Origin: a virus
Length of the DNA: 27,885 bases
Direction: 5' to 3' (one strand)
Virus genome (UHGV): UHGV-1486778
Part shown: positions 1 to 27,885 of the stretch, one piece after another
How positions within the stretch are numbered: position 1 is the stretch's first letter
How the letters are laid out: each line of letters begins with the position of its first letter
Translations under genes and position numbers: made by a program
Notes under the pieces: generated by a model
The model's database searches: none
Seen by the model: the letters and a program-made list of their open reading frames with translations, nothing else
What the model was told of the DNA's origin: nothing

Positions 1-286
1 GCACCAGACGGCGGTGATAGTTATCCGCGACCATTCCGGCATATCCCTTCAGGTTTGCGGCACTCGGACAGTTTTTGCTGGTCATCAGGATTGACGTGAA
101 ATTCTCCTCTCCGCACGCCTCGGCAACCATCAGCGCGTCGATTAGGTTTCTGTTTCTCGCCTGCTTCCGGATAACTTCGAAGGCTTTCCGGTAGAGCGGA
201 ATTGAAAACGCTTCCGGCTCCAGCATTGCCAGAACGAAAGGCGCGAACCAATTCAGAGCGGAACCATCGACGCATCGAGTCAGGCG

Positions 287-1291
287 ATGGATGAGCTTGT
301 AAATCGTCTTTCAGCCATCAGAAAACCCCGTGACGAGGTTAAACCTGTACGGTTAGGGGAAATCATCACCGACTACACTGACACGCTTGACAGGCGTCTG
401 AGGAACGGAGAAGAGTCAGATACCCTGAAGACCGGAATCGAAGAACTTGATGCCATCACCGGAGGGATGAACGCGGAAGACCTGGTGATAATCGCTGCTC
501 GTCCTGGTATGGGTAAAACCGAACTGGCGCTGAAGATTGCCGAAGGCGTTGCAAGCCGCGTTATTCCCGGTTCTGACGTCCGGCGCGGAGTGTTGATTTT
601 CTCGATGGAAATGAGCGCATTGCAGATTGCAGAGCGAAGCATTGCCAACGCCGGGAGGATGTCGGTTAGCGTGCTGCGAAACCCTGCATCGATGGATGAC
701 GAAGGCTGGGCGCGTGTTGCTAACGGCATGAGTCAGCTTGCAGATTTGGATGTATGGGTAGTCGATGCCTCGCGGTTATCGGTCGAAGAAATTCGCTCAA
801 TCGCAGAACGGCACAAACAGGAAAATCCAAACCTGTCACTCATCATGGCGGATTATCTTGGCCTGATTGAGAAGCCGAAAGCAGATCGCAACGACCTCGC
901 AATTGCTCACATCTCCGGAAGTCTAAAAGCGATGGCGAAAGACCTGAAAACGCCTGTTATCTCCCTAAGTCAGCTTTCGCGCGATGTTGAGAAGCGACCA
1001 AACAAACGCCCGACAAACGCAGATTTGCGTGATTCTGGAAGCATTGAACAGGACGCAGACTCAATCATCATGCTCTATCGGGAAGCGGTATATGACGAGA
1101 ACAGTAGCGCCGCGCCATTTGCTGAAATCATTGTGACGAAAAACCGTTTTGGCTCGCTTGGTACGGTTTACCAGCGGTTCTGCAACGGACACTTTGTTGC
1201 ATGTGACCAGGACGAAGCCAGACAGATTTGCACAGCATCAAATGCACCTGCTGCGCGTGGCAGACGATATGCACAAGGGGCTGACGTATGA
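287..1291 (+). CDS. DnaB-family replicative helicase, C-terminal RecA-like ATPase domain only (334 aa)
   Basis: Walker A motif [11 protein letters not shown], and DnaB-like [22 protein letters not shown] and [17 protein letters not shown] blocks. The frame has a stop at 203-205 and no start codon before 287, so the roughly 170-aa DnaB N-terminal domain is absent in frame. Confidence 0.8.
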
Positions 1292-1317
1292 CCATCTACA
1301 TCACTGAGCTAATAACA

Positions 1318-1348
1318 GGGGCTATTTACACAGTAGCCCTTTTTTATT
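1318..1348 (+). terminator. Rho-independent terminator, tR2-like position downstream of the replication gene
   Basis: Stem gggcta (1319-1324) pairs with tagccc (1334-1339) around a 9-nt loop, followed by ttttttatt. It lies 27 nt after the helicase stop. Confidence 0.6.
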
Positions 1349-1374
1349 GGATTAAGAGCGAGGGGTAAGTACCG

Positions 1375-1557
1375 ATGGTAAATGCATTTATTTGTAGTTT
1401 ATTTCTTGTCGCGATTTTTCATGGATTCCTTCTGATGATGAGTTTTGTTCTCTGGAATAATGGATATCGCATATTGGGAGTAGGTTTTGTTTTACGGTTT
1501 TCAGTCCTCTGCGCGTTGCTACCGATAATTATGGCGACTATCAAATATTATTGGTGA
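1375..1557 (+). CDS. Small hydrophobic protein (60 aa, about 2 predicted TM helices), unknown function
   Basis: ATG preceded by GAGGGG 6 nt upstream. The local sequence is AT-rich and the product is almost entirely hydrophobic. Occupies the ren/ninA slot of lambdoid phages. Confidence 0.4.
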   Translation: MVNAFICSLFLVAIFHGFLLMMSFVLWNNGYRILGVGFVLRFSVLCALLPIIMATIKYYW

Positions 1558-1572
1558 CCCAAAAAATCATCG

Positions 1573-1923
1573 ATGGAGAGTGATATGGACGAATCAAGAA
1601 AGCAGTTTGAAGAAAGTTGGTTGCGACGTGGAGGCGAATCTTCAGACCTTATCCGTTACCCTGAAAATCACCATGAAATTGGCAGCGGTAATATTGGTGG
1701 TCAATACGTGATGAACGATGTTCAAGGCCACTGGCAAACGTGGCAGGCATCGCGAGCAGCTTTTGAACTGGATATCGACTGGCCCGAATCGAATGACGAC
1801 TTTTGGAAAGATGGTGAAGAAGGTGCTTATGCGATGGGTTATGAGGATGGGCGTGACAAAACGATAATTGCAGTAATGAAAGCTATCAGAGCCGCTGGAA
1901 TTAAAGAGAAGAATTTTCGATGA
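1573..1923 (+). CDS. Acidic, Trp-rich hypothetical protein (116 aa; alternative start at 1585 with SD GGAGAG)
   Basis: Open frame whose stop overlaps the ninB start in ATGA at 1920-1923. About 23 Asp/Glu versus 14 Lys/Arg. No family recognised. Confidence 0.5.
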   Translation: MESDMDESRKQFEESWLRRGGESSDLIRYPENHHEIGSGNIGGQYVMNDVQGHWQTWQASRAAFELDIDWPESNDDFWKDGEEGAYAMGYEDGRDKTIIAVMKAIRAAGIKEKNFR

Positions 1924-2330
1924 AGCAAACAATCTTCCTCCGAACTAAGCAACAACAGCAAGCTGCAATAAATGCCATCCTCGCAACACCACTCGATAAA
2001 GACAAGCCAGTCACCATCCGCATTACTGACTACAAGCGCAACCTTGACCAGAACGCAAAATTTCACGCGATGGTCGCAGATATCGCTCGTCAGGTTCAAT
2101 GGTGCGGCAAATGGTTAAAACCGGAACAATGGAAGGTTTTGTTGATTAGCGGTCATGCAGTGGCAACAAACCTGGAAACTGATGTTTTGCCCGGGCTTGA
2201 AGGCGAATACGTCAACATTCGCGAAAGCAGCGCGCAGATGAGCGTGAAGCGCATGGCAAGTCTGATCGAGTACACAACAGCCTGGGCTATTGGTCAGGGT
2301 GTCAGATTTACCGACAGGAGGTACGAATGA
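1920..2330 (+). CDS. ninB: NinB recombination protein (Orf-family recombination mediator)
   Basis: 136 aa. Recalled similarity to lambda NinB (DQN...QVxWxGxWLxxExWK block) and position at the head of the nin region. Confidence 0.8.
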
Positions 2331-2503
2331 GACGACAGCGACGAAGTTTCACCGACATCATCTGCGAAAACTGCAAATACCTTCCAACGAAGCGCTCCAG
2401 AAACAAACGCAAGCCAATCCCAAAAGAATCTGACGTAAAAACCTTCAATTACACAGCTCACCTGTGGGATATCCGGTGGCTAAGACATCGTGCGAGGAAA
2501 TGA
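2327..2503 (+). CDS. ninE: NinE protein (58 aa)
   Basis: Translated by hand: [58 protein letters not shown], which closely matches NinE as I recall it. Absent from the ORF track because it is under 60 aa. ATGA overlap with ninB. Confidence 0.75.
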
Positions 2504-2865
2504 CAATGGATTATTCACAGTTAAGTGATTTTGAAATTAACAAGCGAGTGGCAATTTGCTGTGGATTTGCTCCCGAAGATTGCGAAATCGCAAAGTTGGG
2601 AACATCAATCGTTGGTGTTGAGTGGGATGACGAAACTGGTTATGCAATAAAAACGGTTGATTACTGTAAAAGCCCATCAGACGCAGAGCCGATTATCGTA
2701 GAGAACAGAATTGGAATTATTCCAGCACCAGAAAATGGATTATGGAAGGCAGCGCATAGAAAAGTTGGCGGTGATAGTACCCCATATCATATGACTCAAG
2801 ATGAAAACCCACTCCGCGCTGCCATGATTGTCTTTCTCATGATGCAGGACGCCAATAATGCTTAG
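2500..2865 (+). CDS. NinX-like protein (121 aa from ATG 2500)
   Basis: Located between ninE and ninF, as ninX is in P22-type nin regions. ATGA overlap with the ninE stop. The family call is by synteny only. Confidence 0.5.
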
Positions 2866-3034
2866 CCCATCCCAATCCATTCAATACCAGAAAGAAAGCG
2901 TCGAGCGAGCTTTAACGTGCGCTAACTGCGGTCAGAAGCTGCATGTGCTGGAAGTTCACGTGTGTGAGCACTGCTGCGCAGAACTGATGAGCGATCCGAA
3001 TAGCTCAATGTACGAGGAAGAAGACGATGAGTGA
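2858..3034 (+). CDS. ninF: NinF protein (58 aa, Cys-rich)
   Basis: Translated by hand: [58 protein letters not shown], which matches lambda NinF as I recall it. Under 60 aa, so not in the ORF track. Confidence 0.75.
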   Translation: MLSPSQSIQYQKESVERALTCANCGQKLHVLEVHVCEHCCAELMSDPNSSMYEEEDDE

Positions 3035-3239
3035 TTACCTGAAATGGTATCTCTGCCACCGCTGGTTAATTAAGTTTGCTGTAAAAGACTGGATGACAGC
3101 GGATGCCAACAAGCTTAAGCAAAGAAAAGACTATTACTACGCCAGAATGAAGGAAAACTACTGCTCAATTCGCACTCGCATATTTATTAAAAAAGACCTT
3201 CAGTCAATTCTTCAATTGCGAGGGAAGGTAAATGGCTAA
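3027..3239 (+). CDS. Hypothetical basic protein (70 aa)
   Basis: Open frame overlapping the ninF stop and the next start. AT-rich. No family recognised. Confidence 0.4.
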   Translation: MSDYLKWYLCHRWLIKFAVKDWMTADANKLKQRKDYYYARMKENYCSIRTRIFIKKDLQSILQLRGKVNG

Positions 3240-3522
3240 CCTACGCAAAGAAGCGCGCGGCAGAGAATGCCAGGTACGTATTTACGGCGTATGCAATGGC
3301 AATCCTGAAACTACAGTTCTGGCACATTACCGGATGGCTGGAATTTGCGGAACGGGAATGAAGCCTGACGACCTGATCGGCGCATGGGCTTGTAGCGCGT
3401 GTCACGATGAAATCGACCGACGCACCCATAATCTCGACAACAAAGACGCCAGACTTTACCACCTCGAAGGCGTGATCAGGACGCAGGCGATACTGCTGAA
3501 GGAGGGGAAGATTAAGTCATGA
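3232..3522 (+). CDS. YbcO-like (DUF1364) putative zinc-binding nuclease (96 aa)
   Basis: Cys/His-rich (CQVRIYGVCNG...CSACHDEID) and the same 96-aa length as the DLP12 prophage protein YbcO, which sits immediately upstream of rusA there as well. Confidence 0.65.
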   Translation: MANLRKEARGRECQVRIYGVCNGNPETTVLAHYRMAGICGTGMKPDDLIGAWACSACHDEIDRRTHNLDNKDARLYHLEGVIRTQAILLKEGKIKS

Positions 3523-3881
3523 ACGAATATCAGTTTGTGCTCCCATACCCGCCGTCGGTGAATACCTACTGGCGAAGACGGGGAAGCCAATATTACATAA
3601 GCGACAAAGGCCAGAAATACCGAAAAGACGTTCAGCAAATCATCCGCCAACTCAAGTTAGACATTTTCACCAAATCACGACTCCGTATCAAAGTCATCGC
3701 AGACGTTCCGGACTCCCGCCGTCGCGACCTCGACAACATCCTGAAAGGTTTACTCGACTCCCTTATCCACGCCGGATTTGCGGAAGACGACGAGCAATTC
3801 GATGACATTCGCGTAATTCGTGGCGTGAAAGTACCAGGCGGAAGGCTTGGAATAAAAATCACCGAACTGGAGAACGCATGA
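3519..3881 (+). CDS. rusA: RusA Holliday-junction resolvase
   Basis: 120 aa with PYPPSVNxYWRRRG and RRRDLDN(I)LKGLLDSL motifs characteristic of RusA. ATGA overlap with the flanking genes. Confidence 0.85.
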   Translation: MNEYQFVLPYPPSVNTYWRRRGSQYYISDKGQKYRKDVQQIIRQLKLDIFTKSRLRIKVIADVPDSRRRDLDNILKGLLDSLIHAGFAEDDEQFDDIRVIRGVKVPGGRLGIKITELENA

Positions 3882-4066
3882 ACGCCACAATTCAAACGAT
3901 ACCAGAGCTTCTTATCCAGACACGAGGCAATCAGACCGAAGTGGCAAGGATGCTTTCCTGCGCAAGAGGAACAGTGCTCAAGTACAACCGAGACAGCAAA
4001 GGCGAGCGTCACGTAATAGTTAACGGCGTCCTGATGGTCAAACAGGGCAAAAGGGGAAGGCCATGA
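3878..4066 (+). CDS. ninH: NinH (small HTH protein)
   Basis: 62 aa with GNQTEVARMLSCARGTVLKY...HVIVNGVLMV, matching lambda NinH as I recall it. Immediately upstream of Q. Confidence 0.7.
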   Translation: MNATIQTIPELLIQTRGNQTEVARMLSCARGTVLKYNRDSKGERHVIVNGVLMVKQGKRGRP

Positions 4067-4686
4067 GACTCGAAAGCGTAGCTAAATTTCATTCGCCAAA
4101 AAGCCCAATGATGAGTGACTCACCACGGGCTACGGCTTCTGACTCTCTTTCCGGTACTGATGTGATGGCTGCTATGGGGATGGCGCAATCACAAGCCGGA
4201 TTCGGTATGGCTGCATTCTGCGGCAAGCACGAACTCAGCCAGAATGACAAACAAAAGGCTATCAACTATCTGATGCAATTTGCACACAAGGTATCGGGGA
4301 AATATCGTGGTGTGGCAAAGCTCGAAGGAAATACTAAGGCAAAGGTACTGCAAGTGCTCGCAACATTCGCTTATGCGGATTATTGCCGTAGTGCCGCGAC
4401 GCCGGGCGCAAGATGCAGAGATTGCCACGGTACAGGCCGTGCGGTTGATATTGCCAAAACAGAGCAGTGGGGGAGAGTTGTTGAGAAAGAGTGTGGAAGA
4501 TGCAAAGGCGTCGGCTATTCAAGGATGCCAGCAAGCGCCGCATATCGCGCTGTAACGATGCTAATCCCCAACCTTACCCAACCCACATGGTCACGCACTG
4601 TTAAGCCGCTGTATGACGCTCTGGTGGTGCAATGCCACAAAGAAGAGTCAATCGCAGACAACATTTTGAATGCGGTCACACGTTAG
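4063..4686 (+). CDS. Q: Late-gene antiterminator Q (lambda-type)
   Basis: The 207-aa product matches my recollection of lambda Q essentially throughout, including the Cys cluster CRDCHGTGR...CGRCKGVGY, and it is followed by a lambda-type PR'/qut region. Confidence 0.9.
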   Translation: MRLESVAKFHSPKSPMMSDSPRATASDSLSGTDVMAAMGMAQSQAGFGMAAFCGKHELSQNDKQKAINYLMQFAHKVSGKYRGVAKLEGNTKAKVLQVLATFAYADYCRSAATPGARCRDCHGTGRAVDIAKTEQWGRVVEKECGRCKGVGYSRMPASAAYRAVTMLIPNLTQPTWSRTVKPLYDALVVQCHKEESIADNILNAVTR

Positions 4687-4728
4687 CAGCATGATTGCCA
4701 CGGATGGCAACATATTAACGGCATGATA

Positions 4729-4757
4729 TTGACTTTTTGAATAAAGTTGGGTAAATT
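4729..4757 (+). promoter_or_regulatory. Late promoter PR' with overlapping qut site (lambda-type)
   Basis: -35 TTGACT at 4729-4734, a 17-bp spacer, and -10 TAAATT at 4752-4757. The surrounding sequence matches the lambda PR'/qut region as I remember it. Confidence 0.7.
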
Positions 4758-4763
4758 TGACCC

Positions 4764-4957
4764 AACGATGGGTTAATTCGCTCGTTGTGGTAGTGAGATG
4801 AAAAGAGGCGGCGCTTACTACCGATTCCGCCTAGTTGGTCACTTCGACGTATCGTCTGGAACTCCAACCATCGCAGGCTGAGAGGTCTGCAAAATGCAAT
4901 CCCGAAACAGTTCGCAGGTAATAGTTAGAGCCTGCATAACGGTTTCGGGATTTTTTA
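4764..4957 (+). ncRNA. 6S-like short late leader transcript (PR' to tR')
   Basis: Runs from the inferred +1, about 7 nt past the -10, to the tR' hairpin and U-tract. Called by homology to the lambda late leader region. Confidence 0.5.
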
Positions 4958-4958
4958 T
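4899..4958 (+). terminator. tR' rho-independent terminator (substrate of Q antitermination)
   Basis: Arm atcccgaaac (4899-4908) pairs with gtttcgggat (4942-4951), with nested gcagg/cctgc pairing, followed by a T-run at 4951-4956. Confidence 0.7.
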
Positions 4959-5356
4959 ATCTGTGCAACAGGTAAGAGCATTCTCCCTTATGGGGCTTGG
5001 CTTAAATGCACCGAGTGCTCTTTCCGTTGTGCTGAATTAAGCGAATACCGGAAGCAGAACCGGATCAACAAATGCGTACAGGCGTCATCGCCGCCCAGCA
5101 ACAGCACAACCCAAACTGAGCCGTAGCCACTGGCTATCCTGAATTCATCAGTGATAGTTACGCTGCGGCCTTCTACACATGACCTTCGTGAAAGCGGGTG
5201 GCAAGAGGCTGCGCTAACAACCTCCTGCCGTTTTGCCCGTGCATATCGGTCACGAACAAATCTGATTACTAAACACAGTAGCCTGGATTTGTTCTATCAG
5301 TAATCGACCTTATTCCTAATTAAATAGAGCAAATCCCCTCAATGAAGGGGTAGAGC

Positions 5357-5560
5357 ATGTACCGTATGGACAAAATCAGAGAATGGTTCAGTTACAGCTT
5401 CGGAGGACTGACTGCGATGGGTGGCATTCTCTCCCTGAATGACTGGGCTGTCATCATTGGTATTCTTTGTACTGTCGGCACATTTGGCATCAACTGGTAC
5501 TACAAGCGCAAAGAGCGCGAGGACAGATTGAATGGCAATGTCACCGGCACTACGAAATAG
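5357..5560 (+). CDS. Holin, class II pinholin-like, with dual-start motif (M1-Y-R-M4)
   Basis: 67 aa with two TM segments, the first Gly/Ser/Ala-rich and SAR-like. Two in-frame ATGs at 5357 and 5366 are separated by a basic residue. It sits immediately upstream of, and overlaps, a SAR endolysin gene. Confidence 0.75.
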
Positions 5561-6035
5561 CGTAATAGCGGCGATAAGTGGCGGGGCTATTGCTATAGCA
5601 TCTGTGTTAATCACTGGCCCAAGTGGTAACGATGGTCTGGAAGGTGTCAGTTACATACCATACAAAGATATTGTTGGCGTATGGACTGTATGTCACGGAC
5701 ACACCGGAAAAGACATTATGCTCGGTAAAACGTATACCGAAGCAGAATGCAAAGCCCTCCTGAATAAAGACCTCGCCACCGTCGCCAGACAAATTAACCC
5801 GTACATCAAAGTCGATATACCGGAAACAACGCGCGGCGCTCTTTACTCGTTCGTTTACAACGTTGGTGCTGGAAATTTCAGAACATCGACACTTCTTCGC
5901 AAAATAAACCAGGGCGATATCAAAGGCGCATGTGATCAGCTACGGCGCTGGACATACGCTGGCGGTAAGCAATGGAAAGGGCTGATGACTCGCCGTGAGA
6001 TTGAGCGTGAAGTCTGTTTGTGGGGGCAACAATGA
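5532..6035 (+). CDS. SAR endolysin (T4-type lysozyme, GH24) with N-terminal signal-anchor-release domain
   Basis: Weakly hydrophobic Gly/Ala-rich N-terminus ([20 protein letters not shown]) followed by a lysozyme-like domain ([11 protein letters not shown]...[12 protein letters not shown]). Confidence 0.85.
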
Positions 6036-6475
6036 GTAGAGTAACCGCGATTATCTCCGCTCTGGTTATCAGCATCATCGTCTGCCTGTCATGGGCTGTT
6101 AATCATTACCGTGATAACGCCATGACCTATAAAGAACAGCGCGACAAAGCCACATCCATCATCGCTGACATGCAGAAGCGTCAACATGATGTAGCTGAAC
6201 TCGACGCCAGATACACAAAGGAGCTTGCTGATGCTAACGCGACTATCGAAAGTCTTCGTGCTGATGTTTCTGCTGGTCGTAAGTGGCTGCACGTCAAAGC
6301 AGTCTGTCCGGACAAGCATAAAACCACCGCCGCCTCCGGCGTGGATGATGCTTCCAGCCCCAGACTTACTGACACCGCTCAACGGGATTATTTCGTTCTC
6401 AGAGAGCGCATCGAAACCATAACTAACCAATTGAATGGCCTGCAAGAATATGTGAGATCACAGTGTTCATATTAG
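6032..6475 (+). CDS. Rz: Rz-type inner-membrane spanin (i-spanin)
   Basis: N-terminal TM helix followed by a coiled-coil-like periplasmic domain. The start overlaps the endolysin stop in ATGA. Contains an embedded Rz1-type gene in the +1 frame. Confidence 0.75.
6231..6422 (+). CDS. Rz1: Rz1-type outer-membrane lipoprotein spanin (o-spanin), embedded in Rz
   Basis: SD AAGGAG 8 nt upstream of ATG 6231. Signal peptide with lipobox LVVSGC, and a Pro-rich mature part ([10 protein letters not shown]). Lies entirely inside Rz in the +1 frame. Confidence 0.7.
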
Positions 6476-6888
6476 AAAAGTCTTATCATAAGATTTTTGT
6501 ATATGGATGCATTATGTCTCAATACGCTCACGTTGCTTTAATCGCTTATCATTTGGTGGCTGATAGCTCAATGACTCCTCGTGATGCATGGGATGCAGCT
6601 ATCGCAGAGGTTACAGAAAGCGAATCGTCAAGAAAGAAGATATGCCCAAGGGCAACATTTCTCGCCCTGGCGGATAGCGGTTACCTGAAGAATGTAAAAC
6701 CACTGCATGGGGAGAAAAAAGGCGGTAAGTTGTACCAAAGGGCAATTGAAGTTGCGAATCTGATTCTTGATTTACCCGGAATCAGTAAAGCTGAATTGGT
6801 TGATAAAACTGGTTACAAAGACAGGCAAGGGTCTTATGACCTGATTCTCGCTCTGTATCATCATGAGCAACTCCAGCGATCGGAATAA
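6463..6888 (+). CDS. Hypothetical soluble protein (141 aa from GTG 6463; 124 aa from ATG 6514)
   Basis: Long open frame in the AT-rich block between Rz and the HNH gene. No recognisable motif. Confidence 0.5.
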
Positions 6889-7005
6889 TTATCCCAGCAT
6901 CAGTGTCAAAAATAGGCAGTGATACGCTATTTTCCTGAAAATACTTTACTAACATTTTATGAGAATTATCCTAGTAATGTGTTTATTTAAAAGGAGTTTG
7001 GGTTT

Positions 7006-7209
7006 ATGAAAATTCTCTGGGTCATCAGTCTTTTGTGTAGTGCTATTGGATTTATTGAAGGAATCCTCGGGGTTTTCGGTGCTCAGAGTGCTCCACAACA
7101 GGCTGCAGGTGCAGCAATGGGAGTAGCATGGGCAGTTATTCCATATTGTATTTGTCGTGCTATCCAACAATTGCGCCCTCGAGAAGTCATTATTAAAAAG
7201 GAAGAATGA
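7006..7209 (+). CDS. Small membrane protein (67 aa, 2 predicted TM helices), unknown function
   Basis: Strong SD AAGGAG 8 nt upstream of the ATG. Hydrophobic Gly/Ala-rich core and a charged C-terminus. Its stop overlaps the HNH start in ATGA. Confidence 0.55.
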   Translation: MKILWVISLLCSAIGFIEGILGVFGAQSAPQQAAGAAMGVAWAVIPYCICRAIQQLRPREVIIKKEE

Positions 7210-7625
7210 CCAGATCTTATCCGGTGTTTTTTCTGTCTAAGCCTCGCGTCGCGGGGCTTTTTATTGGAGCCAGCATGCCACCACGAACCCCAAAAGCCTG
7301 CCGTGTTCGCGGCTGCCGCCATACCACAACTGACCCGTCAGGCTATTGCGAAAGCCACAAAAGTGAAGGCTGGAAGCAATACAAGCCGGGCCAGTCCAGA
7401 CACCAGCGCGGTTATGGTTCGAAATGGGATGTTATCCGTGAACGTGTGCTCAAGCGTGACAAAGGACTGTGTCAGTTATGTCTGCGTGGTGGTGTGGTAC
7501 GTGAGGCGAAAACCGTTGACCACATCATCCCTAAAGCGCATGGCGGCACTGATGCCGACAGCAATCTGCAGAGCCTGTGCTGGCCGTGTCATAAGGCGAA
7601 GACGGCCCGTGAACGGTTGAAGTAA
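7206..7625 (+). CDS. HNH endonuclease, terminase-associated (alternative start at 7275)
   Basis: HNH motif DHIIPKAHGGTDADSNLQSLCWPCHKAK and a Cys cluster CRVRGCRH...CESH. Sits immediately upstream of the small terminase, as in HK97-like cos phages. Confidence 0.85.
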   Translation: MTRSYPVFFLSKPRVAGLFIGASMPPRTPKACRVRGCRHTTTDPSGYCESHKSEGWKQYKPGQSRHQRGYGSKWDVIRERVLKRDKGLCQLCLRGGVVREAKTVDHIIPKAHGGTDADSNLQSLCWPCHKAKTARERLK

Positions 7626-7750
7626 GAACCAGTTCCCACTGCCAGAGGGGAGGGACGGGTCAAATCCCTGTGACCTGACGTCTTCCGGACTGCCCGCCCC
7701 ATCGTTTTTTTATACCCGCGAAAAATGAAATTTAACCAGGAGTGCCGCAT

Positions 7751-8245
7751 ATGGCTGGAACGGCGGGGCGTTCCGGGCGTCGCCCCAAGCCAACGGCGCG
7801 CAAGGCGCTGGCCGGAAACCCCGGCAAGCGAGCCCTGAATAAAGATGAACCTGTTTTTACGCCCATCAAAGGTGTTGAGCCACCGGAGTGGTTCGCTGAA
7901 GAAGATCTCCCTCTCGCCACGATCATGTGGCAACTGACAACCAAAGAACTCTGCGGTCAGGGCCTGCTGTGCGTGACTGACCTCGCGGTGCTTGAGCGGT
8001 GGTGCGTGGCCTACGAGTTCTGGCGACGTGCCGTGAAAAATATTGCCAGACAGGGCAACACCATCACCGGTGCAATGGGCGGTATGGTCAAAAATCCGGA
8101 GCTGACCGCCAAAAAAGAACAGGAGTCCGAGATGAGCAGTACGGGGGCAATGCTCGGACTCGACCCCAGCAGCCGCCAGCGTCTGATTGGCCTGGCGGGG
8201 AAGAAGAAAGCCACTAACCCGTTTCTGAAAATCATCGAGTCATGA
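7751..8245 (+). CDS. Terminase small subunit (P27/HK97-type)
   Basis: Basic N-terminus ([13 protein letters not shown]), position directly upstream of the large terminase, and typical size. The ORF track's start at 7742 is a GTG too close to the SD AGGAG at 7735-7739. Confidence 0.75.
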
Positions 8246-9975
8246 GCCGGAAATCTTACCCCAACGTAAATGCTGCCAATCAGTATGCCCGTGATGTTGT
8301 GCGCGGAAAGATTGTGGCCTGCCAGTTTGTGATTCAGGCCTGCCAGCGCCATCTTGATGACCTGATGGCGGAAAAAAGTAAGTCGTTTCGTTACCGCTTC
8401 GACAAGGACCTGGCTGAACGGGCCGCGAAATTTATTCAGCTGTTGCCGCACACCAAGGGGGAGTGGGCATTCAAGAGGATGCCCATCACGCTGGAGCCGT
8501 GGCAGCTCTTTGTGATCTGCTGCGCGTTTGGCTGGGTCAATAAAGGCTCCCGGCTGCGCCGCTTCCGGGAGGTGTATACTGAAATCCCCCGTAAGAACGG
8601 CAAATCGGCAATCTCTGCCGGTGTCGCCCTGTATTGTTTTGCCTGTGATAACGAGTTTGGCGCGGAAGTGTATTCCGGTGCCACGACAGAGAAACAGGCG
8701 TGGGAAGTCTTTCGCCCGGCGCGACTGATGTGTAAACGCACACCCATGCTGACGGAAGCGTTCGGGATTGAGGTTAACGCCTCAAACATGAATCGTCCGG
8801 AGGATGGCGCGCGGTTTGAACCGCTGATCGGTAACCCCGGTGATGGTTCATCACCCCACTGTGCGGTGGTGGATGAATATCACGAGCACGCCACCGATGC
8901 GCTTTACACCACGATGCTTACCGGGATGGGGGCGCGACGTCAGCCACTGATGTGGGCCATTACTACTGCCGGGTACAACATTGAGGGGCCGTGCTACGAC
9001 AAGCGACGGGAAGTTATCGAGATGCTCAACGGGTCGGTACCCAACGATGAACTGTTCGGGATTATCTATACCGTTGACGAAGGCGATGACTGGACCGACC
9101 CGCAGGTGCTGGAAAAAGCTAACCCGAATATTGGCGTGTCGGTTTATCGCGAATTTTTGTTAAGTCAGCAGCAGCGTGCGAAAAATAACGCCCGTCTGGC
9201 AAACGTCTTTAAAACAAAACACCTCAATATCTGGGTGTCGGCGCGTTCGGCGTATTTCAACCTGGTGAGCTGGCAGAGCTGCGAGGATAAATCACTGACC
9301 CTTGAGCAGTTCGAGGGGCAGCCGTGCATTCTGGCCTTTGACCTGGCCCGTAAGCTGGATATGAACAGCATGGCGCGACTTTATACCCGCGAGATTGACG
9401 GTAAAACGCATTACTACAGTGTGGCCCCGCGTTTCTGGGTACCGTATGACACGGTGTACAGCGTCGAGAAAAATGAAGATCGCCGGACAGCCGAACGCTT
9501 TCAGAAATGGGTGGAAATGGGCGTCCTGACCGTTACCGATGGTGCAGAGGTGGATTATCGCTACATCCTCGAAGAGGCCAAAGCGGCGAACAAAATCAGC
9601 CCGGTCAGCGAGTCACCCATCGACCCCTTCGGGGCGACCGGGCTGTCACATGACCTTGCTGATGAAGACCTGAATCCCATCACCATCATTCAGAACTACA
9701 CCAACATGTCCGACCCGATGAAAGAGCTGGAAGCGGCAATTGAATCGGGGCGCTTTCATCATGATGGCAATCCCATCATGACCTGGTGTATCGGCAACGT
9801 GGTCGGCAAAACCATTCCGGGTAACGATGATGTGGTGAAGCCCGTCAAAGAGCAGGCGGAAAACAAAATCGATGGTGCAGTTGCGCTGATTATGGCGGTT
9901 GGCAGAGCCATGCTGTATGAGAAAGAAGACACGCTGTCCGACCACATTGAGTCCTACGGGATCCGCTCGCTTTAA
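8242..9975 (+). CDS. Terminase large subunit
   Basis: 577 aa. ATPase region followed by a nuclease region ([15 protein letters not shown]), with the portal gene downstream. Confidence 0.85.
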
Positions 9976-9986
9976 CTGAGGTAATT

Positions 9987-10169
9987 ATGATCATGCTGAT
10001 TCTCGCGCCTCTGGTGGGCGTGCTGGGGGTGCTTTTGCTGGCGTATGGTGCCTGGCTGATTTATCCCCCGGCGGGGTTTGTTGTTGCCGGGGCGTTGTGC
10101 CTGTTCTGGTCGTGGCTGGTGGCGCGATATCTCGACCGTACACAGTCGTCTGTCGGCGGAGGTAAATAG
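9987..10169 (+). CDS. Small hydrophobic protein (60 aa), unknown function
   Basis: SD GAGG 6 nt upstream of the ATG. About 2 TM helices. Lies between the large terminase and portal genes. Confidence 0.4.
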
Positions 10170-11410
10170 TGTTCTTTTCGGGATTATTTCAACGAAAAAG
10201 TGACGCACCGGTGACCACGCCAGCAGAGCTGGCGGATGCTATCGGGTTGTCCTACGACACCTATACCGGAAAGCAGATCAGCAGCCAGCGGGCCATGCGA
10301 CTGACGGCGGTTTTTTCCTGCGTCAGGGTGCTGGCGGAGTCGGTCGGGATGTTGCCCTGCAACCTGTATCACCTGAACGGCAGCCTGAAGCAGAGAGCCA
10401 CTGGCGAACGTCTGCATAAGCTGATCTCCACGCATCCCAATGGCTATATGACGCCGCAGGAGTTCTGGGAGCTGGTGGTCACCTGTCTGTGCCTGCGGGG
10501 AAACTTTTACGCCTACAAAGTGAAAGCATTTGGCGAAGTGGCTGAACTGCTGCCCGTCGATCCCGGCTGTGTGGTACCGAAGCTTAACAGTAGCTGGGAG
10601 CCGGTCTATCAGGTCACATTCCCGGACGGCTCCACGGATGTGCTGACCCAGGAGGATATCTGGCATGTGCGCACGCTGACGCTGGACGGTCTGGTGGGAC
10701 TGAATCCCGTCGCCTATGCCCGCGAGGCAATATCGCTGGCAGCGGCGACCGAAGAGCACGGGGCCAGACTGTTCAGCAATGGTGCGGTGACGTCCGGTGT
10801 GTTGCGTACAGAGCAGACGCTGTCGGATCAGGCTTATGAGCGTCTGAAGAAAGATTTTGAGGAGCGTCACACCGGGCTTGGCAATGCTCACCGCCCGATG
10901 ATCCTTGAGATGGGGCTGGACTGGAAGTCGATGGCGTTGAACGCAGAGGACAGCCAGTTCCTGGAAACCCGCAAGTTTCAGCTTGAAGAAATCTGTCGTC
11001 TGTTCCGTGTGCCATTGCACATGGTGCAGAACACCGATCGCGCCACCTTCAACAATATCGAAGAGCTGGGGCTGGGATTTATCAACTATTCACTGGTGCC
11101 GTATCTGACCCGCATTGAGCAGCGGATCAACACCGGACTGGTACGAAAAAGTAAGCAGGGCGTTTATTACGCCAAATTTAACGCCGGGGCCTTACTGCGC
11201 GGGGATATGAAGTCCCGTTTTGAAGCCTACGCTACCGGGATCAACTGGGGAATTTACTCTCCCAATGACTGCCGCGACCTGGAAGATATGAATCCGCGTC
11301 CCGGTGGGGATGTCTATCTCACACCGATGAACATGACCACGAAACCCTCCGATGGCAGTAAAGCCGGTAAGCAGAAGGATAACGCCAATGCAGACGAAAC
11401 AACGTCTTGA
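10169..11410 (+). CDS. Portal protein (HK97 family)
   Basis: 413 aa, follows the terminase. SD GGAGG 7 nt upstream of the GTG start. Typical portal size and position. Confidence 0.85.
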   Translation: MFFSGLFQRKSDAPVTTPAELADAIGLSYDTYTGKQISSQRAMRLTAVFSCVRVLAESVGMLPCNLYHLNGSLKQRATGERLHKLISTHPNGYMTPQEFWELVVTCLCLRGNFYAYKVKAFGEVAELLPVDPGCVVPKLNSSWEPVYQVTFPDGSTDVLTQEDIWHVRTLTLDGLVGLNPVAYAREAISLAAATEEHGARLFSNGAVTSGVLRTEQTLSDQAYERLKKDFEERHTGLGNAHRPMILEMGLDWKSMALNAEDSQFLETRKFQLEEICRLFRVPLHMVQNTDRATFNNIEELGLGFINYSLVPYLTRIEQRINTGLVRKSKQGVYYAKFNAGALLRGDMKSRFEAYATGINWGIYSPNDCRDLEDMNPRPGGDVYLTPMNMTTKPSDGSKAGKQKDNANADETTS

Positions 11411-12038
11411 TGTACCGCTGAGTCTGAAATCTGTCAGTGACTCCGGTGAGTTTGAAGGGTATGGCTCCGTCTTTGGTGTAAAGGACAGCCACGATGATGT
11501 GGTGATGTCCGGGGCATTTGCTGCTTCCCTGCGGGCGTGGAGTGACAGAAAAGCGTTACCTGCGCTGCTCTGGCAGCACCGCATGGATGAACCCATCGGT
11601 GTTTACACCGAAATGAAGGAAGACGATGTCGGGCTTTACGTCAGGGGACGGTTGCTTATTGATGATGATCCCCTCGCAAAACGCGCACATGCACACATGA
11701 AGGCCGGTTCGTTAACCGGCCTTTCTATTGGGTATGTCCTGAAAGACTGGGAATACGACCGGAGCAAAGAAGCCTTTCTGCTGAAAGAAATCGACCTCTG
11801 GGAAGTCAGCCTGGTGACGTTCCCGTCTAACGACGAGGCGCGGATCAGCGACGTCAAGAACGCACTGGCCCGCGGGGAAATCCCCGAACAGAAAAAAATC
11901 GAAAGAGTCCTGCGTGATGTCGGACTCTCCCGTACCCAGGCCAAAGCATTCATGGCCGGGGGCTATGGCGCACTGTCCCTGCGCGACGCTGAGGATGTGG
12001 GCTCTGCACTGAATGCACTGAAAAATCTGAACTTCTAA
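11388..12038 (+). CDS. Prohead maturation protease (HK97 gp4 / S78 family)
   Basis: Lies between the portal and major capsid genes. The ATG at 11388 overlaps the portal 3' end. Typical size of about 216 aa. Confidence 0.8.
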   Translation: MQTKQRLDVPLSLKSVSDSGEFEGYGSVFGVKDSHDDVVMSGAFAASLRAWSDRKALPALLWQHRMDEPIGVYTEMKEDDVGLYVRGRLLIDDDPLAKRAHAHMKAGSLTGLSIGYVLKDWEYDRSKEAFLLKEIDLWEVSLVTFPSNDEARISDVKNALARGEIPEQKKIERVLRDVGLSRTQAKAFMAGGYGALSLRDAEDVGSALNALKNLNF

Positions 12039-12052
12039 TCAGGAGAAATACG

Positions 12053-13258
12053 ATGGCGGTTGATATTAAAGATGTCGAACAGGTCGCGCAGGAGCTGCAG
12101 CAGAAGTTTGACGACTTCAAAGCAAAGAACGACAAGCGCGTGGATGCGATTGAGCAGGAAAAAGGCAAACTTGCCGGGCAGGTGGAAACCCTGAACGGGA
12201 AACTCAGCGAGCTGGAAAACCTCAAAAGCGATCTTGAAAAAGAGCTTCTTGAGCTGAAACGTCCGGCAGGTGGTGCGCAAAATAAACTGGCCACCGAGCA
12301 TAAAGAAGCGTTTGTGGGCTTCCTGCGTAAAGGCCGTGAAGATGGTCTGCGCGATCTGGAGCGCAAGGCATTACAGGTGGGCACCGATGAAGACGGCGGC
12401 TATGCCGTGCCGGAAGCACTGGATCGCAACATTCTTACCCTGCTGAAAGATGAAGTGGTGATGCGCCAGGAAGCCACGGTGATCACCGTTGGCGGTTCCG
12501 ACTACAAAAAACTGGTGAATCTGGGCGGCACGGCTTCCGGATGGGTTGGCGAGACTGACGCGCGCTCCCAGACTGCCACCTCAAAACTGGGACTGATTGA
12601 ACCTTTCATGGGGGAAATCTACGGTAACCCGCAGGCTACCCAGAAAATGCTGGATGATGCCTTTTTCAACGTGGAAGCATGGATCAACAGCGAGCTGGCA
12701 ACCGAATTTGCCGAACAGGAAGAAATTGCCTTTACCACCGGCGATGGTACCAAGAAGCCGAAAGGGTTCCTGGCGTATGAATCCACTGATGAAACCGATA
12801 AGGTCCGGGCGTTCGGCAAACTTCAGCATATTGTATCCGGCGAAGCGACGGCGGTGACCGCAGACGCCATTATCAAACTGATTTACACGCTGCGTAAGGC
12901 ACACCGCACTGGCGCGAAGTTCATGATGAACAACAACAGCCTGTTTGCCATCCGTCTGCTGAAAGACACCGAGGGTAACTATCTGTGGCGTCCGGGGCTG
13001 GAACTGGGGCAGCCGTCCTCTCTGGCGGGTTACGGTATCGCTGAAAACGAACAGATGCCGGATATCGCCGCTGATGCGAAAGCCATTGCATTTGGTAACT
13101 TCAAACGGGGTTACACCATCGTTGACCGTATCGGCACCCGCATTCTGCGTGACCCGTACACCAATAAACCGTTTGTCGGTTTTTATACCACCAAGCGCAC
13201 CGGCGGGATGCTGGTCGATTCGCAGGCCATCAAACTGCTGAAGATTGCAGCGGCGTAA
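12053..13258 (+). CDS. Major capsid protein (HK97 fold) with N-terminal coiled-coil delta domain
   Basis: 401 aa. Coiled-coil scaffold-like N-terminus (EQVAQELQQKF...LSELENLKSDLEKELLELKRP) followed by a capsid domain. Good SD AGGAG. Confidence 0.9.
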   Translation: MAVDIKDVEQVAQELQQKFDDFKAKNDKRVDAIEQEKGKLAGQVETLNGKLSELENLKSDLEKELLELKRPAGGAQNKLATEHKEAFVGFLRKGREDGLRDLERKALQVGTDEDGGYAVPEALDRNILTLLKDEVVMRQEATVITVGGSDYKKLVNLGGTASGWVGETDARSQTATSKLGLIEPFMGEIYGNPQATQKMLDDAFFNVEAWINSELATEFAEQEEIAFTTGDGTKKPKGFLAYESTDETDKVRAFGKLQHIVSGEATAVTADAIIKLIYTLRKAHRTGAKFMMNNNSLFAIRLLKDTEGNYLWRPGLELGQPSSLAGYGIAENEQMPDIAADAKAIAFGNFKRGYTIVDRIGTRILRDPYTNKPFVGFYTTKRTGGMLVDSQAIKLLKIAAA

Positions 13259-13306
13259 TCACTCAGGGGCGCGGAACCGCGCCCCTGTTCTGACGGGTGA
13301 AGAATC

Positions 13307-13507
13307 ATGATCCTGAAACAAGATCTGAAATGGTCACCGGACGGTATGCGTGTTGAGGTCATTCGGGCCGGTGAGTATGACGACGGGGCGCTTCCTGCCC
13401 GGGTGCAGGAGATTGCACTTCAGGCCGGGTTAGCAGAGCGCGGAATCAGTACAAAAAGCAGTAAAGCGGCAAAAGAGAAAAAAGCCACGACCAGTAAAGA
13501 GGGCTGA
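13307..13507 (+). CDS. Hypothetical small protein (66 aa, Lys-rich C-terminus)
   Basis: SD GGTGAAG upstream of the ATG. Lies between the capsid and head-tail connector genes. Confidence 0.4.
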   Translation: MILKQDLKWSPDGMRVEVIRAGEYDDGALPARVQEIALQAGLAERGISTKSSKAAKEKKATTSKEG

Positions 13508-13509
13508 GT

Positions 13510-13833
13510 ATGCTTCTGACAATGGAAGAGATTAAAGCCCAACTCCGGCTGGATGAGGATTTCGATGCTGATGACCGCCATCTGCAACTGCTGGCCTGTG
13601 CGGCGCAAAAGCGGACGGAAACGTATCTGAACCGGAAGCTCTATGCACCGGATGAAACCATTCCGGACAGCGATCCGGACGGGCTGCACCTGCCGGATGA
13701 TATTCGTCTGGGGATGCTGATGCTTATCAGCCATTTTTACGAAAACCGCTCGTCGGTTACGGAAGTGGAGAAACTCGACATGCCGCAGAGTTTTGGCTGG
13801 CTTGTCGGCCCGTACAGGTACTTTCCGCAATGA
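13510..13833 (+). CDS. Head-tail connector protein (gp6-like)
   Basis: 107 aa. Position and N-terminal pattern (MEEIKAQLRLDEDFDADD) are typical of phage gp6-family connectors. Confidence 0.65.
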   Translation: MLLTMEEIKAQLRLDEDFDADDRHLQLLACAAQKRTETYLNRKLYAPDETIPDSDPDGLHLPDDIRLGMLMLISHFYENRSSVTEVEKLDMPQSFGWLVGPYRYFPQ

Positions 13834-14240
13834 AAATTCGTCAGGCGCAGACCAGCGCAACCTACATTCTGCCGGACCCCGGTGAACTGAATAAACGCGT
13901 CCTGATCCGCCAGCGGGTGGATATGCCCGCGGATAACTTTGGCGTGGAGCATCAATACCCGGTTACGTTCCGGACATGGGCGAAGGTTATCCAGACCAGT
14001 GCCACCACCTGGCAGGAAACCGCGCAGACTGGAGACGCCATCACCCATTACATCACCATTCGCTACCGCCGGGGGATCACCGCTGATTATGAGGTGGTCT
14101 GCGGTGACAGTGTGTACCGGGTGAAACGTCAGCGCGATCTGAACGGGGCGCGGCGCTTTCTGCTGCTGGAGTGTACGGAACTGGGCGAATTTACGCAGAG
14201 TCACGGAGGCAGCAATGGCGACTCCCTTTTTTCACGTTGA
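13830..14240 (+). CDS. Head closure / head-tail adaptor protein
   Basis: Size and position after the gp6-like gene. ATGA overlap with the preceding gene. Confidence 0.55.
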   Translation: MKIRQAQTSATYILPDPGELNKRVLIRQRVDMPADNFGVEHQYPVTFRTWAKVIQTSATTWQETAQTGDAITHYITIRYRRGITADYEVVCGDSVYRVKRQRDLNGARRFLLLECTELGEFTQSHGGSNGDSLFSR

Positions 14241-14721
14241 TGTTCAGCAGCCCGCGGAGATGCGCTTTAACCGCGCCCGTGTCCGGCGGGCGTTTGTCAC
14301 GATTGGGCAGCGTCATATGCGTGATGCCCGTCGGCTGGTGATGCGCCGTGCGCGGTCGGCACCGGGTGAAAATCCCGGTTATCAGACCGGACGTCTGGCT
14401 CGTTCGATTGGTTACATGGTGCCGAGAGCCAGTAAAAAGCGAGCCGGTTTTATGACACGCATTGCCCCTAACCAGCGCAACGGGAAGGGGAACCGGATGA
14501 TCTCTGGTGACTTCTATCCGGCGTTTCTGTTTTTTGGTGTCCGGGGAGGAGCAAAACGTCGTCGTAGCCATCATCGTGGTGCATCCGGTGGCAGCGGCTG
14601 GCGGCTGGCTCCACGTAATAACTTTATGGTGGAAACTCTTGAAAAGAACCGCAGCTGGACACGCTATTTTCTGGCGCGGGAATTGCGTAAATCACTGAAG
14701 CCGGAGCGACGACACAGATGA
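14215..14721 (+). CDS. HK97 gp10-like tail-component protein
   Basis: 168 aa, very basic. Position between the head-completion and tail genes. Confidence 0.55.
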   Translation: MATPFFHVDVQQPAEMRFNRARVRRAFVTIGQRHMRDARRLVMRRARSAPGENPGYQTGRLARSIGYMVPRASKKRAGFMTRIAPNQRNGKGNRMISGDFYPAFLFFGVRGGAKRRRSHHRGASGGSGWRLAPRNNFMVETLEKNRSWTRYFLARELRKSLKPERRHR

Positions 14722-15278
14722 AACTGACGCCTGTTATTGCTGCGCTGCGTGCCCGCTGCCCGTATTTTGAAAACCGGGTTGCAGGCGCGGCACAGTTCAA
14801 AAATCTGCCGGAGGTCGGAAAGCTGAGACTCCCGGCGGCATATGTGGTACCGGGTGATGACTCTCCGGGAGAAAACAAAAGCCAGACCGACTACTGGCAG
14901 GAGCTGAAAGAGGGCTTCTCCGTGGTTGTCATACTGAGTAACGGGCGTGATGAGCGCGGTCAGTTTGCCTCGTATGATGTGGTGGACGATGTCCGGCAGA
15001 TGCTCTTTAAGGCTCTGCTGGGCTGGAACCCGGAAGCGTGCGGTAACCCGATTACCTATGACGGCGGCACGCTGCTGGATCTGAATCGTCATGAGCTGAT
15101 TTATCAGTTCGATTTTTCGGTCATCAGCGAGCTGACCGAAGACGATACCCGCCAGCAGGATGACCTGAACAGTCTGGATGAACTGCGAACGCTGGCGATT
15201 GATGTTGATTATCTCGATCCCGGTAACGGGCCTGACGGCGATATCGAACATCACACCGAAATAACCCTTCCTTCCTGA
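14718..15278 (+). CDS. Mu gp37-like (DUF1834) tail-region protein
   Basis: 186 aa, directly upstream of the small gp38-like ORF and the sheath gene, as in Mu-like tail modules. Confidence 0.5.
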   Translation: MKLTPVIAALRARCPYFENRVAGAAQFKNLPEVGKLRLPAAYVVPGDDSPGENKSQTDYWQELKEGFSVVVILSNGRDERGQFASYDVVDDVRQMLFKALLGWNPEACGNPITYDGGTLLDLNRHELIYQFDFSVISELTEDDTRQQDDLNSLDELRTLAIDVDYLDPGNGPDGDIEHHTEITLPS

Positions 15279-15286
15279 GGATCCTC

Positions 15287-15457
15287 ATGTTTGTGAAACC
15301 TGTTAAAGGGCGGTCAGTGCCTGACCCTGCCCGCGGCGACCTTTTGCCCGCCGAAGGGCGAAATGTTGACGAGAACAACTACTGGCTGCGCCGTGAAGCA
15401 GCGGGTGATATCCGGCGCGTGAATAAAAAGGTGAATACCGATGACGATAAGCTTTAA
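15287..15457 (+). CDS. Small Mu gp38-like (DUF2635) protein (56 aa)
   Basis: Translated by hand: MFVKPVKGRSVPDPARGDLLPAEGRNVDENNYWLRREAAGDIRRVNKKVNTDDDKL. Its 3' end overlaps the sheath start. Not in the ORF track because it is under 60 aa. Confidence 0.5.
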   Translation: MFVKPVKGRSVPDPARGDLLPAEGRNVDENNYWLRREAAGDIRRVNKKVNTDDDKL

Positions 15458-16937
15458 CACCATTCCGTCGAATACGCTGGTTCCGTTGTTTTATGCGGAA
15501 ATGGATAACCAGGCGGCGAATACTGCACAGGACAGCGGAGCATCGTTGCTGATTGGTCACGCCAATAACGGTGCAGAGATTGTTGCCAACAGTCTGGTGC
15601 TGATGCCGTCGGCAGACTATGCACGCCAGATTTGTGGTGCGGGAAGTCAGCTGGCGCGTATGGTCGAGGCTTATCGCCAGACCGACCCGTTTGGCGAGCT
15701 GTATGTGATTGCCGTTCCGGAAGCCACAGGCGCGGCGGCAACGGTTACTCTGACGGTGACCGGGGCGGCAACCGAAACCGGCACGGTGAATGTGTATGTG
15801 GGACGTACCCGCGTGCAGGCACCGGTGACCAACGGCGATAACGTCGCGACCATTGCCAGCAGTATCCAGGATGCTATCAATGCCGTTCCGGCCCTGCCGT
15901 TTACGGCCTCATTTTCGGCTGGCGTGGTCACACTGACCGCGCGTCATAAGGGACTTTGCGGGAATGAAATTCCTGTCAGCCTCAATTACTACGGCTTTGG
16001 TGGGGGCGAAGTGCTGCCAGCGGGTGTACAGATTGCTGTGGCGACGGGTACCGCCGGAACGGGCGCTCCTGTTCTCACCGGTGCGGTGGCTGCAATGGCG
16101 GATGAGCCGTTTGATTATATCGGTCTGCCGTTCAACGACACGGCCTCCGTTAACACGCTGGTGACCGAGATGAACGATACCAGCGGTCGCTGGAGCTATG
16201 CGCGTCAGCTGTATGGTCATGTGTATACGGCAAAGACCGGTACGCTGTCAGAACTGGTGACCGCAGGTGACCAGTTTAACCAGCAGCACATTACCCTGGC
16301 GGGGTACGAAAAAGAAACCCAGACACCTGCCGACGAGCTGGCGGCAAGCCGTACCGCCCGCGCAGCGGTGTTTATCCGCAACGATCCGGCACGTCCCACG
16401 CAGACCGGTGAGCTGGTGGGTATGCTGCCTGCGCCGAAGGGGAAACGGTTCACGATGACCGAGCAGCAGACCCTGCTGTCTCATGGCGTGGCAACGGCGT
16501 ATGTCGAAAGCGGGGTACTGCGCATTCAGCGTGATGTCACCACGTACAGGAAAAATGCTTACGGGGTTGCGGATAACAGCTACCTCGACAGCGAGACGCT
16601 GCATACCAGCGCGTATGTGCTGCGCAAACTGAAATCCGTCATTACCAGTAAGTACGGGCGTCACAAGCTTGCCAGTGACGGTACCCGCTTTGGTCCCGGT
16701 CAGGCGATTGTCACCCCGGCGGTGATCAAAGGGGAACTGCTGGCAACCTACCGTCAGCTTGAGCGTGCGGGGATCGTGGAAAACTACGAACTGTTTAAGC
16801 AGTACCTGGTTGTGGAGCGTGATGCCAGCGATCCGAACCGCCTGAACACGCTGTTCCCGCCTGACTATGTTAACCAGTTGCGTGTCTTTGCCGTGGTTAA
16901 CCAGTTCCGTCTTCAGTATTCAGAGGAGTCCGCATAA
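15441..16937 (+). CDS. Contractile tail sheath protein (Mu gpL-like)
   Basis: 498 aa, immediately followed by a 118-aa tube gene with ATGA-type overlap. Typical sheath size and position. Confidence 0.8.
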   Translation: MTISFNTIPSNTLVPLFYAEMDNQAANTAQDSGASLLIGHANNGAEIVANSLVLMPSADYARQICGAGSQLARMVEAYRQTDPFGELYVIAVPEATGAAATVTLTVTGAATETGTVNVYVGRTRVQAPVTNGDNVATIASSIQDAINAVPALPFTASFSAGVVTLTARHKGLCGNEIPVSLNYYGFGGGEVLPAGVQIAVATGTAGTGAPVLTGAVAAMADEPFDYIGLPFNDTASVNTLVTEMNDTSGRWSYARQLYGHVYTAKTGTLSELVTAGDQFNQQHITLAGYEKETQTPADELAASRTARAAVFIRNDPARPTQTGELVGMLPAPKGKRFTMTEQQTLLSHGVATAYVESGVLRIQRDVTTYRKNAYGVADNSYLDSETLHTSAYVLRKLKSVITSKYGRHKLASDGTRFGPGQAIVTPAVIKGELLATYRQLERAGIVENYELFKQYLVVERDASDPNRLNTLFPPDYVNQLRVFAVVNQFRLQYSEESA

Positions 16938-17293
16938 TGGCCCGTATCGGGGGAACCTGTTATTTCAAAATTGACGGTCAGCAGCTATCGCTGACCGGCG
17001 GCATTGAGGTGCCCATGAACAGGACGGTCAATGATGACATCATCGGCCTGGACGGTTCAGTGGACCGCAAGGAAACTCACCGTGCGCCTTATGTCAAAGG
17101 GACCTTCAAGGTGCCGAAGAATTTTCCGGTGAGCAAAATCACCTCGTCTGATGAGATGACCATCACTGCCGAGCTGGCGAACGGTCAGGTCTATGTACTG
17201 TCGTCTGCCTGGCTGCACGGCGAAGCGAACCATAATGCCGAAGAAGGCACGGTCGATCTTGAGTTCCACGGTGAAGAAGGGGATTACCAGTAA
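16937..17293 (+). CDS. Tail tube protein (Mu gpM-like)
   Basis: 118 aa, directly downstream of the sheath gene. Confidence 0.75.
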   Translation: MARIGGTCYFKIDGQQLSLTGGIEVPMNRTVNDDIIGLDGSVDRKETHRAPYVKGTFKVPKNFPVSKITSSDEMTITAELANGQVYVLSSAWLHGEANHNAEEGTVDLEFHGEEGDYQ

Positions 17294-17562
17294 TGAAAGA
17301 GCTTGAGTTAAAGAAACCGATTACCGCTCATGGCGAGACACTCTCCGTACTGGAGTTTGATGAGCCCACCGGGAAAGATGTCCGCGAGCTGGGGTATCCC
17401 TACCAGATGAATCAGGATGAGTCCGTCAGACTTCTGGCGCATGTGGTGTCGAAATACATTGTGCGGCTGGCGAAAGTGCCGCAAAGCTCTGTCGACCAGA
17501 TGTCTCCGGCAGACCTGAATGCAGCGGCGTGGCTTGTGGCTGGTTTTTTCCTCCAGGCCTGA
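17293..17562 (+). CDS. Tail assembly chaperone (Mu gp41-like); a -1 frameshift would extend the product to 17711
   Basis: 89 aa, directly upstream of the tape measure gene. Slippery heptamer T_TTT_TTC at 17544-17550. The -1 frame stays open to 17711 and overlaps the tape measure start. Confidence 0.7.
   Translation: MKELELKKPITAHGETLSVLEFDEPTGKDVRELGYPYQMNQDESVRLLAHVVSKYIVRLAKVPQSSVDQMSPADLNAAAWLVAGFFLQA
17544..17550 (+). other. Candidate programmed -1 ribosomal frameshift site (X_XXY_YYZ = T_TTT_TTC)
   Basis: The heptamer lies in the zero frame of the chaperone 12 nt before its stop, and the -1 frame continues for 54 codons. Confidence 0.6.
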
Positions 17563-17703
17563 CGGCTGAATACCTCACTGATCGCTTCTTTGACTGCGCC
17601 AGCTACTGGCGCATTAATCCCTTCGAATTGCTGAATATGCCGATCAGTGAAATTCCCTTGCTGGTCAGTCAGGCAAACAGGATAGAGCAGGAGAAACGCA
17701 CAC

Positions 17704-19545
17704 ATGGCTGAATTTGAGCTTAAGGCGTTGATCACCGGTGTCGACAGGCTTTCTCCCGCGCTGTCGAAAATGCAAAAGAAAATCCGGGGATTTAAACGCC
17801 AGGCGGAAGAAGCGTCACAGGGTGGGCTGGCGCTTGGTGGCGGACTGGCTGCGGGTCTGACGCTTTCCCTGAAATCTTATGCCGATCAGGAAAACGCCGC
17901 CACCGGGCTGAAAGTCGCCATGATGGATGCGAACGGCGAGGTTGGAAAGAGCTTTCAGGACATCAATAAACTGGCTATTGGTCTGGGTAACCAGCTACCC
18001 GGTACAACGGCTGATTTCCAGAACATGATGCAGATGCTGGTGCGTCAGGGGATCCCGGCAGAAAACATTCTGGGTGGTGTGGGTAAAGCGACAGCTTATC
18101 TTGCGGTACAACTGAAAAAAACACCGGAAGCGGCTGCTGAGTTTGCTGCAAAGATGCAGGATGCTACCGGAACGGCGTCAGAAGACATGATGGGGCTGTT
18201 CGACACTATCCAGAAGGCGTTTTATCTGGGCGTTGACGATACCAACATGTTGTCCTTCTTCACTAAAACCAGTTCTGTTCTGAAGATGGTGAACAAGGAG
18301 GGTCTTCAGGCTGCACAGAGCCTTGCCCCCATCAGCGTCATGATGGATCAGATGGGGATGAACGGGGAGTCGGCAGGTAATGCCCTGCGAAAAGTTATCC
18401 AGTCCGGATTAAGCGTTAAGAAAATCAGGGACGTCAATAAAGTCATGGCCCGCCAGAAACTCGGGGTACAGCTCGATTTTACTGACGGCAAAGGAAGTTT
18501 TGGCGGTCTTGATAACATGTTCAGGCAACTGGCAAAGCTGCGAAAACTGACCGACGTTAAGCGAACAGGTGTACTTAAGGCAATATTTGGTGATGATGCC
18601 GAAACCCTTCAGGTGGTCAATGCACTAATCGATAAAGGAAAGGATGGCTACGATCAGATCCAGCAGAAGATGAATAAACAGGCCAGCCTGAATAAACGTG
18701 TTCAGGCCCAGCTTGGTACGCTGTCCAACCTGTGGGAGGCAATGACGGGGACCGCAACTAACGGCCTTGCGGCTATTGGCGGCGCATTTTCTGGTGACGC
18801 CAAAAATATCACGCAATGGCTGGGGGAGTTAGGGGAAAAATTCACGAAGTTTGCGGATGAAAATCCCCGGGTTATTCGCGGCGTCGTCGGGCTTGCTGCC
18901 GGTCTTGCGATTCTGAAACTGGGATTGATGGGCGTTGGCGGGGCCATCAGTATTGTCAGCAGGATCATGTCGATGACGCCGATTGGAATGATTGCGACGG
19001 CGATAGCCCTGGCTGCGGGATTAATTATCACTAACTGGGATGTTGTCGGACCTTATTTCAAGAAGCTCTGGGAAACCATTGGTCCTTATTTTGAGGCTGG
19101 CTGGGAACTTCTGAAGAAGGTTTTTGCCTGGTCGCCGCTGGGGATGGTAATCAATAACTGGGGACCGGTTGTTAAGTGGTTTCAGGATATGTGGGACAAG
19201 CTGAAGCCAATTATTGAGTGGTTTACCGACAGTTCCGGTGACACGGTCGATGCCATTAACTCTGCGCAGTGGGGCGCGGGTGCTTATGATGCTTATGGGA
19301 CGGGATTCCCGGCGCGGGGATACACACCTTATCCGGCCATGGATCCGGCTCAGGCAAACAACGCCTCCGATGCCACAGGCCCGAATCCCTTCATGATTAA
19401 CAAAGCTTCTGCGCCAAAAGTTGACGGTGAGATCAAGGTCTCTTTTGTGAATTCGCCTCCGGGTATGCGGGTTATGGAAACGCGATCCAGCGGTATCGAC
19501 GTGAATCACGACGTTGGCTACACCCGATTTGGTATGGGGGGCTGA
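17704..19545 (+). CDS. Tail tape measure protein
   Basis: 613 aa, Ala/Gly/Leu-rich with helical N-terminal two-thirds and a hydrophobic segment (IGMIATAIALAAGLII). Position after the chaperone. Confidence 0.85.
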   Translation: MAEFELKALITGVDRLSPALSKMQKKIRGFKRQAEEASQGGLALGGGLAAGLTLSLKSYADQENAATGLKVAMMDANGEVGKSFQDINKLAIGLGNQLPGTTADFQNMMQMLVRQGIPAENILGGVGKATAYLAVQLKKTPEAAAEFAAKMQDATGTASEDMMGLFDTIQKAFYLGVDDTNMLSFFTKTSSVLKMVNKEGLQAAQSLAPISVMMDQMGMNGESAGNALRKVIQSGLSVKKIRDVNKVMARQKLGVQLDFTDGKGSFGGLDNMFRQLAKLRKLTDVKRTGVLKAIFGDDAETLQVVNALIDKGKDGYDQIQQKMNKQASLNKRVQAQLGTLSNLWEAMTGTATNGLAAIGGAFSGDAKNITQWLGELGEKFTKFADENPRVIRGVVGLAAGLAILKLGLMGVGGAISIVSRIMSMTPIGMIATAIALAAGLIITNWDVVGPYFKKLWETIGPYFEAGWELLKKVFAWSPLGMVINNWGPVVKWFQDMWDKLKPIIEWFTDSSGDTVDAINSAQWGAGAYDAYGTGFPARGYTPYPAMDPAQANNASDATGPNPFMINKASAPKVDGEIKVSFVNSPPGMRVMETRSSGIDVNHDVGYTRFGMGG

Positions 19546-19626
19546 TACCCCGCTTAAACACGGGTTTTGTCGTTTAGCAGGTTCTTGGTAGGATTAGTCC
19601 GATACTTTAATGATGGGAATAGGGAT

Positions 19627-20304
19627 ATGAAAGTCTTAACAATTTATTCAGTTGTCGGCATGGCTCTTTTACTCGGGGGATGTACCTCTCCGAAGTACAA
19701 TTATTTACCAAAAACAGAAAATTATAGTGAACCTCCTGTAGGAAGCATTAATACAGCTTATGTCGGTGATTCAATGATTAAGCAGGGGGTGTCACAGAGG
19801 TTTGAAGGTCTGAAGGTTAATGCTCCTGCGAGAATTTCCTGGGCGTATACGATCACTCCGGGGATGCTGAAAAAGGTTGGTGAGGATAACAAGGCTGATT
19901 ATTACTTTCTCACAAACGGTGCTGATTCAGCCAATGTGGAAAAGGCAGCCCTTGCCGATATGTGGCAGGGCATCATGGTAGAAAAGAAAAAGAATGCCTT
20001 ATGTGTAATAACAGTTTTCGGTGTTACCAACTGTGAAACTAACATGCCTATCGAAAAGGTTACTCTGAATATCAGTGGTGATTCATCTTTCCAGCAAGCT
20101 CTGCTTTACAACGGAAGGGTCGGAAACAAAATCAACATTGGATATCGTGAATTTTCATCGAATACAGCACGCCCGGCCTTCAACAACGATGTTGAGTATG
20201 ATCTCGCGGAGTCTAAAACAATTGGCTATAAAGGGGCTAAATTCGAAGTACTTGATGCGAGTAACCAAAGCATAAGGTATCGGGTAATAAGTAACTTTAG
20301 ATAA
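19627..20304 (+). CDS. Putative outer-membrane lipoprotein (225 aa), cargo gene inside the tail operon
   Basis: Signal peptide MKVLTIYSVVGMALLLGGC with lipobox Cys followed by T at +2. Lower GC than the flanking tail genes. Has its own terminator 15 nt downstream. The ORF track's TTG start at 19567 is unlikely. Confidence 0.6.
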   Translation: MKVLTIYSVVGMALLLGGCTSPKYNYLPKTENYSEPPVGSINTAYVGDSMIKQGVSQRFEGLKVNAPARISWAYTITPGMLKKVGEDNKADYYFLTNGADSANVEKAALADMWQGIMVEKKKNALCVITVFGVTNCETNMPIEKVTLNISGDSSFQQALLYNGRVGNKINIGYREFSSNTARPAFNNDVEYDLAESKTIGYKGAKFEVLDASNQSIRYRVISNFR

Positions 20305-20318
20305 GCGATAATTTAATG

Positions 20319-20342
20319 AAACCCGCTTCGGCGGGTTTTTTT
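20319..20342 (+). terminator. Rho-independent terminator after the lipoprotein gene
   Basis: Perfect 8-bp stem aaacccgc / gcgggttt around loop ttcg, followed by a T-run of at least 7. Confidence 0.8.
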
Positions 20343-20357
20343 ATATCCGGAGTTTAT

Positions 20358-21686
20358 ATGACGTGGAAAGACAGACTTCAGGGCGCGTCATTTCGCGGCG
20401 TGCCGTTTAAGGTTGAAGAAGAAAGTGCGGGAACCGGTCGTCGTGTGGAAACGCACGAATACCCGAACCGCGACAAACCCTATACCGAAGACCTGGGGAA
20501 AATCACTTTCCGCCCGTCCATCACGGCTTATGTGGTGGGAGATGACTGCTTTGACCAGCGCGATCGCCTGATTGACGCGCTGAATAAACCCGGTCCCGGC
20601 ACGCTTGTCCATCCGACTTACGGTGAGCTGAAAGTCTGTGTTGACGGAGAGGTTCGGGTCAGCACATCGAAGAGTGAAGGGCGTATTGTCCGCTTTGACC
20701 TGAAGTTTGTCGAAGCAGGAGAACTCTCTTACCCCACATCAGGTGCGGCGACGGCGCAGACGCTGATGTCATCCTGTTCTGCACTGGATGACTGCATCAG
20801 TGACAGCTTCAGCGGTTTCAGTATCGATGGTGTGGCGGATTTCGTGCAGAACGACGTTATCGGTAATGCCAGCATAATGCTGGGGTATGTTTCTGATGCG
20901 ATGAAAGTGGTGGATTCTGCCGTATCGGATGCCGCCAGGCTGTTGCAGGGGGATATCTCGGTACTTCTGCCGCCGCCATCGTCAGGCAAAAATTTCGTTG
21001 AGCAGGTGCAGAAAATGTGGCGTACCGGGAAACGCCTTTATGGTAACGCCAGCGACCTGGTCACCATGATCAAAACGCTTTCCGGTGTCAGCCTCGGCAG
21101 CGATCTGCAACCGCGCGGCGTCTGGAAAACGGACAGTAAAACCACCGCCACGGCGACGCAGCAGCGTAACGTGGTTGCCAGCACTCTTCGTACGACCGCA
21201 ATCAGCGAAGCGGCGTATGCCGTTACCCGATTGCCTGCGCCAACAACTTTCGCGGTGATGCAGAATTCCGCAGTGGGGCAGACAACAACACCCGCGCAGA
21301 GCAGTGGCTGGCCTTCCGTCACGCATTCGGCACTGAACAATGCACCGGCGGTGAAAAACACGGTTGACCTGCCGACGTGGGAAGAACTGACTGACATTCG
21401 CGACATACTGAATACGGCAATTGATAAGGAGTTGTCCCGTACAACCAGCGATGCGCTGTTTCTGGCGCTGCGCCGGGTGAAAGCAGATCTGAATGCGGAT
21501 ATCAACACGCGCCTTGAACAGTCTGCACGGATCATTCAGCGCACACCGGATGAGGTTTTACCCGCGCTGGTGCTGGCGGCGACCTGGTTTGATAACGCGG
21601 CGCGTGACGCGGACATTATCCGGCGTAATGCCATTACGCATCCCGGCTTTGTGCCGGTGATCCCTCTGAAGGTGCCAGTGCAATGA
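20358..21686 (+). CDS. DNA circulation protein (Mu gpN/gp43-like)
   Basis: Position after the tape measure gene, and size. Start set at ATG 20358 (SD GGAG at 20349-20352), because the ORF-track start at 20316 lies inside the terminator hairpin. Confidence 0.65.
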   Translation: MTWKDRLQGASFRGVPFKVEEESAGTGRRVETHEYPNRDKPYTEDLGKITFRPSITAYVVGDDCFDQRDRLIDALNKPGPGTLVHPTYGELKVCVDGEVRVSTSKSEGRIVRFDLKFVEAGELSYPTSGAATAQTLMSSCSALDDCISDSFSGFSIDGVADFVQNDVIGNASIMLGYVSDAMKVVDSAVSDAARLLQGDISVLLPPPSSGKNFVEQVQKMWRTGKRLYGNASDLVTMIKTLSGVSLGSDLQPRGVWKTDSKTTATATQQRNVVASTLRTTAISEAAYAVTRLPAPTTFAVMQNSAVGQTTTPAQSSGWPSVTHSALNNAPAVKNTVDLPTWEELTDIRDILNTAIDKELSRTTSDALFLALRRVKADLNADINTRLEQSARIIQRTPDEVLPALVLAATWFDNAARDADIIRRNAITHPGFVPVIPLKVPVQ

Positions 21687-22762
21687 ACGACAATGTCACG
21701 CTACGGGTAAATGGCCGGGAGTGGAATGGCTGGACATCGGTGCGCATCGGTGCCGGTATTGAACGGCTGGCGCGGGATTTCAGTGTGGAGATCACCCGCC
21801 AGTGGCCGGGAGATGAGGGTATCACCACGCTTCAGCCGCGCATTAAAAATGGTTCAAAAGTGGAAGTGCTGATTGGTGATGAGCTGGTGATCACCGGCTG
21901 GGTGGAGGCGACCCCCGTTCGTTACGATGCCCGTTCGGTCAGCACCGGTATTGCCGGACGTAGTCTGACTGCTGACCTGATTGACTGTGCAGCCGAACCG
22001 ACACAGTTTAACGGACGATCGCTGGTACAGATTGCGCAGGCGCTTGCTGCGCCTTTCGGCATTGAGGTGGTGAACAGCGATGCGCCGTCGGGTGTTATTC
22101 CGGATGTCCAGCCTGATCACGGTGAAACGGTGATTGAGGTGATCAACAAAATACTCGGTCAGCAGCAGGCGCTGGCTTATGACGACCCGCACGGCAGGCT
22201 GGTGATTGGTGGTATTGGCTCAACGCGGGCACATACCGCGCTGGTACTTGGGGAAAACATCCTTTCCTGTGATACGGAGAAGAGTATCCGGGAGCGGTTT
22301 TCTGTTTACCAGGTGGCGGGGCAGCGTGCCGGAAACGACGATGATTTCGGTGAGGCCACCACCACCGCGCTGCGGGCCCGCACAGAGGACGCATTTATTG
22401 CCCGTTACCGTCCGATGTATATCAGGCAGACAGGGCAGGCTACGGGGGCAGGCTGTATTGCCCGTGCGGACTTTGAAGCCCGACAACGGGCGGCGCGGAC
22501 GGATGAAACCACCTATGTGGTGCAGGGTTGGCGACAGGGTAACGGTACGCTGTGGCAGCCCAACCAGCGGGTGATTGTCTTTGATCCGGTCTGTGGTTTC
22601 GACAATACCGAACTGCTTGTTTCGGAAGTCACGTTTACTCAGGACCAGAACGGCACCCTGACGGAAATCCGTGTCGGCCCACCTGATGCTTATCTGCCTG
22701 AACCCGAAGCCCCCAGCGCGCGGAAAAAGAAAAAAGCCAGAGTACAGGAGGACCCGTTCTGA
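21683..22762 (+). CDS. Baseplate hub / tail protein (Mu gpP/gp44-like, late control D family)
   Basis: 359 aa. Position in the Mu-like order N-P-Q-V-W-R. ATGA overlaps. Confidence 0.65.
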   Translation: MNDNVTLRVNGREWNGWTSVRIGAGIERLARDFSVEITRQWPGDEGITTLQPRIKNGSKVEVLIGDELVITGWVEATPVRYDARSVSTGIAGRSLTADLIDCAAEPTQFNGRSLVQIAQALAAPFGIEVVNSDAPSGVIPDVQPDHGETVIEVINKILGQQQALAYDDPHGRLVIGGIGSTRAHTALVLGENILSCDTEKSIRERFSVYQVAGQRAGNDDDFGEATTTALRARTEDAFIARYRPMYIRQTGQATGAGCIARADFEARQRAARTDETTYVVQGWRQGNGTLWQPNQRVIVFDPVCGFDNTELLVSEVTFTQDQNGTLTEIRVGPPDAYLPEPEAPSARKKKKARVQEDPF

Positions 22763-23310
22763 TGAGGACGATTGAAGCCATGCAGCGACAACTCCTCGGC
22801 CTGATTGGGCGGGCCGTGGTGAAAAGCATCAGTGCCGCCACGAAATGTCAGACCGTGGATGTGTCCCTGATTGCCGGTGAACCCAAAGCAGGGGTTGAAC
22901 ATCTTGAACCCTACGGTTTTACCTCAAGGGCAAACAGCGGTGCGGAAGCGGTGGTGTTGTTTCCGGATGGCGACCGTTCTCATGCGGTGGTTGTTACGGT
23001 GTCGGACCGGCGCTACCGCCTGAAAGGGCTGCAGACGGGTGAGGTGGCTGTCTATGACGATCAGGGGCAGTCCGTGACGCTGACCCGGGAGGGGATCGTG
23101 GTGGACGGTGCAGGTAAAACGATCACGTTTCGCAATTCACCTAAAGCACGTTTTGAAATGGACCTGGAAGTGACAGGACAGGTGAAAGACCTGTGCGACT
23201 CCGGCGGCACCACCATGTCAGCGATGCGGCTTGCCTATAACGGGCATCGTCACAGAGAGAACGGTCAGGGCAGTAACACCGACAAACCTGATAAAGCGAT
23301 GGAGGCATGA
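22762..23310 (+). CDS. Baseplate assembly protein V / spike (Mu gp45-like)
   Basis: 182 aa. Position and typical size. Confidence 0.65.
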   Translation: MRTIEAMQRQLLGLIGRAVVKSISAATKCQTVDVSLIAGEPKAGVEHLEPYGFTSRANSGAEAVVLFPDGDRSHAVVVTVSDRRYRLKGLQTGEVAVYDDQGQSVTLTREGIVVDGAGKTITFRNSPKARFEMDLEVTGQVKDLCDSGGTTMSAMRLAYNGHRHRENGQGSNTDKPDKAMEA

Positions 23311-23735
23311 TGGAACTGTGGCTGACGGTGAACGGTAAACGCACCTGCGCCAGCGCACCGCTGGATCCGCTGACCCGCGCCGTGGTGATTTCCCTGTTTA
23401 CCTGGCGGCGGGCGGAGCCTGATGACAACGCCGACGTCCCGATGGGATGGTGGGGGGATACCTGGCCTGCGGTACAGAATGACCGTTACGGCTCCCGGCT
23501 GTGGCTGCTTCAGCGCAGCAAACTGACCAATCAGCTGGTGCAGACGGTAAAGGGGTATATCCGCGAATGCCTGCAATGGATGATTGATGACGGCGTGGTG
23601 TCCCGTATTGATCTGGATATCCGCCGCACCGGGATTAATGAACTGGGTAACAGTATCACTCTCTGGCGTCGTGACGGACCGGTAATGATTTCTTTTGATG
23701 ATCTGTGGAGTGCGATAACGCATGGCGGACAGTGA
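23307..23735 (+). CDS. Mu gp46-like baseplate protein
   Basis: 142 aa. Position between the V-like and J-like genes. Confidence 0.6.
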   Translation: MMELWLTVNGKRTCASAPLDPLTRAVVISLFTWRRAEPDDNADVPMGWWGDTWPAVQNDRYGSRLWLLQRSKLTNQLVQTVKGYIRECLQWMIDDGVVSRIDLDIRRTGINELGNSITLWRRDGPVMISFDDLWSAITHGGQ

Positions 23736-24780
23736 ATTTCAGCGCCCGACGCTGGCAGAAAATATCAGTATGCTCCGTAACGATTTATTCGCCAGGCTGG
23801 ACGTCAGCGACACGCTCCGGCGCATGGATGAAGACGTGCGGGCAAAGGTGTATGCGGCGGCGCTGCATACGGTTTACGGGTACATCGATTATCTGGCAAT
23901 GAATATGCTGCCTGACCTGTGCGATGAGTCCTGGCTGGCGCGACATGCTGCGATGAAACGGTGTCCGCGCAAGGGGGCCACGGCTGCCAGCGGGTATATG
24001 CGCTGGGAAGGTGTCAGCGATGGCCTGAAGGTGACTGCCGGGAGCGTGATTCAGCGCGATGACCTGGTTCAGTACACGGCAACTGCCGATGCAACCAGCT
24101 CCGGTGGTGTCCTGCGCGTGCCGATCGCCTGCTCAAGTGCAGGCGCGGTCGGTAACGCTGACGACGGTACGTCATTAATCCTGGTCACGCCGGTGAATGG
24201 TCTGCCGTCTTCCGGCGTGGCAGATACCCTGACAGGTGGATTTGATACTGAAGAGCTGGAAACGTGGCGCGCCCGCGTCATTGAGCGGTATTACTGGACG
24301 CCTCAGGGCGGGGCTGACGGGGACTATGTCGTCTGGGCTAAAGAAGTGCCCGGCATTACCCGCGCATGGACATACCGTCACTGGATGGGAACGGGAACTG
24401 TCGGTGTGATGATTGCCAGCAGTGACCTGATTAATCCCATTCCGGAAGAATCAACGGAAACGGCGGAAAGACAAAATAGGGAGCCACTGGCCCCGGTGGC
24501 AGGCTCTGATTTGTATGTGTTCAGGCCGGTGGCACATACGGTGGATTTTCATATCCGCGTGACGCCGGACACACCGGAAATACGGGCTGCCATCACCGCG
24601 GAGTTGCGTTCGTTCCTGCTGCGTGATGGTTATCCGCAGGGAGAACTGAAGGTATCGCGTATCAGTGAGGCGATTTCCGGTGCGAACGGGGAATACAGCC
24701 ATCAGTTGCTTGCACCGGCAGACAATATCTCCATTGCAAAAAATGAACTGGCGGTTCTGGGGACGATTTCATGGACGTGA
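23722..24780 (+). CDS. Baseplate J-like protein (Mu gp47-like)
   Basis: 352 aa. Position and size typical of baseplate J homologues. Confidence 0.7.
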
Positions 24781-25355
24781 CAAACGATGATTACATCCGT
24801 CTGTTGTCGGCACTGTTGCCCCCCGGTCCGGCGTGGTCAGCCAGCGATCCGGCGATTGCCGGTGCGGCACCGTCATTAACCCGTGTTCATCAGCGTGCGG
24901 ATGCCCTGATGCGGGAGCTGGATCCGCGCACCACCACTGAACTGATAAACCGCTGGGAGCGTCTGTGCGGTCTGCCGGATGAATGTATTCCCGCAGGGAC
25001 ACAGACCCTTCGTCAGCGTCAGCAACGGCTGGATGCGAAGGTTAACCTGGCGGGCAGCATCAACGAGAATTTTTATCTTGCACAGCTTGCTGCCCTGGGC
25101 AGACCAGATGCCAACATCACGCGATACGACAAAAGCACGTTCACCTGCTCATCGGCCTGTACTGACGCGGTGAATGCGCCGGAATGGCGGTATTACTGGC
25201 AGGTCAACATGCCAGCTGCCACCAACACCACCTGGATGACATGTGGCGATCCCTGTGATTCCGCACTGCGTATCTGGGGCGACACCGTTGTCGAGTGTGT
25301 GCTTAACAAACTCTGCCCGTCGCATACCTACGTAATTTTTAAATATCCGGAGTAA
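24771..25355 (+). CDS. Mu gp48-like / YmfQ-like (DUF2313) tail protein
   Basis: 194 aa, immediately upstream of the tail fibre gene, as in e14 and Mu. Confidence 0.65.
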
Positions 25356-25358
25356 TCC

Positions 25359-26291
25359 ATGCATCGTATAGACACGAAAACCGCGCAGAAGGATAAGTTC
25401 GGCGCGGGTAAGAACGGTTTTACCCGTGGTAACCCCCAGACCTGCACGCCTGCCACCGATCTGGATGATGACTACTTTGACATGTTGCAGGAGGAGCTTT
25501 GCAGCGTTGTGGAGGCGTCCGGTGCCAGCTTGGATAAGGGGCGGCACGACCAGCTACTTACCGCGCTTCGCGCGCTGCTGTTAAGCCGCAAGAATCCGTT
25601 TGGCGATATCAAATCGGATGGCACGGTGAAAACGGCTCTCGAAAACCTTGGTTTGGGAGATGGCTCGGGGCGTTACAGCAAAACTGTCGTTTTTTCATCG
25701 TCGGGTTCATATACGTGGCCAGCTGACGTAAAACGAATTGACGTTATTCTGACTGCGGCGGGCGGCGGTGGCGGTGGATGTAACGCGGAGAACGCAAATC
25801 AGACATTTTCAGGGGCTGGCGGAGGAGCCGGAGGTACTGTTTTTGCCACTATTTATGCGACAGACAACGATGCCGGGCCAGGGACCTATACAGTGACAAT
25901 TGGTAGCGGTGGTAGTGGTGCCAATGGGCCAGGGTCTGGAAATAATGGCGGTAATAGTTCGTTCATGACATTAACTGCGCTCGGCGGCCAGGGTGGGCAA
26001 TGGGGCGGCGCTACAAATACCGCTGGCGGGCGCGGTGGCTCAGGCTCTGGCGGTTATAAAACAGAACAAGGCGGAGACGGTTCAGACGGACAGGCGGGCC
26101 AGGCGCTATTAGTAGGCAATGGGGCATCGAGCTATTGGGGTGGCGGCGGCCGCGCTGGGCAACTGAGCGGTAATCCTGGAGTTTGCTCTGGCTCCGGCGG
26201 CGGGGGTGCATACGATAATAGCTATTCACACACGTCAGGACGTGGCGGGCACGGAGCTAATGGCGTGCTGGTAATTCGGGAGTACATGTAA
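25359..26291 (+). CDS. Tail fibre protein: conserved N-terminal domain plus glycine-rich C-terminal domain
   Basis: N-terminus [26 protein letters not shown] is typical of Mu/e14/P2-type side tail fibres. The C-terminal roughly 200 aa are dominated by GG/GS runs. Followed by a tail fibre assembly gene. Confidence 0.7.
25636..25661. other. Candidate Hin/Gin/Pin-type crossover-site-like imperfect palindrome inside the tail fibre gene
   Basis: ctctcGAAAACC tt GGTTTgggagat: a 12-bp perfect palindrome with a 2-bp core tt and partly symmetric flanks. Resembles hix/gix sites (AAACC-NN-GGTTT core) and lies at the junction of the conserved N-domain and the variable C-domain. Confidence 0.35.
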
Positions 26292-26696
26292 ATGAATGAT
26301 ATCTATGCAGTTGTTGATAATAACGTTGTTATTAATGTCATTATCTGGGACGGAATTTCTGAATGGAAACCAGAGGCTGGTAATTTAGTTCCGTTAAACG
26401 GCGATGCTGGCATCGGTTGGTCATATTCAGACGGAGTATTTACCGCGCCACCTCCCCCAGAACGCTCTCACAACGCGTTAGTTGCGGAGGCTGAGCTGCA
26501 GAAATCAGCACTACTGACCGTAGCAAATAACACAATAGCACCGCTGCAGGATGCCGTTGATTTGGAAATGGCGACAGACGATGAACAGGCGTTACTGCTG
26601 GCGTGGAAAAAATACAGGGTACTGCTGAACCGTGTTGATACCTCAGCGGCACCCGAAATAGAGTGGCCTACGCAACCGGGGGAGCGGGCCAGTTGA
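26292..26696 (+). CDS. Tail fibre assembly protein (Tfa family)
   Basis: 134 aa with the C-terminal Tfa signature [19 protein letters not shown]. Immediately follows the fibre gene. Confidence 0.75.
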
Positions 26697-26817
26697 TATC
26701 AGGCGCAGCGTCAGCATCAACTGCTGTCACTGCGTCGATGTAGTCGAGTACCGCATTCAGCCGCGTTTTTTCATCATCAGTCAGTTTGCGGCCTGCATTT
26801 CTCCGTTGACATCTTTG
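26668..26817 (-). pseudogene. Relic 3' end of a second, inverted tail fibre assembly gene (tfa')
   Basis: The minus-strand frame encodes ...[38 protein letters not shown]-stop, with no start codon (49 codons, bounded by a stop). It shares the Tfa C-terminal AAP(D/E)I(N/E)WP signature and overlaps the 3' end of the + strand tfa by 29 nt. Confidence 0.55.
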
Positions 26818-27039
26818 TTATATGGTACAACTGCGCAGAGGCCTGTCTCTTCAATTGTGCCAGTTGAATACTACGATACAACGCTCGGCCTTCCTGTTTG
26901 GTGGAACATAACCACATCTACGAGGAAAAGAGCTTACGGTACTAATACTTAGACTTTAAATTTATTTTCGTTTATTAATCATTGAAGTAAAACAAATTAT
27001 TAGGCGAAAATGTAGCGAATTTATGTACTTATACATGTT

Positions 27040-27082
27040 ACCCTGAAGGAAAATTCTTTTAATAAACCTTCTCCTTCAGGGT
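27040..27082. terminator. Hairpin between the convergent tail-fibre and gtr-like transcription units (candidate bidirectional terminator)
   Basis: Inverted repeat accctgaagga (27040-27050) / tccttcagggt (27072-27082) in an AT-rich context, lying 7 nt downstream of the minus-strand gene stop at 27090-27092. Confidence 0.5.
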
Positions 27083-27089
27083 AAAATAA

Positions 27090-27885
27090 TTATTTGACGT
27101 AAATGTGGTTTCTGTATTTGACAAAAATCACATCACACACACTTTCAATATCTTCAGGTTGACCATAAATTTTCTTCACAATATTCAATTGTTCTTTATT
27201 CTCAAGAATAAAGAAATTATTTCCTTTGTTATACCATTCGCTATTTGTAAGCCAGTTGTCTCTTTTAATTTCATTGTTATCAAAAAGTATATTTGCTATT
27301 TTTATGTCTCCATTCACACCAACAGAGTTGGTAAATGCAAAAGGGGCATATCCATAATTCACTTTGTGCTCGTTGATTTTTTCTCTAATACATGATATCT
27401 GATTGTATCTATTATCAGTGGAGCCATTAATATTTATTGTTTTAATTCCTGATATGATGCCCAAAAAAGCTATTAATAAAATAATGCTTTTTTTATTAAA
27501 TTTAGATCTTGACAAAAGAATTACTGCCATAATGAAGACGGGAACAAGGTATCTTATTGTCCATATATTTCTTGGGAGGTTACTACCAATATAAGCAGAT
27601 GTCATGATTAAAATAGACAATGACAAACATATATCAATAACGCTTCTGTTTTTAAAAAGATTTCTGAAAGTGAAGTAAATTAATGCAACAACACCAGCAA
27701 AGCGTATTGCTTTAGATAATAGATGCAGTGATGGTGTTATCTGCTCACCAAATATGTCTGCATTAAAAAACAATAAAGTTCCACTTACTGCGGTATTTAT
27801 ATTAACTAAAATATTGTCATACTCAACAATCTTTACATCTGTTAGTCCTGGCAATGTAAAGCTTCCAAGGTTTAAAAACAAAAAA
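27090..27885 (-). CDS. Polytopic membrane protein, 3' part only (5' end beyond the window edge); candidate serotype-specific O-antigen glucosyltransferase (Gtr type-specific / GtrC-like)
   Basis: Very AT-rich gene convergent with the tail genes. Several TM helices followed by a hydrophilic C-terminal domain of about 130 aa. The frame is still open at the window edge. Its position after the tail fibre genes matches gtr cassettes in SfV-like and CPS-53-like prophages. Confidence 0.45.
   Translation of the reverse strand, partial: FLFLNLGSFTLPGLTDVKIVEYDNILVNINTAVSGTLLFFNADIFGEQITPSLHLLSKAIRFAGVVALIYFTFRNLFKNRSVIDICLSLSILIMTSAYIGSNLPRNIWTIRYLVPVFIMAVILLSRSKFNKKSIILLIAFLGIISGIKTININGSTDNRYNQISCIREKINEHKVNYGYAPFAFTNSVGVNGDIKIANILFDNNEIKRDNWLTNSEWYNKGNNFFILENKEQLNIVKKIYGQPEDIESVCDVIFVKYRNHIYVK

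Follow-up and report, generated by a model that had tools for sequence, protein, structure and literature searches.

Two plus-strand ORFs, A and B, lie between the spanin gene Rz and an HNH endonuclease gene in an E. coli/Shigella prophage, within a window of 27,885 nucleotides (the whole stretch of DNA that was analysed). Our analysis indicated that they are real but unrelated accessory genes and not a two-gene module. ORF B appears from its sequence and flanks to be a self-contained moron, a unit of approximately 330 bp (about 6940–7265) comprising a putative promoter, a Shine-Dalgarno sequence, the gene, and a terminator. The architecture is very probably that of two separately acquired accessory genes in the lysis-HNH/cos slot of an SfI-like lambdoid prophage. 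As the best explanation of the whole, in which our confidence stops a little short of even, we propose that ORF B is a moron acting in exclusion and that ORF A is a rider on the late operon. The coordinates are collected in Table 1.

Table 1. Features of the segment between the lysis and packaging genes (positions in the window).
Feature	Position	Strand	Description
Rz spanin gene (context)	6020..6475	+	PF03245, E 2e-39; annotated 'lysis protein'/Rz
Rz-to-DUF6979 spacer, 38 bp	6476..6513	+	Contains palindrome TCTTATCATAAGA (6481-6493)
ORF A	6514..6888	+	124-aa soluble all-alpha protein, Pfam DUF6979 / phrog_5039
Putative sigma70 promoter of ORF B	6945..6973	+	-35 TTTACT (6945-6950), 17-nt spacer, -10 TATCCT (6968-6973)
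Shine-Dalgarno AAGGAG of ORF B	6991..6996	+	9 nt 5' of ATG; at least 90% conserved
ORF B	7006..7209	+	67-aa predicted two-helix membrane hairpin, phrog_12304; PGAP WP_000699783.1
Intrinsic terminator	7239..7264	+	AAGCCTCGC-GTC-GCGGGGCTT, then T-run; from terminator scan
HNH endonuclease gene (context)	7275..7625	+	PGAP/RefSeq start
cos cohesive end TGCCCGCCCC (context)	7691..7700	+	Single exact match

A sequence-only reading of this DNA had placed two ORFs in an AT-rich insert between Rz/Rz1 and the HNH gene and had regarded the position as an accessory or moron slot; each of these statements was borne out. Both ORFs are conserved protein-coding genes. The GC content was 0.31 in the spacer between them, 0.44 in ORF B, and 0.45 in ORF A, compared with 0.49 in the lysis genes and 0.56 in the HNH/terminase genes. 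The slot is dispensable: it was empty in SfV, in which the HNH gene follows Rz1 after 26 bp, it was occupied by different genes in ST64B, and no gene was annotated in it in SfIV. The DNA on the upstream side of the packaging module has been described as a hotspot for immunity genes (PMC11364771). Neither Rfam nor tRNA scans gave a match anywhere in the window.

Position 7275 is the start of the HNH gene. It is exactly there (query position 126) that homology to SfV and SfII resumed and that the matches to 720R4 and others began, and the HNH profile aligned only from residue 19–22 of a longer ORF. This longer, 139-aa ORF was rejected on account of the homology, the PGAP/RefSeq start, and the terminator ahead of that start. 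The stop/start coupling of ORF B to the HNH gene by ATGA, which had been proposed from the sequence, does not exist, since the HNH gene begins downstream and the terminator separates it from the ORF B stop codon. Judged from the cohesive end, whose sequence was determined for SfI (PMC3636060), the cargo occupies the right end of the genome as packaged in the virion. Because the genes adjoin the HNH gene, cos, and TerS, we considered a role in DNA packaging, with DUF6979 as a cos- or terminase-associated DNA-binding factor or with ORF B coupled translationally to HNH. Such a role is extremely improbable. The coupling was refuted, the genes were found with four different packaging systems (P27 TerS with HNH, Nu1-like with GpA-like, DUF1441 with GpA, and Terminase_3), distant DUF6979 members occurred outside phages, and SfV, which has the same HNH/terminase/cos arrangement, lacks both genes (PMC3636060).

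The independence of the two genes was evident from their distribution. Among 5426 complete E. coli genomes, DUF6979 was present in 248 and ORF B in 52, and approximately 196 of the 248 DUF6979 genes occurred without ORF B. DUF6979 without ORF B was found in ST131-type, ECONIH2, and Salmonella prophages. An adjacent DUF6979 gene was absent at 62 of the 80 viral ORF B loci, and ORF B without this neighbour was found in Enterobacter, Morganella, Ewingella, Pantoea, Buttiauxella, and Pseudomonas contexts. The pair was adjacent in approximately 52 E. coli genomes and SfI, all within one closely related lineage in which ORF B was 99–100% identical. In an Enterobacter-type prophage (locus L004), both genes were present but had the lysis cassette between them, at a distance of approximately 2.2 kb. 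Clustering of the neighbours around ORF B yielded no constant partner gene. The proposal that the soluble and the membrane protein form one module was not supported by the comparison.

The adjacency in the SfI lineage is what would be expected if the two genes were nevertheless one functional module, either an exclusion or abortive-infection pair or a defence gene (ORF B) with a late self-immunity gene (DUF6979), as in Tai/Ati of phi80. The layouts are indeed similar: phi80 has an immunity hotspot immediately upstream of packaging that combines a gene expressed in the lysogen, as predicted for ORF B, with a neighbour on the Q-dependent late operon, so that one gene with its own promoter and one late gene stand for defence and counter-defence (PMC11364771). 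However, Tai is a soluble protein of 26 kDa encoded in divergent orientation, and ORFs A and B lack consistent co-occurrence. Their joint presence is exceptional on both sides of the counts given above and confined to close relatives, and the arrangement in the Enterobacter-type prophage separates them. Neither protein matched phi80 when ORFs A and B were searched by tblastn against 50,697 phage records. A common module is therefore very unlikely.

To define the extent of the ORF B unit, 62 unique flanks of the gene were compared. According to this footprint, three conserved elements accompany ORF B: a putative sigma70-type promoter, a Shine-Dalgarno sequence, and an intrinsic terminator, all of which were transported into non-homologous flanks. 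In 52 unique sequences of non-E. coli type, the -35 and -10 blocks were 87–99% conserved, whereas the intervening spacer was 40–70% conserved and constant in length. The promoter-like character ascribed earlier to the AT-rich spacer between the two ORFs was supported by this footprint. A simple promoter scan of the spacer listed no plus-strand promoter because the match to the consensus is just 8 of 12 positions, and the putative promoter was therefore called from conservation only. The terminator has a 9-bp stem (7239–7259) with six GC pairs, followed by the T-run; its stem was approximately 99% conserved, its loop was variable, and it accompanied ORF B into unrelated flanks. Alternative terminator stems were present at two loci (L064 and L066). 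The RNA fold of the whole 7205–7280 region was no better than those of shuffled sequences (z -0.45), and the terminator call therefore follows from the local hairpin, the T-run, and conservation. Morons have been recognised by extra DNA, their own promoter, their own terminator, a deviating composition, and expression from the prophage (Juhala et al. 2000; PMC3594210). For ORF B, the extra DNA was apparent from the empty slot of SfV, the terminator was present, and the GC content of the unit (6940–7265) was 0.405. Because the gene has its own putative promoter, Shine-Dalgarno sequence, and terminator, transcription from the repressed prophage would be expected.

ORF B matched phrog_12304 over its full length (residues 1–67 of 67, E 2.1e-44) and is under strong purifying selection (dN/dS approximately 0.09). 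It had 45 close homologues and 1056 clusters of homologues at E ≤ 1e-3; the wider family exceeds 1000 clusters at 50% identity and extends over Proteobacteria, Bacteroidota, and Acidobacteriota. The gene was left unannotated in the SfI reference record. The description of ORF B as a 67-aa protein with two transmembrane segments and a strong Shine-Dalgarno sequence was supported: the AF2 model was a hairpin (pLDDT 87) with hydrophobic helices at residues 2–24 and 29–56. The family signature consisted of G15, [SG]APQ[QE]AA in the turn, and VIPYC close to the end of helix 2, and helix 2 carried small-xxx-small packing motifs. Positive charges were present at both termini, and some family members were fused to zinc ribbons at either terminus; because of these two features, we infer an N-in/C-in topology in which both termini are predicted to be cytoplasmic.

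The searches for remote homologues and structures placed ORF A in DUF6979 and ORF B in phrog_12304 but returned no informative fold, PDB, or PADLOC match. A Pfam search with ORF B gave no family match; its score with T4SS_pilin (13.9 bits versus a cut-off of 26.6; E 0.059) was rejected as hydrophobic-hairpin noise. PADLOC and NCBIfam gave nothing above threshold with ORF B, PDB sequence profiles gave no match, and Foldseek against BFVD gave no match at E ≤ 0.001. No homology to known exclusion or defence proteins was found for ORF B in Pfam, PHROG, NCBIfam, PADLOC, or PDB sequences. The statement that the functions of both proteins are undescribed thus held, their families having no assigned role.

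At 57 of the 80 viral loci, ORF B was flanked by a lysis marker on one side and a terminase marker on the other. Other relatives were located in tail modules: directly after the tape-measure gene in Morganella and Edno5, directly before it at four loci (L115, L190, L218, and L219), and between tail genes K and I beside the lipoprotein gene phrog_914. The distant relatives in tail modules matched phrog_12304 with E values of 1e-15 to 4e-18. At L219, the relative adjoins a gene of the T4 Imm family, 'immunity to superinfection' (phrog_1039, E 3e-20). The Edno5 homologue overlaps the stop codon of the tape-measure gene, and may be a late gene there; it lies between an injection-related tail gene and an Arc/Ant block, a setting comparable to that of P22 sieA, which is next to immI. 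Stand-alone chromosomal copies were found in Rouxiella, where lpxM-like and pykA-like genes flank the copy, and in Ewingella, where icd is the neighbour. A tblastn search of the GenBank phage set with the Pseudomonas-type relative gave no match, for which low-complexity masking is a possible cause.

The link between the relatives of ORF B and DNA entry or exclusion is one of association alone, through their tape-measure, phrog_914 lipoprotein, and Imm-like neighbours. From this and from analogy with known systems, we tentatively predict that ORF B encodes a prophage-expressed inner-membrane superinfection-exclusion protein, a reading that we hold to be possible rather than probable. HK97 gp15, the first moron, is a small, YebO-like inner-membrane exclusion protein whose gene lies beside the tape-measure gene (Cumby et al. 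2012, as summarised in PMC3594210). Like gp15, ORF B is a single small gene between conserved phage genes with its own terminator and putative promoter, is predicted to encode a small inner-membrane protein, has homologues in bacterial chromosomes, and has relatives at the same kind of site, next to a tape-measure gene. In contrast, there is no sequence relationship between the two, ORF B having no match to YebO or any other Pfam family; gp15 carries its membrane anchor at the N-terminus, whereas ORF B forms a two-helix hairpin in the model; and the ORF B site in this prophage is the lysis-cos junction, not a tail operon. T4 Imm (phrog_1039) and P22 SieA are likewise small inner-membrane proteins of phages or prophages that block DNA entry (PMC10883804), a property predicted for ORF B, and an Imm-family gene stands beside the relative at L219. 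ORF B matched neither phrog_1039 nor any Imm/SieA model, and SieA differs in having three transmembrane segments and approximately 162 residues.

In the mechanism that we propose for ORF B as an exclusion protein, the gene would be transcribed from the repressed prophage via its own sigma70-type promoter, and late transcription modified by Q would read through its terminator. The product would enter the inner membrane as a hairpin of two helices (N-in/C-in) and would there block a membrane step of an incoming phage, namely DNA entry mediated by the tape-measure or an ejection protein. Its mode of action would resemble that of HK97 gp15, T4 Imm, or P22 SieA without homology to them. A bolder version of this proposal is unlikely: that ORF B is the first member to be examined of a large family without a name, and that this family is a widespread new class of inner-membrane exclusion proteins, borne by phages, which jam DNA entry mediated by tape-measure or ejection proteins, with the late-expressed DUF6979 protein of the SfI lineage as a possible additional partner in self-protection or counter-defence. 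As a counterpoint, the zinc-ribbon fusions and the stand-alone chromosomal copies in a family of 1056 clusters could reflect a general membrane function that is unrelated to phages.

The identical moron anatomy would also suit a lysogenic-conversion gene acting on the host, in which the small inner-membrane protein encoded by ORF B would bind and modulate a transporter, a sensor, or an envelope machine, or would provide a benefit in stress or virulence. The position and logic of ORF B are analogous to those of lambda bor, which likewise lies after Rz and before cos and is an accessory gene that the lysogen expresses and that lytic growth does not require. Bor, however, is a lipoprotein of the outer membrane whose gene lies on the opposite strand, whereas ORF B shares the orientation of the late genes and its product is a hairpin with a predicted inner-membrane location. 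Its N-terminus, MKILWVISLLCSAIGF, corresponds to helix 1 of the hairpin, with no L-x-x-C lipobox context, and no Bor family match was obtained. The chromosomal copies in Rouxiella and Ewingella, the spread of the family over three phyla with cytoplasmic zinc ribbons in some members, and the small-xxx-small motifs of helix 2, which suit binding to another membrane protein, are consistent with action on the host. On the other hand, no co-occurring host partner gene was found, and the recurrent tape-measure, tail-lipoprotein, and Imm-like neighbours fit better with a conflict between phages. A host-directed role for ORF B is somewhat unlikely.

Morons are the main route by which temperate phages alter their hosts, and most have no assigned function. 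ORF B is an unusually clean case, a 330-bp unit found in many phage backbones that recurs at lysis-cos junctions and beside tape-measure genes; its family of membrane proteins is large and unnamed in domain databases, and the gene is missing from the SfI reference annotation. Were ORF B to exclude phages, a new family would join the few known inner-membrane blockers of injection, and escape mutants could be used to study the passage of DNA across the inner membrane. Otherwise, ORF B would be another lysogenic-conversion gene.

ORF A was earlier described as having no recognisable motif, which was not quite correct, as it is a member of Pfam DUF6979 (PF22399): residues 1–120 aligned with positions 1–126 of the 127 in the profile at 99.1 bits (gathering score, 27 bits; E 2.6e-28). 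It also matched phrog_5039 (E 8e-69), its PGAP product name was 'DUF6979 family protein', and 51 homologues were collected. ORF A is a full-length member of the family and showed no difference from it; the family's own role is undescribed, and a literature search returned no paper mentioning DUF6979. PADLOC and NCBIfam gave sub-threshold noise only with ORF A. The length had been given as 124–141 aa. The 124-aa form was retained, since the RefSeq and PGAP starts concur with ATG 6514 and the family members all begin MSQY, MNKY, or MGNY; the 141-aa form was discarded, its GTG start codon at 6463 being inside Rz, where no family member starts. The gene runs in the same direction as the late operon, and no separate promoter was seen for it. 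We regard ORF A as a passenger at the lysis cassette's 3' end, where it follows Rz by 38 bp and would be transcribed as part of the late operon.

The junction with Rz bears on the question of whether one or both genes are lysis accessories, with DUF6979 acting at the spanin or endolysin step and ORF B in timing like a holin or antiholin. The 3' end of Rz and the spacer before ORF A constitute one conserved block: a constant gap of 38 bp was seen in prophages of E. coli and Salmonella, its sequence varied little or not at all among six E. coli prophages and phages, and the junction was 97–100% identical between E. coli and Salmonella, whereas the flanking proteins were merely 61–66% identical. 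More distant DUF6979 genes also lay 3' of other lysis cassettes. This tight and conserved linkage could reflect a lysis-related role of DUF6979 rather than hitch-hiking. DUF6979 was, however, also found ahead of a lysis cassette (L004) and at loci outside phages that resemble defence islands.

For ORF B, the frequent location between lysis and terminase markers and a generic resemblance to class II holins and pinholins, with two transmembrane helices, a predicted N-in/C-in topology, and a charged cytoplasmic C-terminus, would accord with a lysis role. In contrast to such holins, the ORF B gene follows Rz instead of preceding the endolysin gene, and neither a holin family match (Pfam, PHROG) nor a dual start was found. 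The window already encodes a holin (essD type; 5357–5560), an endolysin, and Rz/Rz1. SfV, without both genes, and SfIV, with its unannotated slot, have annotated holin, endolysin, and spanins. ORF B also has its own terminator and putative promoter, and its relatives reside in tail modules and in bacterial chromosomes, at a distance from any lysis gene, and beside four terminase types, so that the accessory role in lysis or packaging once suggested for it is unlikely. For one or both genes, a lysis function is distinctly doubtful. Three corrections to the local gene map also came from this work: new starts for the DUF6979 and HNH genes, and a terminator that separates ORF B from the HNH gene.

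Window positions 6400–7300 were 100% identical to Shigella flexneri phage SfI (NC_027339, 37089–37989), and prophages with 98–100% identity to this region were present in approximately 52 complete E. coli genomes. The window was not SfI itself, because tRNA genes were absent and its left part was a mosaic: a tRNA scan of the window gave 0 tRNA genes, against two located between Q and the holin gene in SfI, and positions 1–6400 showed 96–97% identity to the replication, nin, and Q regions of HK97/Gally/Kapi1-type phages. The SfI-like stretch began at Rz. The gene order was holin (essD type), endolysin (rrrD type), Rz/Rz1, ORF A, ORF B, HNH, cos, the P27-family small terminase, and the large terminase. 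The SfI cohesive-end sequence has been determined experimentally (PMC3636060), and its single match in the window placed ORF A and ORF B at the far right of the genome as packaged in the virion. The GC content was 0.31 in the 117-bp spacer between the two ORFs, 0.44 in ORF B, 0.45 in ORF A, 0.49 in the lysis genes, and 0.56 in the HNH and terminase genes; this base composition supported the AT-rich insert recognized in the sequence-only reading.

Features of the window and of related loci (L-numbers, contigs carrying relatives of ORF B or DUF6979)
Feature	Position	Details
Palindrome	6481–6493	TCTTATCATAAGA; perfect; within the Rz–DUF6979 block 6440–6513
Putative −35 of ORF B	6945–6950	TTTACT, inside GCTTTACTAAA; at least 90% conserved (52 non-E. 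coli-type sequences)
Putative −10 of ORF B	6968–6973	TATCCT, inside TTTATCCTAAT; 87–99% conserved (same 52)
Shine-Dalgarno of ORF B		AAAAGGAG; at least 90% conserved (same 52)
Predicted intrinsic terminator	7239–7259, then T-run	9-bp stem, 6 G-C pairs; between ORF B stop and 7275
HNH gene start	7275	PGAP and RefSeq
cos	7691–7700	TGCCCGCCCC; single match of SfI cohesive-end sequence
Locus of distant DUF6979 homologue, L023/L024	5400–7291	with Dnd-associated, SMC-like, DEAD helicase, GIY-YIG, and HepT/MNT genes
Locus of distant DUF6979 homologue, L025	2611–9548	with three TIR proteins and Eco57I- and XhoI-type restriction genes
ORF B relative + phrog_914 lipoprotein	L117 3540–4126; L119 4001–4923; L222 3965–4989	inserts in lambda-like tail modules; similar in L191–L246
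ORF B relative + Imm-family gene, L219	721–1767	Imm-family gene follows ORF B relative
IS3-family element, L016	3358–4571	E. coli O39:NM F8704-2
WP_001205136 gene, L013	3474–3656 (minus)	also L014, L015, L018, many of L147–L177

Both ORFs were real genes, as judged from family matches and homologues and, for ORF B, from a dN/dS of approximately 0.09 with changes mostly at third codon positions. However, they were not a pair. Of 5426 complete E. coli genomes, 248 carried DUF6979 (the family of ORF A) and 52 carried ORF B. The gene after DUF6979 was not ORF B but a 60-aa minus-strand gene in prophages of the ST131 and ECONIH2 types, among others, and a KilA-N gene in Salmonella. DUF6979 lay beside ORF B at only 18 of 80 viral loci, all of the E. 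coli/Shigella type with ORF B 99–100% identical, and clustering of the neighboring ORFs around ORF B revealed no constant partner. The Enterobacter-type prophage L004 carried both genes apart, DUF6979 after Q beside a colicin-immunity-like gene and ORF B after the spanin. The two-gene module proposed earlier was therefore not supported.

ORF A is an ordinary member of a named family. Although no motif had been recognized before, it matched Pfam DUF6979 (PF22399; 99 bits, cut-off 27) and phrog_5039, both of unknown function. All homologues (MSQY/MNKY/MGNY), RefSeq, and PGAP gave ATG 6514 as the start, and ORF A therefore has 124 aa; the 141-aa form considered previously, which would begin at GTG 6463, inside Rz, was not supported. 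The invariant residues were W26, A29, K42, C44, P45, and G56, with the motif S-E-S-S-R-K-K-G-C-P-R-x-T-F-L. The AlphaFold model was confident (pLDDT 92, seven helices). Remote-homology and structure searches gave family membership for both proteins (DUF6979, phrog_12304), but no match of the DUF6979 model to viral structures or of its sequence to PDB sequences. In E. coli and Salmonella prophages, DUF6979 always started 38 bp after Rz, regardless of which type of holin, endolysin, or terminase accompanied it. The block formed by the 3'-terminal 35 nt of Rz and the 38-bp spacer (6440–6513) was 97–100% identical between the E. coli and Salmonella versions, the flanking Rz and DUF6979 proteins being just 61–66% identical; it may represent a recombination linker at a module boundary or a binding site. 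Since no promoter of its own was seen, the DUF6979 gene is probably transcribed as part of the Q-dependent late operon. Other lysis cassettes also preceded more distant members, and distant homologues (~30% identity) occurred in metagenomic, non-phage loci resembling defense islands. The role of DUF6979 may be lysis-linked, anti-defense, or regulatory. Two near-identical Enterobacter-type prophages (L003 302–3035 and L004 2379–3035) differed just downstream of Q, where L003 had a pyocin-S/DNase bacteriocin with its immunity gene, and L004 had DUF6979 in the bacteriocin's place, ahead of an immunity gene of the same kind.

By its anatomy, ORF B appears to be an autonomous transcription unit. 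From 80 viral contigs encoding an ORF B homologue, 62 unique flanks were aligned, and conservation was calculated from the 52 sequences outside the E. coli type. The 11–12 positions after GCTTTACTAAA were just 40–70% conserved and constant in length. The terminator stem (GCCTCGC/GCGGGGC) and T-run were ~99% conserved, and the loop varied freely (GT, AAAA, GAAA, GTAA, TTAT, and others); L064 and L066 were among the few loci with a different, still paired stem. Two conserved hexamer blocks at fixed spacing and a conserved stem with a free loop are the pattern that a functional promoter and terminator would leave, and these elements accompanied ORF B into non-homologous surroundings. The promoter-like spacer and the strong Shine-Dalgarno noted earlier were thus borne out, although the putative promoter agreed with the consensus at only 8 of 12 positions; for this reason, a simple promoter scan was silent, and we infer expression of ORF B in a lysogen. 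In L016, the ORF B unit carried an IS3-family insertion at its 3' end; the match ended at query 315/373 (window 7204), and PGAP annotated no ORF B there.

The sequence-only reading had coupled the ORF B stop to the HNH gene by ATGA. This start, ATG 7206, was rejected in favor of the annotated one: homology to SfV, SfII, 720R4, SKA5, and others began at query 126 (7275), HNH profiles covered the long ORF only from residue 19–22 onward, and the terminator intervenes.

A moron has been defined as extra DNA of deviating composition with its own promoter and terminator (PMC3594210). As far as can be read from sequence, the ORF B unit would fit this definition in every respect as a self-contained moron, its promoter being putative. 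The slot between Rz/Rz1 and HNH is dispensable, because it is empty in SfV (HNH 26 bp after Rz1), comprises ~290 bp with 0 annotated genes in SfIV, and holds two unrelated genes in ST64B. ORF B is likewise dispensable for the phage, and the accessory slot suggested previously was confirmed. Upstream of the packaging module lies a recognized immunity hotspot (PMC11364771).

ORF B encodes a conserved small hydrophobic hairpin (AlphaFold pLDDT 87, helices 2–24 and 29–56). It matched phrog_12304, a PHROG of unknown function, over its full length, and nothing above noise in Pfam, NCBIfam, or PADLOC; the family is unnamed and clustered by PHROGs only. The 45 close homologues, from Enterobacterales, were constant in length; an exhaustive profile search gave 1056 clusters at E≤0.001 and 130 at E≤1e-10, reaching Xanthomonadales, Caulobacteraceae, Bacteroidota, and Acidobacteriota. 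PGAP annotates ORF B in E. coli (WP_000699783.1), and both SfI records (GenBank and RefSeq) lack it at NC_027339 37695–37895. The family signature combined G15, a turn motif [SG]APQ[QE]AA, and, close to where helix 2 ends on the cytoplasmic side, V-I-P-Y-C; P46 and Y47 were invariant. Zinc ribbons (DZR, UPF0547), predicted to be cytoplasmic, were fused N- or C-terminally in five relatives from other bacteria (P0098, P0099, P0127, P0144, and P0159); together with positive charges at both termini, these fusions argue for an N-in/C-in topology. Such a hairpin may be a membrane anchor or sensor within a wider, unnamed domain family.

ORF B recurred at classic moron sites. At 57 of 80 viral loci, it lay between an upstream lysis marker and a downstream terminase marker, with varying lysis-side (holin_8/holin_3_7/CHAP, lambda-type R, several Rz types) and packaging-side neighbors (P27 TerS and HNH; DUF1441 and GpA; Nu1-like and GpA-like). 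More distant relatives, still matching phrog_12304, lay in tail modules: directly after the tape-measure gene in Morganella elements (800-aa neighbor, phrog_2276) and Edwardsiella phage Edno5 (gp18/gp19, adjoining an Arc/Ant block), or directly ahead of one (Pantoea L115, L190, L218; in L219, ahead of a putative one, with one gene between). In many Pseudomonas-type contigs and Buttiauxella, a relative and a small lipoprotein (phrog_914) lay between gpK-like and gpI-like genes, and the two may form a two-layer envelope moron. In L219, the relative was followed by a membrane protein of the T4 Imm family, "immunity to superinfection" (phrog_1039, E 3e-20), and then by a 1016-aa ORF, a putative tape-measure protein, which looks like a small exclusion gene cluster.

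These positions, beside tape-measure genes, tail-module lipoproteins, and an Imm-like gene, and the precedent of HK97 gp15, T4 Imm, and P22 SieA (PMC3594210, PMC10883804) led us to propose, tentatively, that ORF B excludes incoming phages. ORF B would be made in the lysogen, reside in the inner membrane, and interfere with a membrane step of incoming phages; it may act like these proteins, although it lies outside all their families. Stand-alone chromosomal relatives were found in Rouxiella and Ewingella. A role in host physiology was considered rather unlikely, and lysis, toxin, or packaging roles each less likely still. The insert is accessory cargo of an ordinary kind in a known hotspot, real but partly mis-described at first; within it, with exclusion as the favored reading, ORF B is a compact and widely spread candidate for a new family of inner-membrane exclusion proteins, and one that is easy to test.

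Most DUF6979-bearing E. coli prophages had, in the place of ORF B, an opposite-strand gene for a soluble protein of 60 aa (WP_001205136), for which a PHROG search gave no match. This gene is divergent within the late operon, an arrangement reminiscent of the "noncontiguous operon" of tai in phi80.

Follow-up and report, generated by a model that had tools for sequence, protein, structure and literature searches.

A predicted lipoprotein gene as very probable moron-type cargo in a polymorphic tail-operon slot of SfV/SfII-like Escherichia coli prophages

Gene content of the locus

The window, a 27,885-nt stretch of DNA analysed in full (UHGV virus genome UHGV-1486778), is that of a temperate phage of the SfV/SfI/SfII group, with a lambdoid early region, an HK97-type head and a Mu-type tail. 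Genes for DnaB, NinB, RusA, a Q antiterminator, lysozyme and Rz are followed by genes for terminase, capsid, sheath, tube and baseplate; lysozyme and Rz form a lysis cassette at positions 5532-6475. An Rfam scan of the window identified no RNA family. The stop codon of the tape-measure gene (19545) and the ATG of the gpN-like gene (20358) are separated by 812 nt, within which there is a single plus-strand ORF; the interval 19546-20357 singled out by the initial annotation is exactly this gap. The following features define the slot between the two genes and the gene that it carries, hereafter the cargo gene.

4063..4686, plus strand: Q-type antiterminator gene, lambdoid (PF03589 Antiterm, 1.3e-57)
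17704..19545, plus strand: tape-measure gene (PF10145 PhageMin_Tail, 3.8e-27), left wall of the slot
19546..19571, plus strand: degenerate remnant of a hairpin and T-run (CCCG, 8 nt, CGGG, TTTTGT), left end of the cassette
19567..19594, plus strand: candidate promoter (-35 TTGTCG at 19567-19572; extended -10 TG at 19586-19587; -10 TAGGAT at 19589-19594)
19614..19625, plus strand: ribosome-binding region of the cargo gene (GGGAATAGGGA)
19627..20304, plus strand: cargo gene, encoding a predicted 225-aa prolipoprotein (ATG 19627, stop 20302-20304; phrog_1353, 1.5e-98)
19627-19680, plus strand: predicted signal peptide, aa 1-18 (lipobox pattern)
19681-19683, plus strand: codon of the predicted lipidated Cys19 (lipobox pattern)
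20318..20342, plus strand: intrinsic terminator (9-bp stem, UUCG loop, T7), right wall of the slot
20349..21686, plus strand: gpN-like gene (DNA circularisation/baseplate; ATG 20358; PF07157, 2.1e-33), including its GGAG ribosome site

Phage Mu has no gene at the corresponding point, as had been claimed: only 4 nt separate the end of Mup42 (26203) from the start of Mup43 (26208). On the other side of the tape-measure gene, in the interval that separates it from the tube gene, there are two overlapping plus-strand ORFs (17293-17562 and 17529-17711), the first of which matches PF10109 (tail assembly chaperone); judging by their arrangement, they look like the usual chaperone pair with a programmed frameshift.

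The start of the cargo gene was placed at ATG 19627, which is the start called for RefSeq protein WP_000866660.1 (“hypothetical protein”) in a 100%-identical E. coli prophage and which agrees with the N-termini of 47 aligned homologues. Because both the RefSeq call and the alignment favor this ATG, the TTG at 19567, which opens a 245-aa mechanical ORF, was rejected as a start. Within the ribosome-binding region, ATAGGGATATG is kept among enterobacterial copies of the gene. The N-terminus, MKVLTIYSVVGMALLLGG followed by C19-T20, matches a PROSITE PS51257-type lipobox pattern, with MKVLTIYSVVGMALLLGGC as the matching segment; 46 of the 47 homologues also match, and the cysteine is invariant. Based on the lipobox pattern and the invariant cysteine, the cargo protein is a predicted lipoprotein, with a mature form of 207 aa, and the 225-aa lipoprotein with an LLGGC lipobox that was described initially (LLGG before Cys19, Thr at +2) is thus upheld. 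The alignment shows no family member with Asp at +2, where the cargo protein has Thr20, and by the +2 rule we infer that the product would be sorted to the outer membrane. The lower GC content noted previously was also confirmed, with 41.6% in the cargo ORF compared to 52.3% in the tape-measure gene, 56.3% in the gpN-like gene and 52.4% in the whole window.

Polymorphism of the slot in E. coli and related phages

In phages SfI, SfII and SfV, both flanks are 92-94% identical to those of the window, yet only 60 nt lie between the two genes. Among 5426 complete E. coli genomes, the slot junction is carried by ~1100 records, and in an evenly spaced sample of these records about half have an empty slot. 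The cargo cassette is present in 54 of the 5426 genomes (~1%). As many genomes have the full junction as have the full insert, which indicates that the cassette always occupies this slot. We identified two E. coli alleles of the cargo gene (30 genomes at ≥99% identity and 25 at ~94%), with a dN/dS of 0.12 between them, and the gene is intact in 54 of 55 carrier genomes.

At least six slot states occur in E. coli: the slot may be empty, contain the lipoprotein gene, or contain a gene for one of four unrelated small proteins. The four alternative cargos are as follows, with coordinates referring to each one's own record.

3319-3831, plus strand: 170-aa secreted protein, as in phage SKA5; 31% GC; 84 genomes
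493-870, plus strand: 125-aa PH-domain protein; 24-28 genomes
470-916, minus strand: 148-aa “OB-fold” protein with an N-terminal membrane segment; 58-79 genomes
429-959, plus strand: 176-aa protein with an N-terminal membrane segment; strain C11

All four are low in GC (31-38%), and three of the four have an N-terminal signal or membrane segment. The final tape-measure codons differ with each slot state, so we placed the left junction there. At the right wall, the stretch TATATCCGGAGTTTATATG at the gpN ribosome site is common to all plus-strand slot states.

The same tail region occurs in a prophage of E. coli PS_131_S11 that carries gtrA and gtrB and is integrated beside a tRNA-Arg gene and yfdC; its slot region is 100% identical to that of the window.

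Given an interval of 812 nt in place of 60 nt (in SfII and in the empty E. coli slot) between flanks that are ~93% identical, and a base composition unlike that of its neighbors, we are confident that 19546-20357 is a moron-type cargo cassette in a polymorphic tape-measure/gpN slot of an SfV/SfII-like, gtr-carrying E. coli prophage and not part of the virion. The absence of the gene from otherwise near-identical SfV/SfI/SfII-type phages identifies it as optional cargo and not a tail component. These comparisons firmly establish the cargo as a horizontally acquired, predicted lipoprotein gene under purifying selection. A moron as such is an ordinary feature of the textbook kind; this slot, however common morons may be, is well populated, swappable and located in very common serotype-converting prophages of E. 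coli and Shigella.

The terminator at the right wall

The strong terminator reported behind the cargo gene was confirmed. Its stem spans 20318-20339, with the core CCCGC-TTCG-GCGGG at 20322-20335 and a T7 run at 20336-20342, and the hairpin has a predicted energy of -16.4 kcal/mol (z = -2.5 relative to shuffled sequences). The initial annotation had taken this terminator as a sign that the cargo is an autonomous insert. That the gene is an insert is supported by its absence between ~93%-identical flanks, but the terminator fails as proof of autonomy: in all plus-strand slot states, the empty one included, a hairpin and T-run abut TAT.T.CGGAGT.TAT immediately before the ATG of gpN, and the authors of the SfII genome annotated the terminator in the empty slot. 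Being present in every plus-strand state, the terminator is a constant of the slot and provides no evidence that the cargo gene is autonomous.

The window hairpin and its empty-slot version are identical at 40 of 48 positions, including 7 nt on the 5′ side of the stem, and a compensatory change from G-C to A-T occurred within the stem. A comparable similarity exists outside this backbone, with 47 of 55 positions identical, extending through GGAGTTTATATG, between the window hairpin and the stretch behind a 60%-identical cargo copy in a Rouxiella prophage. Terminators behind cargo homologues in Rouxiella, Citrobacter and Erwinia prophages resemble that of the window, and the one behind the Pseudocitrobacter copy (88% identical) differs. 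HK97 gene 15 is also trailed by a CCCGC/GCGGG stem, which suggests that short stems of this type are generic. Because of these equally similar hairpins behind homologues elsewhere and the generic HK97 stem, the attribution of the terminator to the phage backbone was dropped as a firm claim.

The linker from the terminator to the ribosome site (hairpin, T-run and CGGAGTTTATATG) is found at 20318-20360 in the window, at 3253-3303 of an empty-slot record, and in the Rouxiella siphovirus-type prophage, where it lies ~75 nt after the cargo stop codon and is followed by a siphovirus-type tape-measure gene. Judging by this distribution, the linker may serve as a recombination joint for cassette exchange. 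In a single IMG/VR contig, the cargo and hairpin are kept (6676-6975), but what follows the T-run bears no relation to gpN; this contig may represent a rearrangement or a second backbone.

Upstream DNA and a candidate promoter

A simple sigma-70 consensus scan found no promoter on the 5′ side of the cargo gene. Approximately 75 nt upstream of the ATG are nevertheless homologous among cargo copies in different phage backbones, such that this DNA travels with the gene. Within it lies a candidate promoter that scores below the threshold of the consensus scan and has a weak -35 element; its predicted transcription start is at ~19600-19603. The element TGnTAGGAT (19586-19594 in the window) occurs 39-41 nt upstream of the ATG in five copies on different phage backbones, namely those of the window, the second E. 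coli allele, Pseudocitrobacter, Citrobacter and K. aerogenes. Of 89 distinct upstream regions from the family, 21 have an extended -10-like element at a distance of 31-45 nt from the start, compared to a mean of 2.4 and a maximum of 9 in shuffled controls (n=1000). The decanucleotide GGATTAGTCC at window positions 19591-19600 overlaps the candidate -10 element, and its Citrobacter counterpart is a perfect palindrome, GGATTAATCC; based on this symmetry, the site could be an operator.

The left end of the cassette (19546-19571) is homologous to an intact terminator (CCCGC-TTAACT-GCGGG-TTTTG) on the 5′ side of the Klebsiella aerogenes cargo copy, which resides in a siphovirus-type prophage; no stable fold was predicted for the remnant in the window copy. 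Several family copies have a terminator just upstream of the gene. A terminator remnant, a promoter-like element, the gene and a terminator thus follow one another in the classical layout of a moron.

The co-travelling upstream DNA with TGnTAGGAT is better evidence than the terminator that the cargo gene would form its own transcription unit. From these signals, it is likely that the gene has its own promoter, that the slot terminator insulates the baseplate genes from it in the lysogen, and that Q-dependent read-through occurs late. Such read-through during lytic growth, also proposed in the initial annotation, is plausible given the lambdoid Q gene at 4063-4686 (PF03589).

The cargo protein family

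The cargo protein aligned to phrog_1353 over its full length (1.5e-98; residues 1-225 on profile positions 1-227 of 230), a family annotated as “function unknown.” Scans against Pfam, NCBIfam and PADLOC identified no family match: the best NCBIfam score was 17 bits against a cut-off of 138, no PADLOC defense family was found at E ≤ 0.1, and a relaxed Pfam scan of the 47 aligned members yielded only weak lipobox matches (LPAM_1, in 7 members). A profile search of PDB sequences returned one chance match (E = 0.28). In a literature search on phrog_1353, STM2726, WP_000866660 and lipoproteins of the P2 hotspot, we found no account of the family.

One search grouped the family into 1067 clusters at 90% identity, and an exhaustive profile search yielded 3059 clusters at 50% identity, nearly all of them single-domain proteins of ~225 aa. 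With 40-50% identity to the E. coli copy, members are spread over Gamma-, Beta-, Alpha- and Deltaproteobacteria, Nitrospirota, Planctomycetota, Verrucomicrobiota and further phyla. They are named as hypothetical proteins and now and then as lipoproteins. Cys126 and Cys136 are invariant in the 47 close homologues, which is consistent with an extracytoplasmic protein. Toward the C-terminus there is a strongly conserved polar motif, YNG.VG.KI..GYREF....ARPAFNNDVEYD...S..IGYKGA, of which YREF..ARPAFNNDVEYD..GYKGA is common to all members. A subfamily in P2-like phages (e.g., Fels-2 STM2726), with 27-29% identity, retains the lipobox and the C-terminal motif; the cysteine pair is missing from the Fels-2 subfamily.

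AlphaFold predicted an all-beta structure for the cargo protein with confidence (pLDDT 90.8, pTM 0.72). The structure-based homology search recommended at the outset identified no convincing relative of this model among solved (PDB) or viral predicted structures. The family is thus large and unannotated, with no Pfam model and no relative among solved structures, and thousands of genes would gain an annotation from a single experiment on its E. coli member.

Genomic neighborhoods of homologues

We surveyed the neighborhoods of 82 distinct loci in species-representative genomes. The sole recurrent neighbor was a tape-measure gene, located one to three genes downstream in ~12 loci of the phage subset. 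At the remaining loci there was no conserved partner; neighbors were heterogeneous and often housekeeping genes, and three were integrases. In IMG/VR, a relative is encoded on 171 viral contigs. A plus-strand ORF of at least 590 aa lies within two genes on 44 of 80 sampled contigs, a sample inflated by numerous near-identical Acinetobacter prophages. Seven of eight scanned representatives of these large ORFs are tape-measure proteins (TMP_3, TMP_2 with TMP_4, or TMP_2 with lambda-C). Including PhageMin_Tail in the window, phage copies adjoin tape-measure genes of at least four unrelated Pfam families. In siphovirus-type prophages, family copies occupy the site between the chaperone and tape-measure genes.

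The Fels-2 homologue STM2726 (4947-5678) is also a lipoprotein, and it adjoins a 565-aa AbiU homologue (5946-7643; PADLOC, 2.7e-112); the pair is located in the P2-like variable region between the replication gene gpA/DinI and the portal gene. A Geobacter copy adjoins an integrase gene and a reverse-transcriptase gene. In Acinetobacter phages such as Ab1656-2 (5130-5896 and 11475-12062 of that phage), a DUF4258/HTH pair precedes the homologue; the pair looks like a toxin-antitoxin system. Ab1656-2 also has a second, unrelated annotated lipoprotein gene after its tape-measure gene.

Comparison with known systems

HK97 gene 15 is the founding moron, and its product has been shown experimentally to be an inner-membrane superinfection-exclusion protein (PMC3594210). 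It is located between the tail chaperone gene and the tape-measure gene. Like the cargo gene, it is an optional tail-operon cassette beside the tape-measure gene with an envelope product, and its CCCGC/GCGGG hairpin and T-run likewise stand just before the ribosome site of the next gene. The two differ in that gp15 is a 62-aa inner-membrane protein whereas the cargo encodes a predicted lipoprotein of 225 aa, and in that gene 15 lies upstream of the tape-measure gene whereas the cargo gene lies downstream; BLASTP alignment of the two proteins revealed no sequence similarity (E = 22). Homologues of gp15 also occur in bacteria outside prophages (PMC3594210).

Based on the family scans, the cargo protein matched only phrog_1353 and is neither Cor nor Llp; in the initial annotation, it had been described as much larger than such receptor blockers and had not been recognized. 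Llp of phage T5 is a phage-encoded outer-membrane lipoprotein that protects the cell at phage entry; Llp and Cor are specific for FhuA and are several-fold smaller than the cargo protein. Cor, from phages phi80, N15 and HK022, is likewise an outer-membrane lipoprotein that acts at entry (PMC3594210). The cargo protein is set apart from both by its size (207 aa when mature) and by the scan results, and the conservation of its family in many phyla speaks against a blocker of this type, specific for one receptor.

Ltp, which has a helical fold, targets the incoming tape-measure protein, and a target of this kind would fit the tape-measure adjacency of the cargo family. Encoded by Streptococcus thermophilus phage TP-J34, Ltp is expressed from the prophage as a surface-exposed lipoprotein and brings about superinfection exclusion (PMC3952083). 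We detected no homology between it and the cargo protein, and Ltp further differs in its Gram-positive host, its location in the lysogeny module and its helical fold, in contrast to the all-beta model of the cargo protein.

Among late-region add-ons, Bor of phage lambda is a prophage-expressed outer-membrane protein. The same holds for Lom of lambda (PMC3594210). Both belong to families unrelated to the cargo, with known host-interaction phenotypes.

Proposed role and alternatives

We tentatively propose, with somewhat less than even confidence, that the cargo is a lysogen-expressed outer-membrane lipoprotein that guards the cell envelope, with phage entry or genome delivery as the step most likely blocked. 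In the lysogen, the gene would be transcribed from its own extended -10 promoter, starting at ~19600, and transcription would end at the slot terminator, leaving the baseplate genes silent; during lytic growth, Q-modified polymerase would pass the terminator, such that the product would be made late as well. The protein would be exported, lipidated at Cys19 and, with Thr instead of Asp at +2, placed on the periplasmic face of the outer membrane, where it would protect the lysogen and have a conserved envelope component as its ligand. Most likely, it would impede entry of a superinfecting phage, with the block falling at, or later than, tail penetration and tape-measure-dependent DNA delivery; the HK97 gp15 moron, at the same kind of site, would be a precedent. 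Exclusion is suggested because phage copies adjoin unrelated tape-measure genes, as at the site of HK97 gene 15, and a link to defense is suggested because the Fels-2 copy adjoins AbiU and the Geobacter copy adjoins integrase and reverse-transcriptase genes. The recurrent adjacency at the gp15 position gives rise to a concrete hypothesis, a block of entry or genome delivery, although tape-measure adjacency may merely reflect permissive insertion sites. A broader version, which we regard as unlikely, is that phrog_1353 is a new, widespread envelope-level anti-phage family with an unseen fold, captured again and again by temperate phages beside their tape-measure genes for its ability to block tape-measure-dependent genome delivery, with its cassettes exchanged between unrelated tail modules through recombination at the linker from terminator to ribosome site.

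Against exclusion, no PADLOC model or annotated family matched the protein, neighbors at the sampled non-phage loci are unrelated housekeeping genes, the -35 element is weak, and the 40-50% identity across phyla argues for a general cellular envelope function. The main alternative, possible though doubtful, is a factor for lysogenic conversion or fitness; the phage would then have captured an outer-membrane lipoprotein of cellular origin whose role in the envelope is general and apart from phage exclusion. Such a protein might bind peptidoglycan, LPS or another component, or confer resistance to stress, serum, colicins or contact-dependent toxins; lambda Bor, which confers serum resistance, would be the model. 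Consistent with this, the family is mainly chromosomal, in stand-alone genes with housekeeping neighbors in many phyla; the polar motif is invariant, as if it had a conserved ligand; and the gtr genes of the prophage already alter the cell surface. Countering it circumstantially, phage copies recur at the site of an exclusion moron, and one adjoins AbiU. It is less probable still that the protein acts in the lytic cycle, being expressed mainly late under Q and either modulating lysis or masking receptors on the dying cell, as T5 Llp does so that progeny are not lost on debris. The cargo gene is co-oriented in the late operon downstream of Q and must therefore be transcribed late, and the -35 of its candidate promoter is weak, but the gene travels together with a conserved promoter-like element and with terminators on its flanks, phage-free chromosomes commonly encode homologues, and the window phage has a separate lysis cassette (lysozyme and Rz).

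Two further explanations have very little probability. That the cargo gene is a decaying hitch-hiker without current function would accord with its presence in only ~1% of E. coli genomes and its lack of a known function, but is hard to reconcile with the intact gene in nearly every carrier, with the low dN/dS, and with a family of >3000 clusters at 50% identity that has invariant residues. Its position between tape-measure and baseplate genes might also suggest a tail structural or assembly protein peculiar to this phage lineage. This, the least probable explanation, was effectively refuted: the gene is absent from the viable phages SfI, SfII and SfV, which have near-identical tail genes, and from most of the ~1100 related records; its product has a lipoprotein signal and its GC content is foreign; and it is exchangeable with unrelated small proteins, one of them encoded on the opposite strand.

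With its six or more states, the slot provides a small natural collection of candidate lysogen-protection genes; four of its cargos, the lipoprotein included, have N-terminal signal or membrane segments.

Other variable regions of the prophages

The early and lysis region of the window (1-7000, with DnaB, NinB, NinX, RusA and the PF03589 Q gene) is unlike its counterpart in the PS_131_S11 prophage (1-8000 of that record), a pattern of mosaic modules. In the interval between Q and lysis genes, the PS_131_S11 prophage encodes a lipocalin-family protein (3076-3600, minus strand) and a YbgA-family protein (3793-4752); these two genes are moron-like cargo in a second slot.

Follow-up and report, generated by a model that had tools for sequence, protein, structure and literature searches.

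A Pin/Cin-type crossover sequence at the constant/variable joint of a glycine-rich tail-fibre gene, probable relic of an invertible switch in an SfV-like prophage

A chimeric tail-fibre gene, intact over its full length, occupies positions 25359–26291 (plus strand) of the 27,885-nt stretch of viral DNA analysed here (UHGV virus genome UHGV-1486778), the whole of which is referred to as the window. The encoded protein of 310 aa is composed of a constant part, a linker, and a glycine-rich tip. The linker is encoded by a 26-bp palindrome which, judged by its sequence, is a genuine crossover site of the gix/cix/pix (Pin/Cin) type, namely the left site of the e14 P segment. The switch of the window is very probably a locked fossil, i.e., the left part of an invertible segment whose right part was lost, since partner site, invertase, and enhancer are all missing from the window.

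The site extends from 25636 to 25661 and reads ctctcGAAAACCttGGTTTgggagat, with the half-sites CTCTCGAAAACC (25636–25647) and GGTTTGGGAGAT (25650–25661) on either side of a central TT (25648–25649). It is translated in frame as ALENLGLGD, residues 93–101 of the fibre, which includes the linker ENLGLGD. This peptide, the glycine-rich strings behind it, and the 26-bp sequence are all present as described in an earlier note made from the DNA alone. The exact core AAACCTTGGTTT occurs a single time in the window. In its build the site agrees with its class: it is an imperfect palindrome of 26 bp in which a 2-bp core separates two half-sites of 12 bp, it matches the family consensus (gix/cix/pix consensus as quoted in PMC4134206), and it lies in frame where the constant and variable parts of a tail-fibre gene meet. 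The resemblance to invertase crossover sites, also remarked upon in the earlier note, is borne out by the alignments, with 25 of 26 positions identical to the left site (IRL) of e14 stfP, CTCTCGAAAACC TT GGTTTGGGAGAA, 19 of 26 to each of the annotated P1 sites cixL and cixR, and 17 of 26 to the annotated gixL of Mu. The near-complete match to the e14 site at the same codons shows that the window site is homologous to it and not merely similar. For the e14 P segment (1797 bp), inversion at the repeat TTGGTTTGGGAGAAGG was shown by sequencing (PMC12529663) and was likewise seen by read mapping (PMC4272514); the e14 left site, and with it the window site, overlaps this experimentally mapped repeat. 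Read-level inversion is also documented for the 26-bp site class in E. coli prophages (PMC4134206).

That the palindrome arose by chance, or that it represents an RNA or terminator hairpin, is hardly conceivable. About one short palindrome of the site type is indeed expected per window (0.87 with at most one mismatch), but the in-frame homology to e14 and a score of 18/20 in the scoring of two 12-bp half-sites, compared to 16 for the best of 200 Markov shuffles, rule out a chance origin. An RNA hairpin was rejected as well, the RNA fold at the site having a z-score of +1.0, which is no better than that of shuffles.

Related sites are found in the C segment of P1 (Cin) and the G segment of Mu (Gin), which share with the window the 26-bp site with its AAACC NN GGTTT core at the Sc/Sv joint as well as the N/Y-LGL motif encoded there. 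Both cixL and cixR of P1 have the TT core of the window site, and the P1 record places the crossover at this position, whereas the core in Mu is TC. In contrast to the window, P1 and Mu each retain the full set of two sites, invertase, and enhancer, and their constant parts differ from that of the window.

The constant part (Sc; 25359–25661, plus strand), for which a role in baseplate attachment is presumed, has an N-terminus of the e14/SfV StfP type. Homology to e14, with 96.9% nucleotide identity, spans positions 24757–25663 and ends there, and SfV, SfI, SfII, and SfIV are 95–97% identical to the window as far as 25660. Of the earlier designation of this N-terminus as Mu/e14-type, the e14 half stands and is to be extended to SfV, whereas the likeness to Mu S is distant (weak match to the Mu S N-terminus, PDB 5yvq, E 0.007). 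Besides the constant part (~97% nucleotide identity) and the left site at the same codons, the e14 P segment (pinE, stfP/stfE, tfaP/tfaE) has in common with the window an upstream ymfQ gene and convergent chaperone genes overlapping by 29 bp. Unlike e14, the window has a Gly_rich_2 tip in place of the StfP tip and retains little of tfa'; pinE, the right site, and the alternative tip are missing from it, and a gtr O-antigen module lies downstream. The SfV group (SfV, SfI, SfII, and SfIV) shares the Mu-like baseplate genes, the same constant part up to the site, and the occurrence of a single site with no invertase, followed by gtr genes. It differs in that its variable tip is small and not glycine-rich, and the annotated region of SfV has no tfa' remnant.

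Proteins of 310 aa which are 97–100% identical to the window fibre occur by the thousands in E. coli. At codon 29 (25443–25445), a single G-to-T difference gives the window fibre Cys in place of the Gly of e14 StfP and most relatives. In RefSeq, PGAP cuts the intact 310-codon ORF into an "stfP pseudogene, missing C-terminus" and a "glycine-rich domain-containing protein", which is an annotation error; the latter product begins at the TTG at 25653, within the 26-bp site. In many other records the window-type fibre protein is named "carbohydrate kinase", which looks like a misnomer.

The location of the site at the constant/variable junction, as claimed in the earlier note, was recovered from both sides. 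The homology to SfV, SfI, SfII, and SfIV ends at 25660 and that to e14 at 25663, and the homology of the glycine-rich cassette (tip and chaperone) starts at 25639 in L031, a P2-like contig, and at 25645 in L043, a P1-like contig, and in the locus L028. These three carry mutually unrelated constant regions ahead of the cassette. Of 1868 complete E. coli genomes with a match to 25200–26796, only 66 run on through the glycine-rich part; among the sampled remainder, the match stops at 25660–25670. The left half of the window site is identical to the e14 site (12/12), and the right half, which ends in T rather than A, is identical to the site of the L031 and L043 cassettes (12/12); the window site is therefore a hybrid. 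In protein searches, two glycine-rich alleles were found fused to at least five types of constant region, in all cases at (N/Y)LGLGD. The same tip and chaperone are located on fibres of the e14/SfV type, the 606R2 type, the L028 type, and the P1-like type, as well as beside an invertase in the P2-like element. We infer that the cassette was first joined to the constant part of the window by exchange within the site, the exchange point being confined only to ~17 bp (25645–25661).

Homologous recombination in a shared 16-bp core or in an 80-bp adapter could be another origin of this fusion. The junction would then be kept only as a fibre linker (NLGLGD) and a patch of homology, and general or phage-encoded homologous recombination would have made the fusion with no invertase chemistry involved, which we consider rather unlikely. 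It is consistent with this alternative that the 16 bp ACC TT GGTTTGGGAGA are identical in all partners, that the same tips are borne by at least five constant-region types, and that other mosaic joints are located upstream of the site, in the 606R2-type constant part and, in other fibres, at positions 25584 and 25604, which are 30–80 bp away from it. From the latter two joints it follows that homologous exchange in the 80-bp adapter also happens. On the other hand, the breakpoints in ~1800 genomes pile up at the site itself, and the cassette is found silent beside invertase genes and flanked by inverted sites (L031, L036, and L043). Moreover, this alternative bears on the origin of the fusion only, and not on the identity of the site.

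The adapter (25584–25663, plus strand) ends in the site and is common to otherwise unrelated fibre genes. Of 5426 E. coli genomes, 1770 contain it, in genes which bear several different fibre annotations, and it is 96–97% conserved in fibre genes of the 606R2 type; phage vB_EcoM-606R2 and its relatives match the window fibre in these 80 bp only. It thus represents a second mosaic joint, upstream of the 26-bp site.

The variable part (25662–26291, plus strand) is predicted to be a receptor-binding tip. Glycine accounts for 30% of residues 102–310, compared to 10% of residues 1–101. The earlier description of this part as low-complexity glycine-rich repeats has to be replaced by that of a defined domain, since residues 114–307 match Pfam Gly_rich_2 (PF21722) with E 5e-19 and 69.6 bits, the gathering cut-off being 24.3. 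A profile of four alleles matches the fibre of cyanophage Pam3 end to end (E 0.0085). An AF2 model of the whole fibre, made from a shallow alignment, was unusable (pLDDT 37), and a profile search for greater alignment depth gave mostly near-identical proteins. Restricted to the tip and based on three allele groups, the model was of moderate quality (pLDDT 67, pTM 0.70, residues 150–196 below 50). In a Foldseek search with this tip model, the Pam3 fibre (7ypx_A) ranked top with E 6.5e-8 and TM 0.64, and the Bxb1 tail tip and the glycine-rich domain of ALK were also found. As far as the model can be relied upon, the tip would adopt a receptor-binding fold of the TNF-like plus glycine-rich (PGII lattice) type, the structural match extending over the whole domain.

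Immediately downstream, the cognate tail-fibre assembly chaperone gene tfa (26292–26696, plus strand; Pfam Caudo_TAP, E 4.6e-33) forms the second member of the cassette and accompanies the glycine-rich tip in L031, L043, and L028 as well. In Pam3, a tip with TNF-like and glycine-rich parts was proposed as the receptor binder, and it needs a Tfa-like chaperone (PMC9608196), which agrees with the presence of tfa at this place. The fibre gp24 of Pam3 thus resembles the window tip in both parts of the fold and in its Tfa-like chaperone gp25 encoded downstream, whereas the sequence identity is 23–26% only, the N-terminal attachment domain differs, and no inversion switch is described. A scan of species-representative genomes for the glycine-rich tip gave no confirmed match.

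Inside complete invertible segments, the same cassette of tip and tfa, 97% identical, is located in L031 and L043. In L031, a contig which comes from IMG/VR and has a P2-like baseplate, the site TTTTCAAAAACG TT GGTTTGGGAGAT directly adjoins the gene of a PinE homologue (84% identity). Behind this invertase-side site, the same glycine-rich tip (97% aa identity) and tfa are situated in the silent position, and a second site, in inverted orientation, is located within the expressed fibre gene. Both alternative tips of L031 (5975–7874) belong to the glycine-rich class; they are 32% identical to each other, and just one of them is followed by tfa.

In case of L043, lyd and darA genes, a protein with Resolvase and HTH_7 domains, and two inverted sites occur in a P1-like context, and the window's own cassette resides in the invertible segment. 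Here the glycine-rich tip is in the expressed position, and a full-length convergent tfa', a gp53-like alternative tip, and the cin-proximal site are present. Window positions 25637–26796 are 97.4% identical to positions 277–1436 of this contig. A search of PLSDB for the L043 arrangement revealed no plasmid with at least 80% coverage. A related glycine-rich tip lies silent beside a recombinase in L036, an E. coli chromosome.

Two further observations were made on invertible regions of this kind. The E. coli strains 0H15–0H26 (H113, H117–H121) are near-identical isolates from a single lineage with differing counts of "phage tail protein" features over the same P2-like invertible region; these annotation differences may reflect differing segment orientations between the isolates. 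In phage vB_EcoM-689R6 (L008, 4360–6641), an e14-type constant part with a truncated stfE-type tip is directly followed by mcrA and a DNA invertase gene on the opposite strand. Neither orientation of the e14 segment would give this gene order, and the record is partial and contains Ns.

The 3' 2.9 kb of the window (25000–27885) are 100% identical to eight E. coli genomes, e.g., NZ_CP145099.1. In genomes of this type, the 3' part of the window forms the terminal part of an SfV-like prophage whose baseplate is of the Mu type, and the gene order is baseplate genes, ymfQ, fibre, tfa, a reverse tfa fragment, a GtrC-like gene, gtrB, gtrA, intS, and tRNA-Arg. The ymfQ gene (24771–25355, plus strand), which encodes a Mu gp48-like baseplate wedge protein (Pfam Phage_Mu_Gp48, E 9.5e-26; annotated as YmfQ family in an identical genome), is situated directly 5' of the fibre gene. 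On the other side of the cassette, the reverse fragment is a remnant of a convergent second chaperone gene, tfa' (26668–26805, minus strand), of which the last 45 codons and the stop are left. As in case of tfaP/tfaE of e14, it overlaps tfa by 29 bp. It is 87% identical to residues 153–197 of the L043 Tfa' and 67% identical to the C-terminus of e14 TfaE. Stop codons interrupt the sequence upstream of the remnant, and PGAP labels it "tail fiber assembly protein, missing N-terminus".

Past the deletion joint follows a spacer (26806–26940) which is common to all relatives, whichever O-antigen module comes next. Homology of L002, L003, L028, and L040 to the window reaches ~26940–26950 and then diverges, and the joint together with the next 90–140 bp (to ~26894–26950) is kept in each of the 25 SfV-type relatives whose sequence extends this far. 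The loci with a different constant part (L028 and L040–L042) share the deletion joint of the window and this adjoining stretch as well; beyond it, different O-antigen modules follow. A joint shared across relatives with differing modules points to one old truncation.

In the window, the O-antigen modification module starts with a gene for a GtrC-like membrane protein (27090–27885, minus strand; 29.5% GC), which occupies the place where V' (the second variable domain), the distal site, and the invertase are expected. No more than 14 of 5426 complete E. coli genomes contain this gene, the window part of which has no Pfam match. By its position it corresponds to a serotype-specific GtrC, and by its scarcity it represents a rare allele for O-antigen modification. 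Just past its stop codon, a 19-nt inverted repeat (27035–27087; 89% complementary, 15-nt loop) looks like a terminator.

The working switch implied at this locus by the earlier note finds no support in the window, in which the distal half of the segment is deleted. A complete switch of the G/C/P/Min type comprises a second inverted site, an invertase with its enhancer, and two mirror cassettes. Four pattern and repeat searches and a half-site scan revealed no partner site in the window, tblastn with PinE over the window gave exclusively matches with E above 3, and no notable match to the P1 enhancer or the 5' end of pinE was present in the window. A second cassette of tip and chaperone is likewise absent from the window, the 45 codons of tfa' being all that remains of it. 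With a chimeric query composed of the flipped tip and pinE, a flipped cassette beside a pinE-like gene was found in 0 of 5426 complete E. coli genomes, and only collinear copies of the window cassette were seen among the matching E. coli genomes. As to the check for an invertase elsewhere in the genome, each of the eight window-identical genomes contains two further pinE-like places according to blastn and none according to megablast; therefore, an invertase acting in trans is probably present in these genomes. A distant or cryptic partner site may be located outside the window.

It is improbable, in our estimate, that the site is still active in the sense that Pin-family invertases from elsewhere in the chromosome pair it with a quasi-site or with the site carried by another prophage. 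In this case, the predicted outcome would be large inversions, deletions, or the capture of cassettes, all as rare events. Apart from the two extra pinE-like places, this is suggested by the intact state of the window site, both half-sites of which occur in complete systems, and by the behaviour of related elements: PinE, PinQ, and PinR each invert the e14 segment in trans (PMC12529663), a prophage of EC958 with a truncated invertase still flips, and Cin was reported to use quasi-sites (PMC4134206). However, no partner site exists within the 27.9-kb window, the window-identical genomes have a single copy of the Sc-site region at the megablast level, and no rearranged variants of the window locus were seen among 5426 genomes. 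Pairing in trans is further disfavoured since invertases of the Pin/Cin type depend on an enhancer bound by Fis and on sites in cis which are inverted relative to each other within one supercoiled domain.

While the identity of the site, the anatomy of the locus, the truncation, and the occurrence of the cassette in complete switches are shown by the results above, we infer, for the preferred reading, the locked fossil, the following order of events in the decay of the switch. In the ancestral segment, strand exchange by a serine invertase would have taken place at the TT in the centre of each of two 26-bp sites in inverted orientation. By flipping of a ~2-kb segment, a single constant N-terminus would have been provided, in frame, with one or the other of two receptor-binding tips, both of which had a chaperone of their own. 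This SfV-like prophage has the glycine-rich tip and tfa in the expressed position. A deletion with one end inside tfa' would have taken the remainder of this gene together with the alternative tip, the distal site, the invertase, and the enhancer; the serotype-conversion module now stands behind the deletion joint. As a result, the fibre would be permanently "Gly-rich ON", and the site, which also encodes the linker ENLGLGD, would persist as an orphan.

One may also speculate, as an unlikely possibility, that the orphan site is a live docking point which the Pin-family invertases of co-resident prophages occasionally pair with their own sites. If true, cassettes of tip and chaperone would move between unrelated phages, or large chromosome inversions would occur; this could explain why the same two glycine-rich tips are shared by five or more unrelated constant regions, with the 26-bp sequence forming the joint in every case.

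The locus belongs to a known kind of system, and the current understanding of invertase systems is unchanged by the finding, the value of which is mainly that of a clear case of cassette shuffling at the site. In practical terms, it draws attention to annotations which break an intact gene into a pseudogene and a fragment or name its product a carbohydrate kinase, and the site indicates a position at which engineered fibres could be given other tips. For the biology of these phages, the locus, if read as above, shows the decay of a host-range switch into a fixed fibre, and it provides a clean example of one 26-bp site serving as a universal joint for receptor-binding cassettes.

Follow-up and report, generated by a model that had tools for sequence, protein, structure and literature searches.

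A convergent fragment of a tail-fibre chaperone gene, hereafter the stub, is, as a whole explanation of the locus, very probably the dead remnant of the second, oppositely oriented chaperone gene of a Pin/Gin/Cin-type invertible segment. The evidence comprises homology and locus architecture, an orphan crossover site within the fibre gene, the lack of any invertase, a comparative series of relatives, and a tailspike relic at the truncated end. The initial annotation, made from the sequence alone, had called the fragment a relic of an invertible host-range segment; homology, the orphan site, and the comparative series support that interpretation. The window—the whole stretch analyzed, 27,885 nucleotides of UHGV virus genome UHGV-1486778—is the late region of an SfV/e14-type myovirus prophage with a Mu-like tail, inserted at argW in Escherichia coli; its tail genes include Mu Gp48/YmfQ and baseplate J. 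Feature coordinates are collected in Table 1.

Table 1. Features of the fibre locus and of the sequence to its right
Feature	Position in window	Strand	Basis or remark
Intact tail-fibre gene, 310 aa; cassette apparently frozen in the expressed position	25359–26291	+	Single ATG ORF
Orphan 26-bp crossover site of Pin/Gin/Cin type, where the constant and variable parts of the fibre gene meet	25636–25661		Core identical to e14 stfP site
Intact tfa chaperone gene, 134 aa, partner of the expressed fibre tip	26292–26696	+	Caudo_TAP, E 4.6e-33; phrog_188, E 1e-35
tfa′ relic (pseudogene): last 42 codons and stop of a TfaE-type gene	26668–26796	−	Pfam, PHROG, tblastn, PGAP
Seven nonhomologous codons prolonging the open frame of the stub	26797–26817	−	TfaE homology lost there (DNA and protein alignments)
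Tailspike-type relic: last ~45 codons including stop (48-codon ORF), 5′ side cut at the joint	26806–26952	+	phrog_20787, tblastn
Stable hairpin separating the relics from the 3′ (stop) end of the convergent gtr gene	27038–27084		Inverted repeat, 13-bp stem
Serotype-specific gtr gene, 3′ part (485 aa in full)	27090–27885	−	GC ~0.30; annotation of a 100%-identical genome

The Stub Matches the C-Terminal End of TfaE-Type Proteins

Translated on the minus strand, positions 26668–26817 form an open frame of 49 codons, with the upstream stop at 26818–26820. The ORF listing holds no ATG/GTG/TTG ORF of at least 30 aa in this frame; together with the upstream stop, this makes "startless," the term used in the initial annotation, a fair label. 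The annotated extent of 49 codons held up only in part: Tfa homology is limited to 42 codons and the stop, and the N-terminal seven, encoding QRCQRRN, are unrelated junction sequence in both DNA and protein alignments. As described, the frame overlaps the 3′ end of the intact tfa, convergently and by 29 nt (26668–26696).

That the frame ends in a Tfa C-terminus was borne out by profile and pairwise comparisons. Against Pfam PF02413 (Caudo_TAP), the stub scored 43 bits (E 6.1e-11; gathering cutoff, 22.1 bits), with residues 11–47 aligned to positions 94–130 of the 131-position profile—its extreme C-terminus, the last 37 positions. Four PHROG tail-fibre-assembly families matched at E 1e-14 to 8e-7. 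With e14 TfaE as tblastn query, residues 159–200 aligned to 26796–26671 at 71% identity; protein alignment gave 76% to the Tfa of a P1-like plasmid and only 35–41% to the TfaP type or the window's own Tfa. Similarity is not confined to a short terminal motif: it runs along the whole block AGRKLT..E.TRLNAVLDYIDAVTA.D...APD..WP..P.A., that is, 42 residues of TfaE type. Judged by these alignments, the stub has Tfa ancestry and belongs to the TfaE type. The match is far beyond chance, and the possibility of a chance ORF was rejected. A tblastn search of the phage collection with the 43-aa stub peptide returned no match, probably through query length and composition filtering, and a word-indexed protein search with the stub yielded eight short fragments and no full-length ancestors.

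The stub does not carry the complete Caudo_TAP domain of an intact gene: the equivalent of TfaE residues 1–158 is missing, as is a start codon. Given the partial profile, the missing start, and the upstream stop, it is best described as a pseudogene fragment of the Tfa family, not a member gene. RefSeq/PGAP annotation of a 100%-identical genome likewise labels 26668–26796 [quoted passage not shown]

Two other origins for this piece of sequence can be weighed here. One is a local inverted partial duplication of the window's own tfa 3′ end, or debris from homologous exchange between tfa genes. Tfa C-termini do share ...APD(I/V)xWPxxP, tfa genes are recombination hot spots, and in the contigs L022/L124, described below, this tfa 3′ end is attached to a P2-like tail module; yet the stub is only about 32–35% identical to the C-terminus of its neighbor, against 71–76% to TfaE-type proteins, its 29-nt overlap matches that of intact invertible segments, and the adjoining fibre gene contains a crossover site. 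We consider this origin exceedingly improbable.

The other, which is very unlikely, is that the stub is retained for a function: it would encode a small protein, act as an antisense element, or contribute to the late operon's 3′ end or terminator. Although the stub persists at 95–100% identity in 69 genomes, five of the six codon changes in the homologous part among its seven haplotypes are nonsynonymous, and one haplotype has a stop codon in the seven-codon extension; mostly nonsynonymous change together with this stop fits neutral decay. The 29 nt common to the stub and the live tfa are invariant, but this is explained by the overlapping intact gene. Some databases list 38–47-aa "proteins" from the stub, although no ATG, GTG, or TTG opens a frame of at least 30 aa. 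Promoter and terminator scans gave nothing convincing within the stub and called no terminator-like site there, the Rfam scan placed no family over it, and SfV, SfI, and SfII manage without it.

The Rfam scan gave a subthreshold match to RF02111 ("IS009") at 26459–26647 (+), within the coding 3′ half of the intact tfa; it scored 47 bits (E 1.6e-9), below the gathering score of 117. This match most likely reflects tfa coding homology in the family seed, not an RNA gene.

The Fibre Gene Carries an Orphan Crossover Site and a Single Cassette

In the Mu G, P1 C, and p15B Min segments, the fibre gene is split at a 26-bp site, and two convergent cassettes, each a tip with its chaperone, lie next to an adjacent serine invertase. 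These are working switches, whereas the window holds a one-sided remnant, and the likeness is one of general design. The fibre gene of the window shows the same division: an e14 StfP-type constant N-terminus (25359 to ~25635) is followed by a glycine-rich variable C-terminal part (25662–26291; Pfam Gly_rich_2 on fibre residues 114–307, E 5e-19). The boundary is occupied by the orphan site, CTCTCGAAAACC TT GGTTTGGGAGAT (in full, CTCTCGAAAACCTTGGTTTGGGAGAT), whose 24-nt core is identical to the e14 stfP site; the inverted e14 partner, TTCTCCCAAACCAACGTTTATGAAAA, adjoins pinE. DNA homology to e14, SfV, SfI, SfII, SfIV, SKA5-type phages, and K-12 yfdL stops at 25660–25666, so that the homology break coincides with the right edge of the site. 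The 26-bp sequence conforms to the published consensus for Din-family crossover sites (PMC4134206); for the Din family (Gin, Cin, Min), the review cited in that paper is Sandmeier 1994.

No second crossover site was found in the window at three or fewer mismatches to either e14 site or to a half-site. The interval between tfa and gtr contains no serine invertase ORF, the annotation of the 14.6-kb region through intS lists none, and tblastn detected no PinE-like sequence in the contigs of the window lineage (L001, L002, L016–L034, and L100–L122). The window contains one complete cassette (25662–26696) and neither an alternative fibre tip nor a second complete cassette. The locus therefore lacks the invertase, the second site, and the second cassette of a Din-family segment, in agreement with the initial annotation, which had listed the alternative fibre, the rest of tfa′, and the invertase as missing. 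With a single crossover site, inversion would not be expected; one cassette plus a 42-codon stub of a second chaperone points to descent from an invertible segment rather than to a working one.

PGAP divides the fibre ORF into a "stfP pseudogene, missing C-terminus" and a "glycine-rich domain-containing protein" (L001, 6060–6992), the latter CDS beginning at a TTG within the crossover site. The fibre frame is continuous, so this split looks like an annotation artefact of the cassette structure.

Two contigs, L108 and L109, carry the window's fibre tip and tfa on a different constant fibre part (46% identity). Their homology to the window begins at 25604 and 25621, respectively, placing the switch point 15–30 nt upstream of the crossover site. 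These junctions show cassette exchange at or near the site.

Relatives Retain tfa′ to Different Extents

Among phages and prophages whose YmfQ and fibre N-terminus are 96–98% identical to the window's, tfa′ forms a graded series. It is full length in e14 and SKA5, where stf′ and an invertase follow. SfIV keeps TfaE residues 30–200 (171 codons), cut by an IS element and followed by gtrIV; tfaS of K-12 CPS-53 keeps residues 105–199 (95 codons), followed by gtr cargo; and the window keeps residues 159–200 (42 codons), followed by the tailspike relic and gtr cargo. In SfV, SfI, and SfII, tfa′ is absent and cargo follows. The 29-nt tfa/tfa′ overlap recurs in e14 tfaP/tfaE, CPS-53 yfdK/tfaS, SfIV gp21/gp22, SKA5, and a P1-like plasmid.

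The full stf-tfa/tfa′-stf′-invertase unit, which the initial annotation had expected in related prophages, is retained in e14 and in phage SKA5. The e14 P region (stfP-tfaP/tfaE-stfE-pinE) and SKA5 resemble the window in YmfQ and the fibre N-terminus (96–97%), in an identical left crossover site, in the 29-nt overlap, and in a second chaperone of TfaE type; of the e14 proteins, TfaE is the one the stub resembles (71%, versus 35–41% for the TfaP type). They differ in keeping a full tfa′, an alternative tip, and an invertase (and, in e14, the second site), none of which the window has; as read from this comparison, the window should be unable to invert. The glycine-rich tip that it expresses is absent from e14. 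More broadly, the premise that convergent tfa/tfa′ pairs mark invertible segments is well founded: a full Pin-type invertase gene was present at 23 of 28 loci on viral contigs that had a convergent pair with a TfaE-like gene (not full length in every case) and at least 1.5 kb of flank.

In E. coli, the intact sequences closest to the stub at the DNA level lie in a P1-like plasmid segment (75%) and a P2-like prophage (72%), and both adjoin recombinase genes. A closely similar expressed cassette exists elsewhere in silent form: in a further P2-like prophage (L123), two inverted crossover sites flank a silent cassette that corresponds to the window's fibre tip (97% aa) and Tfa (94% aa) and lies beside a pin gene, and the pin-proximal site shares the window's right half-site, GGTTTGGGAGAT. 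This prophage holds an intact 1.9-kb invertible segment (L123, 4345–6244; IMGVR_UViG_2571042420_000006) whose active fibre, of 504 aa, comes without its own chaperone gene; the sole tfa belongs to the silent cassette, and the partner is a different fibre tip with no TfaE-type gene.

In none of 5,426 complete E. coli genomes does this tfa stand next to a full tfa′. A scan of species-representative genomes returned two distant Pantoea loci only, one of them a complete switch, with 51% Tfa identity. No full-length tfa′ above 76% aa or 75% DNA identity to the stub was found beside this tfa, so that no direct ancestor was recovered.

Other contigs show further states of such loci. In L078 (2402–4003) and L080, tfa′ is cut to ~73 codons directly beside a retained pin gene; by its gene content, this is a different decay route, with the alternative fibre tip apparently lost and the invertase kept. 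The reverse frozen state is seen in L064, which expresses the stfE/tfaE type, lacks a convergent tfa, and has IntS 2.6 kb downstream.

The closest named counterpart of the stub is tfaS of K-12 CPS-53 (KpLE1), between yfdK and yodE/gtrS (yfdI). The order in CPS-53 is yfdL (a fibre pseudogene), yfdK (a tfa), convergent tfaS, and gtrS-gtrB-gtrA-intS-argW, and it shares with the window argW beside yfdC, intS, gtrA/gtrB, a TfaE-type stub, and the absence of an invertase; its yfdL remnant has the same crossover site. The two loci differ in fibre tip and tfa type, in the heavy deletion of CPS-53 elsewhere, and in the stub itself (TfaE residues 105–199 at 94% identity in tfaS, 159–200 at 71% in the window). 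They do not share a truncation joint: no similarity extends beyond the stubs, where CPS-53 has the yodE region and the window the tailspike relic.

ORF22 of SfIV is comparable in belonging to the same phage family, in its convergent position after tfa with a 29-nt overlap, in the O-antigen cargo, and in the missing invertase. It differs in retaining 171 of 200 TfaE-equivalent codons at 92% identity and in being cut by an IS element. [quoted passage not shown] From the series above, SfIV ORF22 and K-12 tfaS would be better read as switch relics than as extra chaperones.

The Truncated End Abuts a Tailspike Relic

TfaE homology is lost at about 26797–26805, which marks the recombination joint. 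On its other side lies a plus-strand relic with the motif ...GTTAQRP...YYDTTLGLPVWWN..., whose translation ends in ...LLYGTTAQRPVSSIVPVEYYDTTLGLPVWWNITTSTRKRAYGTNT before the stop. It matches phrog_20787, "virion structural protein" (E 2.8e-8), and, by tblastn, the last ~40 residues of CBA120 orf212 and of kagunavirus tailspikes (E 7e-7 to 2e-6). In every case the match lies at the very C-terminus; CBA120 orf212 ends in ...YYDTTLGIPIWWNSVSGTWKNAAGADV and a stop. The tailspike relic at the joint looks like a new detail.

Outside the family of sequences that share the joint, the best match to the tailspike relic is 54–60% identical, and the donor was not found; a word-indexed protein search with the relic gave three short fragments only and no full-length ancestors. 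One contig (L204) has a tailspike C-terminus directly beside a 97%-identical IntS. The tailspikes of Sf6 and N7 were considered as donors and rejected: they show no similarity and lack the C-terminal ...YYDTTLGxPxWWN motif. From 26806 rightwards, the window nonetheless resembles Sf6, HK620, and N7 in order—tailspike (+), terminator, and then, convergently, a conversion gene and int. The tailspikes of these three phages are intact and without the motif of the relic, so none of them is the actual donor.

In K-12, tfaS and gtrS are separated by a stretch annotated as encoding YodE, a toxic small protein (L004, 5498–5644), and the window sequence at that place is unrelated to it. As a homologue of the small plus-strand ORF, yodE was accordingly rejected.

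Each of the two relics, stub and tailspike, is cut where it meets the other, which is the mark of one joint. The initial annotation had described the switch as apparently decayed and overwritten. Its loss stands; gradual decay is probably not how it came about, because the tfa′ relic directly abuts a plus-strand tailspike relic, which favors a single illegitimate recombination. On this arrangement of homologies, such an event is the most likely origin of the joint; a two-step history of deletion followed by insertion fits as well as the single joint.

The Joint Is Constant and the Cargo Beyond It Varies

The AT-rich block that the initial annotation had noted after the relic proved to be a gtr O-antigen glucosylation operon followed by intS. 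It is the O-antigen glucosylation cargo of a serotype-converting prophage, located at the K-12 CPS-53 locus. The order in identical E. coli genomes is ymfQ, fibre, tfa, stub, the 485-aa AT-rich gene, gtrB, gtrA, intS, argW, and yfdC, so that the type-specific gtr-gtrB-gtrA cargo is followed by intS and tRNA-Arg (argW) beyond the window. In the 100%-identical genome, the annotation reads hypothetical protein, GT2 glycosyltransferase, GtrA family protein, IntS, tRNA-Arg, and yfdC.

The hairpin that separates the relics from the cargo (RNA fold −22.1 kcal/mol, z −5.0) is a likely candidate for a bidirectional terminator; a simple terminator scan did not call it. The IntS gene is 95–97% identical at the DNA level to the integrases of Sf6, HK620, CUS-3, and N7, all P22-like podoviruses, and in Sf6 and N7 a tailspike gene likewise runs toward a terminator that faces a conversion gene or ORF and then int.

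Of 5,426 complete E. coli genomes, 69 combine the fibre tip, tfa, stub, and tailspike relic. All 69 have the same joint and none has an intact tfa′; the tailspike relic is present in no others of the set and is always linked to the stub. The same joint was found in more than 20 viral contigs. Cargo beyond the tailspike relic varies: besides the gtr type of the window, at least two further gtr types and an acyltransferase occur there. The joint thus stands beside at least four different cargos, with cargo breakpoints at 26894, about 26940, and 26950, and would be older than the cargo swaps.

These distributions bear on gradual decay in situ, in which an ancestor with stf-tfa/tfa′-stf′-pin followed by gtr-int would have undergone successive deletions and insertions, the tailspike piece arriving separately with cargo replacement. 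Such a history would suit the IS element lying directly at the truncated end of the 171-codon tfa′ of SfIV, the different truncation points and following sequences of CPS-53 and the window, and the variable cargo breakpoints. Set against it are a stub/tailspike boundary that does not change with the cargo, being fixed in all 69 E. coli genomes and in over 20 viral contigs, and fragments on both sides cut at the same point, again as expected of one joint. On balance, gradual decay is unlikely.

The block also occurs on another kind of tail. L022/L124 (IMGVR_UViG_3300045988_135787) has a P2-like tail module (gpV, W, J, I, and an H-like 386-aa fibre) and a different tfa N-terminus. From about window position 26535 on, its content is that of the window: the tfa 3′ end, the stub, the tailspike relic, the gtr genes, and gtrA/gtrB all recur. 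The same pattern is present in two complete E. coli genomes (ET650 and 300081).

Discussion

The preferred explanation, loss of a switch through a joint inside tfa′, can be set out as follows. The ancestor would have had a constant fibre part, a crossover site, tip A with its tfa, a convergent tfa′ with tip B, a second site, and a serine invertase, and inversion would have swapped the fibre tip together with its chaperone. One illegitimate recombination would then have joined a myovirus tail module, cut inside tfa′, to a tailspike-cargo-integrase module of P22-like origin. The loss would have begun at tfa′ codon ~158 and taken the remaining part of tfa′, tip B, the second site, and the invertase. 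At the break, what was left of tfa′ would have met the final ~45 codons of a tailspike gene, behind which lie the hairpin, the O-antigen cargo, and an Sf6/HK620-type integrase. The cargo past the break would be gtr here and an acyltransferase or other gtr types in relatives. The outcome would be a fibre locked in one orientation with the glycine-rich tip, an orphan site, and a nonfunctional tfa′ stub. We infer the order of events, the single-step joint, and the P22-like donor.

The stub is already annotated as a RefSeq pseudogene, its reading as a relic follows from textbook knowledge, and no new mechanism is involved. The 310-aa fibre gene can be annotated as intact despite the PGAP split. 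For the phage, the finding means a prophage fibre locked to one receptor specificity, unlike the switch-capable relatives of e14 and SKA5 type. For the family, it provides a structural example of how SfV-like serotype-converting phages are assembled, from a Mu-like tail with a Pin switch and an Sf6/HK620-type tailspike-cargo-integrase module. A further role is conceivable, and we put it forward tentatively: the block of tfa 3′ end, stub, and tailspike relic may act as a linker, a homologous-recombination handle that moves O-antigen cargo and the argW integrase between tail modules (SfV-type, P2-type myovirus, and P22-type podovirus), and the orphan site may be a live substrate for the Pin-type invertases of coresident prophages. 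If so, the locus could capture new fibre-tip cassettes or take part in inversions between prophages.

Follow-up and report, generated by a model that had tools for sequence, protein, structure and literature searches.

Known systems and the locus under study

The E. coli O antigens O17, O44, O73, O77 and O106 share a common Man-Man-Man-GlcNAc backbone and differ by glucose branches for which prophage gtr genes are responsible (PMC7685785, PMC10304059, PMC13188871). Only the O44 transferase has been assigned to a gene, which lies in a prophage beside ybhB, and the enzymes of O73 are unidentified in the literature (PMC7685785, PMC10304059, PMC13188871). The O44 type transferase is called WbbG in literature cited by PMC10304059. 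Because one O-antigen cluster is shared by all of these serotypes, which differ in prophage-encoded glucose branches only, genome serotyping cannot separate O17, O44, O73, O77 and O106. Sequence dissimilarity among type-specific genes is to be expected for Gtr systems (PMC3688519).

The window analysed here is a whole stretch of 27,885 nt from the virus genome UHGV-1486778. Positions 27090-27885 at its right-hand end very probably represent the distal half of the type-specific third gene of a gtrA-gtrB-gtr(type) O-antigen glucosylation operon, carried as a lysogenic-conversion module by an SfV/SfII-like myovirus prophage at argW. This type gene, referred to below as type A, is previously uncharacterised and belongs to an ordinary kind of system, not to a new one. 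A described relative is found in E. coli 042 (O44:H18), where a sibling prophage that shares the tail fibre assembly gene (tfa) and the remnant of a second one (tfa') holds gtrA-gtrB and a 491-aa gene adjoining ybhB. The position of the 042 cassette beside ybhB matches that of the published O44 glucosylation genes (PMC10304059, PMC7685785).

Composition and boundaries of the AT-rich end

GC content was measured in windows of 200 nt. Windows as far as 26899 gave values of 0.50-0.64, the one spanning 26800-26999 gave 0.375, and those from 26900 onwards to the right-hand end gave 0.27-0.31, an overall fall from ~55% to ~29% at 26900. The sharp drop that the original prediction had placed after about 26900 is thus borne out by the profile. 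The interval given for the AT-rich block, 26818-27885, holds from about 26900 onwards, whereas 26818-26900 lies outside the block: the first 80-120 bases of that interval (26818-26940), which come after the tfa' remnant, are not yet AT-rich. For individual genes, GC content was 56.9% in the adjoining tail genes, 30.9% in the full-length type gene and 44.7% in gtrB.

Combining the composition profile with a break in homology, we delimited an AT-rich type-specific module of about 29% GC, to which no strand was assigned, at 26941-27885. The left boundary was set at about 26941, as 55 of the 69 matching E. coli records aligned to query positions 1-242 only, corresponding to 26700-26941 of the window. 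The right boundary lies beyond the window, ~43 bp inside the 3' end of gtrB (extract L001, about 16891), at the point where 92.9% identity to the K-12 prophage CPS-53 begins. These two sharp homology breakpoints enclose the type gene only.

The left neighbour of the cassette and the last gene of the tail module is a plus-strand tail fibre assembly gene at 26292-26696 (134 aa; PF02413 Caudo_TAP, E 4.6e-33), the product of which is labelled tail fiber assembly protein in NZ_CP145099.1. Its end is overlapped by tfa' (26668-26796, minus strand), what remains of a second tail fibre assembly gene in the opposite orientation: 42 C-terminal codons, which RefSeq annotates as a pseudogene with its N-terminus missing. 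The translation of tfa' resembles the C-terminus of K-12 YfdK. The remnant is also kept in sibling prophages, and K-12 CPS-53 possesses a comparable one, the tfaS pseudogene beside yfdK; it is probably a relic of an invertible tail-fibre segment. Upstream of tfa, positions 25359-26291 (plus strand) form a single uninterrupted tail-fibre ORF of 310 aa with a glycine-rich domain (PF21722), which in RefSeq is split into a partial 'StfP' pseudogene and a separate glycine-rich-domain CDS.

The cassette beyond the window edge

A megablast search with positions 26700-27885 of the window matched the whole stretch in 14 complete E. coli chromosomes, at 96-100% identity, and in no phage record. Over 16186 aligned bases, NZ_CP145099.1 and the window differed at 6; the gene order in this chromosome is tail fibre, tfa, tfa' remnant and then the cassette on the opposite strand. 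Past the window edge, the minus-strand order is the 485-aa gene, gtrB, gtrA, intS, the tRNA-Arg(CCT) gene argW and yfdC. The genes for GtrB and GtrA, predicted from the window to lie just beyond its edge on the minus strand and to encode about 305 and about 120 aa, were both present there, with products of 305 and 120 aa, respectively.

The gtrB product belongs to GT2 (PF00535, E 4e-30), matched PHROG 841/34335 GtrB with E-values of 1e-165 to 1e-177 and was 87-90% identical to GtrB of P22, SfII and Enterobacter phages. The gtrA product (extract L001, 17762-18124) matched PF04138 (E 2e-13) and PHROG 2224, 'GtrA-like O-antigen conversion' (E 2.7e-69). Tyrosine integrase domains are present in IntS, and the tRNA locus of the cassette is the CPS-53 attachment locus of K-12. 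An attachment site had been expected after gtrA. The argW tRNA gene is indeed reached, but the layout departs from that of SfV and SfII, as intS is placed between gtrA and the tRNA.

In the intergenic region between intS and gtrA (extract L001, 18125-18273), the last ~65 bp are almost identical to phage SfII. The P22-type gtr promoter signature, consisting of four GATC sites and associated with Dam/OxyR, is absent upstream of gtrA, where one GATC is found, as in SfII. As there is one GATC and not four as in P22, no signature of Dam/OxyR phase variation was seen.

The type gene and its protein

The minus-strand ORF in the window, whose stop codon occupies 27090-27092, continues without interruption to the last base, giving 264 codons. 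It is the 3' part (27090-27885, minus strand) of the 485-aa gtr(type) gene and covers residues 222-485 and the stop codon. The start of the type gene overlaps the gtrB stop by one base (extract L001, 16848). The full protein has at least 11 predicted transmembrane (TM) helices. The part inside the window includes a long loop (residues 227-273), the last four TM helices (hydrophobic stretches at about 274-295, 303-321, 328-346 and 353-370) and a hydrophilic C-terminal alpha/beta domain (375-485), in agreement with the original description of a gene cut by the window edge and encoding TM helices followed by a hydrophilic C-terminal domain. The N-terminal, catalytic half of the protein, with residue D36, is located beyond the edge.

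A stem-loop follows the type gene on the same strand at 27039-27085, 5 nt past the stop codon, with a 16-bp stem formed by arms at 27039-27054 and 27070-27085. The 96-nt fold has an energy of -25.7 kcal/mol (z = -4.4), and none of 200 shuffled sequences was equally stable, confirming the hairpin proposed earlier between the membrane-protein gene and the tail genes. No U-tract follows the stem-loop, and a consensus scan around it revealed no canonical intrinsic terminator. Judging by its position and stability, it possibly ends the operon or stabilises the transcript.

Searches of the 485-aa protein against named families yielded little. No match was obtained in Pfam (E <= 1) or NCBIfam scans, and the only PHROGs match, over residues 285-485, was to a family labelled 'unknown function'. 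A tblastn search of 50,697 phage records gave no match, and PDB sequence searches with profiles of 3 and of 54 sequences gave no meaningful one. No similarity to GtrII, P22 GtrC, GtrC of the Enterobacter phage BUCT554, K-12 YfdI or the CFSAN061770 variant was detected by BLASTP, and hhalign of the family profile with YfdI and P22 GtrC indicated no relation (probability 8% for P22 GtrC). The PF14264 Glucos_trans_II model was matched at 1e-24 to 1e-34 by GtrII, P22 GtrC, BUCT554 GtrC and the CFSAN061770 variant, but not by the type protein. We found no mention of the RefSeq accession of the protein in the literature, and no small toxic YodE-like ORF, as occurs beside K-12 yfdI, at the type gene.

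Fold and protein family

An AlphaFold model of the type protein, built on a 54-sequence alignment, had a pLDDT of 93.4 and a pTM of 0.92. The top 16 Foldseek matches for this model were exclusively GT-C glycosyltransferases, among them STT3, PglB, ALG12, AftB, ArnT and DPY19, and the type protein has the GT-C architecture of a multi-TM N-terminal module and a soluble C-terminal domain. As modelled, it is a GT-C fold glycosyltransferase. A fold search of BFVD with the same model returned no informative named match.

Four residues were invariant in the alignment (D36, N51, G399 and G462) and four were nearly so (H136, D176, R332 and Y333). D36, which is outside the window, sits just after TM1 (helix 2-30). 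Loops rich in K/R (196-203, 294-301 and 346-353) mark the cytoplasmic side of the membrane, which would therefore place the loop 227-273 and the C-terminal domain 375-485 in the periplasm, as in ArnT and PglB.

An exhaustive profile search of a library clustered at 50% recovered 1240 representatives at E <= 1e-3, of which 495 reached E <= 1e-10. This exhaustive search of representatives was needed to reveal the family; a word-indexed homolog search had given 3-5 clusters only. Despite its size, this GT-C family lacks both a model in Pfam or NCBIfam and a solved structure. An acyltransferase identity, like that of Oac or Salmonella GtrC family II, was also considered and rejected: the type protein had no PF01757 match, and a weak Acyl_transf_3 match was seen in just one of the 54 sequences, a distant family member.

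Family members in other genera

Orthologs in Salmonella arizonae (86% identity) and Enterobacter hormaechei (52%) are located directly 3' of gtrA-gtrB. With a dN/dS of 0.17 relative to the Salmonella arizonae ortholog, the type gene is under purifying selection. Nine further loci with homologs of 30-40% identity were inspected for gtr neighbours. Three of them, from Serratia, Enterobacter and a contig labelled Bacillota (30-33% identity), have gtrA-gtrB immediately upstream. In three Pseudomonas loci, a gtrB homolog is found about 4 kb downstream and gtrA was not detected. The remaining three, from Lonsdalea, have neither gtrA nor gtrB within 6 kb, and one of these copies is a pseudogene. Linkage to genes supplying Und-P-glucose is thus a feature of the family, though not a universal one.

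Association with the O77-group O antigen

Annotation assigns the O-antigen cluster of NZ_CP145099.1 to the O17/O44/O73/O77/O106 family. The wzy gene of this family was found in 94 of 5426 genomes and in all 14 carriers of the type gene (hypergeometric P = 8e-26, or 1e-9 if just five independent lineages are counted). The association is inflated by clonality, as eight of the 14 carriers are 99.9-100% identical over the stretch, and it could partly reflect phage host range instead of acceptor specificity, since the phage may use the O77-group O antigen for adsorption. In one carrier (G4/9, NZ_CP060073.1; extract L011, 3648-12155), the O-antigen cluster, including wzx and wzy, contains many frameshifts and an IS3 insertion. 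Either this is a rough strain that still keeps its gtr genes or the assembly is rich in errors.

Interchangeable type genes

What lies between the tfa' remnant and the gtrB end varies among sibling SfV-like prophages in O77-group genomes. Type A, under study here, was found at argW, in 14 genomes. The O44 type, represented by the 042/SCU-105 protein and termed type B, was found in 12. Type D is a PF14264 GtrII-type gene, present for example in CFSAN061770. A fourth gene, type C, encodes 488 aa, follows a tailspike gene in a P22-like prophage at the lambda attachment site (PS_131_S11) and was found in 25 genomes. The type C protein is 32-33% identical to types A and B (32%, E 2e-72, to type A). 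Because siblings hold at least three different genes in the slot (type A, the O44 type and the GtrII type), the type gene acts as a swappable module.

The 25 type C genomes include M7424, M00057 and M11957, strains named in a study of O77g:H18 HUS. They also include exactly those eight type A carriers that have two copies of gtrB, PS_131_S11 among them; the other six of the 14, for example WP8-S18-ESBL-07 and AST217, have a single gtrB-like gene. NZ_CP145099.1 itself also holds a second gtr cassette, with type C at 3031276-3032742 (extract L029, 1877-3343), in a P22-like prophage at the lambda attachment site.

None of types A, B and C was carried by K12a, the O17 reference strain, which is part of the collection. 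With type A missing from both K12a and 042, it is by elimination unlikely to be the determinant of O17 or O44. Type A could specify a branch of O73 or O106, or else a variant as yet unnamed. A more tentative suggestion, which we rate as somewhat short of an even chance, is that type A is one of at least four interchangeable transferases acting on the shared O17/O44/O73/O77/O106 backbone, maybe encoding a glucose branch that has no known gene. If so, the eight carriers of both A and C are predicted to have a doubly glucosylated, O73- or O106-like antigen, and the six that carry type A only would have a single-branch antigen that is neither O17 nor O44, maybe a serologically unnamed variant of the O77 group. 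The repertoire of type genes could then allow genome typing to subdivide 'O77g', to which the recent HUS-associated lineage with its type C gene belongs.

Proposed function and alternative explanations

The original reading of the membrane-protein gene as a type-specific gtr gene is supported by its gtrB and gtrA neighbours and by the GT-C fold. As to the sugar, the acceptor, the linkage and the effect on superinfection, we infer the following. GtrB, as a GT2 enzyme, would convert UDP-glucose into undecaprenyl-phosphate-glucose at the cytoplasmic face of the membrane, and GtrA would bring this lipid-linked glucose to the periplasmic face. The 485-aa GT-C enzyme would then attach the glucose at a single specific site of the O-antigen repeat, probably on the Man-Man-Man-GlcNAc backbone common to O17/O44/O73/O77/O106. 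Such a branch would alter the serotype; the analogy of SfV-type phages suggests that it may also bar superinfecting phages that depend on the unmodified O antigen. Addition of a glucose branch to the O repeat, with serotype conversion, is likely the role of type A, for which the O77-group cluster of all 14 carriers and the homology to the type gene of the 042 cassette provide indirect support. We lean towards the O77-group backbone as its acceptor, with less certainty than for the operon assignment, since the association is confounded by clonality and by the host range of the phage, and since no visible change in O antigen results from some Salmonella GtrC families.

These same points bear on a different explanation, that the protein is a GT-C Gtr transferase with an acceptor other than the O antigen (enterobacterial common antigen, LPS core, capsule or a periplasmic protein) and that the link to O77 merely mirrors phage host range. 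Sibling prophages with the same tail fibre genes also occur in O77-group hosts, so that host range and O type are confounded, and the Salmonella GtrC families in question, II and IV, cause no detectable O-antigen change (PMC3688519). We nevertheless consider this explanation unlikely, given that the homologous type gene of the O44 strain is the accepted source of the O44 glucose branch (PMC7685785, PMC10304059). The presence of at least four alternative type genes in the same slot, specifically in O77-group genomes, also speaks against it and fits diversification on a single acceptor. Moreover, serotype-converting phages typically modify their own receptor.

A glucosyltransferase acting on the O antigen also accounts for the locus better than two readings in which the gene has no such role. 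The very low GC content, the position at the prophage edge and the lack of a named family might suggest a decaying passenger, a moron relic that currently has no function, as might the frameshifted O-antigen cluster of NZ_CP060073.1. Such decay is very improbable in view of the dN/dS of 0.17, the confident, well-packed model, start and stop codons that overlap or abut gtrB as in working operons, and an intact 485-codon CDS annotated in 13 of the 14 carriers (for NZ_CP060073.1, no CDS is listed under the match). Still less probable, to the point of being nearly negligible, is an O-acetyltransferase, O-antigen polymerase or ligase, for which the weak Acyl_transf_3 match of that one distant representative among 54 could be cited. 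An absence of gtrA and gtrB, or full-length homology to an acyltransferase or polymerase, had been named beforehand as grounds for abandoning the gtr reading; both genes exist, and the complete 485-aa product belongs to neither of these two families.

A catalogue of the type genes (type A, its two paralogs and the GtrII-type variant), which replace one another in a single slot of related prophages, would make the long-standing typing gap of the O77 group directly testable. It is relevant to O77-group genoserotyping, to the surveillance of O77g:H18 Shiga-toxin strains and to the prediction of phage host range. Beyond this group, type A points to a large GT-C family (>1,200 representatives at 50% clustering) that is without a curated model.

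Comparison with known prophages, phages and enzymes

Compared with solved GT-C structures (ArnT 5F15, ALG12 9S6T, AglB/PglB and Pmt), the type protein shows an identity of only 9-12% and has no PDB match at the sequence level. Its donor and acceptor are presumed to be different from those of the solved enzymes.

An SfV-like or CPS-53-like prophage had been proposed for this DNA, and likeness to both was found. The head and tail (morphogenesis) module, at about 5.3-23.7 kb of the window, is 97% identical to those of the Shigella phages SfII, SfI, SfIV and SfV, whereas the tail fibre genes diverge beyond 23.7 kb. The locus shares with SfII and SfV the operon architecture, the convergent position after the tail fibre genes and a GtrB of 87% identity. 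It differs from them in that the attachment site there is between int and gtrA, while here, as in CPS-53, the integrase is between gtrA and the tRNA, and from SfII in that the type gene shows no sequence relationship to GtrII (PF14264).

K-12 CPS-53 (argW-intS-yfdG-yfdH-yfdI) uses the same attachment site and likewise has tail-fibre remnants past its cassette. The DNA of yfdC, argW, intS, gtrA and gtrB is 92.9% identical between the two up to ~43 bp before the gtrB end. In contrast, the third gene of CPS-53 encodes YfdI (443 aa), which has no similarity to the type protein by BLASTP or hhalign, and the head and tail module of the prophage described here is still complete-looking.

The O44 type transferase of E. 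coli 042 belongs to the same family as the type protein, with 31% identity over the full length (E 3e-76). The 042 cassette is beside ybhB, at the lambda attachment site, whereas the one described here is at argW and is accompanied by a CPS-53-type integrase. With an identity of only 31% to the 042 protein, type A represents a different allele or paralog, and its gene is lacking from strain 042.
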